This document shows, piece after piece, positions 1-64,000 of a stretch of DNA of 64,000 nt (positions are counted from its first letter, which is position 1; each line of letters begins with the position of its first letter). Location: assembly GCA_001244265.2 (NCBI GenBank), contig CDLV01000006.1, forward strand, positions 186,001 to 250,000, in the 5' to 3' direction. A program made the translations under genes and the position numbers. A model generated the notes under the pieces. The model was not told the DNA's origin. It was given only the letters and a program-made list of their open reading frames with translations, and made no database searches. Source of the DNA: Microbotryum violaceum (taxonomy: Eukaryota).

Positions 1-643
1 CAACCGGCGCAAGCGGCGCTCGGCCTTGGGTGGGTACAAGAGTGGCTAGCCCGAGTGACCCTCGAACCTATCACGTCGTACAACTCGACCGTCAATTCAA
101 GCTATCCCCTACCGCTCGACCAAGCACTGTATGTAGACGCAACTCATGACACTGTCATCAGCTCCATTATCACCACGCTCGACTTCTCCACCTTTGCCGC
201 CGATGGTCCTCCGCCGTCGACGCACATCCCCAATAAGAAGTCGTTCGTTGTTTCGTCGATCTCGCCTTTCGCCGCCAACCTTCACTCGCAGATCGTCGAA
301 TGCCCATCCGACTTCTTGACTTCTTCATCGGGATCGTCGGTTTCATCCGGTAAGGCCCTGTTCGTTCGTTGGGTACTCAACGACGGCATCGTCCCACTCG
401 AGCATCCAGAGTGCACTAGCAACGACTACGGATTCTGCGAGCTTGACGCATATATCGATGTGACGAAACGTCGAATTAATACGATCGATTGGGCCCATGA
501 CTGTCGTGAGTTCGAATAACATGTGTGGCCTGTCTCATGTTCGTGGATCTGATGCTTGTCGTTTATCATTCTTTCCAGTCGCGGACTACGAGCTCGGACA
601 CGATCCCATTCTGGATGGCCGCCCGAACTCAGGTCGACGGTGA
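1..643 (+). CDS. Histidine acid phosphatase / phytase, 3' part (gene starts before the window)
   Basis: ORF 55..519 has the catalytic HD motif (YVDATHDTVIS), 'PFAANL..QIVEC' and 'FVRWVLNDGIVPL..C...YGFCELD'. After a GTGAGT..CAG intron (~506-578) a short last exon ends at TGA 641-643. Confidence 0.8.
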
Positions 644-1910
644 AGGGGTGAACCTGGTGGCCTTTGGACTACACACACCTTGCGATAGATGAGCTATTTC
701 TTTTGTCGTTGATGATTGAGACGAGGTCCGTCGAGGTCCGGCGTCCGTGCTTTTTGACGGCTTACCCCCAGGGCTCGCTCGCGGCGGCGCAGTCTCCGCT
801 GGATTCTAACCGCGGGGCGGTGTCGTGGGGAAATTCTCCCCAAAGTCAACCAAAGCTAGATACATTCACTGTTCAGATTTCTAGAGTTCGGCACAAACGT
901 CGTCATGTCGGAAACTGCTCGTCGTAGTTGGGGGGAGCGGCGAGCGGTCGAGGAGGTCTGTGCGGCTCTCGAGCGGGAGCAGGCCTATCAAATTATATTC
1001 AGGCACTCTTGTTCGTATTACTTTGGACGTCACGAAATGCTCGACTCGAGCGACAACAGCGCTGGGCCGGTTGCCAAAGGCGACCAACTGGCGCGCCGAG
1101 CAAGTCGAAAGGCGAGTGCGCGGTGAAGTGCTCCCTCACGCGTTAGAACTAATTTGTTTCGCTCGCAACATCGCCTGTTGCTCGCTCGAAACTTCAGATG
1201 TTTTGCTTTCCCGCCCGCTTCCCCGGTTTACACGGCGCTGGCCCTCAGTCACTGCAGCCCTCCGAGAGCCAATTACTACACCCCAACCCTGCGGCGCGGG
1301 ATTCCCAGGCGCGCCGCTGAGCGCTGAGCTGCGGCCAGATTGGCTTCATCACGAAGTTCCCAGGTGGGTTTCACCTGAGGCCCCCGCGAGTTCTCGCGGG
1401 GGATCATGAGCTGCTGGGGATCAGACGCTTTGGTCGGGGTGAATGACCCGATCACGAAAAGGACAACCAAGGAGGGATTCGTTGGCTTTGCCCATTATGT
1501 GGTCTGCTTCATCTGAGTGTATCACGACATTAAAAAGCTGGAATGGTTGGCTTCATGACTAGCAATCCGAGGAAAATACGGAGACGGTGCAACATTCATC
1601 GTTACACAGTCCAGCATTTAAAATGTAAGCAAGTCGAATTTTGGCCAGGTACGCGACGCGTCAGCAGACGCAGGACAGTGTGAGCGCTTAAGCGCGTGAC
1701 TCGGAGCGCGTGACATCTTGCAATTGCTCCGGAGAGTCACCGAGACGATTCGCCTTGTTGGAGAAAGTCGCGCCCCGCTTTTTGGCCTTGTGCTACCCAT
1801 TTCAATCGACCCTTACGGCGTACAACTTACTTACGCACTATGCCAGTATCCGAGAGGCTGGATTCGGATCAACGCTTCTTCGATGATCTTGTAGAGAAAT
1901 CAGGTTGCTC

Positions 1911-4900
1911 ATGATGCCTGTGGTCGCACGCGCCGCGCATTTTCGGCGCACTGACTGTGGCTCAGCCTTAGATTCTTTGCTGCCTTTGCTACCACAGAAG
2001 CAATCATCAGCATAATGAATTCTTCCAGGAGCATCGGATACCGCTGCGCAGTCTGCCCTCGACATAAGGATCGACGGCTGAGCCTTGCCCGAGCCCGGGC
2101 CCATTTCAAGACGAATGTGCACAAAGAACAAGTCCAATTGCAAGGTATCGGTGTTGGGGATCTTACCTGGACATCATCCCCCAACAATGACGACCTTTCA
2201 ATCGAAACCAACAATTCTGTCTCTTCTGTGAGCGAGCGGAGGTCTTCCAGTGTTGAGACTACGCGATCTGATGTGTCTGCATTTGACCTAAAACCAGCTC
2301 GGCAGCGATGGGTCACCCTCGTCGGGCGGAACACCCGACTTCGACTACAGTGCGCACAACTATGCTCACAATGGCGACAATAATCGCTTTGACAGCGATA
2401 ACGGCTTCGAAGATCCATCGGCCGCGTACGAGAGTCTAGACGACTTTGAATCAGATCGTGAGGGTGATGTTAGCGGGTTCGAAGACGGCGACGACATCGA
2501 CAGAGAGTGGCGCCGACCCCGAACACAGGCGCACATGATCAACGGTCAGTTCAGCAGTCATGGGAGGTATTATTTGCCCTATGCTTCTTATACATCATGG
2601 GCACATGTTTACATTATAGTGAATGCCGAACTCTTCAAGAGCTCAGGCCACCGCGCATCATCATCGAGCGTTCCGCATCCAAGCGATGAATGGTTCCCCT
2701 TTCCAAGCGCGGCTGTGAGTGATCGTGATCCGAGCGCCGAAGCCCTCTCAGCTTAGTAACTAATGCCACTCTGGTCTGCGAATTCTTGGCCACAGATGTG
2801 CGTGGTCTCTCTCTTCTGGCGATCACCCCACCGTCGTATGGGCGCGCAAGAGTTCCAAGAAATACTCGAGTTTGCACAAGTCCTCGGCGTGACCAAGCTG
2901 CCTTCGATCAAAACCATCAAAACCTTCCTATGCAACCTACTCAACGAAATCCAGCTGTTCCATCCCCGGCCAGTTGTCATTCCTAACAACCGTACAATCT
3001 TCGTCATTCCTCCATCTGATTTTTTCATTGCAGTGCGTTCCCAGTGGCACTCACTCTTACTCCGCATCCAGCGCCCCCAGCCAGTGCCCCCCCGCTGACG
3101 CACGCTCTCTTATATCCCCGCAGGCGCTGGCTACCCCCACGCTCGTCGAGCAATTAGATTTCTACCCCTCCTATGACGACAAAGATTTTGTGCAATCAGC
3201 CTGTCAAACTGCGCGCTGGCGCCACACATTACCGGCACCCATTCGAACACCGATGGCTTCGCATGATGGCATCGACTATTTCGCCCAGGAAGTCGTACTT
3301 CGAATAGGTGGAGGATACCTCTTTATCAACTCGTTCGCCACCCACAACCACGTACTCTGCGCACTGGCGGTTCCTGCGTTCCTCCGCGACGATGGTGGCT
3401 TCTGCGTTCAACTCCCTCCCGCGGATATGCCGGACTTATCGTCGTCGCCACTTTCAGACCGGGCGTGGTCCCTAATACCGTTGGAGTTGCTCGGGCTTCC
3501 GATCGCAAGGGAAGTGGAGATGGAGAGGAGGAGGATCATACGTATGTGCATGAGGCAAGTCGGAACATTTCGTCATTCCTGACACGGCCACTTTGCGCAC
3601 GCAGGACTGTCTGCAGATCAAGAGGTGCTGCTACCCTGTTTGCCGGCGTCGAGTGCCTCGAGAGCCGCTGCCCGAGGCGGCCGACTTCTGACTGTCCCGC
3701 TGCGGATGTTCTTGGATGATTTTGGCGGTGGGGGGTCGAAGCGTTACTACAAGATGTTCGTGGTCAGTGCAGACTCGCTCCCAAACACCCATGTGGGAGA
3801 TTACACTGTACTGATTCGCCCTCGGCGCATGCAACAGTGCTCGATCCAGACTCTGGGTTTGCCGGCTTCGCAGTTAAGCCGCTGATTCTCGCTTCAACAC
3901 ATCGCTGTGACCGCTTGGGGAGAGGCACTCGATCTAGCGGAGGCTGTGCTTACGGACATTATGTGCGTGTGAAGTGACTGTGTCGAGCAGGCCGGCGAAT
4001 TTTGGCTGACTCATGCGTCAAACTCTAGTGCCACGCTTTCATCGCCCGTTAAGGCCATTGATGGTCGTACCGGAGCCCCTGTACAGTTTTGGACGCCACG
4101 CGGTACACGACACACCGATGGCCGCCGAAGTCTCTGCCCGTCCAATTGGGGCCGCAGCACGCTTTCCCTGCCGCTGCTGTCGATGGGGCGGATCTCCCGC
4201 CGACCGACTGAGGTTCGACACCCTAATGACTTACTTTACTGTGAGTCAAGCCTTGACTGCGTTTGCTTCGTGCGTCATTCAAAAGGCTGACAATTCGGAG
4301 CTGGAATTCTGCAGTCACCCATCAAACGTAACGCGGACAGAACGATGTTGGAATCATGGGCGCAGATCGAGACGATGACTCGTGACGGCACCGCTCACGG
4401 GGTTCAGGAGTTGCAAAAGAGCACAGGCACGCGCGACAAAGTCACCGCAAAAGTCATTGAAGAAATCCGCCAAGCCTATGTACTCGAGATGACACACAAG
4501 GTCCCTCACAGCAAAGATGGCCGGCCTCAGCCAAATGCCGGGTTGGCGAGAGCGTACAACAATGCCGGCGCCAAGGAACGAAAAAAGACTGCCACCGCCA
4601 ACGGAGTTCGAGCACGGGCAGCCGCTTCGGCTCGGCTGTCCGAACTTAACGTCTCTGGGTTCGTTCTTGGCCCATTCTTCCGCATTCCTCGTAAGTCAAT
4701 GAGTTGACGGTGCTTGCACGGCTTGGAACGCATCTGACAGTTCCAGCTCGGCCCGCAGATTTCGACGTCCACCGTGACACACCTCCTGACATGCTCCACG
4801 TCCTTCTGCTAGGTCCTGTCAAATATCTTTGGGTCGACACAATAGCGGGCCTTACACCCACAGCCGTCGACTTCATGCGCGGCGCATTCCGTTCGCTTTC

Positions 4901-7120
4901 GACAGCTGGGCTCGGTGAACGATTCAAGCCTAATTTCTACGTCGACTACAAGGGAGGCCTCGATGGTCACGATTATCGAATGATCGCGCAGATAATTCCC
5001 TTCATCGCTGAGGTCATGTTGAGCCGGTCCATGATCACTCCAGTGACTAATCGCTGCTGGAGTACCCTTGGAAAGTTGACCCATCATATGTTCGCTCCCT
5101 CCGCAACAATTATTGATCAGTACGCCGTGAGTTGGCATGGTATCCGTCGAATGATGAGGCCAGCTAGCTCGAGACTAAAGGGAACTTTTTCGTGCACAGG
5201 ACGACTATCGCGAGCTAGCGCGAGCATTTGTCCAGGCTTCGATGACCCGCAATTTGACATTCACCTTGGCTCGCGTCAAGTACCACCACCTTCTCGAGCT
5301 TGAAGGAGCCATTCGGCGCTTCGGACCTCCTAAGCTCTTCGATTCATCGGTGGCCGAGTCTGCAAACAAGGCTGTGCGCCAAGCCAATATGCGAACCAAC
5401 CATCAAGCTCCATCGCGTGACGTGGCGCAGACTCTAGCGGAGACAGCCGCGCTCACTTTTGTTGCGGGTGGGGGTCTTTGGCGTCATGGTGGCCGGGCTG
5501 TCTCGCTCGGTCCTGCGGCAGCGAGTCTAATGGACAACGCGGTGATCAGGTCTTGGTTCAAGGTCGATGAGGATGCGGAGACGCAGGATCGGAGTGAGTG
5601 CATATTTTTCTTGGTGCCATACGATGCTGATAGGCCACTGTTCCTCGAAGCTGACTCGCGTACCGTTCTGACCGCCGTTCCCCGGCACTAGTCGGCTTTG
5701 ACTATCATCGTTCTCAACAAGTGCAATCCTCGTCGGAGCTCGAACACGATCCTATCTACCGGCATCTCAAGGCGGAAGGGTCGGTCTCCGCGTATGACCA
5801 CTTTCGCGCGGCCAAGGCCGCCACACTTCCGAATGGTGATCGGTGCCTGCTTCGACATTGGTGCTTTGTGCGCACTTCACCCAATGTGAGTCCTGCCGTA
5901 CGCTCTTTGACACCATCCTTGGGGTAAATACATGGTGCCCTATCTGTTATGCTATCAGTCAGGACTCCGTATCGGCCGAGTCATATCCCTGCTAGTGCCG
6001 ACTACCGTTCGCACGGTTCAAAGCAGCCTGATCGACGAGGGGTTCGCACTTGTAGAATTCGCCCGCCTCGGCGAAGAACTCGGTTCGACTGGCTTCGTCC
6101 GACTGTCTCTCGAGCCTCACCCCTCTGTAGTGTCAACGAAGGTGAGTCAGCGCATAGAGGAGGCAAAGCTCTTGCACTATCAGCTCACAAAAATTTTTCT
6201 TCCCCGTCTACAGTGTTTGCTTGGAGTTGCCAGTGTACAGCATGATTGCGCATCAGCGAACTGCGCGCGCCCTCGGCCTCAAAAAAAGGCTCGCATTGAG
6301 CGCATCGACACAGGCGGACTCGAGAATGCCTTGACCCATAGGGACGATCGTAATTGGCTGCTGAGTACCATCACCCAGCGATCGCACGACTTGGTTGCCC
6401 CGCTTGCGCCGCCAGTTCCAGCCGCGGAAGATTTGGACAGCTTCGTACAAAAAGTCCGCCTATCGCAACCTCCAGCTCAGACACGCAATGCGGTGGGCCC
6501 AAGCGTGGCGCGTCGTGGCCGACCCAGGGTAGGGATCGTATGCCTCTACTTGTCTGCCCAGTCAATGGGACTGCTCGCGCTAACATGTACCTCATCAATA
6601 ATCAGCTTCCAAGCGTTGCAGAAACCGACAGCGACAGCGAAGACCAAAGGAGCCAGTCCCAGCGGCAGCCCGATGAATTCGTGAGTCACTTCAAGTTGAC
6701 TGGCCTCTGTCAATGTCAAGAAACGCGGCGATTATGCGGAGGCTTATCAGGCTCTAATGCTTTACATAGGATGGAGAGTCGCAGCAGGAGGAGTCCCTGC
6801 GCGAGGAACCGCAGGGTGAGAGGCTCGAGCGCGAGCAATCAGCTGGGAACACCGAGTCGGAAAGTGATGCGCAAGATGTGGATTCAGAGCGCGCCCACTC
6901 AACGAGTAACGCGGTTTCGGGGAGGATGAGATCGATGAGGAGTGCAAATGTACGTACACTCGCTTCTATCTCTTACAGCTCTACAGGCAGTGGGTGGGGC
7001 AAAGCGCGAGCTCAAGCTGATTCGGAGCCCTCCATCGCGGCCTGGCATTCAGTCTTCGTCGGAAGGCTATGTTTCGGATCCGGAACCTTGCGATTTGAAG
7101 GCGAAGCGAAAGCGAAGTAG
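1911..7120 (+). mobile_element. Multi-exon DNA-transposon transposase-like gene (CACTA/EnSpm/Plavaka-related fungal family), probably pseudogenised
   Basis: Spliced exons give an N-terminal CxxC..H..H finger (YRCAVCP..HFKTNVH), FLDDFGGGGSKRY, FPCRCC, HRDTPPDMLHVLLLGPVKYLW, KYHHL..IRRFGPPKLF..ESANKAVR..NHQAPSRDVA and VQHDC..C, motifs I recognise from basidiomycete TE-associated proteins. In-frame TGA at 3883-3885. TIRs not found. Confidence 0.6.
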
Positions 7121-8380
7121 ATGAAGATCTGAAGCGTCTGCAATTACCATTCGCGTTGACTTTCTGCACTCCTTTTGAGCGTACATGGCCGGCGTTCAGC
7201 TCGAGAATTTCAAGCTGCCCCCAATTCCAATTTATGACAGCGCATTTTACAGATTAGCAAAGTATTAGTCGTTGGGTAGAGCCTCTATGGTTCAGTCGCT
7301 GCGGAATCTTCGAAAAATTTTCAGAGTAGTAGATTAATTCCCATTGGCCGCGTTGGTTCGAAATACCCACGTATTGCCCCACGGAAGGTGCCCATGATAT
7401 GGTCGTCACGTCGGGCTTTGGCCGGCGCGAAGCCAAGGCCTTCGGACCGACTGCTCAGGAATGTTGAGATGCGCGATCGGAGGTGATCGGAGTCGCGTAG
7501 TCAGAAAGCACTGAGTTTTGCGTTGTTTGCCTTTGCTTTGTTTACCTTGTGCCCATCCATTGACTCCGAGTCAGCAACCCCTCCCCCCCTCTCTCTCTTT
7601 CTTCGTCACGCTGTGTTCAACTCCATGTCCGCAACTCCCATACAGCAAGAGTGGGTGAGTTCCATGAATCCGATCATAGTAGTACGGCCGGCGGAGAGCG
7701 AGCAGACCTTTACGTGCGGCCAATGACCGTATCCTTCAACTATGCACTTCGAACCCGCATGTCCAGTCCCGCAAATACCCCCTCCCCAGTGTCCCGGCGT
7801 CAAGTTCTTTCCTCAATTAGTAACACCGAGTCTACGGTGAGAGTGACCTCCTCGGATGAACCAAACCGACAGGTACGTCCTCTCTCGGCGGAACGGGGCT
7901 TGTTTACTATGAGGAGCAGCGCAGTGAGCAAACGAAGATGCCGAGTAGAAGAGGATAGGGAACGTTAAGGGAAAAGAGAGGGAGAGCCGCGCTAGTCGCT
8001 GCCTCGGGTAATCTAAGTCAGAATCTAAAGAGGTCCGAGCGCGCCCGAGTTCCCATCCCCCAATCTCCGTATGCTGGAGTTGAGAGCGCCCCTGCAATGT
8101 AGTGCGCACGATGTCATTTACAAGGGTCGGGGGTGTTCGTTCAACTTCAATGATTGACACAGGCTCCTTTGTACACGTGCAGTGAAGTAAAACCCCTCCC
8201 CACAACAGAAGACAGATCGGCGGAGACTCTACCACTGTACCCACTCGCCGTTGTCGAGACTTGACAAACGCGATCATTGCGGGAGATAAAGACGCGCCGG
8301 AGCACGAGGAGCGTTCGTTTCTCCCGCACAGGATCGTGCTGACGTGTCGAGCTGACTCATCTTCCTCTCTTCCACATCAC

Positions 8381-9649
8381 AGCTTGGGATCGTTCGTTCG
8401 TACGTTGCATTTCCTCCTTGGCTGTTCGCCGTAGATGGTCGAATTTATCCCGCCGAGGGACATCGAGACGCACGGAGAATCTCTGCGAAGCACACCTGCT
8501 ACCAGTGGTATGCTCGGATAGAAAGGCTCACCGGAACTTAGATCGGGACCAGGAGCTGCTGTCGACAACCGGTCAAAGCTATAGCGGAGTTTTGGATGGG
8601 TACTGAAGCGCTCGCCTCTCTTCCCTCCTGCCTTGCTCGCAACCAGGTCAACTGAGCTACTGCGGCTTCAAGTGAGTCTGAGCTCGCTGTACCTACTAAC
8701 TCTTTGTCTGCTTCTAACGTTCAGCACACTGACACTAGCACACTCATACACTCGCACATGTATCTTATGAGCAGGCGTCTGTCGGATCGCCGCCGTTCAG
8801 GGAACGTCACACGTGCCTCCAACTTCATCATCTTCTCGTGCGTGACGACTCGGCCCGAACGTAGAGTGCCCTCGAACTAATGGTTCCGCTCAATCTGTTA
8901 TCTGCAGACATCCCTCAGGCGATTTCCTCAAGGGTGATGCTTGGCGATTGAACGTGATTGCGCGCAAGACTCGAAATCGTCCTGAAAAGCGAGGTTCCTT
9001 ATCTAGCGCCGCCGGTTCCAAGCGCAACGCCAGTCGCTACTCGGAGATCTCCCAGGATTCTTACAACGACAGCGACCAAGTGCACTTGGCACAAGTGGCC
9101 AACTACTTTCCTGAAGCTTGCTGGCAGCATGCCACAAATTCGTTCGACATTCGCTACTACGACATCCATCGGACCAGCCATTGGTGCATCTCATTGCCTC
9201 CTACGAGCGACACCTACAGCGACGACAGTCGCGACGAGTTGTATGCCAGCTATACGAGCAACATGGGTCAATTGAAGCTAGCGAGCTACCCTCAGCCTCC
9301 CGCACCCCCCACTTCGTACGAGACTTTTGAAGACCTTCGTGCTAATGCTCCGATCGCATTCAAGATTGCCAGCATGAGCTTGGCCCCGAACGCGCCGCAT
9401 TCACTACCTTTCTCGTTGCGCCGAAGTTCGACGTCTTCTCCGTCCTTTGCGGAAAGTCGCACGCGTTTGCCCAAGTCTCCCTCGCAACTGTTCCTCCCAC
9501 CAATCGCGCTCACTTTCAATGCTCCGCTCCACGGCGAGCCACTTCCATCGCCGAATTTTTACGCGCACCCTTATCCAACCCCCGAGTCCTCGCCCACGAC
9601 TCAGACCCACTTCCACCTTGCGCAATGCCCGTATCAAGACGCGCCATAG
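8381..9649 (+). CDS. Divergent HSF-type DNA-binding transcription factor (5' exons unresolved)
   Basis: Joining micro-exons ~8383-8399, 8647-8671, 8775-8838 and 8908 onward gives LGSFVRQLSYCGFKRLSDRRRS..NFIIFSHPSGDFLKGDAWRLNVIARK, matching the HSF signature SFVRQLNxYGF..F.H..F.rg....l..I.RK. A Ser/Pro-rich tail follows. Confidence 0.7.
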
Positions 9650-10003
9650 CATCAAATCTGAATCTTTTCTTTCCATGGTAACTTATCGACATCCTTACCC
9701 CTCGCACGCTCTGTCCAACTCCAGCATATTCCGGAAGCCTGTTGATTCCTAACCTCAGGACATTGTTGCCATCTCTTAACGCTTATCCATGTGCATAATT
9801 TCTACGATTCCCTCGGACCCATCCCCTTTTTGGCAAACGTTCTCCTCTGACTGGCATCTGTTTCATACACGTTGAAAATAAATCCTTGGTCATCGGAATC
9901 ATGTGACACGTGAACGAAGCTTTGTACTGAGCCTCGGCGAGATGAGTCTGGACGCCTCATCACACAAGAGTAAAGAGCTTTGTACAACATAAGTCAGATG
10001 ATA

Positions 10004-13000
10004 CTAATCGACGAACGTCTCCAAGAAAGTCTCATAATCGTAACAGGCCCCCTCTTCACTCTGCCCTTCGGTTCCGTCCACCTCGACTTGCGGCATCCAT
10101 TCCTTGAGGAACTCGACCGAGGTCGTGGGCAAGTCGAGTCGGGTCAGATCGAGCTCGGTGACGTAGCCCTGTTGTATCGAGAGGTGAAGCATTGTGTGAG
10201 TCTTCATTGAATCACTGCGCTCTTAAAATACGAGGGAACGTACCTTGTTGGCCGCTGCGGAGTGGAAGCAAGACCGCACTTTTTCGGCCGTCAATCGGTC
10301 TTCGCTGCGTTGAACCTGCAACGAAGAAGCAGAGTGAGAGCGCTGTCAGTCGACGGGCAACGCTCAACTCGAGCGAGGTGTTATAATCCTCACCAGGAAC
10401 GTAATAAACTCTGAGAACGAGACCAACTCGCCGTGATTCGAATCATGCATCTCCGCCAAATTCTACGGCATGATTGCAAGGAGCAATCAACAGTCAGCTG
10501 ACGCCACTGAATCACACGTATCAACAACGAGGGGAGACGAGTACTTACGATCTCCGAGATACCCAAAGCTCCTAGAGCTCCTTCCAGTTCTTCAAGCGCG
10601 AGGTGATTGTCCCCGTCTTTGTCAAAGGCGCGAAAGACCGATTCAAACTCCTCCATTTCCTCCGGGGACGCAGAACTTGCTTTCCGGGCGATGATCTAGT
10701 TTTGGAGATGGGGCAAAGCAGGTGTCAGTAGAGCCACCTTGTCATGCGTCGACCTTGAGCCAAACGGACCTGGTTGTCAATGAACGCGATACGTCCCCTC
10801 GCACTTGATGCCACAAGTTCTAGCTCGAACCCCAGGCTTTCGTGCGAGTGGACGGTGCCGCGTGGGACTAAAGGGGAGACTTCACATGCGATCAGATTCT
10901 CTTCAGCTGCATGCAGAGCGTCGAGACCGTGTGTGAGCGATGGGAGGCTCGACAGCACCATGCGTGTGCATTCGAGTTGGGACTGGGTTCATAGAGACGG
11001 AAGCGACTTTAGATTCAGCTCGGGGATGGCACCCATCACAGAGGTGATGCAAAGACATACATCGAGCGTCCCGGCGAGGCCAGAGAGCTTTGAATGGAGA
11101 ACCGAGATCTTCCGGCTCAGAGCTTCAGCCAATTCGACAATGTGCGCTAACGCTTCGTCTTGCAGTCTGCCGTGATCCAAAGAAGCAGAGTCAGCACATC
11201 AGAAATCCCACCCGAGCGCGAATTCGTTCGTTCGCACATCCTGATCTCTCCACAAATGAGCTGTTTCCGTGCCAATTCCGCATTCCGGGTCGAGTTCAAG
11301 CACGTAGCAATGTACTGAGACAGAATCGAATGGCAACATCAGCTCGGGAAGGAATCGTGGCAAGGATTATCAAGCCTTATTAGCCGACTCACTTCGCTCG
11401 AGTATTCCTCCGTTGGCTGGTAGACCCTCAATCCATACGTCTTGAGTTTTGTCTGAATGTTGATGAGCAGTGTCGCTAGATTCACATGCTCAGTCACCCA
11501 GGCTCGCAACTCGGTTCGACAGAACTTTTCAAGCGCAGTTTGCTCCGCCTTGAGTTGAACGAACGAAATTCGTGGTGGGAGCGGCTGAGACCACCCCTGT
11601 TCCGCGATTGTAAAAGAGCCAAGGAGCTAGAATAAACGGCTTTGTCAGCTGAAGCCTCAAAAAATAATCCTGAGGCAGGAATGGCCAACTCACCTGTCCA
11701 ACGCGGCGCTCGTAATCATGCACGGCTGACATGAGTGATGACATGTTGTCGACGAAATTGCCAATCACCCGAGCTTCGGTCTCGGTTTGGGCTGTTCGTT
11801 ATGTCGGGCGTGAGAGACGGCTGAAGAATTGGGGTAAGAGTAGTGTCTGCTTACCTGTAGTAGAGAAGGCATGGAAGAACTGGGCAACGTAGGTCATGAT
11901 GGACTTGTCGTCGGGTTTTCGATTGCAGACGTCCTCGACATCGAGCCATTGCTGTTAATGGCAGCATACCAGACCGATCGAATCAGAGACACGTCAAAAT
12001 AAATCAACATGTGCTGTGCGCACCTTGATGCCAAGCCTCTCTTCTGCGATCTTGAACGCCTTTCTCAGGTTGTCTGCGGCACGCCTCGGATCTTTGGGCA
12101 AAGAGTCCCAATCGATGAGGTCCGGTCGATGACGATGAATGAGAGCACAGCTATGAAGAGATAGCACAGTCTAAGGATCAGATTTGGTGACAAGCACATC
12201 TGCGGTCTCACAGCACAGGCTACTCACAAGGCCAGCCCATCTTGGAAGCTTCGCGTAAAGTTCTGGACGTCGACACCCTCGTATCCCTGCGTCTTGCGTT
12301 GGCACCACAGCAAGAGACCCTCTTTGGCGTGCGAGCCTTCCTCCCTGTATAAATCAAAGGCACATAAACGCAAAATCGGCACCTGAACCTTACTGCGAAT
12401 CTGTGAAGGTGACGGCTCACGAAATGTCGGCGATAGAAAATCGCAGGACCATGCTCCAGATCATCCCTAGAATGAGTTTGAGATTTCCATCGACGATATC
12501 TGAGGGTCCGCAGTGAAAAATAAATAAATCAGATAGTTGGCTCACAAAATTTGGGCCGGACATAGAGGGGGCTTAGAATGTACCTTCGGCACCAATATTG
12601 GTGAGGTGCACGCCCATCTCCTTGATGCGGTCCAAGGCAAGCTTGGCGTTTTCGAACTTCTGCACGCGGTGGGTCGGCATTTGGTTGTACCGACCCAAAG
12701 ACTGTTCGGTCAAAGCTTCCTGTAGAACCGAAATCAGATACGGTCTTGAAAATCAGAGCAGACCATATAGAAGCAGACAACGGGAAGCCTATGCTCACCA
12801 CCAGCTCAATCAACTTTGTGCCGTCATGAAAATCTTGACTGAGGTTGACCACAGGCTCGAATCCGCGCGGTTCGAGGCGAGAGTTGACCCTATAGATGCG
12901 CCATAAACGGAGTGTGGGCACCGTTAGCAGGCAAGAGCTTGTTACGCGGGGTTGACCTGAACGATTGCTCGCTCGGAAGATTGACGCCAGCCGAACAAGA

Positions 13001-13464
13001 CGGTGGTGGGCGCCGGCAGGCGCGCTCGGCCTGGTGTGAGAGGCCTCTGCGCACCCACGTTGTACGTACCAATTGCAAAAAACCTTGTTCTGCATCTTGG
13101 CGTGGTCCATGATGGCGCCCTCGGGACCTCTGATTGCGATCGTTGTGGCCTGGTTGGCGGTGTGGTCGTCTCGATCGCCGAGCGTGGATCCGAACGCCTG
13201 CGAGTACGAGTGCGACATGAGCGTCGGTGAGAGCGTGCCGGGGCTGGGGTAGTCGTTCTGCGTCAGCGAGAGGCTCGACAACGACGAGATGGATGCTGCC
13301 GATCGATGGGCTGCTTTCCTCGACGATGACGGTGACGAGGATGCGCATGCGGTGTCGGTGTATGATGACGATTGGTTGATCGCCATCAAGGAACGCGGTC
13401 GCGGTCGAGGCGCCTCACTGTCGCCGTGGTTGGGAGGGTGGCCACCATCGACATGATAGGACAT
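10004..13464 (-). CDS. AIN1: Alpha-actinin-like actin-bundling protein
   Basis: CH1 ([47 protein letters not shown]), CH2 ([28 protein letters not shown]), a coiled region and C-terminal EF-hands ([19 protein letters not shown]). Many GT-AG introns. Confidence 0.88.
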
Positions 13465-13971
13465 CGCGGATATGCGTGAAATACTTCGGAAACACACCTC
13501 GCGGCCAGACCGAATACGGGGACGAAGGGATGGTGCGTGTTGGGAATGATGACGAGCTGCGATCGCTCAACTTGACCTGAGCGCGTACAGGCGCGTGTTC
13601 GCTCGCGTGCACGGTCCTCTTCTCACGTGACCCGAAACTCGGCGCGCGGCGACTGGCCCTTGTATCGGACGTCGCGGTGCAGTGGAAACGTCAAACGTGT
13701 GTGAAGGCTAAGCTCCCTCGGTATGTCCGTGAGCAGGATCATACAGCCGGCCACATACCACCAATGTGGCGCTGATATAACCCCTAGCCGCCTGCTTGCA
13801 ACATTGCCACTCATGGGTGTGTGCAGGCCCTGCACAATGCACATGCGTGACATGCCACAGGCAGCTGCCGCTCTCCAGTGAGTCAGTGATAGCCTGCCCA
13901 CTCAGCCCAGTGCCGGCCCCGTGGGCCAATGCCAACTTCCCCCGCCTTTCTGCCAACTTCCCCCACGCCTC

Positions 13972-14055
13972 TGCTAACTTCGCCAACTTCATGCCTAATC
14001 GGGCCGCAAGTGGGCCTCAAGCGCGCGCGCGCGCCTGAAGTTGGCGAAGTTAGCA
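13972..14055. repeat. 19-bp perfect inverted repeat around a (GC)7 tract, preceded by GCCAACTTC direct repeats
   Basis: TGCTAACTTCGCCAACTTC at 13972-13990 and GAAGTTGGCGAAGTTAGCA at 14037-14055. GCCAACTTC also occurs at ~13931 and ~13952. Confidence 0.8.
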
Positions 14056-15365
14056 CTCCCTGCCACTGGACACGCCAGCGCCTAAGCTCGAAACCCTCCA
14101 CTCTGGGAGGGCTTAGTCGAGCTTAGCCAGCCCCCGAAATTGAAATTGAGAATGACTTCAAGCGCCAGTGGTTAGTTCCAAGTATCTTATCTAGTCAGAT
14201 GTTTCCAATCAAAACCTTCTCTCGCCTGTGGTCTTGTATCCTCGGCCAATACATCAAAATTGTTCCGCATCATGTTGAAGCATGAGTGGACATCAGAGAT
14301 TTCAGAGTTAATCAGCCAGCTCAGGCGGGATCTCTCAGGCGCTCCACTGGCAACTGCAGTGCAGTGCACCAGTCCCAGGGAGGCTGATTATACATCAGTG
14401 CGGGTTTTACGCATGAGTAAGTGTAGTATACCCAGGGGCGCTAAACTTATAGCTCATGTCAAGCGTTCAAGGGTTTAAATTGATCGTGGTAGCAGGCTTT
14501 CGAAGCGGTGATCCAGCTTCGCACGAACAGCCTTGGCCATTTCCTATTGCATCCATACATGATGCCACGAGTAAATGGTGCATTTACCAATTACGCCCGC
14601 GCGTTTACCCCCGAAGCTTGACCCATCTACCCAGGTAGCAAGGTGCAAAGTTCACTTACAAATGGTGCATTCTTCGCGCAAGTTGGTGCGTTTCCGCTCG
14701 AAAAAAGGTGCGTTTACTAATTTAATTATAAGGATGGTGCATCTTCCACGTAGCGGGGCAATCCGCTGTATCTCGTGTAGTATGCCATGTATCACCCTGA
14801 AACTTGACGAGCCCTTTTACATGACCACCAAGTACGTCCACCCTTGGTAAGACGCACTCTCACCCGGATCTCATGTAGTTGAGAATCGTGCCAGTACTCT
14901 CCCCCCCCCCCCCCCCCCCCCCGCGCGGGCCCGGGCCCGGGCTCGACGAAGACCCCCAGGCATTGAAATATTCACTCTTTCTTTTACTGGGTACTACAAC
15001 GGGTCAAGTGATCCGATCATGCGTGTCACTGCCCAAGCAAAGTAGGCCCTGCATCCACTGCATGACAGCCGCGCATCGCCGCCACTGCAGCGACCTTGCT
15101 CAATTTTGTCTGGGTGCACGTTGCCTGCTTGGCGCGTCGCGTCGCGCCAAACGCCTACTTCAACTTTCTACTCATGTTCACCGCGCCACGCCAGTTCCTG
15201 CCATCCGTTGCCATCGACCGATACTCGCCTTGGTTCCAAAACTCGTTTCGCACACGTCATGTCCCGTCAGCAGATGAATGCAACGCCCCTGAACAAGGGT
15301 GGCCCCCCCGCATTGGGACCCAACCAATCGACATAATCAGCCCACCTGCACGTGGCACCTTCCAG

Positions 15366-16900
15366 ATGTCCTCGACTACGTCTACCCAGAAAAAAGACTT
15401 GGGCCAGCGGGAACCCAATATCATTGACCAATCTCCCTCAGCGACGCGCTCCAATCAAATCTCAATGACTCCTGAGGGCTGCTCCGACGATGTCGACTCA
15501 ACCGCCGACTCTGACCCCGCCGTCGACGACTCCGAAGCCAGCTCCTCCGATGGCGGCGAAGAAGCCATGGATCGACTGCGCCAAGTCGTCAACCTCTTCG
15601 AAAATGTGCATTCAACCATTTCCAGCTGGAGTATGACACAATGCAAGCCAAACGTCAAGCGATCATGTCGTCGAACCGCCTCTGGTCGGCGGAAGAGAAA
15701 GCCGACTACGAGCAATGGCCGCTGATTCTTGGCGACCGAAGGAAAGCAGATGAATGGACGCTCAAGGACACCATACCAATTCTCAAGCTTGATGTGTACA
15801 TGGCCACCGAAGTATTTCGATACTGGTTCCAAACATAAGCAGTCATTGATGGCTAGTTGAAGTTGCTGGGAAACAAAACTAACAAAATTCTTCTCACCGA
15901 TCCTCTTCCTATCCTTCATTGGCGAAACCAACCAGAACAGGAGCACGAATGGACAGCCTGCAAATAGACTTTGTCAATCACTTGAAAGTGAGAGGGAGAA
16001 GCGACTTGTGTGGATCCCGCCTACCTGATAGGCTGACTATAATCCGCCGAGCTGATGATCGCAGAACATCGTTGCTTTCCTCATGGCTCGGGCAGAAGGA
16101 CCCATCCCTCGTGTCCCCGGAGGCAGTGACCGGCCCACAATCCCGTACGCAGAGTGGGAGCGAGTGACCGTGAAACCGCGAGTACCGAAGAAGGGAGACT
16201 TGATGCCTAGGACAGAGTTTACGCGACAGCCCGATGGCAACGCTTGCGGCGTCTTCGTTTGTCGAACGATGGAAACGTTGGTCGCGGCGGTTGCGTTTCA
16301 GTCTGAATTAGACTGGAGCTGGAGCCCACTCAAGCCACTACAGGACAACTTCTATGTTGACCAACGCGCATACATGTTAGACGTGGTTATTCATCCTCGC
16401 TTGCGGTGTGACACGGAGTTGGAAACAAATTCTGACCCCCTCCCCTCGATTTGCGAGAGGGGACTGGAGCTCCTCCGCTGCTTCCCGGTCAGTCATTCTA
16501 CTGTTGATCTCAACGATCTGATCTTAGTGATAGTTAAAACTTGCTTGGTATTGATGCTGACACTCTTGTGTATGCAGAAGCTGTCCCACTCGCGCTCAAG
16601 GAGAGTTCGCCGGAGCTCGAAGAGAAGCCCTTGAGATCGCCCGGCATTGAAATTTCCGCGCCTACCCTCGTTCTGATTGACCCTTCGATCGGCACAATGT
16701 ACACCTCTGAGTCCATTCCCGACGCTCAATGTACTGCTCCGTTGATTTCGTGAAGCCCGCGGCCCAACCCGGCACCGTCAATTGCAACGATTGGTTCGAC
16801 ACCAGATGCGCCGCTAATGAGACTCCAGAGGGTCGTAAGGTTCGACCCTACTCCCCCTCTGCCGGTGTCTGAGGCACTCGAGGTCGTTGCTTGCTTGCCA
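15366..16900 (+). pseudogene. Degenerate Ulp1/C48 SUMO-protease-like gene, likely TE cargo
   Basis: QPDGNACGVFVC in ORF 16083..16634 matches the C48 catalytic Q-x-[ND]G-x-[DA]CG-x-F motif. Upstream frames are broken by stops and frameshifts. Confidence 0.5.
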
Positions 16901-16951
16901 AGGTATCAAACACGTACATTGGCCGTTCGGTCAATTGTCGCTATATCCACA

Positions 16952-19700
16952 CCAGTGGGAACCCGTTAAATTAACGGGAGGATGAAATTCAAAAAATAGA
17001 GGATAATCGAACAGTCTACATGATATCAGCGCAGACGTTAAGGAAACACCATACGAAGTGCAGCAAAGAAACAAAATCCATTCATCTTACATTCATCGCC
17101 GAAACAGCATGTCGCTTGTCGCCGGACTTGGCTTCAAATACTCGTGCAATGAGATCCGGACGGTTGCATGCTTTGTCATTCGGTCTCACTGCGGCCTTGA
17201 TTTCCGGTGATTTGGGGTCGTACGTCATCGTGATGAGCAGCGGAGGCTTTCCATGTTTGACAACGCAGGGCACTGCATCCTGGTATCGCTGCGTGATGTC
17301 GCGCGGTCTATTTTTGAATGTCGAGCCCAAGGTCCTCGAACGTCCAATTTGATTCGGGCTCAAGCCGTTGATGCCTTGGGTCGTGGTGAGGCGTAGGTTC
17401 TCTTGATGTAACCGGATGTGTTGAGCCAATCGGTCTTGACTTGGGAGTACATCCGTAATTCACGAACTCCAGGAAGGGACGTTGGGTGCAATGCGGGATT
17501 GAGAAGTACTCGTCGCCTTTGGCAAGTAGTGCGCAAATAATTGTGAACGCGAGACTCACCACCTCGACCCCTTTACTTGACCTTTGTCCTAGGTGTTCAA
17601 AGGTTCAATGTCAGTCTGTGCTTGCCCCTTAAACATAATGGAAAATCCGAGAAAGAGCCGAAGACGCGTACGTTCGCCATCACCATCCTTTCGTCCCCTT
17701 CTTCGCCGTCTTCATCTTCATCGTCGCGGTCTGAATCCTCCTCTTTGCCTTCGTCATCGCGACCGAGACCGGCAAGCACCTCGCGCGCTTGGACACCATT
17801 GTCGATCTGCTTTCGGTTTCTGGCAATTGGCAGCCCAGCTCGGCGGAACCTGCCAAGGGAAATGTTGGGGTGCAAGCCATCTTCCCCTGCAGGAAAAAGT
17901 AGTGAGTAACGGAGAGGCATCGCGGACGGATGGAGCGAGCTAACGACTTGGTACGTGGGCCAACCATCGGGACATCGATCACCGTGCACCTGGAGAATAA
18001 GGTCTTGCGGTCCACAATCTTCCGTGTTGGTGCCGGAATCGCAGATAAGCATCGCCATTTCCGTGCTTGACGTAGGAAGGTTGTGGGTGTGTTGGCCTTG
18101 GTCTAGTGGTATGCAGTGGCGCAGGATCCACTCTTTGGCCGTATCCCAACCTGCGCGAGCGTTGACCAATGCAAAGCCCCTCACAAAGCGATTGTCGGTA
18201 CGCAAGTTGGACTCGAGCTTGGCCAACGTACATCTTTGTATGCAAATGTTTGCGCCGTTGGGTTCCAAGTCGTTTGTTGGTGGCCTCGGCCGGCTCGATG
18301 AGCCATGTCTGAGTAAAGGCTGGGCGTTGATTCACGGCAGGGATCTGGGCGCCGAGTCGATAGTAAAGACGACCAAATACGCGAGACACGGGGGTCCTAG
18401 CATGCCCATTTGAGCTTGGTCCCAGTGGGCAGCAAGGGAAGTAAAGCACAGTGCGCTATTGTACGACTGGCATTCTCGCGGAATGCTTTAGCTTCTGTGT
18501 AGGTGCATCGCACAGTTCAGCATGTGGACCTACTGCAGACAGATGTTGTTGGACGGAGCAACTGTCCGCTATCCGAGCCTTCAAGCAGATTCCAATACTC
18601 GGGATTGGGCTGGGGAGGGGGAGGTAACTGCACCTTGCCCTGCGAGCAGCACGTGCTTAAGTGTCCGGTGGACTTGGACCTTTCGCACTCCCAGTGTCGA
18701 GCTTGAAGTGGGTGGGTGCACACGGCCGTCTGGGGCCCGAGGTTGTCGCGGATCGAAACGCGGGGCTTGAGTGGTTTAAGGGCGATTCTAGCCCTACGGG
18801 GTCTCCGCTGGCCTTGACCCGCAGGAGGAGGTGCACGTGGAGGTGGGGCGTGGGGGTCGCGTTCAGCGTCGGGTCGGCGGTCGCGCTGTGCACGCTGGCC
18901 GTTCCGAACAGCTGCACGGCGGGCTCGTATACGCTTCGCAATGCCAAGATCGGTTGGCTTGTTGTCAACTCGCGCGGGGGGCTGATTCTGCTGATCGGAG
19001 CGGGCGGAAGAGGAGGGTCGAGCAGCGGGGCTCCCAGCAGCAGGCGCTCGAGCAGGCCCATGGTAGGAGCATGGTAGAGCGCGAGAGTAGCGCCCAAGAC
19101 TTGGCGAGGTTGCGATGGCCCTCCCTGGCGACCTTGGGACCGGGGCATAGTAGCGAAGGTTTGTTCTTGAATGAGTGTCACTAAAATTGGATGAGAGTGG
19201 GAGGGAGAAAGGAAAGGTTCGAGGGAGTGGCGCAGGATTATTTACGTGGTTTGATTTGTTGTTCAGCCCCTAATGCCGCTGGTCGAATGCCATACGGGCA
19301 AATTGGTTGTTCAGCCCCTAATGCCGCTGGTCGACTGCCGGAATGACACTCCACCGCCGGCGCACCGCATCACGTGACAAACGCCAGCCCTCGCCTCGCG
19401 CGTCAGGCAGAGCTCTGCTGTAGAAGCAATATCATGCAAAGCCACGCGCTTGCGGTTCATTAAATGCAATATGGGTGGAAGCATTGTTTTATGTGAGCGA
19501 AAAAAAGAAGGAAAATACTGGGAGCGCTGTAGCTTCGTTGGAACGGCGCGGAAAATACAAAAGTCACCACAGCGCTTGTACATGACTTCTGATCGGAACA
19601 CGGACACCACAGGCAGGTGCGGCAGACACAACAGTATGCTGGTACATTCACCACCGGCGGCTCGGAAGGCCGCAACCTAGTTAAAAACAGCGATTTTAGG
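16952..19700 (-). mobile_element. Internally deleted Helitron (Rep N-terminal region only); 5' end approximate
   Basis: Frameshifted motifs CCSQGKVQLPPP, YNSALCFTS, HNLPTSSTEMAMLI, SSLHPSAMPLRYSLLFPAGEDG and QRYQDA..HGKPPLLITMT..RPDLIARVFEAK (Helitron_like_N). Candidate 3' end: hairpin CCCGTTAA-A-TTAACGGG (16962-16978), then minus-strand CTGG|T at 16955-16952. Confidence 0.85.
19258..19334. repeat. Tandem 29-bp direct repeat upstream of the Helitron ORF
   Basis: GTTGTTCAGCCCCTAATGCCGCTGGTCGA at 19258-19286 and 19306-19334. Confidence 0.85.
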
Positions 19701-21496
19701 TACATTCCTTAACTCACGCTTTTTTATACTAGTTATTATATAACTAGTTAGGGTAAAGCGCCCCAAGCCCTCGCCGATCGAAGCGCAAGAGGGAAGAATC
19801 CTTTTTCAAAGCTGCGCGGCTTCGCTGAAGCCTTGCACTCAATGCCGGTCTCGCAAGACGAATCTGATGTTGGAGTCAATTGCTCAAGGTATGAGCTCTC
19901 CCAAACTGCATCGGATCCTTCCTTGTCACCAGAACACTCACATTGGTAATGGTTTATTTTGAGCAGCTGCAAGAAGAGGAGTGAGGTCGTCGATCCTAAG
20001 CCGTGCCATTATGAGTAGAACGGATACATATAATGATATAAAGATCACGGCTAGTGACATTTGCGAGAACACCTGATAATGTGCTACTAGGTTCACGGAT
20101 GGTTTGGAAAGGCAGTCAATGATCTTCCTTGTCCAAGTTGCTGAGGCAGGAAATACAGCGAGGAATGCTATACAAGGTGTCCCACCCCCTATGGACACAT
20201 CCAGCAGCTCTGAGATGATTGATCGTCTTAGTCATTGTATTTCAGCCTAGAGTGTGTGTGTGGGGGGGGGGGGGGGGGGGGGGTTACTCGGTCCGGGGTC
20301 CGGACGATGGCCGGGGGTTGAAAGGCACGAGATCGCTCTCGGAGCCTCACTGCTTCCGAGTCGAAACTGAAAGGATCAAACGGTGTAATTCGCAGGCGAA
20401 GAAAGACTACTAAAAGGACTAAGGTCAAGAGACGGCATATGGGCCATTTCCTCGCTGGCATCCGGACTGATCCCCCCATTTCTCAGGGCTTACATCAGTT
20501 TTCCCTCCTCCTCCTCAGCACCCGGCTCCTGAGGGTAGATAGGGCAACTTTTCCACGATCGCCTCCACCAATGAGGTATGCTACTCCATATTCTCTTGGA
20601 ATGTCCACCACTTTGGCATACGGCCGCCCCATACTATTTGCCCAGCCCCTTTAATGAACTTATGATGCCATGCTCAGTCCAGCCGCGTCCGTGATCGCTC
20701 GTCTAGAGTCCAGTAGATATCCGCTTTTAGGATCATTGGCATTGCAAACCACCACGAATGTGCCCTCGCCAGTTTGGCGGCAAAGGTACATAGCTCCTGT
20801 ATCTGCAGGTCAGTCCATCCTTGTTGCCGCGCCTCGAGTTCGCTTCGCGTAGCCCGATACAGGTCCTGATCAATTTTGTCGCGAAGTTCTTGTCCCGATG
20901 GGCACTCTCCAAACGCGTGTTTCTCTGTTTCTTCTTCTGCTCCACATATCACACACCCAGGGGAGGTCCCCAGTCTCTCCGAGCATTGCGAAGCAGTGGG
21001 TAGAACATGTGCCCGCATTTGGAGCTGTGTCTGTGCGGCATACGTTGAGACTGCGCGAAGATATGGGTACTGCCCTGCTGAATGTCCGAAATTCAATAGG
21101 AGTCAAACACTGTCGCCTGTCTTTTTTGGTAGGAACTTCAACTGCCAGTCTTCTTGAAGGTCGTAAATCTTCTTTCTGAAATCGCCTTCCAGCCATTCGA
21201 TCCTGTTGGCGGTCATTTCTGCGATCGTCCACTGCGGGAGAGCGAAGTCGGGGAAAGGCACAATGAGGTCAGGCTGTGAATGTCCGTTCTTGGCCGCTTC
21301 ATCTGCTCTTTCGTTTGCGCGCGATGCATTGTCCGTCCGTCCCGTATGAGCTTTCACGTGTTGTATTTCGATCGTGTCGTTTGTTGCGAGTAAACGTTCG
21401 AGCCATGTGTAGTGTGCAAGCGCAGCCCTCGGTTTCTTCGGTGCAACTTCGCCCTGCCTAATCTTCTCGGCAAATCTGACCGACGTCAGATGATCT

Positions 21497-21807
21497 TGTT
21501 GGAATCAACGTTCCCGAATAGATCAACAAAAGAAGAAGAACGGCTGAACCAGGAGTCGAACCTGGGTCGCTTTCATTAATCGGAAAAGCTTTGACCTCTA
21601 AGCTATCCGGCCCCCGATATCAGTGCGAGGTCTACTAACACCTTAAAAACTTCCCCTTAGACCTTTGCACTGCTGCCAGGCTATTGCAATGCCTCGACTT
21701 TAAGTCCCAATTGGACTCTGTGTCAAGCTTCTGCGGCTGCTCCGGCAGCTATGTGCGGCCTCATTGGAAAGATTTACAAAAAAGGTTCTCCAATTCCGGT
21801 CCTCACA
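21497..21807 (-). mobile_element. 311-bp solo-LTR-like insertion containing a tRNA-like sequence (Helenus-type TRIM candidate)
   Basis: TG..CA ends (TGTTGG...CTCACA) and a perfect 5-bp TSD GATCT at 21492-21496 and 21808-21812. Excision restores the LINE RNase H frame (IPVLAD-HLTSVRF). Confidence 0.85.
21541..21612 (-). tRNA. tRNA-like sequence / pseudo-tRNA with intact Pol III A and B boxes and an aberrant anticodon arm
   Basis: GGCCGGA TA GCTT AGAGGTCA AAGC T TTTCC GATTAAT GAAAG CGAC CCAGG TTCGACT CCTGG TTCAGCC G, followed by TTCTTCTTCTTTT. D and T arms are perfect; the acceptor stem has one mismatch and the anticodon stem/loop is non-canonical. Confidence 0.75.
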
Positions 21808-22303
21808 GATCTGCGAGAACCGGAATTGATGTAGTAGCTCCGAAAGTGTAAGATTGTATAGTCAGTGCTCCCATAATCAGGGCTGTCATTTCCGCTTGCA
21901 TGATTGACGCGCCCGCAAACAAAGCTGCCCGGGCCTCCCAATACGGTCCCACAACTGCTGCGGCCGCGGAGGTGAATCCCGTGGGTAGGACAATAAGTGA
22001 GCCATCTGTAGCCCAAATGCGCTGTTGTCTCATTTTGAGTATGGGAAGAATTACACCCTGAATCTGATTTTCGAATTCGGTTGGCCGCTCGGCTCTGTTT
22101 CGCAGGAGTTGGACTGCCATGGTCCCTCAGCTAATGTCAGTTCATCAAAGCGATCCGACCACTGCCGCCCCAATCTGGTATTGGGATTTAGCCAATCGGG
22201 AAAAAGGTTCGGTCGATCTCTCTGTAGTCCTTTCTAGAGCTCCCGTAGATCCGTAAGCCGAGCTGGAAGCGCCGCCATTGCCCGCCGTAACTGTGGTTCG
22301 TTC

Positions 22304-22497
22304 TTTTGGAACCCTGAGGCCCGAGGCACGAGGTACGTAAGTAAGAGAGCCGAAGAAGAGAGTAAAGATAGTTGGAGAAGAGAGAGAAGCGCTAAGGGCG
22401 CGCGCACTTGGAAGGCTAGAGGTGCGCGCGCGGCTAATATCAACAACTAGATACTAAACTATTCTAAGTGGGATGAAACAGGAATACCCTTTTGACA
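22304..22497 (-). repeat. Copia 3' LTR
   Basis: Matches 26353-26546 with two substitutions that I could see; preceded on the minus strand by the PPT. Confidence 0.92.
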
Positions 22498-22513
22498 CCC
22501 CCCCGTGCTGTCA

Positions 22514-25354
<2,841 letters not shown>

Positions 25355-25916
25355 CTAGCCAGATGCCGCCAGCTTTTTAAGTGTCTGGACGGAAGCATGG
25401 CCGTAGCGGCGGTGAAGGGTAAGTAAAGGGAGCCAACTGGACTTGGTGGCGGCGAGAGCGGGGGCAGGAGCTAGCGATGCGCCCTTGAGTTCCTTCATGG
25501 CGTTCTTGAGCTCGAAGTATTTCGTGCACTTGACCGAGTCAGGACACTTGTCCGCCCAATGCTTCCCTTGACGCACGCTGGGCAATTGCTGGGAGCGAGT
25601 CCAGATCGGTCCCATTTCCCCTTCCTGCCAGGTGCCGCACTCTTTGTCTGAACGTCCGCCTTCGCGACGAGGGCTGGGGTAGACTCGTTGCGTGAGATTC
25701 GAGCAACGGCCTCCATGGATGCGAAGATATCCTCTGCCCTGGGGAGCTTGTTTTTGTCGGCCTGAAGCGCGTAGAACGTGGTACGCCAGCTGTCGAACAG
25801 GGGCGGCAGATTGTCCATTGCGCGGGCCGCCATTGCCTGTTCCATATCGAGCTGGGCCATTCGAAGGCGGTTTATGAGGACCAGTGCTCGATTCGACCAG
25901 TCGATGAAACCTTTCA

Positions 25917-26313
<397 letters not shown>

Positions 26314-26352
26314 AGCGTCTTGAGCGGCTGGTAGCTCGTTGGGCTCATAACC

Positions 26353-26546
26353 TTTTGGAACCCTGAGGCCCGAGGCACGAGGTACGGAAGTAAGAGAGCC
26401 GAAGAAGAGAGTAAAGATAGTTGGAGAAGAGAGAGAAGCGCTAAGGGCGCGCGCACTTGGAAGGCTAGAGGTGCGCGCGCGGCTAATATCAACAACTAGA
26501 TACTAAACTATTCTAAGTGGGATAAAACAGGAATACCCTTTTGACA
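26353..26546 (-). repeat. Copia 5' LTR
   Basis: Starts TGTCAAAAGG on the minus strand and is followed directly by the PBS GGTTATGAGCCC. Confidence 0.92.
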
Positions 26547-27198
26547 CGTTCCGCCGAGCCCCCGCTGTCTGAAGATATGCATGGTCCGCACTGACCATCG
26601 AAGTGAGACGGCTTGATTGGTCAGTCTCCAGCATTTTCAGCTTCCCGCATTGTTGTAAAGCACTAAGAGCTGGGGGACCTTTCGTTGCGAGTGCGGAAAA
26701 GACAGGGGCTTGGGGTCAATGAAGGGAGAAGTGCAGCCGTGGTGTCGGCATTGGAGATCGGCCAGCGTGATCCTTAGTATGCCGGTTATCCCGCTCTCGG
26801 TTCCTCGCCCCTCGCCGTCGGTCCGTAGGTTGGTGTTCTGTGGACCAAGGAGGCGCCCGACAGGAGGCGTCCAGGTCCACGTCTCCCACGGGTTCCCTCA
26901 CCGGGCAATTTGATGGCACTGTATTCGGCTCGTCGGCAACATGACTCTATTTACACCTCACGCATCAGGTGGCCTTTCCGCCCCTTGAGCGGTTGTACGA
27001 TGAGGTCAGTGCGATCTTCCAGGGGCACGATGGGCAAGAAAAAGGTGACCGTAAATCAATGAGCTGTGTTCGGGCAAATCGATGCGATGCACCACGACTG
27101 GGGTTAAACGAAACGTGTTCACACCATCGCTCTTGATCTTGCTACTTCCATTCTATCCTCTGAGCTGAACCCTTCAACCCGCAACATAAGCGCCTGTC

Positions 27199-27980
27199 AT
27201 GGGATTTTTTCAGACCGTCGTGACCGTGGTTGCGACCCTTTCGAGCCTCGGCAACTTCTTGGCGGCAATGCCTCTCCTGCGGGGCGAGCATCCAGTGGTC
27301 TCGAGCGTCGAGAGCAAAGCTATCGAACTGCAAGGAAGTCCGAACGAGCTACCGTACGTGGTATACTCCGACTATTGGCCGTCCTTCACTTACCCCACTG
27401 GTGGGGAACAGTGGGAGGACGGATCGGAGCACATCGTCAGGTGGAATCAAAAGCTACCGCCGTATGTCACGTATTCGCAAGTACCTCAGACAGCCGACCT
27501 CGTATTGGGTCATTGGGACAAAAAAGGGATGCAATCAGGCGAGAATCTTGAACGTGAGTACTCATCGGCGCTGTAGTCTTAACAATTGAGCTTGCGGCAC
27601 GTGACATCGCAGTGCCAGGCCGACGCGTCACACTGGCTGATATGACGTTGACTGTGAAGCAGTGAAACATCCTTTGGTCAAAAATGTGCCTCTCTACATC
27701 CATGGCCAAAATTTCGTCAAGTTTAGGCTGCCTTGCATGCGCCACTTGAAGGAAAAAATATCGGAACGTCAATAGTGAGCCACAGCTACGAGCCCCTGGT
27801 GCGAAACGATTGACCCTTAAGCTTTGACCCCGGTTTGAGCGGCAATTCCTGATCCTACAGTTTCTTCGCCCTGATCGGTTCTACCCACAATATCTCACCC
27901 ACCTTCACCATCACTGTCCCCGAATCATCCCGTTGCAGCGCCGCCAATCACGGAAAACCTCCCTCCCCGGCCCCCCTATA
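27199..27980 (+). CDS. Small secreted protein (Kre9/Knh1-like N-terminal, Ser-Thr-rich family candidate); middle exons unresolved
   Basis: Signal-peptide-like start, 'FTYPTGGEQWEDGSEHIVRW' and a last exon 'FFALIGSTHNISPTFTI'. Confidence 0.5.
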
Positions 27981-28423
27981 GCTAATCGGGGAATAAAATC
28001 ACGTCGTCGCTCCCGAATGCATCATCATGTTCTTGTCGACCACTAGCACCAATATGATGCTCGCCTCGGTTCCAATTTCCTTGTCCCATATCGTGTTTCT
28101 TCCTCAAGCACATGATTTATTTTGGATAGAGCTCTATCACCTATAGCCCGCCTGACTCGATCGCAGTCAGACGTCAGATCGCGAACCCTGCAAAAGCGAA
28201 ATGGAATAAATTACGCTGTACTTACTGGGCTCTACTGGGACACTTGGGGACTCTCGGAGACTACTCTAGCGGCTACAAGCGGACTCTAGCGAAGACTCGA
28301 TGCGATGACGCTCCTCGGATAGCCTCGGATCGATCCGCTTCACCCTCCCGGGTCCCACCTCCCGCCACGCGCCGCGACGTTGGACTACTGACTTCGAAGC
28401 AGCGCGGAGTGGCTCCCACTCGA

Positions 28424-29364
28424 ATGAGATTGGTGGTGATGGCTGCCCGTGTACTTGCACTGCTGCTCGCGGTCCTAGCGCCATCCGTTCAAGCGAGCGA
28501 TCCCAGTCCGAGTTCGAGTCCGACCACTCGCACGTCGCCGGAGGGTTTGCACATGACCGTCATCCGTGAGACAATATTCGTACCTCGCGAGACGCAGCCT
28601 ATGGCCGTACAGCCACCATCGAGTTCGCTGGTTCAGGCTTCAGGTCGAGCCGCAGAGCCACCGGCCAACATCCTCACCACCGTCACTAAGCTCCAAGGTC
28701 AGTGCCGTCGCTCGGTGACCTCATCAGTCCCGAGGCTGGCTCTTCGGCTTCCGCTTGCATGATCGCACACTGGACTGAACCTTCTCAATCTCAACTCGTT
28801 CCGAATACAACTCTAGCACTCCGTCCTTTGGTCACCTACTTCGTTCACCATCCAAGTCGCCTCGTCGTTGTACTCGCTCCCAAGCTCGGTTGCGGGCTCT
28901 ACTTGGTTGCATCCCTCGTTCTACGTCTCATCCGATGGTTCATCCTCACCTTGATTTACATGCCCATCCGCATGGTCATCTCAATCGTCATCCAACCTTT
29001 TCTCCCCCTTTACCGGGCTGTCGTCTCCCTCGCCCCTGTGTGGACCATGCTGCTTGGCGCGCTCGTCAGCGGCATCGCTATCGGAGTCTTCACGGGCCTC
29101 TCGACAGCCGAGCCGACGCGAGAAACGATCGCGGTGGCGCAGGTTTTGGCGGCTCGCTTGGTCTCCCTCTCCACATCGTCTAACTCATCGGCGAGCGCGG
29201 AAAATTCGAGAGAAGCGTCGTGGGAAAAAACGCGGTCGTCCACTTTGTCCTCGAAGAAGCACGCGATGGGTGGGCTGAGGTTTAGGGACCCACCCGAACC
29301 CATCTCGGCTCCCGGATGGACCGAGCGTAAGCAGAGAGGAACTAGGTCGAATCTGGGAATGTAA
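28424..29364 (+). CDS. Hypothetical membrane protein with signal peptide
   Basis: Hydrophobic leader (ARVLALLLAVLAPSVQA), a probable intron after ~28697, then several hydrophobic helices in ORF 28702..29364. Confidence 0.5.
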
Positions 29365-29607
29365 GACGATGTGTCCCCATCTTGCACCGTTTATAGTACA
29401 GTTCGTTTCCTTCGGAATCGTTGTACATGATACTATACTATGTACGAATCGGTCAGTTGTCGAATCGCGTGCAGGTGGTGAAAAGTTGAGTCCGTGATAG
29501 GATGACCTTGTCTTTCATTACAAAACTTCTTTCTGTGGAGACGAATCCGCTCCAAAGATTATCGTTCGGCTTGCTGGGCATCAAGCGGGAACAAATAGCT
29601 CCGGGCC

Positions 29608-31535
29608 TCAGAGCGTGGTGTGCTTCTGCAAAAGCGACGAGACGATCTCGAACGCGACGAACTGCAGCGAAAGGGTATTCGATATTCAACATACAGTACT
29701 CGAACCAATATTCAAAACACATTGCCTAGACTCACTGTGGAAGCGGCGGCGGGTACACTGAGGGAAACGGCACAGGGGGGCGTGGGGCCTCAGCAATTCG
29801 CAAACAATACCCAGCCGCTTGCTCCCGGCCCGCCGAACGGATCACTTACGCTCGGATATCTACAAACGAATGGGCCGGCGCCCAAACCGAATAAATCAGC
29901 AAAGCCATACACTTGACAATTATCTCGGCGCCCAAAATTGTGAAGTGATCTTACACGTTGGTGTGATCCCCCTTACAAATGCGCTCGCGCCTTCTTCTCT
30001 GTAAATTTTGGCAAAGGTCACAGTGATATAGTTAATTCCTCGGGGAGGTTGATCTTGGAGCTGTATCCGGGATTTGACCACGTCTGAAAGGGTTTGGGTG
30101 CGAGAAATAAACAAGGAAGTGAACACATGAGCTAATGGAGTCGTTAGGGGAACCGGGACGAAACGGTAAGACTCACCGAGCGGATAGCTGTGGCGAGTCA
30201 AGGGTAGGCAAACGAGCACAGCCAGGCCAGAGACAAGCGCCATCAGTCAGCTTGTTCCAGTACTCGGACTTGCGGGTCAATAGGACATACCAAGCTGTCC
30301 AATACGCGATTCCGCCCACCGCGCCCGACGTCAGTGTTGCCCACACGGGCAGTTCGGTGGTGTGGAGTGAGGTTTGGAACGTTCGCTTCGAGTACTCGTA
30401 CCCTGTGGGCAAGCGCGAACGTTGAGCGCCATGCATGAGCTCTCTGTTGAGAAGTAAACCGATGGGGACAATCTTCTAGCTCACCGAGATAAAATCCTCC
30501 GTAGGCTGCGGAATGCACCGAGAGAAAGGTCAAGAGACATTTCTTTTCGCGTGAAAGTACGGAGTGGAACGGACCTGGGATCTCACGCAAGACGGTGATC
30601 TGAAGTCAAGAGAGGAGGCACATTATGGATCAGCGAAGGCTCCCCAGTACAGCAACGTAGACTTTTGACTGCCCACCCAGTATCCCCTCATGATGCCTCG
30701 CTTCCACCCCCATTTCTGGTGCATTTCGCCGACAATTTCCCGCAACCGTTTTGGATTCGGACCATACTGCGCTTGCATTCGAACCTGCAAAGTGAATGTG
30801 ATTCGACTCAATTGGAGAAAGACAGGAAAGCCTATCACTCGAGGAGCCCAGCGGCCACCTACCTTGAACATCTCGACCGGACTGGCGAGGACGGATTGAG
30901 CCGCTCCTGCCATGGCTCCAGCGACGGCAACTTGAGGGAGCGACAAATCCGGGTACGGCGAGACAAGCTTCCTCGCTTGTTGATTTGCGCCAAACAGAAG
31001 CGAATTGACACCTGCCACACCAATCAGCGGCGAGGCCATGCCCTTGTACCTGAATATAAGTGAGCCGAAATGGGGCATAAGTGGCAAGCTTCGGGATCAA
31101 AGAGCCGATGCTTCAGTCGGGTCGTAGATACGACTTTCGTTGACTTACAGGGCCAATATTCCCTCTTTCTTGATGGTCTGCACAGCGATATCAAGTGGCC
31201 CTTTGAAAGCCGCACGGGGCGCCGTCTGGGCCCGGGTTTTGATCGTGTCCTGGGAAGAAGTGGAGCGCCAGTCGAGCGAGCGTGAGCCAGGCACGTAACT
31301 TCGAGCTCGTAGACGTTGCCTGAAAGAGGACACGTCGATGCTCACAAGAGGCTGTCCGACCAAGACCTGAAAAAGGTGGGGACGAGGCAAGTCAGTGTGG
31401 GTGCCGTATTGGTGAGCTCTGTTCACCCTGACCTACTTGAGCCATTCCACCCGCGGAGCCTGCGATCAACGACGACAAGGTGGATGGCTGTCGGCTTAAG
31501 AGCTCATCCCTCGAAGTGGGAGACACCTCCGTCAT
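29608..31535 (-). CDS. Mitochondrial carrier family protein (carnitine/ornithine-carrier-like)
   Basis: Three Px[DE]xxK repeats across exons: GQPL|DTIKTRAQ, ASPVEMFK|VRMQ, YPL|DVVKSRIQ. Also YKGMASPLIGVAGVNSLLFG and a terminal VPAAAST|FVAFE. Confidence 0.88.
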
Positions 31536-31942
31536 ATCTCCACAATTGTCGGCAGCTGTGGGATTTCCAAAATGCACCAGAGGGAAACTAACCGCGCCGC
31601 TCGACTGAACGCGGCCCCTCCCGAGCTCCCGAGCCCTGCCGAGCCTGTTTCGGAGTTTGCAAAACAACTGGAGATTTTCGTGCACAAGATGCAAGCCCCA
31701 AAGTGCCCCCAGATTCGTTGCTGCGGCCGAAAAGTCCGTTAAGATGTTTTTCTTTTCTTGGCGTGTGTGTTTTCATTCGGTGTGTTTGAGTAGACTACTG
31801 CTGAATGTCTCCGAACAGGAAGCAGAATGAAAAGTGGGCGAGCATTGGCTGCAAATGGCACGGCAAGAATACAAATGAAGGTGAACAAGATGCAAGTGAT
31901 AAAAACAAGAGCAGACCTCGGGCTGCCTGCCCGCAGGCAAGT

Positions 31943-33595
31943 CTATGCGATCCAGTTCTTGAACGCATACCTGGTCAGAGAGCACGGGTCAAAACGCTCA
32001 GCTTGGGACTGCCACCAGTAAAGGTCTTCGCCAGCACTCACTTTTCGACAATCTTGGTCCTGTGGTCCTTGTCGTGACCGCGACCACCACGTCGACCACC
32101 TTTCTTGCTTTCGTTCGCTCGCTCGACTGGCACTTTGCCTCGCCTCATCCCGCTCGAGACCCACTCCTTCCAAAGATTGCCTTCCGGCGCGACGTTTCGC
32201 AGGTTGTCGGCAAGCTCGTCGCCGAGTTGGAATGTCACGGGCGCGTTCGGGACTCGAGACGGCCCCGATCGGAAACGAGTCAGTCCACCTTCGGATAATC
32301 TGGCTTTCCTGACCTTCATCGCCGCGGCCTTTTCGGCCAAAGAAAGCTGTCTCGACGCCTCGATCGCGGCATTGACGGACGGCGCATTGAGCACGGAGGC
32401 GATCCTGGCCTTGGATGCTCGCCGTTCGGCCAGTTTTTGCTGCTCGTCCCGAACCAAGAGCTTCCTGTTGCGCTGTTGTCGCGTTTTCCGCTTGGGAGGG
32501 TTCTTTTTGGAGGGGGCGTTGCCCACATCACCGGTCTTGGTGGCGTTGTGGCCCTCGTCCTGATCCTGATTCTCGTCCTCGCCCGACCCGACTTCATCCT
32601 CGAACAATTCCCACAAGTCTTTTTGCTGGTTCGAGACACGTACTCGGTCCATGGCCTCTTTGAAAGGTTGGCCGCGCCCTTCGCGCTCCTCGAGGGTGGT
32701 GTAGGTTTCGAGCGCGGACGAGAGGAGCGCTTGGTGCTGGTCGTGGGCGGGGTTGTAGGACGTTCCAGGATGGGGCGTAGGCACAGATCTAGGGCCATGT
32801 GAGTCGGCCACACCGAGCAATGCATGTGAACGTAATGATGATGGTGGCTGTCGATGCCGATGACGATGTTGAGAATGTGGCAACATGATCAAGGCCAGAA
32901 TCAATTGGTCTGGTCCGCAATTCTTGATCGAGACAAGAAGGGGGGTTGCTCACCTTGGGCTTGATCTGACCGAGATGCCCCCGCATGACTTGCTGCATCG
33001 ACATGTCGATATCCATATCGTCTTGCTTGACGGATACGACACTGCCCCACGCATCGTAGTCTTTGCCGCCACCGATGATCAATCCGTTCTGACTCGCGGC
33101 AGGCCTCTCGTCGGTGGTCTTGACGGCCCACAGCCCCTGACCCTGTCCGTTGCGCCCGACGATGCGCTTGAGACGTTCTTTGGTCTCGCGATTGACCTTT
33201 GCGGCTTTACGTTGCTCCTTCTTGACGATAGCCGAGGTATGGGCCGGTACGGCGCGAGTCGAGATCGGTGGCACGGCGGACCGAGCAGTGAGGATCTGCT
33301 CCGACTTGAGCGGCTTCTTGAAAGAGGTGCCCTTGCGCATCTTGGCCGCGGCGGAGGCCTGGACGTGGTCACGCAGCAGAGCATGGCGCACCGAGCTGGA
33401 CCCGACGCTATCGACTTGGAACAGCGCATCGGCGTCGATGTCTGTTGCGGCAGCTCGAGATGCTCGACTCGCAGCGGCGGTCGAGGTGGTCGGTGCGCGT
33501 GCCGCTCGAGCCGATTCGGCCGAGGAGGGAGCGGCCTTCTTGGAATTGGCTCGTCCGGATCGTCGAGTGGTCATCGGGGGTGCGACTTTGGACAT
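31943..33595 (-). CDS. NOP53: 60S ribosome biogenesis protein Nop53/GLTSCR2
   Basis: LFQVDSVG, KPLKSEQIL..RSAVP, PHPGTSYNP..HQALL, LGDELADNLR..PEGNL, and terminal KIVEK|YAFK. Confidence 0.88.
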
Positions 33596-33983
33596 GGCCG
33601 CGAGTCGTCTCGAGTGGGTAGAGGAGGTTATAGAGGTTTGGCACGCGGTGAGGGTGCACGTGAGCAGAGGAGAAGCAACGCGCCCAGAGTCGGCTTCGCC
33701 TCAATCACCGCCTCAATCACTCGCATGAGTTCGCCTCAGTCGGCTGCGAAGCAAGGCAGCGCACTGGCGCACTGGCGCACTGGCGCCACTGGCAGAGCAA
33801 GGCCTATTATGCCGCAGCAGCGCGAGAGGCGGTCGAGCTAATGGCGAATTACAAACGACCAAGCGCCTCACTGTCCGATGATAATACAGCGCGCTCAGCT
33901 CGCGTTTACCCTCGTTTACCTCGTCTTGTCGCACCTCGCTTGTCGACGTCGCACGACTGCCCGCTGTTTGCCCCCTGCAACAG

Positions 33984-36900
33984 TTGCCCACCGTGCCACT
34001 CCCACCTCGCTTGACCGCCAGGACCCTGGCTAAAGCTCAAGCCAAAGCCAACAAGGGTGCCGCTGCTGCTGCATCGACCGACGAAGCCCACTCACCAGCG
34101 CTGCATTCGCACTCGCACTCGCACTCGCACTCGCATTCGGTCAGCTCGTGGATCGTCCAGCAGACCAACGCAGCGACGGAGCTTGACGCATCCGACGCAT
34201 CCGACGAGATGGACCGTGATTCCGGTACCCACTTCGCTTCGAGCCCTGACGGCAAAGCTGCAGAGGCAATCCGATTCGCTGTCACCAGCGGCTCCACCAC
34301 CGCGAGGACCGAGGCCCTCGAGCAGCTCGTACAGCTCGTCACTTCACGTGAGTACCTGCAGCGGGTACTTTCATAGACGTCGGAACGCGGAAACAGCGAT
34401 TTGTTGACTCGATGATCCGCTCCTCAGGTCCTCTTGATGAGGCTCAACTTCAAGATGTCGTGCGAATCCTTCTCCTCACTCTCGCCTACACCGACGGGCG
34501 AACACGCCACCTCGCACTGCAGGCTCTCGAGCATGTGCTTCTCCAGTCTCATGAACAGCAGAAATCGAGGCCATCGACTACCGCACATGGCCCGCCACTT
34601 GTAGCCGGTCTCTTACGCTGGCTCGAAATCGAGGCCAAACGCGCTGAGAAAGGGGGTGCCGCTTCGTCTCGCTTCGTGCCTCTTACATGGGCCTGCATCG
34701 TGTATTCGACCTGGCCCGTCGGAGGGCAACGAGCCCAAAACGGTGAATGGTCCAATCTCGTTAACTCGCTCGCCGCCTTGGTCTACTGTTTCCTCGACGC
34801 TCGTCATGACGTCAAGCCTTCGCTGCGCAAAGCCGTGCTCACCGTGGCTCGCCGCGCCGTGCGGTCGGCGCCCAACGTTGTGCCCTGTCTGGTGCAGCTG
34901 CTCACCTCAGCCACAAGCAGTGCGACCGCTTTACGGAATGCTCCGCTCCTGGGGCTCACCATGGATGTGGTGCTGCGGTTGAAGCCCAAGAAGGGTGTCG
35001 ACAGGTCCGCAATCATAAAACAGGTGCGGCCGGCCGTTCAAACCTTCTGGGCCCAACACGTTCTCGGGGCCAAGTCGCTTCCGCCAGAGCACGTTATGCA
35101 TGCCTTTGACGATTTCCTCGCCGCGACAACCGGAGATGATGCTGCAGAATCGTCGTGGTTCGTCACGCTGGAATCATCACTGTCGCAAAACCCGGAGGTC
35201 GGCATCGCATCCGTGGAAGCGTTGCTCTCGAATCTACCCGAGTCGGTGCTTTCAGCGACGCATTTCCGCGGACGGTGTATCCCTCTGGTCTTGGCCTCGA
35301 CCAAGTCGGCCGCGGTGGCAACTCGAGAAGCCGCGACGCATGTAGGGTGTAAGCTCGTAGCAGGAATCGAATCGGCCTCCCCCAACGACGTCGGAAAGCT
35401 CCGTAAGTCCGTGCTCGACTCGACCTGTCAACTATTGAAATCGGGCAAGACGGCGTCTCCCGACCATCGCGCGGCTCTGTACATCATCTTGTCGTCAGTC
35501 CCACCGTCCGAGGTGACCTCGGTCGAAATACAAACGACCGCCCTCGCGGCGTTGTCCAAGGAGTCGCATGAGCCCGTTGTGAGGGCCTTGCTCCAGGCCG
35601 TCTCAATCCATGTGCCCTATCTATTGGCTCAAAACGTCGCGATCGGCGCATCACAGACCGGCTCCCTTGTCAAGGCGATGCAAGAGACGAAAGCGACGAC
35701 CCGCCGTGCAGCCCATGCTGCCGTCGGGGATGTATTCTGGGCTCTATCTCAATCCCTGACCGAAAGAACAGATGCAGCAGTCGCTTTCGCGACAGGGGTG
35801 CTTCCGGGAATAGAGTCGGCCCTCAAATTGCTGGGATCGAATCCTGTCAACGCTCCCTCAGGTCCGCTGGAAGGGTATGTTGCCGTTGCTGTGTTGAAGA
35901 CGCAGCTGCGGCTATGGGACGTGAAAAAGATTGGTAAGGATGAAAGCTGTTTTCGCTTGGCTCTGTAGGTTTGTGCTATGTTGACTGATGTTGCGATGCG
36001 CCACTCCACGCAGAGGACATGCTCAAGGCCAACGTCACCATGAAAGGCTTGCTCGTGGGTGGGGCGAAGCCGTCGTTTTTGCTCTGGGACAAGGTATACC
36101 GCAAAGCCACCACGGCCGAAGAGGAGCTTTGGCTCCTTCGGGCCATCGAATCTGTCATTATTGCAGACGCCACAACCGTGGAAAAGAATGATGCATTGCA
36201 GTCTTCTCTCTTCCAAGTCATTGCCCACCTCATTCTGCACAGCAGTTACTTTGAAACGCGGACAGCCGCGACACGAACTCTAGCTTCCCTGCAGCGTACC
36301 AACTCGAATTTGGTCCACTCGATCGTTGGAAAAGGTTTGCTCGATTGGATCACTCAGGTGAATATCTGGACTTGCAAGCGGAGTCAAGCCGTCGCTCATC
36401 GAGCTACCACGCTTTTCCCTGGCAGGATCCCTCCGCGGGAAAGACCAAGCCGACAAGCGAAGACGCGCCGACGCCTGTAGACCTTGCACCTCGCTTTCGA
36501 CCCATTCTCTTGGCGCTGGCCCAATTTGAAGACGAGGTCGAGCCCACGCAACGGGAGGAGCTATTGACTCGACTCGTCGTTCTCGCCCACCATCCCCGCA
36601 TCACTTCAGGGAGCTCTGCTGTTTGGGTCGACATGCTTTTGCGCGCAGGCTTGGCTCCCGAGAAGGTTGTTGAGAACCGTGTGGATGAACTGCTATCGCT
36701 GGTTCTCACGAACGCTCCTGCCGATGTCGAGGTTGGTCACCAAATTGCTCCCCCACTTGCCGTGGTGTCCCTTCTGACTTTCCGTTTGATACATCATTCG
36801 TAGGCTAAAACCCTTCCCGAAGCAGCGTACGCGGCAGCTTCGTCACTCGCGTTGATCAACCCCACCACCATCATACCCCGCTTGTTTGAGCAATTGGGTG

Positions 36901-39900
36901 AGGATCTCGATCCGAAACAACTCGACTTCATCGGCACCACGGAGTTTGGGATCTGGTCGACACCTGAAGGCACGACCTTTGTGGATGGTGAGTGATTAGG
37001 CCAAGCGGCGGGTCGTGTTGTCGATAACTGAATTACTCTCACTCTGCGCGCTCGCAACAGCGCTTGGGACGGCAAAGGCGAACGAAAAGGGCACAGCAGC
37101 CATCAAAAAGTCCAAGGATCGCGAGATTGAGCTCTGGGAGGCTGAGTTGCGCGTGGCGCTGGCCCGCAAGAAACCACAGGTCTCTACACTATCCAAGGCC
37201 GATCAAAGGATCTTCGAGCAGCAACTTGTTGTGGAGGCCGACACTCGAAGAAAAATGCGCTCCGCGTTGGGTCGAGTGCGTCGAGGATTCAAGCTTTCAA
37301 TCTGCCTCGTGCAATCGCGTGCAGAATTGGTCAACGAGTATCTCGCATCCATCATCAGCGAGGTCCTGTCCGTCATTGCATCCCCCGCGGCTAGCCTCGT
37401 CGCCGAAGATGCCTTCGACACATACCTTCTACTTGGTCGCGTCTGTTCGCCTCGGCTCGGCTCCTTTGAAGGAGCGCTAGGTGTCGCTGTGCTGCGGAGC
37501 TTGGACGCGCCTGTTGTACCCGAAAGCTTTCGCGCTGAGCCCCTGTCTGCGCTGGTGACGCGAGTACTGTACCGCATCCGCTTCCTCGCCGAAGAAACAC
37601 CGTTTGACTCCGCGACCTTTGCTTACGCCGCGCCCCTCGTCAACAGCGCAACACGCGCCGTCGATCCCAAATCAGCGTCGCTCGAGTCCGTGCTCGAGCA
37701 AATGACGCTTGCTTTGGACTTCCTAGCTTACCATGCTCGTGCTTGCGCCGGGACGGCCTTCCCCCGTCTTGCCGTCATCAATGATATCCTTTCCGTGTTG
37801 TCGTCCTTCCCTGCATTGGCCCGCACAGCGACCACCGCCTTGGTCGACGTTTGCGAGGCCATCAGGGACAATGCGAGTGCCTTAGAGATCGAGACCGTCC
37901 TGGCCGCGCTCAGGTCCGAGGAGACTTCGGTCAGATTCGCGTGTTTGCAGGCGATTCAACCGCTCGACTTGACCGACCTGGTCTTTCCGGCCAACCTTTG
38001 GGTCGCATGCCACGACTCAGACCACCGAAATCGGCAATTAGCGGTCACGGCGTGGGACGACAACGCACTGGACGTCCCGGAATCGTTTCTGGAGATCCTC
38101 CTTCCTCTTTTGAGTCATCACGCCGCAACGATCCGAACTTCGACCGCCGAGGCCGTCGTCGCTGCTCTTGCCACCCACCCTACTCAGTTAGACGAGACAA
38201 TTGCACAGCTGGCAGCAGAGTATCGAGACAAGGCGAAAGAGATCGTACCGCAGTACGATCAGTTCGGCATGATCATCGAGGAGTCGCTGACAGCCGAAGA
38301 TCCGTGGAAAACGCGCGAGGCGTTGGGCACGACCTTGCGCTTGGCCGCGCCTTTGTTCGAGCCGAGACACGTTCAGAGCTTCTTCGACCTTCTCATTGAC
38401 GAAAGCGCCCTCGGCGATCGCAAACAAGCCGTCCGATCAGAAATGCTCGAGGCTGCGATGTCAGTCATCGACTTCCATGGCGCGGAAAACCTCCAAGCGT
38501 TGATTAACCGCTTCGAAGAGTTTTTGCGGCGCCCGAGCAAGGGGGACGAAACGCAGGACTACATCTTCGAGTCGCTTGTCATCCTGTTGGGCCGACTAGC
38601 GCGCCATCTTGACCCTGCGGATGAACGCGTCAAGACCGTCGTTGCTCGACTTGTGGATGCTTTAAAGACACCTTCCGAGGTTGTTCAAGCCGCAGTATGT
38701 GACTGCTTGTCTCCCTTGGCTCGAGTCGTCTCGGATGATGTTCCTGCACTCGTTGATCAGTTGTTGGACGAACTTTTCCACGCGGAAAAGTACGCCGAGC
38801 GACGTGGTGCAGCCTTTGGGTTAGCCGGATTCGTTCGAGGGCGAGGTGTCTCCACGCTGAGGGAGTTCAGCATTCTGGGCCAACTGCGAGATAATGCGGA
38901 GGACAAGAAGTCGATGCCAGCGCGACAAGGTGCCGTCTTCGCCTACGAGATCCTGTCCACCGTCTTGGGCCGGCTGTTCGAACCTTACGTGACCGACATC
39001 TTGCCGACGCTCCTCGCTTGCTTCGGTGACACCTCTAGGGAGGTGCGGGACGCGACTCAAGATGCGGCGAAAGCGATTATGAGTCAACTCAGTGGTCACG
39101 CCGTCAAGTTGATGTTGCCGACTCTGCTCGAAGGGCTGGACGAGAAGCAGTGGAGAGCCAAGAAGGGCGCGATCGATATGATGGGCAACATGGCATTCCT
39201 GGCCCCTCGTCAGCTGTCGCTCTCGTTGCCAACAATCTTGCCCCGCCTTACGGAGGTCCTGATGGACACGCACAAGCAAGTGCGCGAGGCGGCCAACTCG
39301 AGTTTGATGCGTTTCGGCGAGGTAAATACTTCCTCAGTGGCGTCCGGGTCAATCATATTGGTGCTATCATGTGGACGCTGACTTCTTTGTGTTTGCGCAG
39401 GTCGTTACCAACCCCGAAATCCAAGTCATGACAAGCACTCTGCTGGATGCTCTCGTTGATCCAGCCAAAAAGACAGCAAAGGCACTGGATGCGCTTTTAT
39501 CTACGACTTTTGCTCATTTCATCGATTCCTCCTCTCTTGCCTTGGTGCGTACAGACACGTCACCAATCGCTACATTGCAAGACTGACCCCTGCTTGCCTT
39601 TCACCTGGATAGGTCGTGCCAATCCTCGAACGTGGATTACGCGAGCGAAGCGCCGATATCAAGCGCAAGGCCTCGGCCATCGTTGGCAACATGGCCACAA
39701 TCACTGAGTCCCAAGATCTTATTCCTCACTTGCAGCAACTCGTCCCCCTACTGCGAGGCGTGTTGATCGATCCTGTCCCCGAAGCTCGCTCCACGGCGGC
39801 CAAATCAATGGGTGCACTCGTCGAACGACTAGGCGAGAATAACTTCCCCGACCTCGTCGAGAGCCTCATGGCTGTCCTCAAATCACCTTCGAGTGGTGTC

Positions 39901-42900
39901 GATCAACAAGGCGCGGCGCAAGGGCTCGCAGAAGTCTTGCAAGCGTGCGGTATCGACCGTCTCGAAGGAGTGCTGCCGACAATCTTGAGCAACACGAGCA
40001 ACCCGCGCGTTTACGTGCGTGAGGGTCACATCTCGTTGCTAGTCTTCTTGCCCGCGACGTTCGGCGAGCGTTTCTCGCCTTATCTCGGTCGTATCATCCA
40101 ACCCGTGCTCAACGGTCTTGCCGACGATTCGGACTATGTTCGCGATGCCTCAATGCGCGCTGGCCGTATGATTGTCGCCAATCATAGCACAAAAGCGATC
40201 GATTTGCTGCTTCCCGAGCTCGAGAGTGGTTTGTTCGACCCCAGTTGGCGGATTCGTCAGAGGTCAGTCGCACCGAGATCGATCGGTGTTCATCTGTGAT
40301 GTGCGTGACTGACTTGAGTCCTTTACTTGCCTTCTTACAGTTCGGTCCAGCTTGTGGGAGAGCTTCTCTTCCGAGTTTCTGGTGTCTCTGGTAAAGTGGA
40401 CGGCGACGAAGACGCCGAGGACGATGTCGACGAGCCGAGTATCGGGTCGGACGCAGCCCGCAAAGCTCTTCTTGAGACCCTTGGCCGCGAGAAGCGCGAT
40501 TGCGTTCTGTCTGGCCTCTATATTGTGCGCCAAGATTCGGTCGGCGTGGTGCGCCAAGCGGCGTTGCACGTTTGGAAGGCTCTGGTATCTAATACGCCTC
40601 GCATGGTTCGCGAGATCCTCTCGGTGCTCAGTAAGTCGTGGACGTCGGCATCTCTCACGATCTGGTCGATCTTCTGACGTTTCTGTTGCCCCACTTACCT
40701 TGCCAGTGCAAATCATCGTCCGAATTCTGGCAGCCCCAGGAGCAGAGCAGCGAGCGGTGAGTTTGTTTGGATATATTTTGTTGTGGACATGAGCTGATGG
40801 GTAATCTTTCCTGCAGACTGCTGCTACGACACTTGCCGAGACGTGCCGCAAACTGGGCGAGGCGGTTATTGGCGAGGTTATTGGCATTCTTCGTAAAGCC
40901 ATGTCTTCCTCCGATCGGCGCCAACGAGAAGGCGTCTGCTTGGCGCTTACAGAGTTGATGGCTAATACCAACCGATCCTCGCTCGAAGCGCACGAGAGCG
41001 CCATCATCGAAGCTGTGCGCAATGCGCTCGTCGATCCCGAGCCAAGCGTGCGTACTGCCGCGGCAAGGGCATTCGACGTGGCCCAGCAAGTTATTGGCAC
41101 ACGGTCAATCGACGAAACAATCCCGACGCTGCTTGACGCTCTGCAGCAGCCGGGCGAGACTGCGGATGCTGCCCTCGCCGCCCTCCAAGAGGTGAGTAAT
41201 ATTCTGATGCAGGCGCATAGCTGCGGCACAGTCCTCGTAATGAGTACCAACACCAACTTCATCGATCCTAGGTCATGCAAGTGCGAGCGGAGAAGATCTT
41301 CCCAGTCCTGATCCCTCGCCTCATCGCGCCCCCAATCACCGCGTTCAATGCTCGAGCTCTCGCGGCCCTGGTTCGCGTCGCTGGTAGCGCGGTCGGTCGT
41401 CGACTTACGCAAATTATTGATGCCCTTCAGCATGCTCAAAGCGTTGAGTCCGATAGTTCGACCGCAGGAGACTTGGACGATGCCCTGTCGGCCGTTCTTG
41501 GGTCGGTTGAGGATCACGACTCGGGCCTCGGAAGTCTTCTGATGCATATGCTGTCACTCGCCAAAGCCGAAGCTCCGGCGAAACGAGTCGTTGGCTGCAA
41601 TCTCTTTGCGCGCTTTTGCTCGGTCACGCAGGCCGACTTTGATGAGTGAGTGGCCTTGAAGTTGCTGTAAAGAAGAGGATGACTGACGCCACGCTTGCTC
41701 GCACTGCCAACAGCTTTAAGGTCGATTGGATTCGTCAGCTCGTGTCGCTCTTGGACGATCGATCCCCTGAGGTAATTGATGCGGCTTGGGAAGCACTTGA
41801 TGCGCTTGTCAAGACGGTCGAGAAGGATGACATGGAAGGCTTCGTCGTTCCGTTGCGCCGGACGATCGAATCGGTCGGTACGCCCGGTGTCGCAGTCGTT
41901 GGTTTCTCGAGGCCCAACGGCCTCAAACCCCTGCTGCGTCAGTTTTCCGGCTTGTAGCCGAATCAATAGCAAGCTATGTGGCTGACGGGTACTGCTGGTC
42001 TGCTCATTGTACAGCCATTCTTCTGCAAGGCCTCTTGGCAGGGACGGGCGAGCAAAGGGAATATTCGGCTTACGCTCTGGGTGACCTCGTCGAGCGTACT
42101 GACCCCGCTGCTTTCAAGCCTTACACGATTCGTGAGTTTCAGATTCGACTTGCAGAAGCGAAAAGACCGCCCTTGCCTAACGATTCCCCGACCCCGTAAT
42201 GCCCTTCCCCGATACACAGAGGTGGTCGGCCCGCTTATTCGAGTAATCGGCGACCGCTTCCCGCCGCCAGTCAAATCGGCCATTCTCTCTACTCTGACTG
42301 TCCTTCTCAACCGGGTTCAGCAGTTTGTGAAGCCCTTCTTCCCACAATTACAGCGAACGTTCATCAAATCCCTCACGGACGCAAGCAGTCTCTCGGTCCG
42401 AAATCGGGGCGTCACCGCTCTGGGCGTCTTGATGCAACATCAACCTCGTGTCGATGCGGTTGTGACCGATCTGGTCAACTTGGCAATGACAGAGAGTGGC
42501 GAGCTCCGAGATTCGGTCGTCAACGGTTTGGCCGCTGTCGTTGTCTCGGGTGGCAAGAATTTGACTTCGGGACCCCAGGCGGCTTGTGTGGATTTGGTTT
42601 CGGAAGCGTTCTCGGAGCACGGACGAGGTGAGTGTTTTCTTGGGTGTTCACATCTTGCTCTGATCGAGTATCTGACACCAGAGGCGTTATCCCCTCCTCC
42701 TTTTAGAGCCTTACAATCTTGCCATCTCGCGCCTGCTCGCCGGCCTTGCAACCCACGACCCTAGCTCGATTTCGTTCCTCGTCCAGTCCTTCCTGCTGGG
42801 AGAGCTTCCTTCGACTGCGCTTTCTTCGATCGCAATGCGTGAACTGATCGACACCGCCCCGCGAGTCTTGTATGAAGTTGATCCCTCGGGGACGGTGGAG

Positions 42901-43026
42901 AAGGTGCAAAAGAACGCGGGTTCGGGCATGGCGCCTACGATTGCGCGACCAGCCCGGGATACGTTGGCGTTGTTCAAAGAGCGCAGTCCGTGGTGTGATG
43001 ACGAGTCGTTGTTGGCTAGTTTGTAG
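33984..43026 (+). CDS. GCN1: Translational activator Gcn1 (HEAT repeats); start codon uncertain (first in-frame ATG 34209)
   Basis: Large multi-exon HEAT protein: ERRGAAFGLAG, LGRLFEPYV, WRAKKGAIDMMGNMAFLAPRQLSLSLPTILP, ERSADIKRKASAIVGNM, VVGPLIRVIGDRF, KPFFPQLQRTF. Confidence 0.93.
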
Positions 43027-43253
43027 GAACAGAAAAGGGCGAGACGATGTCGTAGGATCTTCATGTTGAGGCTTCTCTGTCGTCTGATGAAGCAATCCAA
43101 AAAGAAAGAATGGCCTCGTTCCTGATCTCTCTTCCCTTTCTAGTAATGCGAGTCCCCCCAACAAAAGATTAAAAAGGCTCGGAGATCGTGATCGTGGCAA
43201 TCTAAGACGTGTTCGTCAAAGTCAAGGAATGTTTCCAGCCTCATGACTGTTGT

Positions 43254-44426
43254 TCACTTGAAAAGCCTCGAGAAGGCATTCGAAACCAAGCCAGTGACCA
43301 TCGACCCTCCCAGCCCACCGACGGATCCCAATAGGCCCGACATGCCGACTCCGGTAGCCCATCGGCGTTTTGCGTCTCGGTCCTAAATGTCGAAGGTGAG
43401 AATGTGAGGTCAGTGAGCGGTAGGTGGGTCGAAGGGGAACATAGCCACAAAGCTTACAGCTGCGAGAGGGTTTCAGGGGTACGCGATCTCAGTGGTTAGT
43501 GGATGCTGTCCATTTGAATAGATGGAAGCTAGGTAGCTGATTCACCGTATGTATACCCTACGGCATTGGTGAGGTTGAAGACCAAGGCCAGCGCGACGAT
43601 GGGCAAGAAGGAGAGGTTGAATTTGAGCAGTCCGACAAAGAAGAGCGCGATCCAGATGACGGGAAACTGCTCGTGAGGTTAATGGTCGTCAGTGAGCTTG
43701 CCTGTCGAGGTTTGTACCGGTTCCACCCCGTTCCTCTCGAGCCCTTAAAGTTGGCTTACGGTGTAGAGCGCGATCCAGAACATTTTCGCGTCAATGACGT
43801 TGGCGACTTGGTCGGGCTGCGGGATTCGTACATTGGAGTCAGCCACGAGACGAGATTTCCGACTGTCGACCCCTCTATGGAGAGTACTCACACTACGGCT
43901 CTCAAAGACCCAAAAGGCGGTGCCGTCCTCGTCGACCTGGCTCCAGAAGCGCAGCCCGACCAATCGCCGTCCCGAGACGTTCCTGACGGTCCAAAAGTCG
44001 AGCGAGAGCAGTACGACGACGAGGACGGTCTAGAAGGGGGACCATGAATAATGATGCGTTCAAGCGCGGCTGGACATGGATGTGGCGGCGGCGGCGGGAC
44101 GGGGGACTGACCGAGAACACGTAGGAGCTACTGACGAAGCCACAGAAGAGGTAGGTCGCGACCGCGGCGGACCGGAACAAGTACAAAAACACGAGTGCGC
44201 CCGGATGAGCGGACTGGGACAGCATCGAGGCCGCGCCGGTGTTGTTGTTGTTGGAGTCGTTGAGCGGCGCGGCGGCCTGGGACGAGCTGATGGAGGTGAG
44301 CACCGGTGGGGCAGCCGGCGTGGCATTCGTGTTCGAGTGGGGCGTCAAGCTCGAGTTCGTTGCCGTGTTCATCGAATCGTACAGTGGTTCTTGGTCCGAA
44401 GCTATCCGACCCGAGAGGCTGGCCAT
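43254..44426 (-). CDS. TVP23: Golgi membrane protein Tvp23
   Basis: [56 protein letters not shown]. Confidence 0.9.
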
Positions 44427-44542
44427 ACTGCGTAGTGTCGTGTGTGCGTGGGCTGTGTGGGACTTTGTCAGGGGCTCAGACGGCTCAGAGAGGGCTGGGC
44501 GACGCAAGCGGTTTGACAGGGTTTGACCGTGTTCGAGCCGAG

Positions 44543-45095
44543 TTTATTTATTTATTTGATAGACTTCATTAACATAATTATATTGATACCTAGAAATCTT
44601 CGGAAAAGTCGGAGGGAATGCTGTTACGCACACTGGCAGAAGCCAGTAGTGTAAGACTCATTGACCCTGAACCAGGATCAACCATACCCACTAAAACCCC
44701 CTTTGGTGTCTTACAGAGACACTAGGCGACCCTTGGACTCCTGGATAGAGGCTCGAAGCCCTTCGAACTCCGTTTCGGTGATCGGTTCCAAAAGATCCGA
44801 CGAGAATCGACGACGGCGACACAGCTTCCAGATCGAGTGAAAGAAGAGGACTCGTAGTTCGACAAGTCGACGTTCCGAGCGAGACACGACCGGGCATACA
44901 AAGTCCACAAAGACTGGGTGGGGGGTCGGGGACAGAGCAGACCAGAGGCGCCGGGCAAATGGGCAGCCGACCGCGAGGTGAACCAGGCACTCGGGTGCTT
45001 CCGAGAGGCACATCACACAGGAGGTAGATCGATTGTTGGGATGTGGGCTGGTTGGGGAGGCGACTTGGCTTCCCGGATGGAGGGTGTCGAATTAG
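44543..45095 (-). mobile_element. 3' fragment of an L1/Tx1-like LINE (zf-RVT, 3' UTR and (TAAA)n tail)
   Basis: ORF 44711..45016: CVMC..ECLVHLAVGCPFARRLW...HSIWKLCRRRRF. Minus-strand AAATAAATAAATAAA tail at ~44543-44557. Confidence 0.7.
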
Positions 45096-46273
45096 TTATA
45101 CTAGTCGCGAATGGATTAGTTGATGCTGAATTGATTAACGCGCCCCCGGAGGGGGCGACGGGTCCCTGAACCTCTGACGGAGTAACACCGACTGGCAGCG
45201 TCAGCTAGTTTTACTAAGAACGTGCCATGGATCGGGTATGCAGCACCGAGTTCCCGAGTCAGTTCGGTTCACATGAATGAGGCGCGTAAATGGGCCAAAC
45301 GTTAATGAACATTGCAGACAACGAGATCGAGCCAGAGTCGGGGTGTAAATGCATGGTGTGAGTGCATAAGTTAAGATCACTCGACATCGCCCATCATGTC
45401 ACAGTCCGCGTCTGGACGAGTTTGTGTTCGCATGTGGTCGTCAGCGCCGGGGACCCACATCGCGTGTTCACCGAAGTCAGGTATAAGAAGTGGTATCAGT
45501 TGACGTTGAGAGATCGGAACTTCCGGGAGCGACTTGGGCGCGATACGGCCTGGCTAGGCGCGGTGAATTTGTCCACCGCTGAGAGACATGGGAGTCAAAT
45601 GGCATGAAGTGTCAGTATTCCTCCACAGATCTTTCACAGTGGGAAAAGCGTTTCAACCCACGATTAGATGCGGTTTTGTCGTTAGCCTAAACGGTATCTG
45701 CTTGGTCGAGAAACTTGTCCTTGATGCGCCCAAGGCTGTGAGATACCTCGTCATCGCAACGGTGAGTGTAAATCTGCCGGGTTGACGGTGACGAAGAGGG
45801 TGTACATACCGAACGCGTTGACGTATCCGCGGATCTCATTCCTCATGCCGAGCATCTGCGCAGTTGTGCCGAGAATTTTGTCTCCGGCACTTTGCAGTTC
45901 CGCCAGAATACGGTTGATATGCTTCTCTGCTTCTGTTGCTGCCTTGTACCTGTTCGTGTCCTTGGATTTTTTGATCATTTCGGACACAACATCCATGTCG
46001 ATTTCGAGTAGGGCTGCTGCGATTCGAGCCACCTTCTCTTTGGGAACCCGAAAAGCGAGTTGGCGAAAGACTTCTCGTCGGCGGAGCATGTTCGAGACGA
46101 TGAATGGGCAAGACGGGTCGCATCGAAATCGCTGTCGTATAGATCGCCATCAAAGTAGACGGCAGAGTGCGCCGAATTCTTGCTATCGTTGATCAACCAC
46201 CTGAGCATCTTTTGGATCCGACTCTGCTTCACGATCATGGCCCATGGGTCGACCCTTGTCCAGCTCCGCAAGG

Positions 46274-46501
46274 TGTAAGGCCCGTGCGCCTGGGCCTTAG
46301 AAGGAGGGGGGGGGCGCGCCTGGGCACTCTTAGTCTCTCCTCAGCGACTAACGTAGTGTGTCCAGGTGAGCCCAACTTGTGGATCAGGAGGCATTGTTGT
46401 AGCAGCGACTAACGTAGAGTGTCCAGTGTCAGTCCTACATACTTTGGTCCTGTGATCTTATCGTTGTCGCTCCGGTGTGCACTCCTACGGGGTGTATTAC
46501 A
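46274..46501. mobile_element. 228-bp solo LTR inserted in the Helitron
   Basis: TGTAA...TTACA ends and a perfect TSD CAAGG at 46269-46273 and 46502-46506. Internal 23-bp near-duplicate AGCGACTAACGTAG[T/A]GTGTCCAG. Confidence 0.85.
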
Positions 46502-47885
46502 CAAGGTTGGAGCTCCCTTCGCAGAATAAAACGCAAACACTGTCAGCGAGTTCCTCGACTGACATGGGCAGTACATCGGTGAACGAAGCGGTGTTCTGGC
46601 TGAAGATGAGGGTGTTTTCGCGCGTAGGTTCCTTTTGAGCTTTGAGATTTCCGAAACGAGTTAGCTTGTACACGATCTCGTAGGCTCTGGCGCGCGCAGT
46701 GATGAGGTGCTCAAGCTGATTCGCGTTGGAGAAGCAATCTCGGACATCAGCGGAGGCGTGATCCCTGAGTGCGGGATAAAATCCGTTGCTCAACGACCGA
46801 GGGGGCTTAGTCCGTTTGAAGCAGTCTGGACAGAGTGAGCCCTGAAGCGTGTTGTTCGTCGGCGAGTACGCGATCTGATCGATTAAAGAGTCGCTCGGTC
46901 GATGGAGACGTCGGGGATGGATGAGCGCGCCCCGTCAAGCTGAAAAATTGTAAGTCGAAGGTCCGTCAGTAGTGTAGAGTTGGTTAATCTCCAAATCCTT
47001 GATCCCTCACCCTTGATGTCGTCTTCAGGCACCGATCGTACGTTATGCCCGAAGACTCTCTCGGAACACACCAGGCAGCAGAAGAGACGGGAACGAGCGT
47101 CGGTGAAGTAATCATTCCATTCAGAACGGTTCTCGGTCTTGAACTGATCGGATGCTGGCGCAAAATGCGATGTCACTTTACCGGGATCTTCTTGTGCGGG
47201 TTCGGGATGCAGCGGTGGACGTCTGTGCAGCGTTTGTTCAGAGTCAGTCGCTGAGACGTTCTCGCGATTCGTCTGGACTTCCTCGTTCAGTCAGGCTCGA
47301 AGCACGTCAACAGGTTTTGATGCGTAAGCTCTATGGTCGGAGAAGCAATGACGACGTAGCCGAGTCACGGGACTCGCCGCTTGTTGCCTTCTGAAAACAT
47401 ACCCATTTGAACAAGCATTACGGTGGGGATCGCACGACCAAAGGAGCGCTTGCAGGGATAGCTCTTTCGCAAGCGGATTCCTCCTGGAGTATCCTTCCAC
47501 GTGGTGCGCCCGGCGAAAAAGCTCCTTCAGAAGATCCATGCTGAAGTTGATACTGCTGCACACGAGTTGCTCAAGACTGCATTTGACAATCACATCATCG
47601 AGTGCTGACACTGGACTGTTGCGTAAGAGCGGACCGGAGTAGATATACTGCGCTTGATCGGTGCGGCGGGAGGATCGGCTGTCGCTAGTGGTGGACGCGA
47701 GGCTTAACACGTTGCCGAAATTCGAGCGTTGTGCACTGCAGTGGGCTGACCTCGATGGTGCGGAGGTGTACAAGATCAGAAAGCGGTGACATGACGGCGG
47801 TTGTGTGATAGCTTGTCTTAGAGATGCGAGGAAACTCGGTCCAAGTTAGAACAATGCAGTACATAATGATCGGCGCGCTTAGCCG

Positions 47886-48017
47886 GGGTCCTCCTATCCG
47901 GGGGAGCATTCTTCAAACCGATCGGCGCTGAAATTGGGCTCCCCTATTGCGCTCTTAGGCAGGGTCCTCCTATCCGGGGTAGCATTGTTCGCACCAATCG
48001 GCGCTGAAATCGGGCTC
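47886..48017. repeat. Imperfect ~76-bp-period tandem duplication upstream of the Helitron ORF
   Basis: GGGTCCTCCTATCCGGGG at ~47886 and ~47962; ATCGGCGCTGAAAT[T/C]GGGCTC at ~47921 and ~47997. Confidence 0.75.
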
Positions 48018-48350
48018 TCGTATGGGACTTCAACAGCCGCGCGCGTGCGGGGTATTTCGGCCATTTCGTCCAATAAAAATCTCAGAATAGCATCATTTTC
48101 GAGGCTGGGACCCCCCCCCCCCCTTTTTCGAAACGAAAACTTCAGCTCTAACGAGCTTCAGGGATTATAATCGTGACGCGTGTGGCTCTCGTGACTTGCA
48201 CGCGACCACACAAGCGCGCCAGCCGCCGGGCCGCTAGTGGGCCACTCGCCGCAACTCGCCGCCGTCCCGCTCCGCAGCGAGTCGAGTCGATCGCTCATCC
48301 TTCCGTTCTCTCGGCTCTGCACCCCAACACCGCACTCACTCTCCCACATA

Positions 48351-50894
48351 ATGGAAAGCCCCACGCAGGACGATGTAGTAGCAGCAACAGCAACAACAAC
48401 ACCAGCCCACGACAGGCCTGTGCGCAAGAAGCCCATATCCCGGCACACGCTCCCAGAACCATCGGGCATCTTTGCCATGCCCCCGCCGCGGCCACAGTAC
48501 TACACCGACCAAGGTCTGCGCAAGGTCCGACCGTATTGGTACGCCTTCAATGCTTACGCCAAGCAGCGCTGGCAGAACAGGTCCTTGATCGATGTGTGAG
48601 TCCCTCAAGAGCTGAGACGGCTGAGCCAGCTGCCCAGCAGACTTCTGTTACCATGAGCTCCGCGGGACGAGCGGCTAACTGATCGAGACGCTCCCTTACT
48701 TTCAACAGCTACAGTGAATTCAGGTTGGCACTTCCCCCCCCCGCAGAAGAGACACTCTTTGTCCTGACCTCCCGTTACAATACACCTACTGACCGTCGCG
48801 ACCTAGGTGATTGGATCAGAGACCGCAGTCACGAGTACTATGTTCGTCCATTGATGAAAGATTTACCCTATCGCATAGTGATCTCACTGCCTACCGCTTC
48901 CCCACCCATAGATCTGGTCCATAGAAACGGGTCAGTCTCGAATTGAAATCAGAAGAATTTGACCCAGAAGGAACTCACACCCAAGACTACTCTCATTTCA
49001 GGTGCCATCATCGTCAACAACGAACGGACGACCCCCGAATATATTCTCAAGAACGGGGACATGATATCCAACGTCGTCCATCGGTCCGTTCTAGTGTTAA
49101 CCCCCTGCTGTCGGGGCTCAGATCACTCATCTCACCTTGCGGCCTCCCACCACACAGACACGAACCTCCCGTTGTCGCAGGGCCCATACGAATCATCTAC
49201 GACGGTCGTTTACCAGGCAATGACGGAGAAACGTTGGTTGTTGAGAAGCCCGGGTCCATGCCTGTTAGTGGCTCCTTCCATCATTAAACCTTCCATGCCC
49301 GTTCAAACTGACCCGTCAATGGCATCCTCTTTGCGAATCTGCAGGTTCATTCGACAGGGAGGTACCACTTCAACACCCTCTTATCGATCCTCAAACATGA
49401 TTGCGACCTACCTCTCGTGCATAGCAAGTCCATGTTTTCATTGAATGCGTCCTCCTCGATCGTCGAATCTGTGGCCCTGACTTGTTCCTCGCTACCCGTG
49501 CGCAGCCTCAAATCGATTGGATCGGCTGACCTCGGGCGTCATGATATGTGCACTGACTGTCGAGGCATCCAAGAAACTTGGAGCATGGTTTGGTGGCCAA
49601 CGACGTGATGGGGGTACGGTGCATAAGGAATATGTCGCTCGATGTGTGGGCAAGTTTCCAGAGTACGTCCATCATTAGGGGAGCCGCTCTTGAACCGGCG
49701 ACCAGCAGCTCAAGATCGCTGTTTGTTGGCCACCAGGGAGGAAGTGACATGTGAAGAGCCCCTGATGACGATCGATCGTCAGATCGGGATCAACGTCGTT
49801 CACCCTGAAGGTCGAGTACGCCGCTTCTTCCCCCCTCTGCGTCGTCATGCAGATCTAACATCCAAGTCTCTCGCGAGCAGTCCGCCAAGACCATCTTCAC
49901 GCGCCTCAGCTACGACGCAAAGAGCAACACCTCGGCCGTACATTGCCGTCCCATCACAGGACGGTCGCACCAAATTCGCGTTCATTTGCAATTCCTCGGA
50001 TTCCCCATCGCGAATGATCCCATCTATCGAAACTCGGCAGCGTGGGGAACGAATGGCGGAAAAGGTGGCGTGTTTCCCTTGTCGACTGAACAGCGTGAGC
50101 AGTACGTCAAGGGCGGTTCGTTTGGAGGGGAGGAACGAGGTGGAGGTAATGTGGATCGACAAGAGAGGAGGGACAGAGGGGACAAGCTAATGGGGAGCGC
50201 GCAACAAAAGAGCTTAGACCTTTCCTCGATAGCGGCCGCGATGAGTTTGGACGACCATAGCCGGCCACACACCAATGCTACAGGCGACGAGAGATCGAAG
50301 GAGGAAGAGAAGGCCAAGACAGAAAACGAGCCAAACAAGGCCCAGAAGGATCTCGATGACGAAGGGATCGACCTCGATCGCAAAGCGCATGATCCGAGCA
50401 TCACCCCCGCAGCACGGACGGCGATCCTAGCCCTGCGGGACGTCAAGGATGAAGCGGACGGGTGGGCTCGTTCGAGAGATCTGCGCGGTCTCGAATTGGC
50501 TCGTTTGGGTGCCGAGGATCATGGGTGTGTTGGGAATGCCGAGAGGGCCATGTTGGACGTTGCACACTCGAAGGCCGAGGCTGAGGAGGGCGAGGGACAG
50601 TTCACGGATGACGTTGAAGCTACGTCGAAGTGGGTCGAGAAGGATCCGGCGTTCTGCCGTGACTGCTTCACGCCTTTGGTTCCGGACCCTCGACCCGAGC
50701 AACTGTTCATTTGGTTGCATGCGCTACGATGTGAGTGTGCGCTACCCAAGCTATGCGGGGTCCGAAGCGAGCAAACTGACCCTTTGACTGACTGGACTGT
50801 TGCAGATCGGACGACAGAATGGGATTACAGTTCCCCACTGCCGTACTGGGCCGAGGCAAATTATGACGTACCTCTCAATAGCATTCTGACGTGA
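48351..50894 (+). CDS. RluA-family tRNA pseudouridine synthase (Rib2/Pus8/Pus9-like)
   Basis: [42 protein letters not shown] (catalytic Asp), [25 protein letters not shown]-terminal CRDC..WLHALRY. Confidence 0.9.
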
Positions 50895-51295
50895 AACAGA
50901 ACGTAGCGTTGTGACGGTTACCACTCGTGGACCATCCTCACTGAGAGAGTCGCGCAGGTAGCACTGCTGAGAAGAGAACGGCGAGCATCATACGGGTGTG
51001 GCAGACGTTCTGGGTGGTATGATGACCATTGAGAATGCTACGAGCAAGCCAGAATGGACTGCCTCTTTATAACATAAACACCCGGCCGAGTAATTTCAGC
51101 CCGCTGACTCGAGTCGGGTGCGAACCATTGAACTACATTGAAGCGGTCGACGCGTCATATTCGCGATCGATCATATGCATCGTCGGTTTTGACATCACAT
51201 TTGCTGGCTCGCGCGATCGTCAGCGAGCCGGCTCAAGCTCCACCCTCGAGGCCTTCGTCCAGGTTCCAGCTCCAAAGGGGTGACCGTAGCCCAGC

Positions 51296-54200
51296 ATGAG
51301 GTTCTTCATGGATGACATGGAGTTCATCTTTCCTTACGACAAGATGTACCCTGGTCAGTCACCCCTCTCTGTGCCGTAGCAGGCGTGGGATCCTCCTGAG
51401 CTGTTCCACTGATCGCTGTTCGCTGTTCACTCCGTCCGTCTACACCTCGCATGCGTCTCTCCCTCGACTCGTACCAACTTAGAGCAATACGCCTACGTAC
51501 ATGATCTCAAACGCTCGCTCGACGCCGAAGGGCATTGTGTGCTCGAGATGCCCTCGGGAACGGGCAAGACCGTCTCGCTGCTCAGTCTGATTATCGCGTA
51601 CCAATACGTCAGTCTGTAGGCATGGGCTTGTTCGGGCCCACAGACTACCATCTCGACACATTCCTCTTGAAACTCTTCCGCTCTTGTTACAGCACGAACG
51701 CAAGATGGGTCGCCCCGAACGCAAGCTGATCTACTGCTCGCGAACGGTGCCCGAGATCGAGAAGGCTTTGGCCGAGTTGAAGAGGCTGATGAAGTACAGG
51801 TTCGTCCTCAGAAACTGTCTTTGGTCCCAACTATGATGTTCTCTCTCAACAGTTCTGAATGCGACTTTCCTCTCGTTCACAGGAAAGAAGCGTACGGGAT
51901 CGATGACGTCGACTTCCTCGGCATCGGTCTGTCCTCGCGCAAGAACCTGTGCATTCACCCCTCGGTCAAATCGGAGAAGAAGGGAAAGGCCGTCGATGCG
52001 AGGTGTCGTGACATGACCAATGGGGCTGCCAAGGCAAGGTGGGAAAAGGATCCCGAGAGCGTCGAGTTGTGCGATTTCCACGAGGTTCGTTTCCTTGCGC
52101 TTGGAGGAAGTGACAGCGATGAGGTCAGCCGTTGACCACGGATCTTGGTGACTACGACAGAAACTGGGCGAAATGGACCAGGATCGGTTAATACCCTTTG
52201 GGGTACATACGTTGGATGATGTCAAGGCGTATGGGATCAAGTATGGCATCTGTCCCTACTTTGCGATCAGACGAATGGTCAGTTGAGCTCTCTACAATTC
52301 CTTCTTCATTTGTTGCTTGTCTAATTAATCTACCTTTCGCTTAGTTTGTCCACGCGAGCGTCATAATCTACTCTTTCCACTACTTGTTGGACCCCAAAGT
52401 AGCCGAGCAGGTTTCCAAAGAGATGAGCAAAGATTCGATTGTCGTCTTTGACGAGGCACACAACATCGGTCAGTCGGATCGCTTTCCCGGTGGACAGTTT
52501 GTGCGTCAATGTTGAGTTCACCTTGGCCTTTCCTTTCTAGACAACGTTTGCATCGAATCCCTTTCCATCGATCTCACACGGCCGATCTTGGACAACGCGG
52601 CGAGATGTGTCGAGAGTCTGGACGTAAAAATCAAAGAGTAAGTTTGGATCACGGAAAGTTCCCGCCGCGGACGCTCTCTCATAGATCTAGAACCATATTG
52701 CAGGATGAAAGAAACGGACAAGGAAAAATTGGAAGAGGAGTATGCAAAATTGGTGGAAGGGTTGAGAGGGAATCTGGGAGAGGATGAGGAAGCCAACGGA
52801 GAAGCCGATGACTTCATGGCCAATCCCAGTAGGTGCCTTCCCTTCGCGCTCGCATTGCGTTCTCGTAGGCTGATACGGTCACTACCAGTCCTTCCGGCCG
52901 ACATCTTGCAGGAAGCGGTGCCAGGCAATATCCGTCGAGCGGAACACTTCACCGCCTTCCTTGCTCGTTTCGTGGAATATCTCAAAACCCGCACACGCGT
53001 ACTGCACGTCGTCGCCGAAACACCGGTATCCTTCCTTCAACATCTTAAGGATATCACCTTCATCGAGAAAAAGCCACTCAAGTTTTGCGCCGAGCGGTTG
53101 TCTTCGCTCGTTCGAACACTCGAGCTGACTCGCATCGACGAGTTCTCGCCTCTACAAAAAGTTGCAGCTTTCGCAACATTGGTCGCCACCTACGACAAAG
53201 GATTTCGGTTGATCCTCGAACCCTTTGAGACCGAGAATGCGACGGTGCCGAACCCTGTCCTCCATCTCGTCTGTTTGGACGCATCATTGGCGATTGCCCC
53301 CGTCTTCGAACGATTTTCGAGTGTGGTCATTACATCCGGAACCTTGTCGCCGCTCGACATGTACCCGAAAATGCTTGGATTCGAGGCTGCCGTGCTCGAA
53401 TCGTACGTCATGACTTTGTCACGAGACTGTTTCCTCCCCCTCGTTGTCACTCGAGGCGCCGATCAAACCGAGATCAGTTCGAGGTTTGAAGTGAGGAACG
53501 ACCCCGCTGTCGTGAGAAACTTTGGAACGCTTTTGGTCGAGATGGCCAAGGCTGTACCGGATGGTGTCGTGGCATTCTTTCCGAGTTATCTCTACATGGA
53601 GAGTATCGTCAGTGCTTGGATGGAGATGGTGAGTTGGCTGCATTCGGCGTTCAGCCTCAGCCCTCACTGTGTCGGCTAATGAGTCCTACCAATTCACCCG
53701 CAGGGCGTCCTCAACGAAGTGCTCAAACACAAGCTCATCTTCATCGAGACACCTGATGCACCCGAAACATCCGCTGCGTTGGACAACTTCCGACGGGCGT
53801 GTGATAATGGACGTGGGGCGGTGCTGCTCTCTGTCGCTCGAGGCAAAGTCTCGGAAGGGATCGATTTCGACCACAACTACGGCCGTGCTGTCATCATGTT
53901 TGGGATCCCATATCAGGTATGTCACAAGCCCTTGTGAGACGTGTTCAATTCATCATCAACGAAGTAGGATCTAATGAACGTCACCATTTTGTATGAACAG
54001 TACACCGAGTCGCGTATCCTCAAAGCCCGCCTCGAATACCTCCGTGACGCGTATCGGATCCGTGAGAATGACTTTTTGACATTCGATGCAATGCGTCACG
54101 CGGCTCAATGCGTTGGACGCGTCTTGCGCGGTAAATCGGACTACGGATTGATGGTCTTTGCTGACAAGGTGAGTCGAGCAAGTTAAGTACTTTATCAAGG

Positions 54201-54698
54201 GATGGCTTGCTGATCGCGGTCTTTGACCTCAGCGATTTGCCAAGCTCGACAAGGTTCGTCATTTCCATCGAGACCAGCCTAGTCGTTTCATCATTGCTGA
54301 CTCGTCAACTCTTTTGAGCCCTCACAGCGAGCCAAGTTGCCCAAGTGGATTGGACAGTACATCAAAGACAGTGACACGAACCTCTCGACCGATTTGGCGA
54401 TCGCACATTCGAAGAAATTCCTGCGAGCGATGGCGCAACCATTCGTCGAATCGAGTAAATCGGCTTGGGGGATTGATCAAGTGAGCTACAAACTTGAACG
54501 CGTTCCAATTTTCCGACTTCCCGCCCCTGGGCAACTCGTTTAATTTGGACCTTTGGCCCATTCTAGATCATGGAGAAACAAGCGGGCTTGGATCCGAATC
54601 GAGATCCTGACAATGACGAGCCCGAGGAAGAGGACGATGAAGCGGATGAATACGGCGATATGATCGATGATGAAGCTCTGATGGAGTTGGACGTCTGA
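51296..54698 (+). CDS. RAD3: TFIIH/NER DNA helicase XPD
   Basis: [93 protein letters not shown]. Confidence 0.96.
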
Positions 54699-54925
54699 TG
54701 GGTGGGGGCTTTGAGATCCCGGACCGGTGTCACGCTTGCAATATTGTTTGTTGTATTATCTATCTGATCTCAGATTTGCTTCAGATGGAATATTGTGATG
54801 CTGCTCTCAGCCTTGAGTTTCATACAAAATGGGAGCGCACAGACAACATCTACAGACAAAAGAGAGCCAAGTGACAAAAACCGGAAGGAGAGTGCGGCAA
54901 AGTCACACAGATGAGGTAGATTCCA

Positions 54926-57900
54926 TCATACACCTCCACCACTCCTGGCCGAGTTCTTACCCTCGTACGTCAAGCCGTTCTTCGAGCCGTCGTCGTTGGG
55001 ATTCTCGGCGACCTTGGCGACGATATCGGTGAATGCGTTCGTCAACGAAAGCTCCTTCACTCCAGCTGCCATGTCGAGGAATCTGATGGGAGCGAGAAGA
55101 AGTGAAGCGCGTCAGCACACTGTTCCAAGTGTGACCCCAGAGTGTTTCAGGTGAGGAACTCACTCTTCAAGCGTGATCTTGCCATCTCGGTTACCGTCGA
55201 CCTCTCGAATGATGTTGGACACGGTTTCCTAGAGAGGGCCAACACCAACAACGATGAGCGCCACGCCGGCGCTAGCGGAATGTAGGCTGGTGACGTACCT
55301 TGGACACGTTGGCGAATCCAAGACGCCTCATTGTCCGACTGAGATCTTTGTAGTTGATCTTGCCATCCTTGTCGACTGATATACCAATTCCACAAGTGCA
55401 TCAGTATCGACCTCCACCTTCAAAAGCTGAACCTAGGCCCTCTCAAACTCACAGTCCATCTCATTGAACTTGCTCTTGAGCTGCGACAGTTCCTGCGCCG
55501 AAAACACGGTCCTGGCCAACACCTCATCCTCAATCTCGACCCTCTCCTTATGCTTACCCTGCCTCACATCGTTCAAGGTCAACTTGTTCAACCTCTCCTG
55601 CTTTAACCCCATCGAGTGCAGGAAAGTCGCCGCGTCCTTGAACTGTTGGTTCTGTTGCGCTTTGGACCACCCCAGTTCCTTGGCCATGATATCAATCACG
55701 GTCGGTAGGGCCTCGAGTGCGGCTTCGGCATTGAGAAAGGAGAGACGTGTTCTTCGAGCGATGACGTCGACGGCGGTGGCGGCGTATTCTCTTCGACAGG
55801 CCCATGTCACTTCGGCTTCGATGTAGGGGTACACGGGGTCGAGGCGCTTTCCGTGCACGGGCCAACGTAAGCCGGTTGGTTCGGCCATGGAGCATACCGC
55901 CCAGGCTCGATCCCCGTAGGTGTCTGTAAGGTGTTTGGCCACATCGCTCTGATCGGGGCGAGCACAGCTTCTGTCAGAATCGGTTCCACACACCCCACTT
56001 TGGCTCTAAGACCCTCAACTCACCTCGAGCCCGAATTGCTGAATCAACTTGATGAACATCATCTTGCTCCACCCATGGCTGCCCAACAGCCTCAACTTGG
56101 TCGTCACGCATCCCCTCATCGGCTGTAACCCATACTCCTGAATGGCCCTGTCGACGGTCTCCTCCGCCATCGCGCGGTAAGTCGTCCATTTCCCTCCTGC
56201 GATCGTGAGCAGTCCAGAGGAGGAGACGTTGATCATATGGTTGCGCACGAGGGATTGGGTATCCTTCGCATCCGGGTCGGATACCAGAGGTCTCAGGCCC
56301 GACCAAGCCGAAAGAACATCGCCTCGACGAACTCGGATATCAGGCGAAAGGTAGTTGCGCACCTCGTTGAGAATCCACTCGATCTCCTCCTCCTTAGGGA
56401 CAGGATGTTGCTCAACCGCAGCAGGCGAATCAGTCGTGCCTGCGATCGTGTTGCCTTGCCAAGGCAAGAAGAAGATAACGCGACCGTCCGAGGTAGCAGG
56501 ATCGAGCAACCCGATCTTGGCCGGGGCGTAGTAATTGGGCAAAGTGATGTGGACACCCGAGGCGGGGGAAACGATGGGCTGGACGGAGGGTTCGTCCATC
56601 TGTCGGAGACCATCGGTGAAAGGTCCCGTGGCATTGATCACGCCCTGAGGACCGAATCAAGCACTTTCAGCCGTCGTTGTTTAGTAATTGCAGTGAATTG
56701 AATTAGACGCCTCACCTTGGCTTTCGTCTCCCACTTCTTGCCCGTCAACACATCCCTCATCTTGGCTCCCTTGATTTGTCCATTCTGATCCTTGATCAAC
56801 TCGGTCACTTCGACATGATTTGCCGCCACGGCACCGTACTGCACGGCGGTCATGATCAAAGCCATGTTCATCCTCGAATCGTTGTGTTGACCTGTCCGAG
56901 GAAGCGATAGCTTACCAAAGTCTCAGCGAATTGTCTTCAGGCCATTCGTCGGGGTCATCACACTGGCTCACCATCATAGTAGACGACGGCGCCGACCAAC
57001 CCATCGGCTTTGAGCATCGGGAAGGCCTCAAGTGCTTTGCCCTTGCCGAGCAAATAACTCGATTCCATGTTCGCGGATCCGGCGAGGATGTCGTACATCT
57101 TGGTTCCGCTGTGTTGATTCAAGTATATGCACGACGTGATTAGTTCCCGACTCGTCATGACGGCTACGACTCGTAGACTTACGCAAAATAGTACGGGACC
57201 TGCCAATATCTGAGGGAGGAGAGCCGCACAGGTCAGTCAGACTCAATTCCGATTCCAGACCAATAAAGAGCAACTCACTTGTAGATCGGCAACATGATCG
57301 GCAACGGGTGACTGAGGTAAGGTGCGGTGTACAAGAAGGTCTTGCGTTCGTGCAAGGCCTCCCTGACGAGCTTGTACTGCTCGTAATCGAGTTCAAAGAC
57401 GGCTTTTTGCAAGTACCTCACACCACCATGAACAAGCTTGGTCGATTTCGAGGAGGTGCCTATGAAAGTAGAGTAGAGTGAGAGATGAAGGGAAAGAAAA
57501 AGGGATCGGAGCTGGGGGGACGTACCCGAACTGAAATCGTCTCGTTCGACCAAAGCGACCCTCAACCCACGACTGGCCGCATCCAAAGCGACACCAGCGC
57601 CCGTTGCACCACCTCCGACGACAAGCAAGTCGAATTCGCCATCCTCATGATCGGTCTGACCGGGTGCACTCGTCGCTTCGAAAGTGGGCTCCGAGTCGTG
57701 TGGCGACGAACTCAGCGCCGACGAAGCTGAGGAAAGGGCCTTGTCCCAGACGTTTCGCAGTCCAAAGAGGTCCGAAGTCGAAGAAGCAAGGGCAGCCTTG
57801 GATCCTGCGCCAAGAGCCTTGAGCATCTCGGCACGAGTAGGAGGCGTCCAAGTCGACGAAGGTCTCCCCGCAGCGACTTCGACCGAATTGAGTTCACTCG

Positions 57901-58117
57901 ACGAGGACGAGTCCATACGCAGTGCCCTGCCCTGGCGGTACAGCGACTGCGGATCGGAAGGGAGCAAAGCATCCTCCGAGGCGTGGGATCCGTATTGGGA
58001 CGAGTAGAGGGTGTACCCGAGGCCGGTGGTGGTGGTCAATCCGGCGGCGTAGAGCCACGTTCTCCTCCTTGTAGCGCTCGCCGTCGCACGCCCGCGCGAG
58101 AAGAGTCGCGAGGCCAT
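54926..58117 (-). CDS. GUT2: Mitochondrial FAD-dependent glycerol-3-phosphate dehydrogenase with C-terminal EF-hands
   Basis: DLLVVGGGATGAG, GTSSKSTKLVHGGVRYL, INATGPFTD, IAGGKWTTYR, DVIARRTRLSF. Downstream exons read DKDGKINYKD and EVDGNRDGKITLEEF, ending RSGGGV*. Confidence 0.93.
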
Positions 58118-59039
58118 GGTGGTGGTGGTGGTGTTGAGAGGTAGTGTGGGGTTCTACTAGTCTGCAGGGATCGTTTGGCCGAGTCAGCCTGACTTGATTG
58201 ACGCGAACGATGAGCCCCGGGAGTGCCGAGATCTGTCGAACCAGCCAAGCGACGGCGGCTCGGCTTCTCGCGATGACGATTCCGAGATGCGGCTCGCTCA
58301 GACCGACCAAGCTTGTCGCAGCCACGCGTTCTTTCGGCGGACCAAGTTCATTCCCGAAGCAGGACCACTGACCTTTCAGAACCAACAACCTTGTTCGTGT
58401 CCTGCTGGTGTGGAAGGTGCGTAGCTCCGAGTCGGGTCGTTCGGGAAAGGTCAAAAGAGTGCGAAAGGATGAAAAGCCGGCCGCGCGCCGATGCCGCCGA
58501 CCACGAGCTCGCTCGGTGCCGAAACGTCGTCGCTTGCAGTCGATCGTGACTTCTCTCGGTCGAGCGCAAGAGATATTTGCAAGCCGACTCGGACTCGGAG
58601 ATGACCGAGGGGGAAGTTGGGGGTTGGAGGGAGAACCAAGGGTGGGCTTCAGTACTGCAACTATACACCGGCGGGTTCAAGTTCGGACGCGGTCCGTCAC
58701 GCCGCCGCGCCGGCATACGGCCCGTCGACCGGCCGGGCACGGCGCCATCATCGACTTGGCGCGCGGGGTAGGGCGAGTTGCTTCATGGAATGAAAGGTGG
58801 AAGGCTGCGTTACTAGTCTAGCCTGCAAGGTAAGACGCTCACAAATCAAAGATCAAACGCAAAATTGGACTCGACGCTATCTCGAAAACACAGGCTCATA
58901 AATCGCCTCACCCCCGGGCGAAAACGCAGTTCCAAAGATTCCAAACCGAGCTTTGATACAGCAACTGAACAACAAAGATCGTCCAAAAAAAGGCGAGGGA
59001 GCTACGTGTATGTTTCATGATGTGTTTATGTCCTGAACC

Positions 59040-60857
59040 TCAATCGTCCTCCTCTGTGGCAACCCCACCCAGCCTACTCCTAACGCGACTCGAACTGGTC
59101 TCCGTCGCCGTTGTTGCACTGGTCGCCGCGAGGGAAGGACCGAAACTGGTGCCCGTCGCTCGGGTGGTTTCACTCTAAAGCCGTGAAAGAGCTAGGTCAG
59201 CCGACGAAGCCGGGTCGGAGAGCTCAGAGCGAGTCAGCGAAGACTCACCCCGCCGAGCGTAACCATATCGTCCCCCTCCTCACTCTTGGTTCCTTGTCCC
59301 ACCTCCCCTCCTCCCACCCTGGCCCCAACCTGGCTAGCACTCTCCAACCCATCCTCGGTCCCACTGCCAAAGCTCTCCTCTTCGTCCCTCTGACTCGAGC
59401 CCGAAATATCGACCATCCCCACCCTCCTCGCCGTGCCGAAGCGACTCGATCGATCGCCCTCGTCTTCTCCCTCACCATACGAGGTGCCGTTCCCGCTCCC
59501 GCTAGGGGTAAGACTCACCGTCGCACTAGGTGTTATGGAGCCATCGTCCGTCGCCGCCATCAGATCCTCCTCATCGTCGTGCTCGTGCTTGATTCCTACT
59601 TTACTATCCTCCTCGGTCGTGTCGTACAACCTCGACGCGGGACTTGGAGGTGGGGGTGGCCTCTTGCCTCCGATCGAAATAGTCGACTTGGATGGATCCT
59701 TGGAGATGACGAATCCGATCCAGACGAGGAACGCGATCGAGAGCTCGACAAAAAGAAAGAGCGGGAAGAAGGTGAGGAACGAGAGGTAGGAGTGGTAGTG
59801 CAGGAGGTAGCTGCGTATGCAAATTCAAGTCAAAGTTCAGCGATAGGTCAGGATTGACTTGGACTTCAGTCGTATGGGACTCACCTCAATCCGGTCAGAT
59901 GGGCTTGCAGACCCAGCCAGCTCTCGTAGACGTGCAGCTCGCCCTCGGGGTCCCACTTGGCTTCTTGCCCGAAATTGGTACGACACTCGCCCTTTTGAAG
60001 ATGAGCATCCCTCCTTCCAACCTCGATTGCGACGGTTCGGAAGGTGGATCGATGAGGGCGAAGGGCCGAATGGGATACAAGAGGCACGATGACGCGTTCG
60101 GTCTCGAGCGGCTGAAATTTCTTGTGACTTTTCGATTCCTCGGAGATGCCGCGACGGAGTATCCAGGCAAAGGGGTTGGGGATCAAGTAGATGGCCCATT
60201 TGAAGGGCTTGAAAAGGAGCGAGGTCGAAGGTTCGGGCAGGGGTACGTGGGGCAGCGGGGTGGAGAAGAAGGACGGATCGGGTTGTCGGAGCGAGGCCTG
60301 CCGGATCGAACTCGAGTGGTCAGTTTCGGTGAACGAGTTGGGGGGTTTCCAGATAGCGTGGGACTAACCGGTCTGGAGACGTTTATCAATGTCGCTCCAT
60401 CTTGAGCGCGTAGTTCGAGCGAGACCATAAAATTGCCGATAGCGAGGTTCCTCGGGGTCAAGGGCACGACCAGTTCGAGCTGCACATCGTAAGGCTGATT
60501 GGATTGATCGTACTTGCCGGGGGGAAGTTGGATCGAGGCGTACGGGGTCCTGTAGTGGCCGTACTGTAGATCTACACGGTGTCGTCCTCCGAGATCCTTG
60601 ACGCGCACGGTCTGGTAGAAGGTGATGTAGGCTCCCACGGCGAGCACGAGCGCGAGCACGAGCGCGGTAACGAGCGCGGTACCGAACTGGAGGGACCTGA
60701 GCAGCAGCGACGAGGCGGAGGTGAGGTGTAGCTCATGTTGCTGCTGGGGGTCACGGCGACGTTTCTGTACCGGGTTGAAGTATGTCTGTGTGCGCGCAAG
60801 GTGCGAGGGTGGGAATGTGTCGCCGGGCAGAGTTGGGCAGAAGCGTGTACGGATCAT
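59040..60857 (-). CDS. Seipin (lipid droplet biogenesis; Fld1/BSCL2 family)
   Basis: TM helix, then VDLQYG, QPYDVQLELVVP..NLAIGNFMVSL and ELHVYESWL; second TM helix and acidic tail. Confidence 0.82.
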
Positions 60858-61350
60858 GTGGCGGTTGCGATGAGGTCACCGGCGATGGAGGTCAGCGCGC
60901 CGTGACGGGAGCCGACCAACGGGAGCCGACCAACGGAAGGAGGTGATTGACCGGAAAGGAGAAGCGAGGTACAAGTCAGTCAGCATCATCCAAGCCGAGA
61001 TCGAGATCGATTTTTCTTAATGGCCTACATTTGACATGGCGCCCCGCTCGAACACGATCGTCGACTCGGAGGGAGTGCAAGAGCGAGGCCGGTTGTCGGT
61101 TGAGGAGAGGTGACGAGGCGCGGTCGGGAGTAACCTAGTAACCAGCGGCAAGCAAGCGCACACGCGATCTCATGCGATCGTTCTTCTCACGTGCCTGCTC
61201 TGGCCGTCTCGACTCTATGGAAGCCAATTTCTCGATTACTAATCCAGCAGGGGTGCGTGTGCGCGCGCGTGATTTTGAATTTAATTTTTGACGCGTTGAG
61301 CCACGACGCGCCACGCTGCCCGTTCTCGCATCACCACGCCGGCGCCACCG

Positions 61351-64000
61351 ATGACAACGACGGCTTTGACCGCGCAGGATGACCACGAACACGACCACGA
61401 ACACGACCACGAACACGACCACGAACACGCTCATCCCAACGAAGAGGACCAGTTCAAGGTCGTAGATACAGCTTCGCAGGTCGATCGGCATGTGCAGCAG
61501 CTCAAGACACTCTCGAAGCAGCTGCTGCTCGATGAGAATCCCCCCACTCCCGCTCGTGGTCGCCGCGAATGCATCGACCACATCGCCACGATCGTGAGCG
61601 AGCCAGTGCCTTGCTCCAACCCTTTTTGCTTTTGACTGAGCCACTCTTTCCCTCGCAGCTCGAAGAGTACCAACTCGAACCGTTCCTACTCGATGCCCAT
61701 CTCGTGGCGATCCTCGCGCCTTACCTCGACCACCTGTGCGAGGTCGTGCTTTCCGGCTCGAACAAGCGTGATCTCACCTCAATCGGATCGACCTGCCATG
61801 TGCTCTACCTCTTCGCCAAGCTCAGAGGACCAAAGGCCATCGGTGGGTCATTGGGTTGGCTTGAACAGCGGCGCCAGGCGGCTCGTCGTTCCTCTTTCCT
61901 AATTTTCCCCCCACATCCCCCACCGTGGACCGCGGATGCTGACCCATACTTTTTTGCGTTCTCTCCACAACTACGCAAACCAAACAACACCCTAGTCCCC
62001 TTGTTCCCACCAACTCCTCAAGCCTTGTCCTCCCTTCTTAGTCTACTCGATCCCCTGTCCAAAGACCTCGGAACAAAACCCATCTCCACCGCCTCCCCAT
62101 CGAACGACCCCGCTAGCGAACCCGTCCCGCTCGCCTGGACGACTTGCTACGTCCTCCTCCTATGGCTGTCCGTATCGACACGGCTTCCCTTCCCTCTTCC
62201 TACACGTACGAGTGACTCCATCAAGGCGATAGGGCTGCGCTACCTCCAAGTGGGCAAGGGCAAGGAGAAGGAAGGCGGTCGACTTGTGCTTCGGGCTTGG
62301 TATACGAGGTCAGTGCCCAGTCCGATCTAGTCCAGACGGGATCGGAGACTCACGCCCGATCAAAAACAACAGAAAGGATGCACCGATAGAAGAACTCGTC
62401 ACGCTGACGACTGAAACACTCGAGAAACCAAGTACCGAACTGCTCTTGGTCGGTCCCCCTTAGCAATAACTCGGACTGATCCTCTTCTGAAGCGTCGACT
62501 CATCACTTGTTAGCTGGACTTTACAGGCCTCCTCGATCCTCTCTTCTCTCCTCGAGATCCTCAAACAACCGTCCATGAAGCAAAATTCAGTCCTACTCTC
62601 GCCGAACAACCGATCACGCCTTTACGCCCTCGTCCAACTATGTCGAGCGTTCGGTAATAAGAGGGACGAATTGAGAAAGGAGCGCGTCAAGTTGATGGGT
62701 CGGCTCGTGGTGCTTGAATTGAGCTCCTCCGCGCAGAACGGTGAGGAGAGCGAGGGACAGGACGACACTGAAGAAATTATCGGGGACTTGATGCAGACAC
62801 TGGAGAACAAGGTCAGTGTCGGGATCGGATCTAAGCCTTGCCTGCGAGGAAGGGTCTGCGGCTGATGTGCTGCCTCGAGCGCCGCGCAGCAATCAAATCT
62901 GCGCTACTCCGCCGCCAAATACCTCGCACGCATATGCGGTCTCTTATCCAGCCGAATCTCTTCCGAAATACTCGACTCCATTCTAGACCAATTCGAGCAG
63001 TGCTTGCGCCACGACCAAGATCCCGATCAAGTTGAAGCTCGCTTGCAGGGATCGCTCTTGACGTTTGCGGAGATGGGGAGACGAGGCGTTTTTGGGATGT
63101 TAGCGGAAGCCACGTCGGAAGTGGCGCTGGAGGTTCGATTGATGATACAGCGGATCCTGAGGGGTGTTATACGGGTATGTTTTGTATTCTCGAGACGGGG
63201 AGATACGTTGCAGAGCACTGATCGCACCGATGTGGTCATTTCGCTCTAGTGCCTCACCTTCGACCACCTATCCTCGAAACGATCCTTCGGCACCCAAGTA
63301 AGAGACTCAGCGTCCTACGTCGTCTGGTCACTTGCAAGGTCCTTGGATCCCCGATTGATCGATATTGAATTGGGTCAGCAACTGGGTAAAGTGCTGGTTT
63401 GCGTGGCCTTGTTCGATAAAGAGGTGGGGGTTAGGAGGGCGAGTAGTGCGGCGTTCCAAGAAGGTGTTGGGAGATGGGTTAGTTCTTCGCTCCACCTTGC
63501 GGATTCTTAATCTGTTCAGAGCTGATTTTTTCCCATGACAACCAAGCAGAGTATCTTTGTCGATGGCATCGACATCTTGAGAAAGATCGACTTCTTCACC
63601 ATCTCGGTCCGAAGGCGCGCATTTACCGAGGCGGCACCTCTAGTTGCAGAGTGAGTGCGCTCACGTTTTGGACGAGTTTCCCAGTGAAATTACATAGGCT
63701 GATGAGAAATACGCCTCTTCTACTGCAGAAACCCCGCCTATCGCTCCGCGTTGATTGATCATCTGATGGCGCACTCGTTCCCTCACTACGAATTTGGTTT
63801 GCAATCCCTTGCTTCTCAAGCTCTCAAGGCGATCATCTCGATCGACGCAAGGGAGTTGGCCCCTCCGCTCCTTACGGCACAAGTCAGTCTTCTCGACGTA
63901 TCCGATAGGTCACCGTACCTTTGGCGTTGCTTAAAGCTTATCCGACGGACACGAACAGATCGAAAGGCTAGGCAAGACCAAAGACCCAGCCAAGTTGCAT
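61351..64000 (+). CDS. TBCD: Tubulin-folding cofactor D, 5' part (runs off the window)
   Basis: EYQLEPFLLDAHL, LFAKLRGPKAI, YVLLLWLS, GTQVRDSASYVVWSLAR, VALFDKEVGVRRASSAAFQEGVGR. Confidence 0.88.
61381..61428 (+). repeat. 12-bp coding minisatellite GACCACGAACAC x4 encoding (DHEH)4
   Basis: Directly visible at the start of the TBCD ORF. Confidence 0.9.

Follow-up and report, generated by a model that had tools for sequence, protein, structure and literature searches.

Positions 21497 to 21807 of the window, the whole 64-kb stretch of DNA analysed here, hold a 311-bp insert that we consider likely to be the solo LTR of a Helenus-type family, and which probably adds a further example to a kind of mobile element that is known but has seldom been reported. 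The insert sits in a LINE remnant whose target letters it has duplicated, belongs to a multi-copy family with fixed ends, and carries a tRNA-derived module at a definite place within its layout. Helenus elements (TRIMp3; Kojima 2024, Biology 13:119, PMC10886601) are TRIMs whose LTR contains a tRNA-like sequence; in the sections of that paper cited here, the whole element consists of two LTRs around a short internal stretch that has a PBS and a PPT, under about 1.3 kb in all, box A (TRGCY..YGG) and box B (GGTTC) are conserved, and the fungal families have 5-bp TSDs and frequent solo LTRs. Several Helenus families occur per genome, with little in common beyond the tRNA-like part (PMC10886601). 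The first-pass annotation, which had taken the insert for a solo LTR of a tRNA-bearing element, is supported in kind by the layout, the termini and the multi-copy family, the layout having been compared by eye.

The insertion and its host LINE

The solo LTR (21497-21807, minus strand) is defined by its TG..CA ends, GATCT flanks, paralogous empty sites, unlike flanks at both ends in other copies, and Helenus-like layout. On the plus strand of the window its first letters are TG and its last CA, and the target-site duplication consists of a left copy of GATCT at 21492-21496 and a right copy at 21808-21812. When the insert and one GATCT are excised, the minus-strand frames 21803..22126 (...TTSIPVLAD) and 21103..21504 (..DHLTSVRFAEK...) fuse in frame, the joined LINE product reading VLAD|HLTS with the Asp codon GAT falling within the duplicated pentamer. 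Of 24 runs listed, 20, drawn from eight studies, contain the stretch in whole or in part, and contigs of four of these (X1, X9, X13 and X17, with four organism labels) were aligned to 20300-22300 at 80% likeness. Contigs in three of the four pass directly from 21491 to 21808, skipping 316 bases with five letters ambiguous (two contigs in X1, one in X9, two in X13 and none in X17). Because these contigs show many other differences from the window, they are paralogous LINE copies and not an allelic empty site, and the uninterrupted paralogous sites therefore prove an insertion with a 5-bp duplication, bearing out the earlier claim of a 311-bp TG..CA element with a perfect 5-bp TSD. The right LTR/LINE junction is spanned in all four runs with 0-4 other letters (contig records 7, 15, 30 and 23) and the left junction in three (contig records 5, 12 and 28), which indicates the same old insertion in every run and not a polymorphism. 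Of the listed runs that contain the stretch none is recorded as RNA; X17, whose run type is RNA only by guess, covers the LINE, the LTR and the junction alike. Most likely the copy at 21497-21807 itself has no activity and merely marks an old insertion. For the locus, the finding matters for annotation, as an old and fixed solo LTR within a dead LINE.

The host is a frameshifted remnant of an APE-type LINE with an RNase H and zf-RVT region (20437-22303, minus strand), recognised by Pfam, phmmer relatives and contig ends, and broken up by both the solo LTR and a neighbouring Copia element. A loose contig end that precedes 20437 sets its 3' boundary, and the alignment of other LINE copies extends to 22300. 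The downstream LINE piece matches Pfam RNase_H with an E of 1.9e-5 and 25.3 bits, just below the cut-off of 25.8, and the next LINE frame has a weak Pfam zf-RVT match. Searched by word index against longer proteins, the RNase H piece had no match at E<=1e-5, and exhaustive phmmer with the same piece found 25 relatives at E<=0.001. Among the eight of these 25 that were scanned with Pfam, two carry Exo_endo_phos and RVT_1, one of them with RNase_H in addition, one carries RVT_1 and RNase_H, three carry RNase_H and zf-RVT, and two have no domain; this domain set identifies the host as a non-LTR element of the APE type whose RNase H is C-terminal. Past the neighbouring Copia element no RT domain turned up, and the LINE copy therefore seems to be 5'-truncated. 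In the relative P0003 the motif DHLETVR, 63 residues past WASDGS, aligns with DHLTSVR of the window LINE, so that under the D-E-D-D scheme of acidic residues the split residue is the third acidic one, i.e. the second Asp. The first-pass annotation had placed the split at the third catalytic Asp; an Asp codon is indeed split, the ordinal being correct for the acidic residues and wrong for the Asp residues.

The tRNA-like module and the layout of the LTR

In the window the LTR runs in sense along the minus strand, which corrects an earlier note; a plus-strand reading was discarded, as it would put the tRNA-like sequence in antisense, whereas the published Helenus consensuses compared here have it in sense. 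The minus-strand letters run 5'-TGTGAGGA...TTCCAACA-3', and the order along them is the TGT.. start (TGTGAGGA), 195 nt, the sense tRNA-like sequence at LTR positions 196-267, a T-rich tract and the ..ACA end. The 195 nt form an upstream, U3-like part (21613-21807, minus strand), marked off by the position of the tRNA-like sequence and by contig depth, which is rarer than the tRNA-like part and varies more from copy to copy. After the tRNA-like sequence comes a T/C-rich, Helenus-like tail of 44 nt (21497-21540, minus strand), with TTTT at 21528-21531, or LTR positions 277-280 of 311, and ending in TTCCAACA; the letters after the module read TTCTTCTTCTTTTG / GTTCTTCTTCTTTTG and those of the LTR terminus ...GATTCCAACA.

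The module itself is a 72-nt tRNA-like sequence with a degenerate anticodon arm (21541-21612, minus strand), supported by ARAGORN, by Rfam RF00005 at 41.5 bits and by a fold check. ARAGORN reports it (minus strand, 21612-21541) as the single tRNA-like gene in 64 kb, labelled tRNA-??? with an undetermined four-letter anticodon, and the Rfam tRNA model, reaching 41.5 bits where the gathering score is 29, is the sole Rfam family at threshold within the 64 kb. The B box GGTTCGACTCC at 21552-21562 (minus strand) is exact, with one match in the window where 0.18 are expected. The A-box-like TAGCTTAGAGG at 21595-21605 (minus strand) has one mismatch to the consensus TRGCNNAGTGG, and since 21 matches of this quality are found in the window against 22 expected, it is alone not above chance. 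The acceptor stem has a C.A mismatch, the anticodon stem is 4 bp long with a loop of 8 nt, and the cloverleaf fold reaches -18.2 kcal/mol against -22.0 kcal/mol for the minimum-energy fold. The canonical cloverleaf, 7-nt loop and assignable anticodon of a functional tRNA gene are not found in it, and the module is a tRNA-derived relic and not a working tRNA gene. It had initially been described as a 72-nt cloverleaf with intact boxes and arms, followed by a terminator-like T-run: the length and the exact B box stand, the A box is one letter short of its consensus and the cloverleaf is degenerate; a tract does follow the module, consisting merely of TTTT 10 nt past the end of the tRNA-like sequence, with a further TTTT inside that sequence.

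This layout is that of the fungal Helenus LTR consensuses in DataS1 of PMC10886601, which start with TGT, carry a sense tRNA-like sequence toward the 3' end, continue with a T/C-rich tract containing TTTT or TTT, and finish in ..ACA, the likeness having been judged by eye and not by a computed alignment. The window LTR shares the TGT start and ACA end with fungal families such as Helenus-1_CCin and LTR-1_PGr; it shares with Helenus the tRNA-like module near the 3' end, which is in sense and has both boxes, A and B, and the T/C-rich TTTT tract next to it, as well as the 5-bp TSD, the solo-LTR form, the multi-copy state and the variable upstream parts. In Helenus-1_CCin the tRNA-like part starts ..gaccggatagct and is followed by gttttctttcc...caca (PMC10886601); compared by eye, the tRNA-like part in the window starts GGCCGGATAGCT against this gaccggatagct. 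Of the features by which Helenus is defined, a tRNA-derived sequence inside the LTR (41.5 bits against 29, with GGTTC and an exact B box) and LTR-type termini with a 5-bp TSD (TG..CA, GATCT) are both present, and so is a sense module near the LTR 3' end with a T-rich tract, the use of which as a mark of Helenus is our own reading and not a published criterion.

The likeness has limits. The window LTR is known as a solo form only, whereas Helenus has a two-LTR form with PBS and PPT; its tRNA-like sequence, unlike that of Helenus, is without a long variable arm and has a defective anticodon arm; and its A box is only partly kept, with TAGCT present and AGG in place of the Helenus YGG part, while GGTTC is present. 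The host also differs, in that the run contig sets comprise about 23 million letters and the window has a G+C content of 52-60%, unlike the large rust genomes. The fungal hosts named in the sections of PMC10886601 used here are Pucciniales together with Agaricus, Coprinopsis and Amylostereum, from a screen that was seeded from Repbase LTRs and hence not exhaustive.

The same LTR evidence would fit equally well a solo LTR left by a larger retrotransposon of the LTR class, whether autonomous or long and non-autonomous, into which a tRNA-like sequence had been inserted; this would not be a miniature TRIM and hence, strictly speaking, not Helenus. With its 311 bp the LTR does exceed those of the fungal Helenus rows listed (116-274 bp), although animal Helenus LTRs reach 323 bp (PMC10886601); the layout and the T-rich tail, moreover, closely match Helenus, and no coding element bearing the solo LTR was found in the 64-kb window, which leaves the larger parent a rather unlikely one. 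A Helenus-type LTR being the preferred reading, its counterparts in principle are Cassandra, a plant TRIM with a 5S rRNA-derived LTR module, and Ajax, both of which place the Pol III promoter of a small-RNA gene inside the LTR (PMC10886601). The earlier statement that Helenus is a TRIM with a tRNA-like LTR is borne out by the sections of that paper cited here. The Cassandra module is 5S, whereas that of the window is tRNA-like, and Rfam finds no 5S match in the 64-kb window.

Copies of the LTR in the run contigs

Far from being a single copy with ends of its own, the unit is multi-copy in the run contigs and its termini are shared. Distinct contigs over 21627 number 16 in X1, 16 in X9, 10 in X13 and eight in X17. 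At the left end contigs depart into unlike flanks just before 21496/21497 (five in X1, with an agreement of 0.5, three in X13 and two in X17), and at the right end they split off behind 21789, read ATAATAGATCCTCACA and then vary (four in X1, four in X9 and three in X13). Since contigs read ATAATAGATCCTCACA before diverging, the CACA terminus is common to the copies; contigs also pass into unlike flanks after ..TCCTCACA. Loose ends with unlike flanks, as expected of an interspersed family, thus occur in three of the four runs at each terminus, the flank consensuses at these ends (agreement 0.5-0.8) being too poor for calling a PBS or PPT. Other copies diverge from the window copy by roughly 5-13% (contig records 6, 14, 22 and 29), and the LTR family is not young. 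A 6.7-kb contig (X1 record 6) contains one further copy and is uninformative on internal length. Within the 64-kb window there is no second LTR copy, blastn at word size 7 giving chance matches only, and neither of two 24-nt stretches from the tRNA-like sequence had a match in metagenome scans (0 each).

The copies are unevenly represented along their length. Summed word depth in X1 is about 6100-7200 over 21506-21639 and about 1700-1900, about a quarter of this, over 21640-21773, with flanks at about 200-500 and single contigs of the window locus at about 75; summed contig depth is, as the tool warns, no copy number, and these values are to be read only as tens of copies, mostly of the tRNA-like core. 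This core (about 21506-21644) has four to five times the summed depth of the remaining LTR, and some X9 contigs leave the alignment at 21644. The excess may come in part from a separate SINE-like family, from other LTR families or from real tRNA genes. Among the six listed joints in contigs, none represents a copy without the tRNA-like part.

The abundance of the 3' part (in tRNA orientation) over the 5' part, as would result from 5' truncation, together with the Pol III boxes of the tRNA-like module and the presence of LINEs in the genome, could also suggest a SINE of tRNA origin, or some other non-LTR retroposon, that a LINE reverse transcriptase had copied. TRNA-derived SINEs (SINE2) do resemble the window element in having a tRNA-derived Pol III module and in being short, non-coding and interspersed. 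In the window element, however, the module is internal, 195 nt preceding it within the unit, and the far end of this upstream part is common to the copies. A SINE2 has a 5' tRNA head and an A-rich, simple-repeat or LINE-derived tail, whereas the tail here is ..TTCCAACA: the 3' end reads ..CCAACA, without an A-rich or repeat tail and unlike the 3' end of the host LINE. A SINE fits poorly because of these 195 nt and of a tail that is not SINE-like, and the TG..CA ends and exact, fixed 5-bp duplication are likewise unlike SINE2, making such an origin improbable.

The window copy departs from the others at its upstream end, where a 19-bp inverted repeat without spacer (21791-21828, 17 of 19 pairs; repeat search) crosses the right junction, one arm being the 19 bp 21791-21809 at the insert's plus-strand end and the other 21810-21828 in the LINE flank. 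A palindrome of such quality occurs only once in the window and in none of 10 shuffles. The first 18 nt of the window LTR (minus strand) differ from other copies, which have ATAATAGA in place of CCAATTCCGG; the private letters, about 10 nt of the inner arm, exactly mirror the flank CCGGAATTG. The upstream end of the LTR is thus an inverted copy of the adjacent flank that differs from other copies, a new oddity of this locus. That the whole insert is filler DNA from a tRNA locus, added by template switching while a break in the LINE was under repair, with the inverted flank as a trace of fold-back priming, is barely credible and has been dropped, since this unique palindrome is the point in its favour, whereas a unit with the same two ends recurs elsewhere amid other flanks in the run contigs, and with merely about 10 nt of the inner arm private a later, local templated change fits better. 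For the Helenus-type LTR we suspect such a change, with CCGGAATTGG putatively private to the locus and copied from the flank; the common end TCCTCACA and GATCT alone already pair at 8 of 10 positions, and a fold-back template switch in replication or repair may have extended this chance quasi-palindrome.

The neighbouring Copia element and the proposed history

The same LINE remnant has received a Copia element (22304-26546, minus strand; LTR alignment, Pfam and PBS match), which adjoins the solo LTR at 500 bp and has 194-bp LTRs, the TSD CGTTC and, directly after the 5' LTR at 26341-26352, the PBS GGTTATGAGCCC of the anticodon-loop iMet type. Its LTR pair shows two differences in a 196-nt alignment, its domains are RVT_2, rve and SH3_retrovirus, its PPT reads ..ACGGGGGG, and its frames for gag, integrase, RT and RNase H are broken by frameshifts. 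The Copia LTRs end in ..AAAA and not in ..CA. A 232-bp inverted duplication of part of the Copia gag, 99.6% identical (25541-25771 and 26082-26313), lies between gag and the 5' LTR.

The likely mobiliser of Helenus is Copia, and a PBS of the type GGTTATGAGCCC opens most fungal Helenus internal parts and is dominant also in their Copia partners, according to the sections of PMC10886601 cited here. The window genome is like Helenus hosts in having a Copia with an anticodon-loop iMet type PBS, and this element is plausibly a partner of the sort suggested for Helenus in fungi, which is context and not proof of a partnership. The last 8 nt of the Copia LTR end TTCCAAAA and the solo LTR end TTCCAACA agree at seven positions; beyond these 8 nt no likeness between the two LTRs was found, the local score being 16 against a shuffle mean of 16.9, with 224 of 300 shuffles as high. 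Helenus and its Copia relative likewise have LTRs that are otherwise unrelated (PMC10886601).

From these elements a history of the locus may be proposed, in which a two-LTR parent would have been reverse-transcribed and inserted by a Copia-type integrase into the already dead LINE, giving the 5-bp duplication, and recombination between the LTRs would afterwards have left a single one. In an active element the tRNA-like module would serve as an internal Pol III promoter, following the model in PMC10886601, by whose own account the use of Pol III by Helenus is unproven. [quoted passage not shown] The role as a mobile tDNA-like chromatin boundary that the first-pass annotation offered as an alternative is, like the use of Pol III, speculative.

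Kojima proposes that Helenus arose by insertion of a SINE into a TRIM LTR (PMC10886601). It is possible, though doubtful, that the compact fungal genome of the window, outside the rusts and the three Agaricomycetes, unites a Helenus-type LTR family with a Pol III promoter, a several-fold commoner free tRNA-like core that is perhaps the SINE-like progenitor, and a recent Copia of matching PBS type. If so, both the origin of Helenus by a SINE entering an LTR and Pol III-driven LTR retrotransposition would be testable in one small genome. Such a host would extend the range of Helenus beyond the rusts and three Agaricomycetes reported in the cited sections of PMC10886601, and would offer a simpler system in which to examine the part of Pol III in driving such elements and to identify the Copia that mobilises them. 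Helenus-type elements also inflate predictions of tRNA genes and seed Pol III promoters across genomes.

The 3' end of the host LINE is adjoined by an unrelated 115-bp repeat (20319-20433), the summed depth of which in X1, at about 12000 against about 300 nearby, is the highest in the aligned stretch. In other loci the ends of this repeat adjoin the LTR just past its tRNA-like part, on opposite strands (joints 20431->21521 and 20318->21537). The 115-bp repeat has no Rfam match and no second copy in the window; directly to its left, at 20250-20284, lies a (TG)n run followed by a long G run. Beside this nest of transposons stand ordinary fungal genes, encoding Nop53 (32038-33700), GCN1 with a fungal HEAT domain (34352-40299) and the HBB domain of an XPD/Rad3-type helicase (52642-53679).
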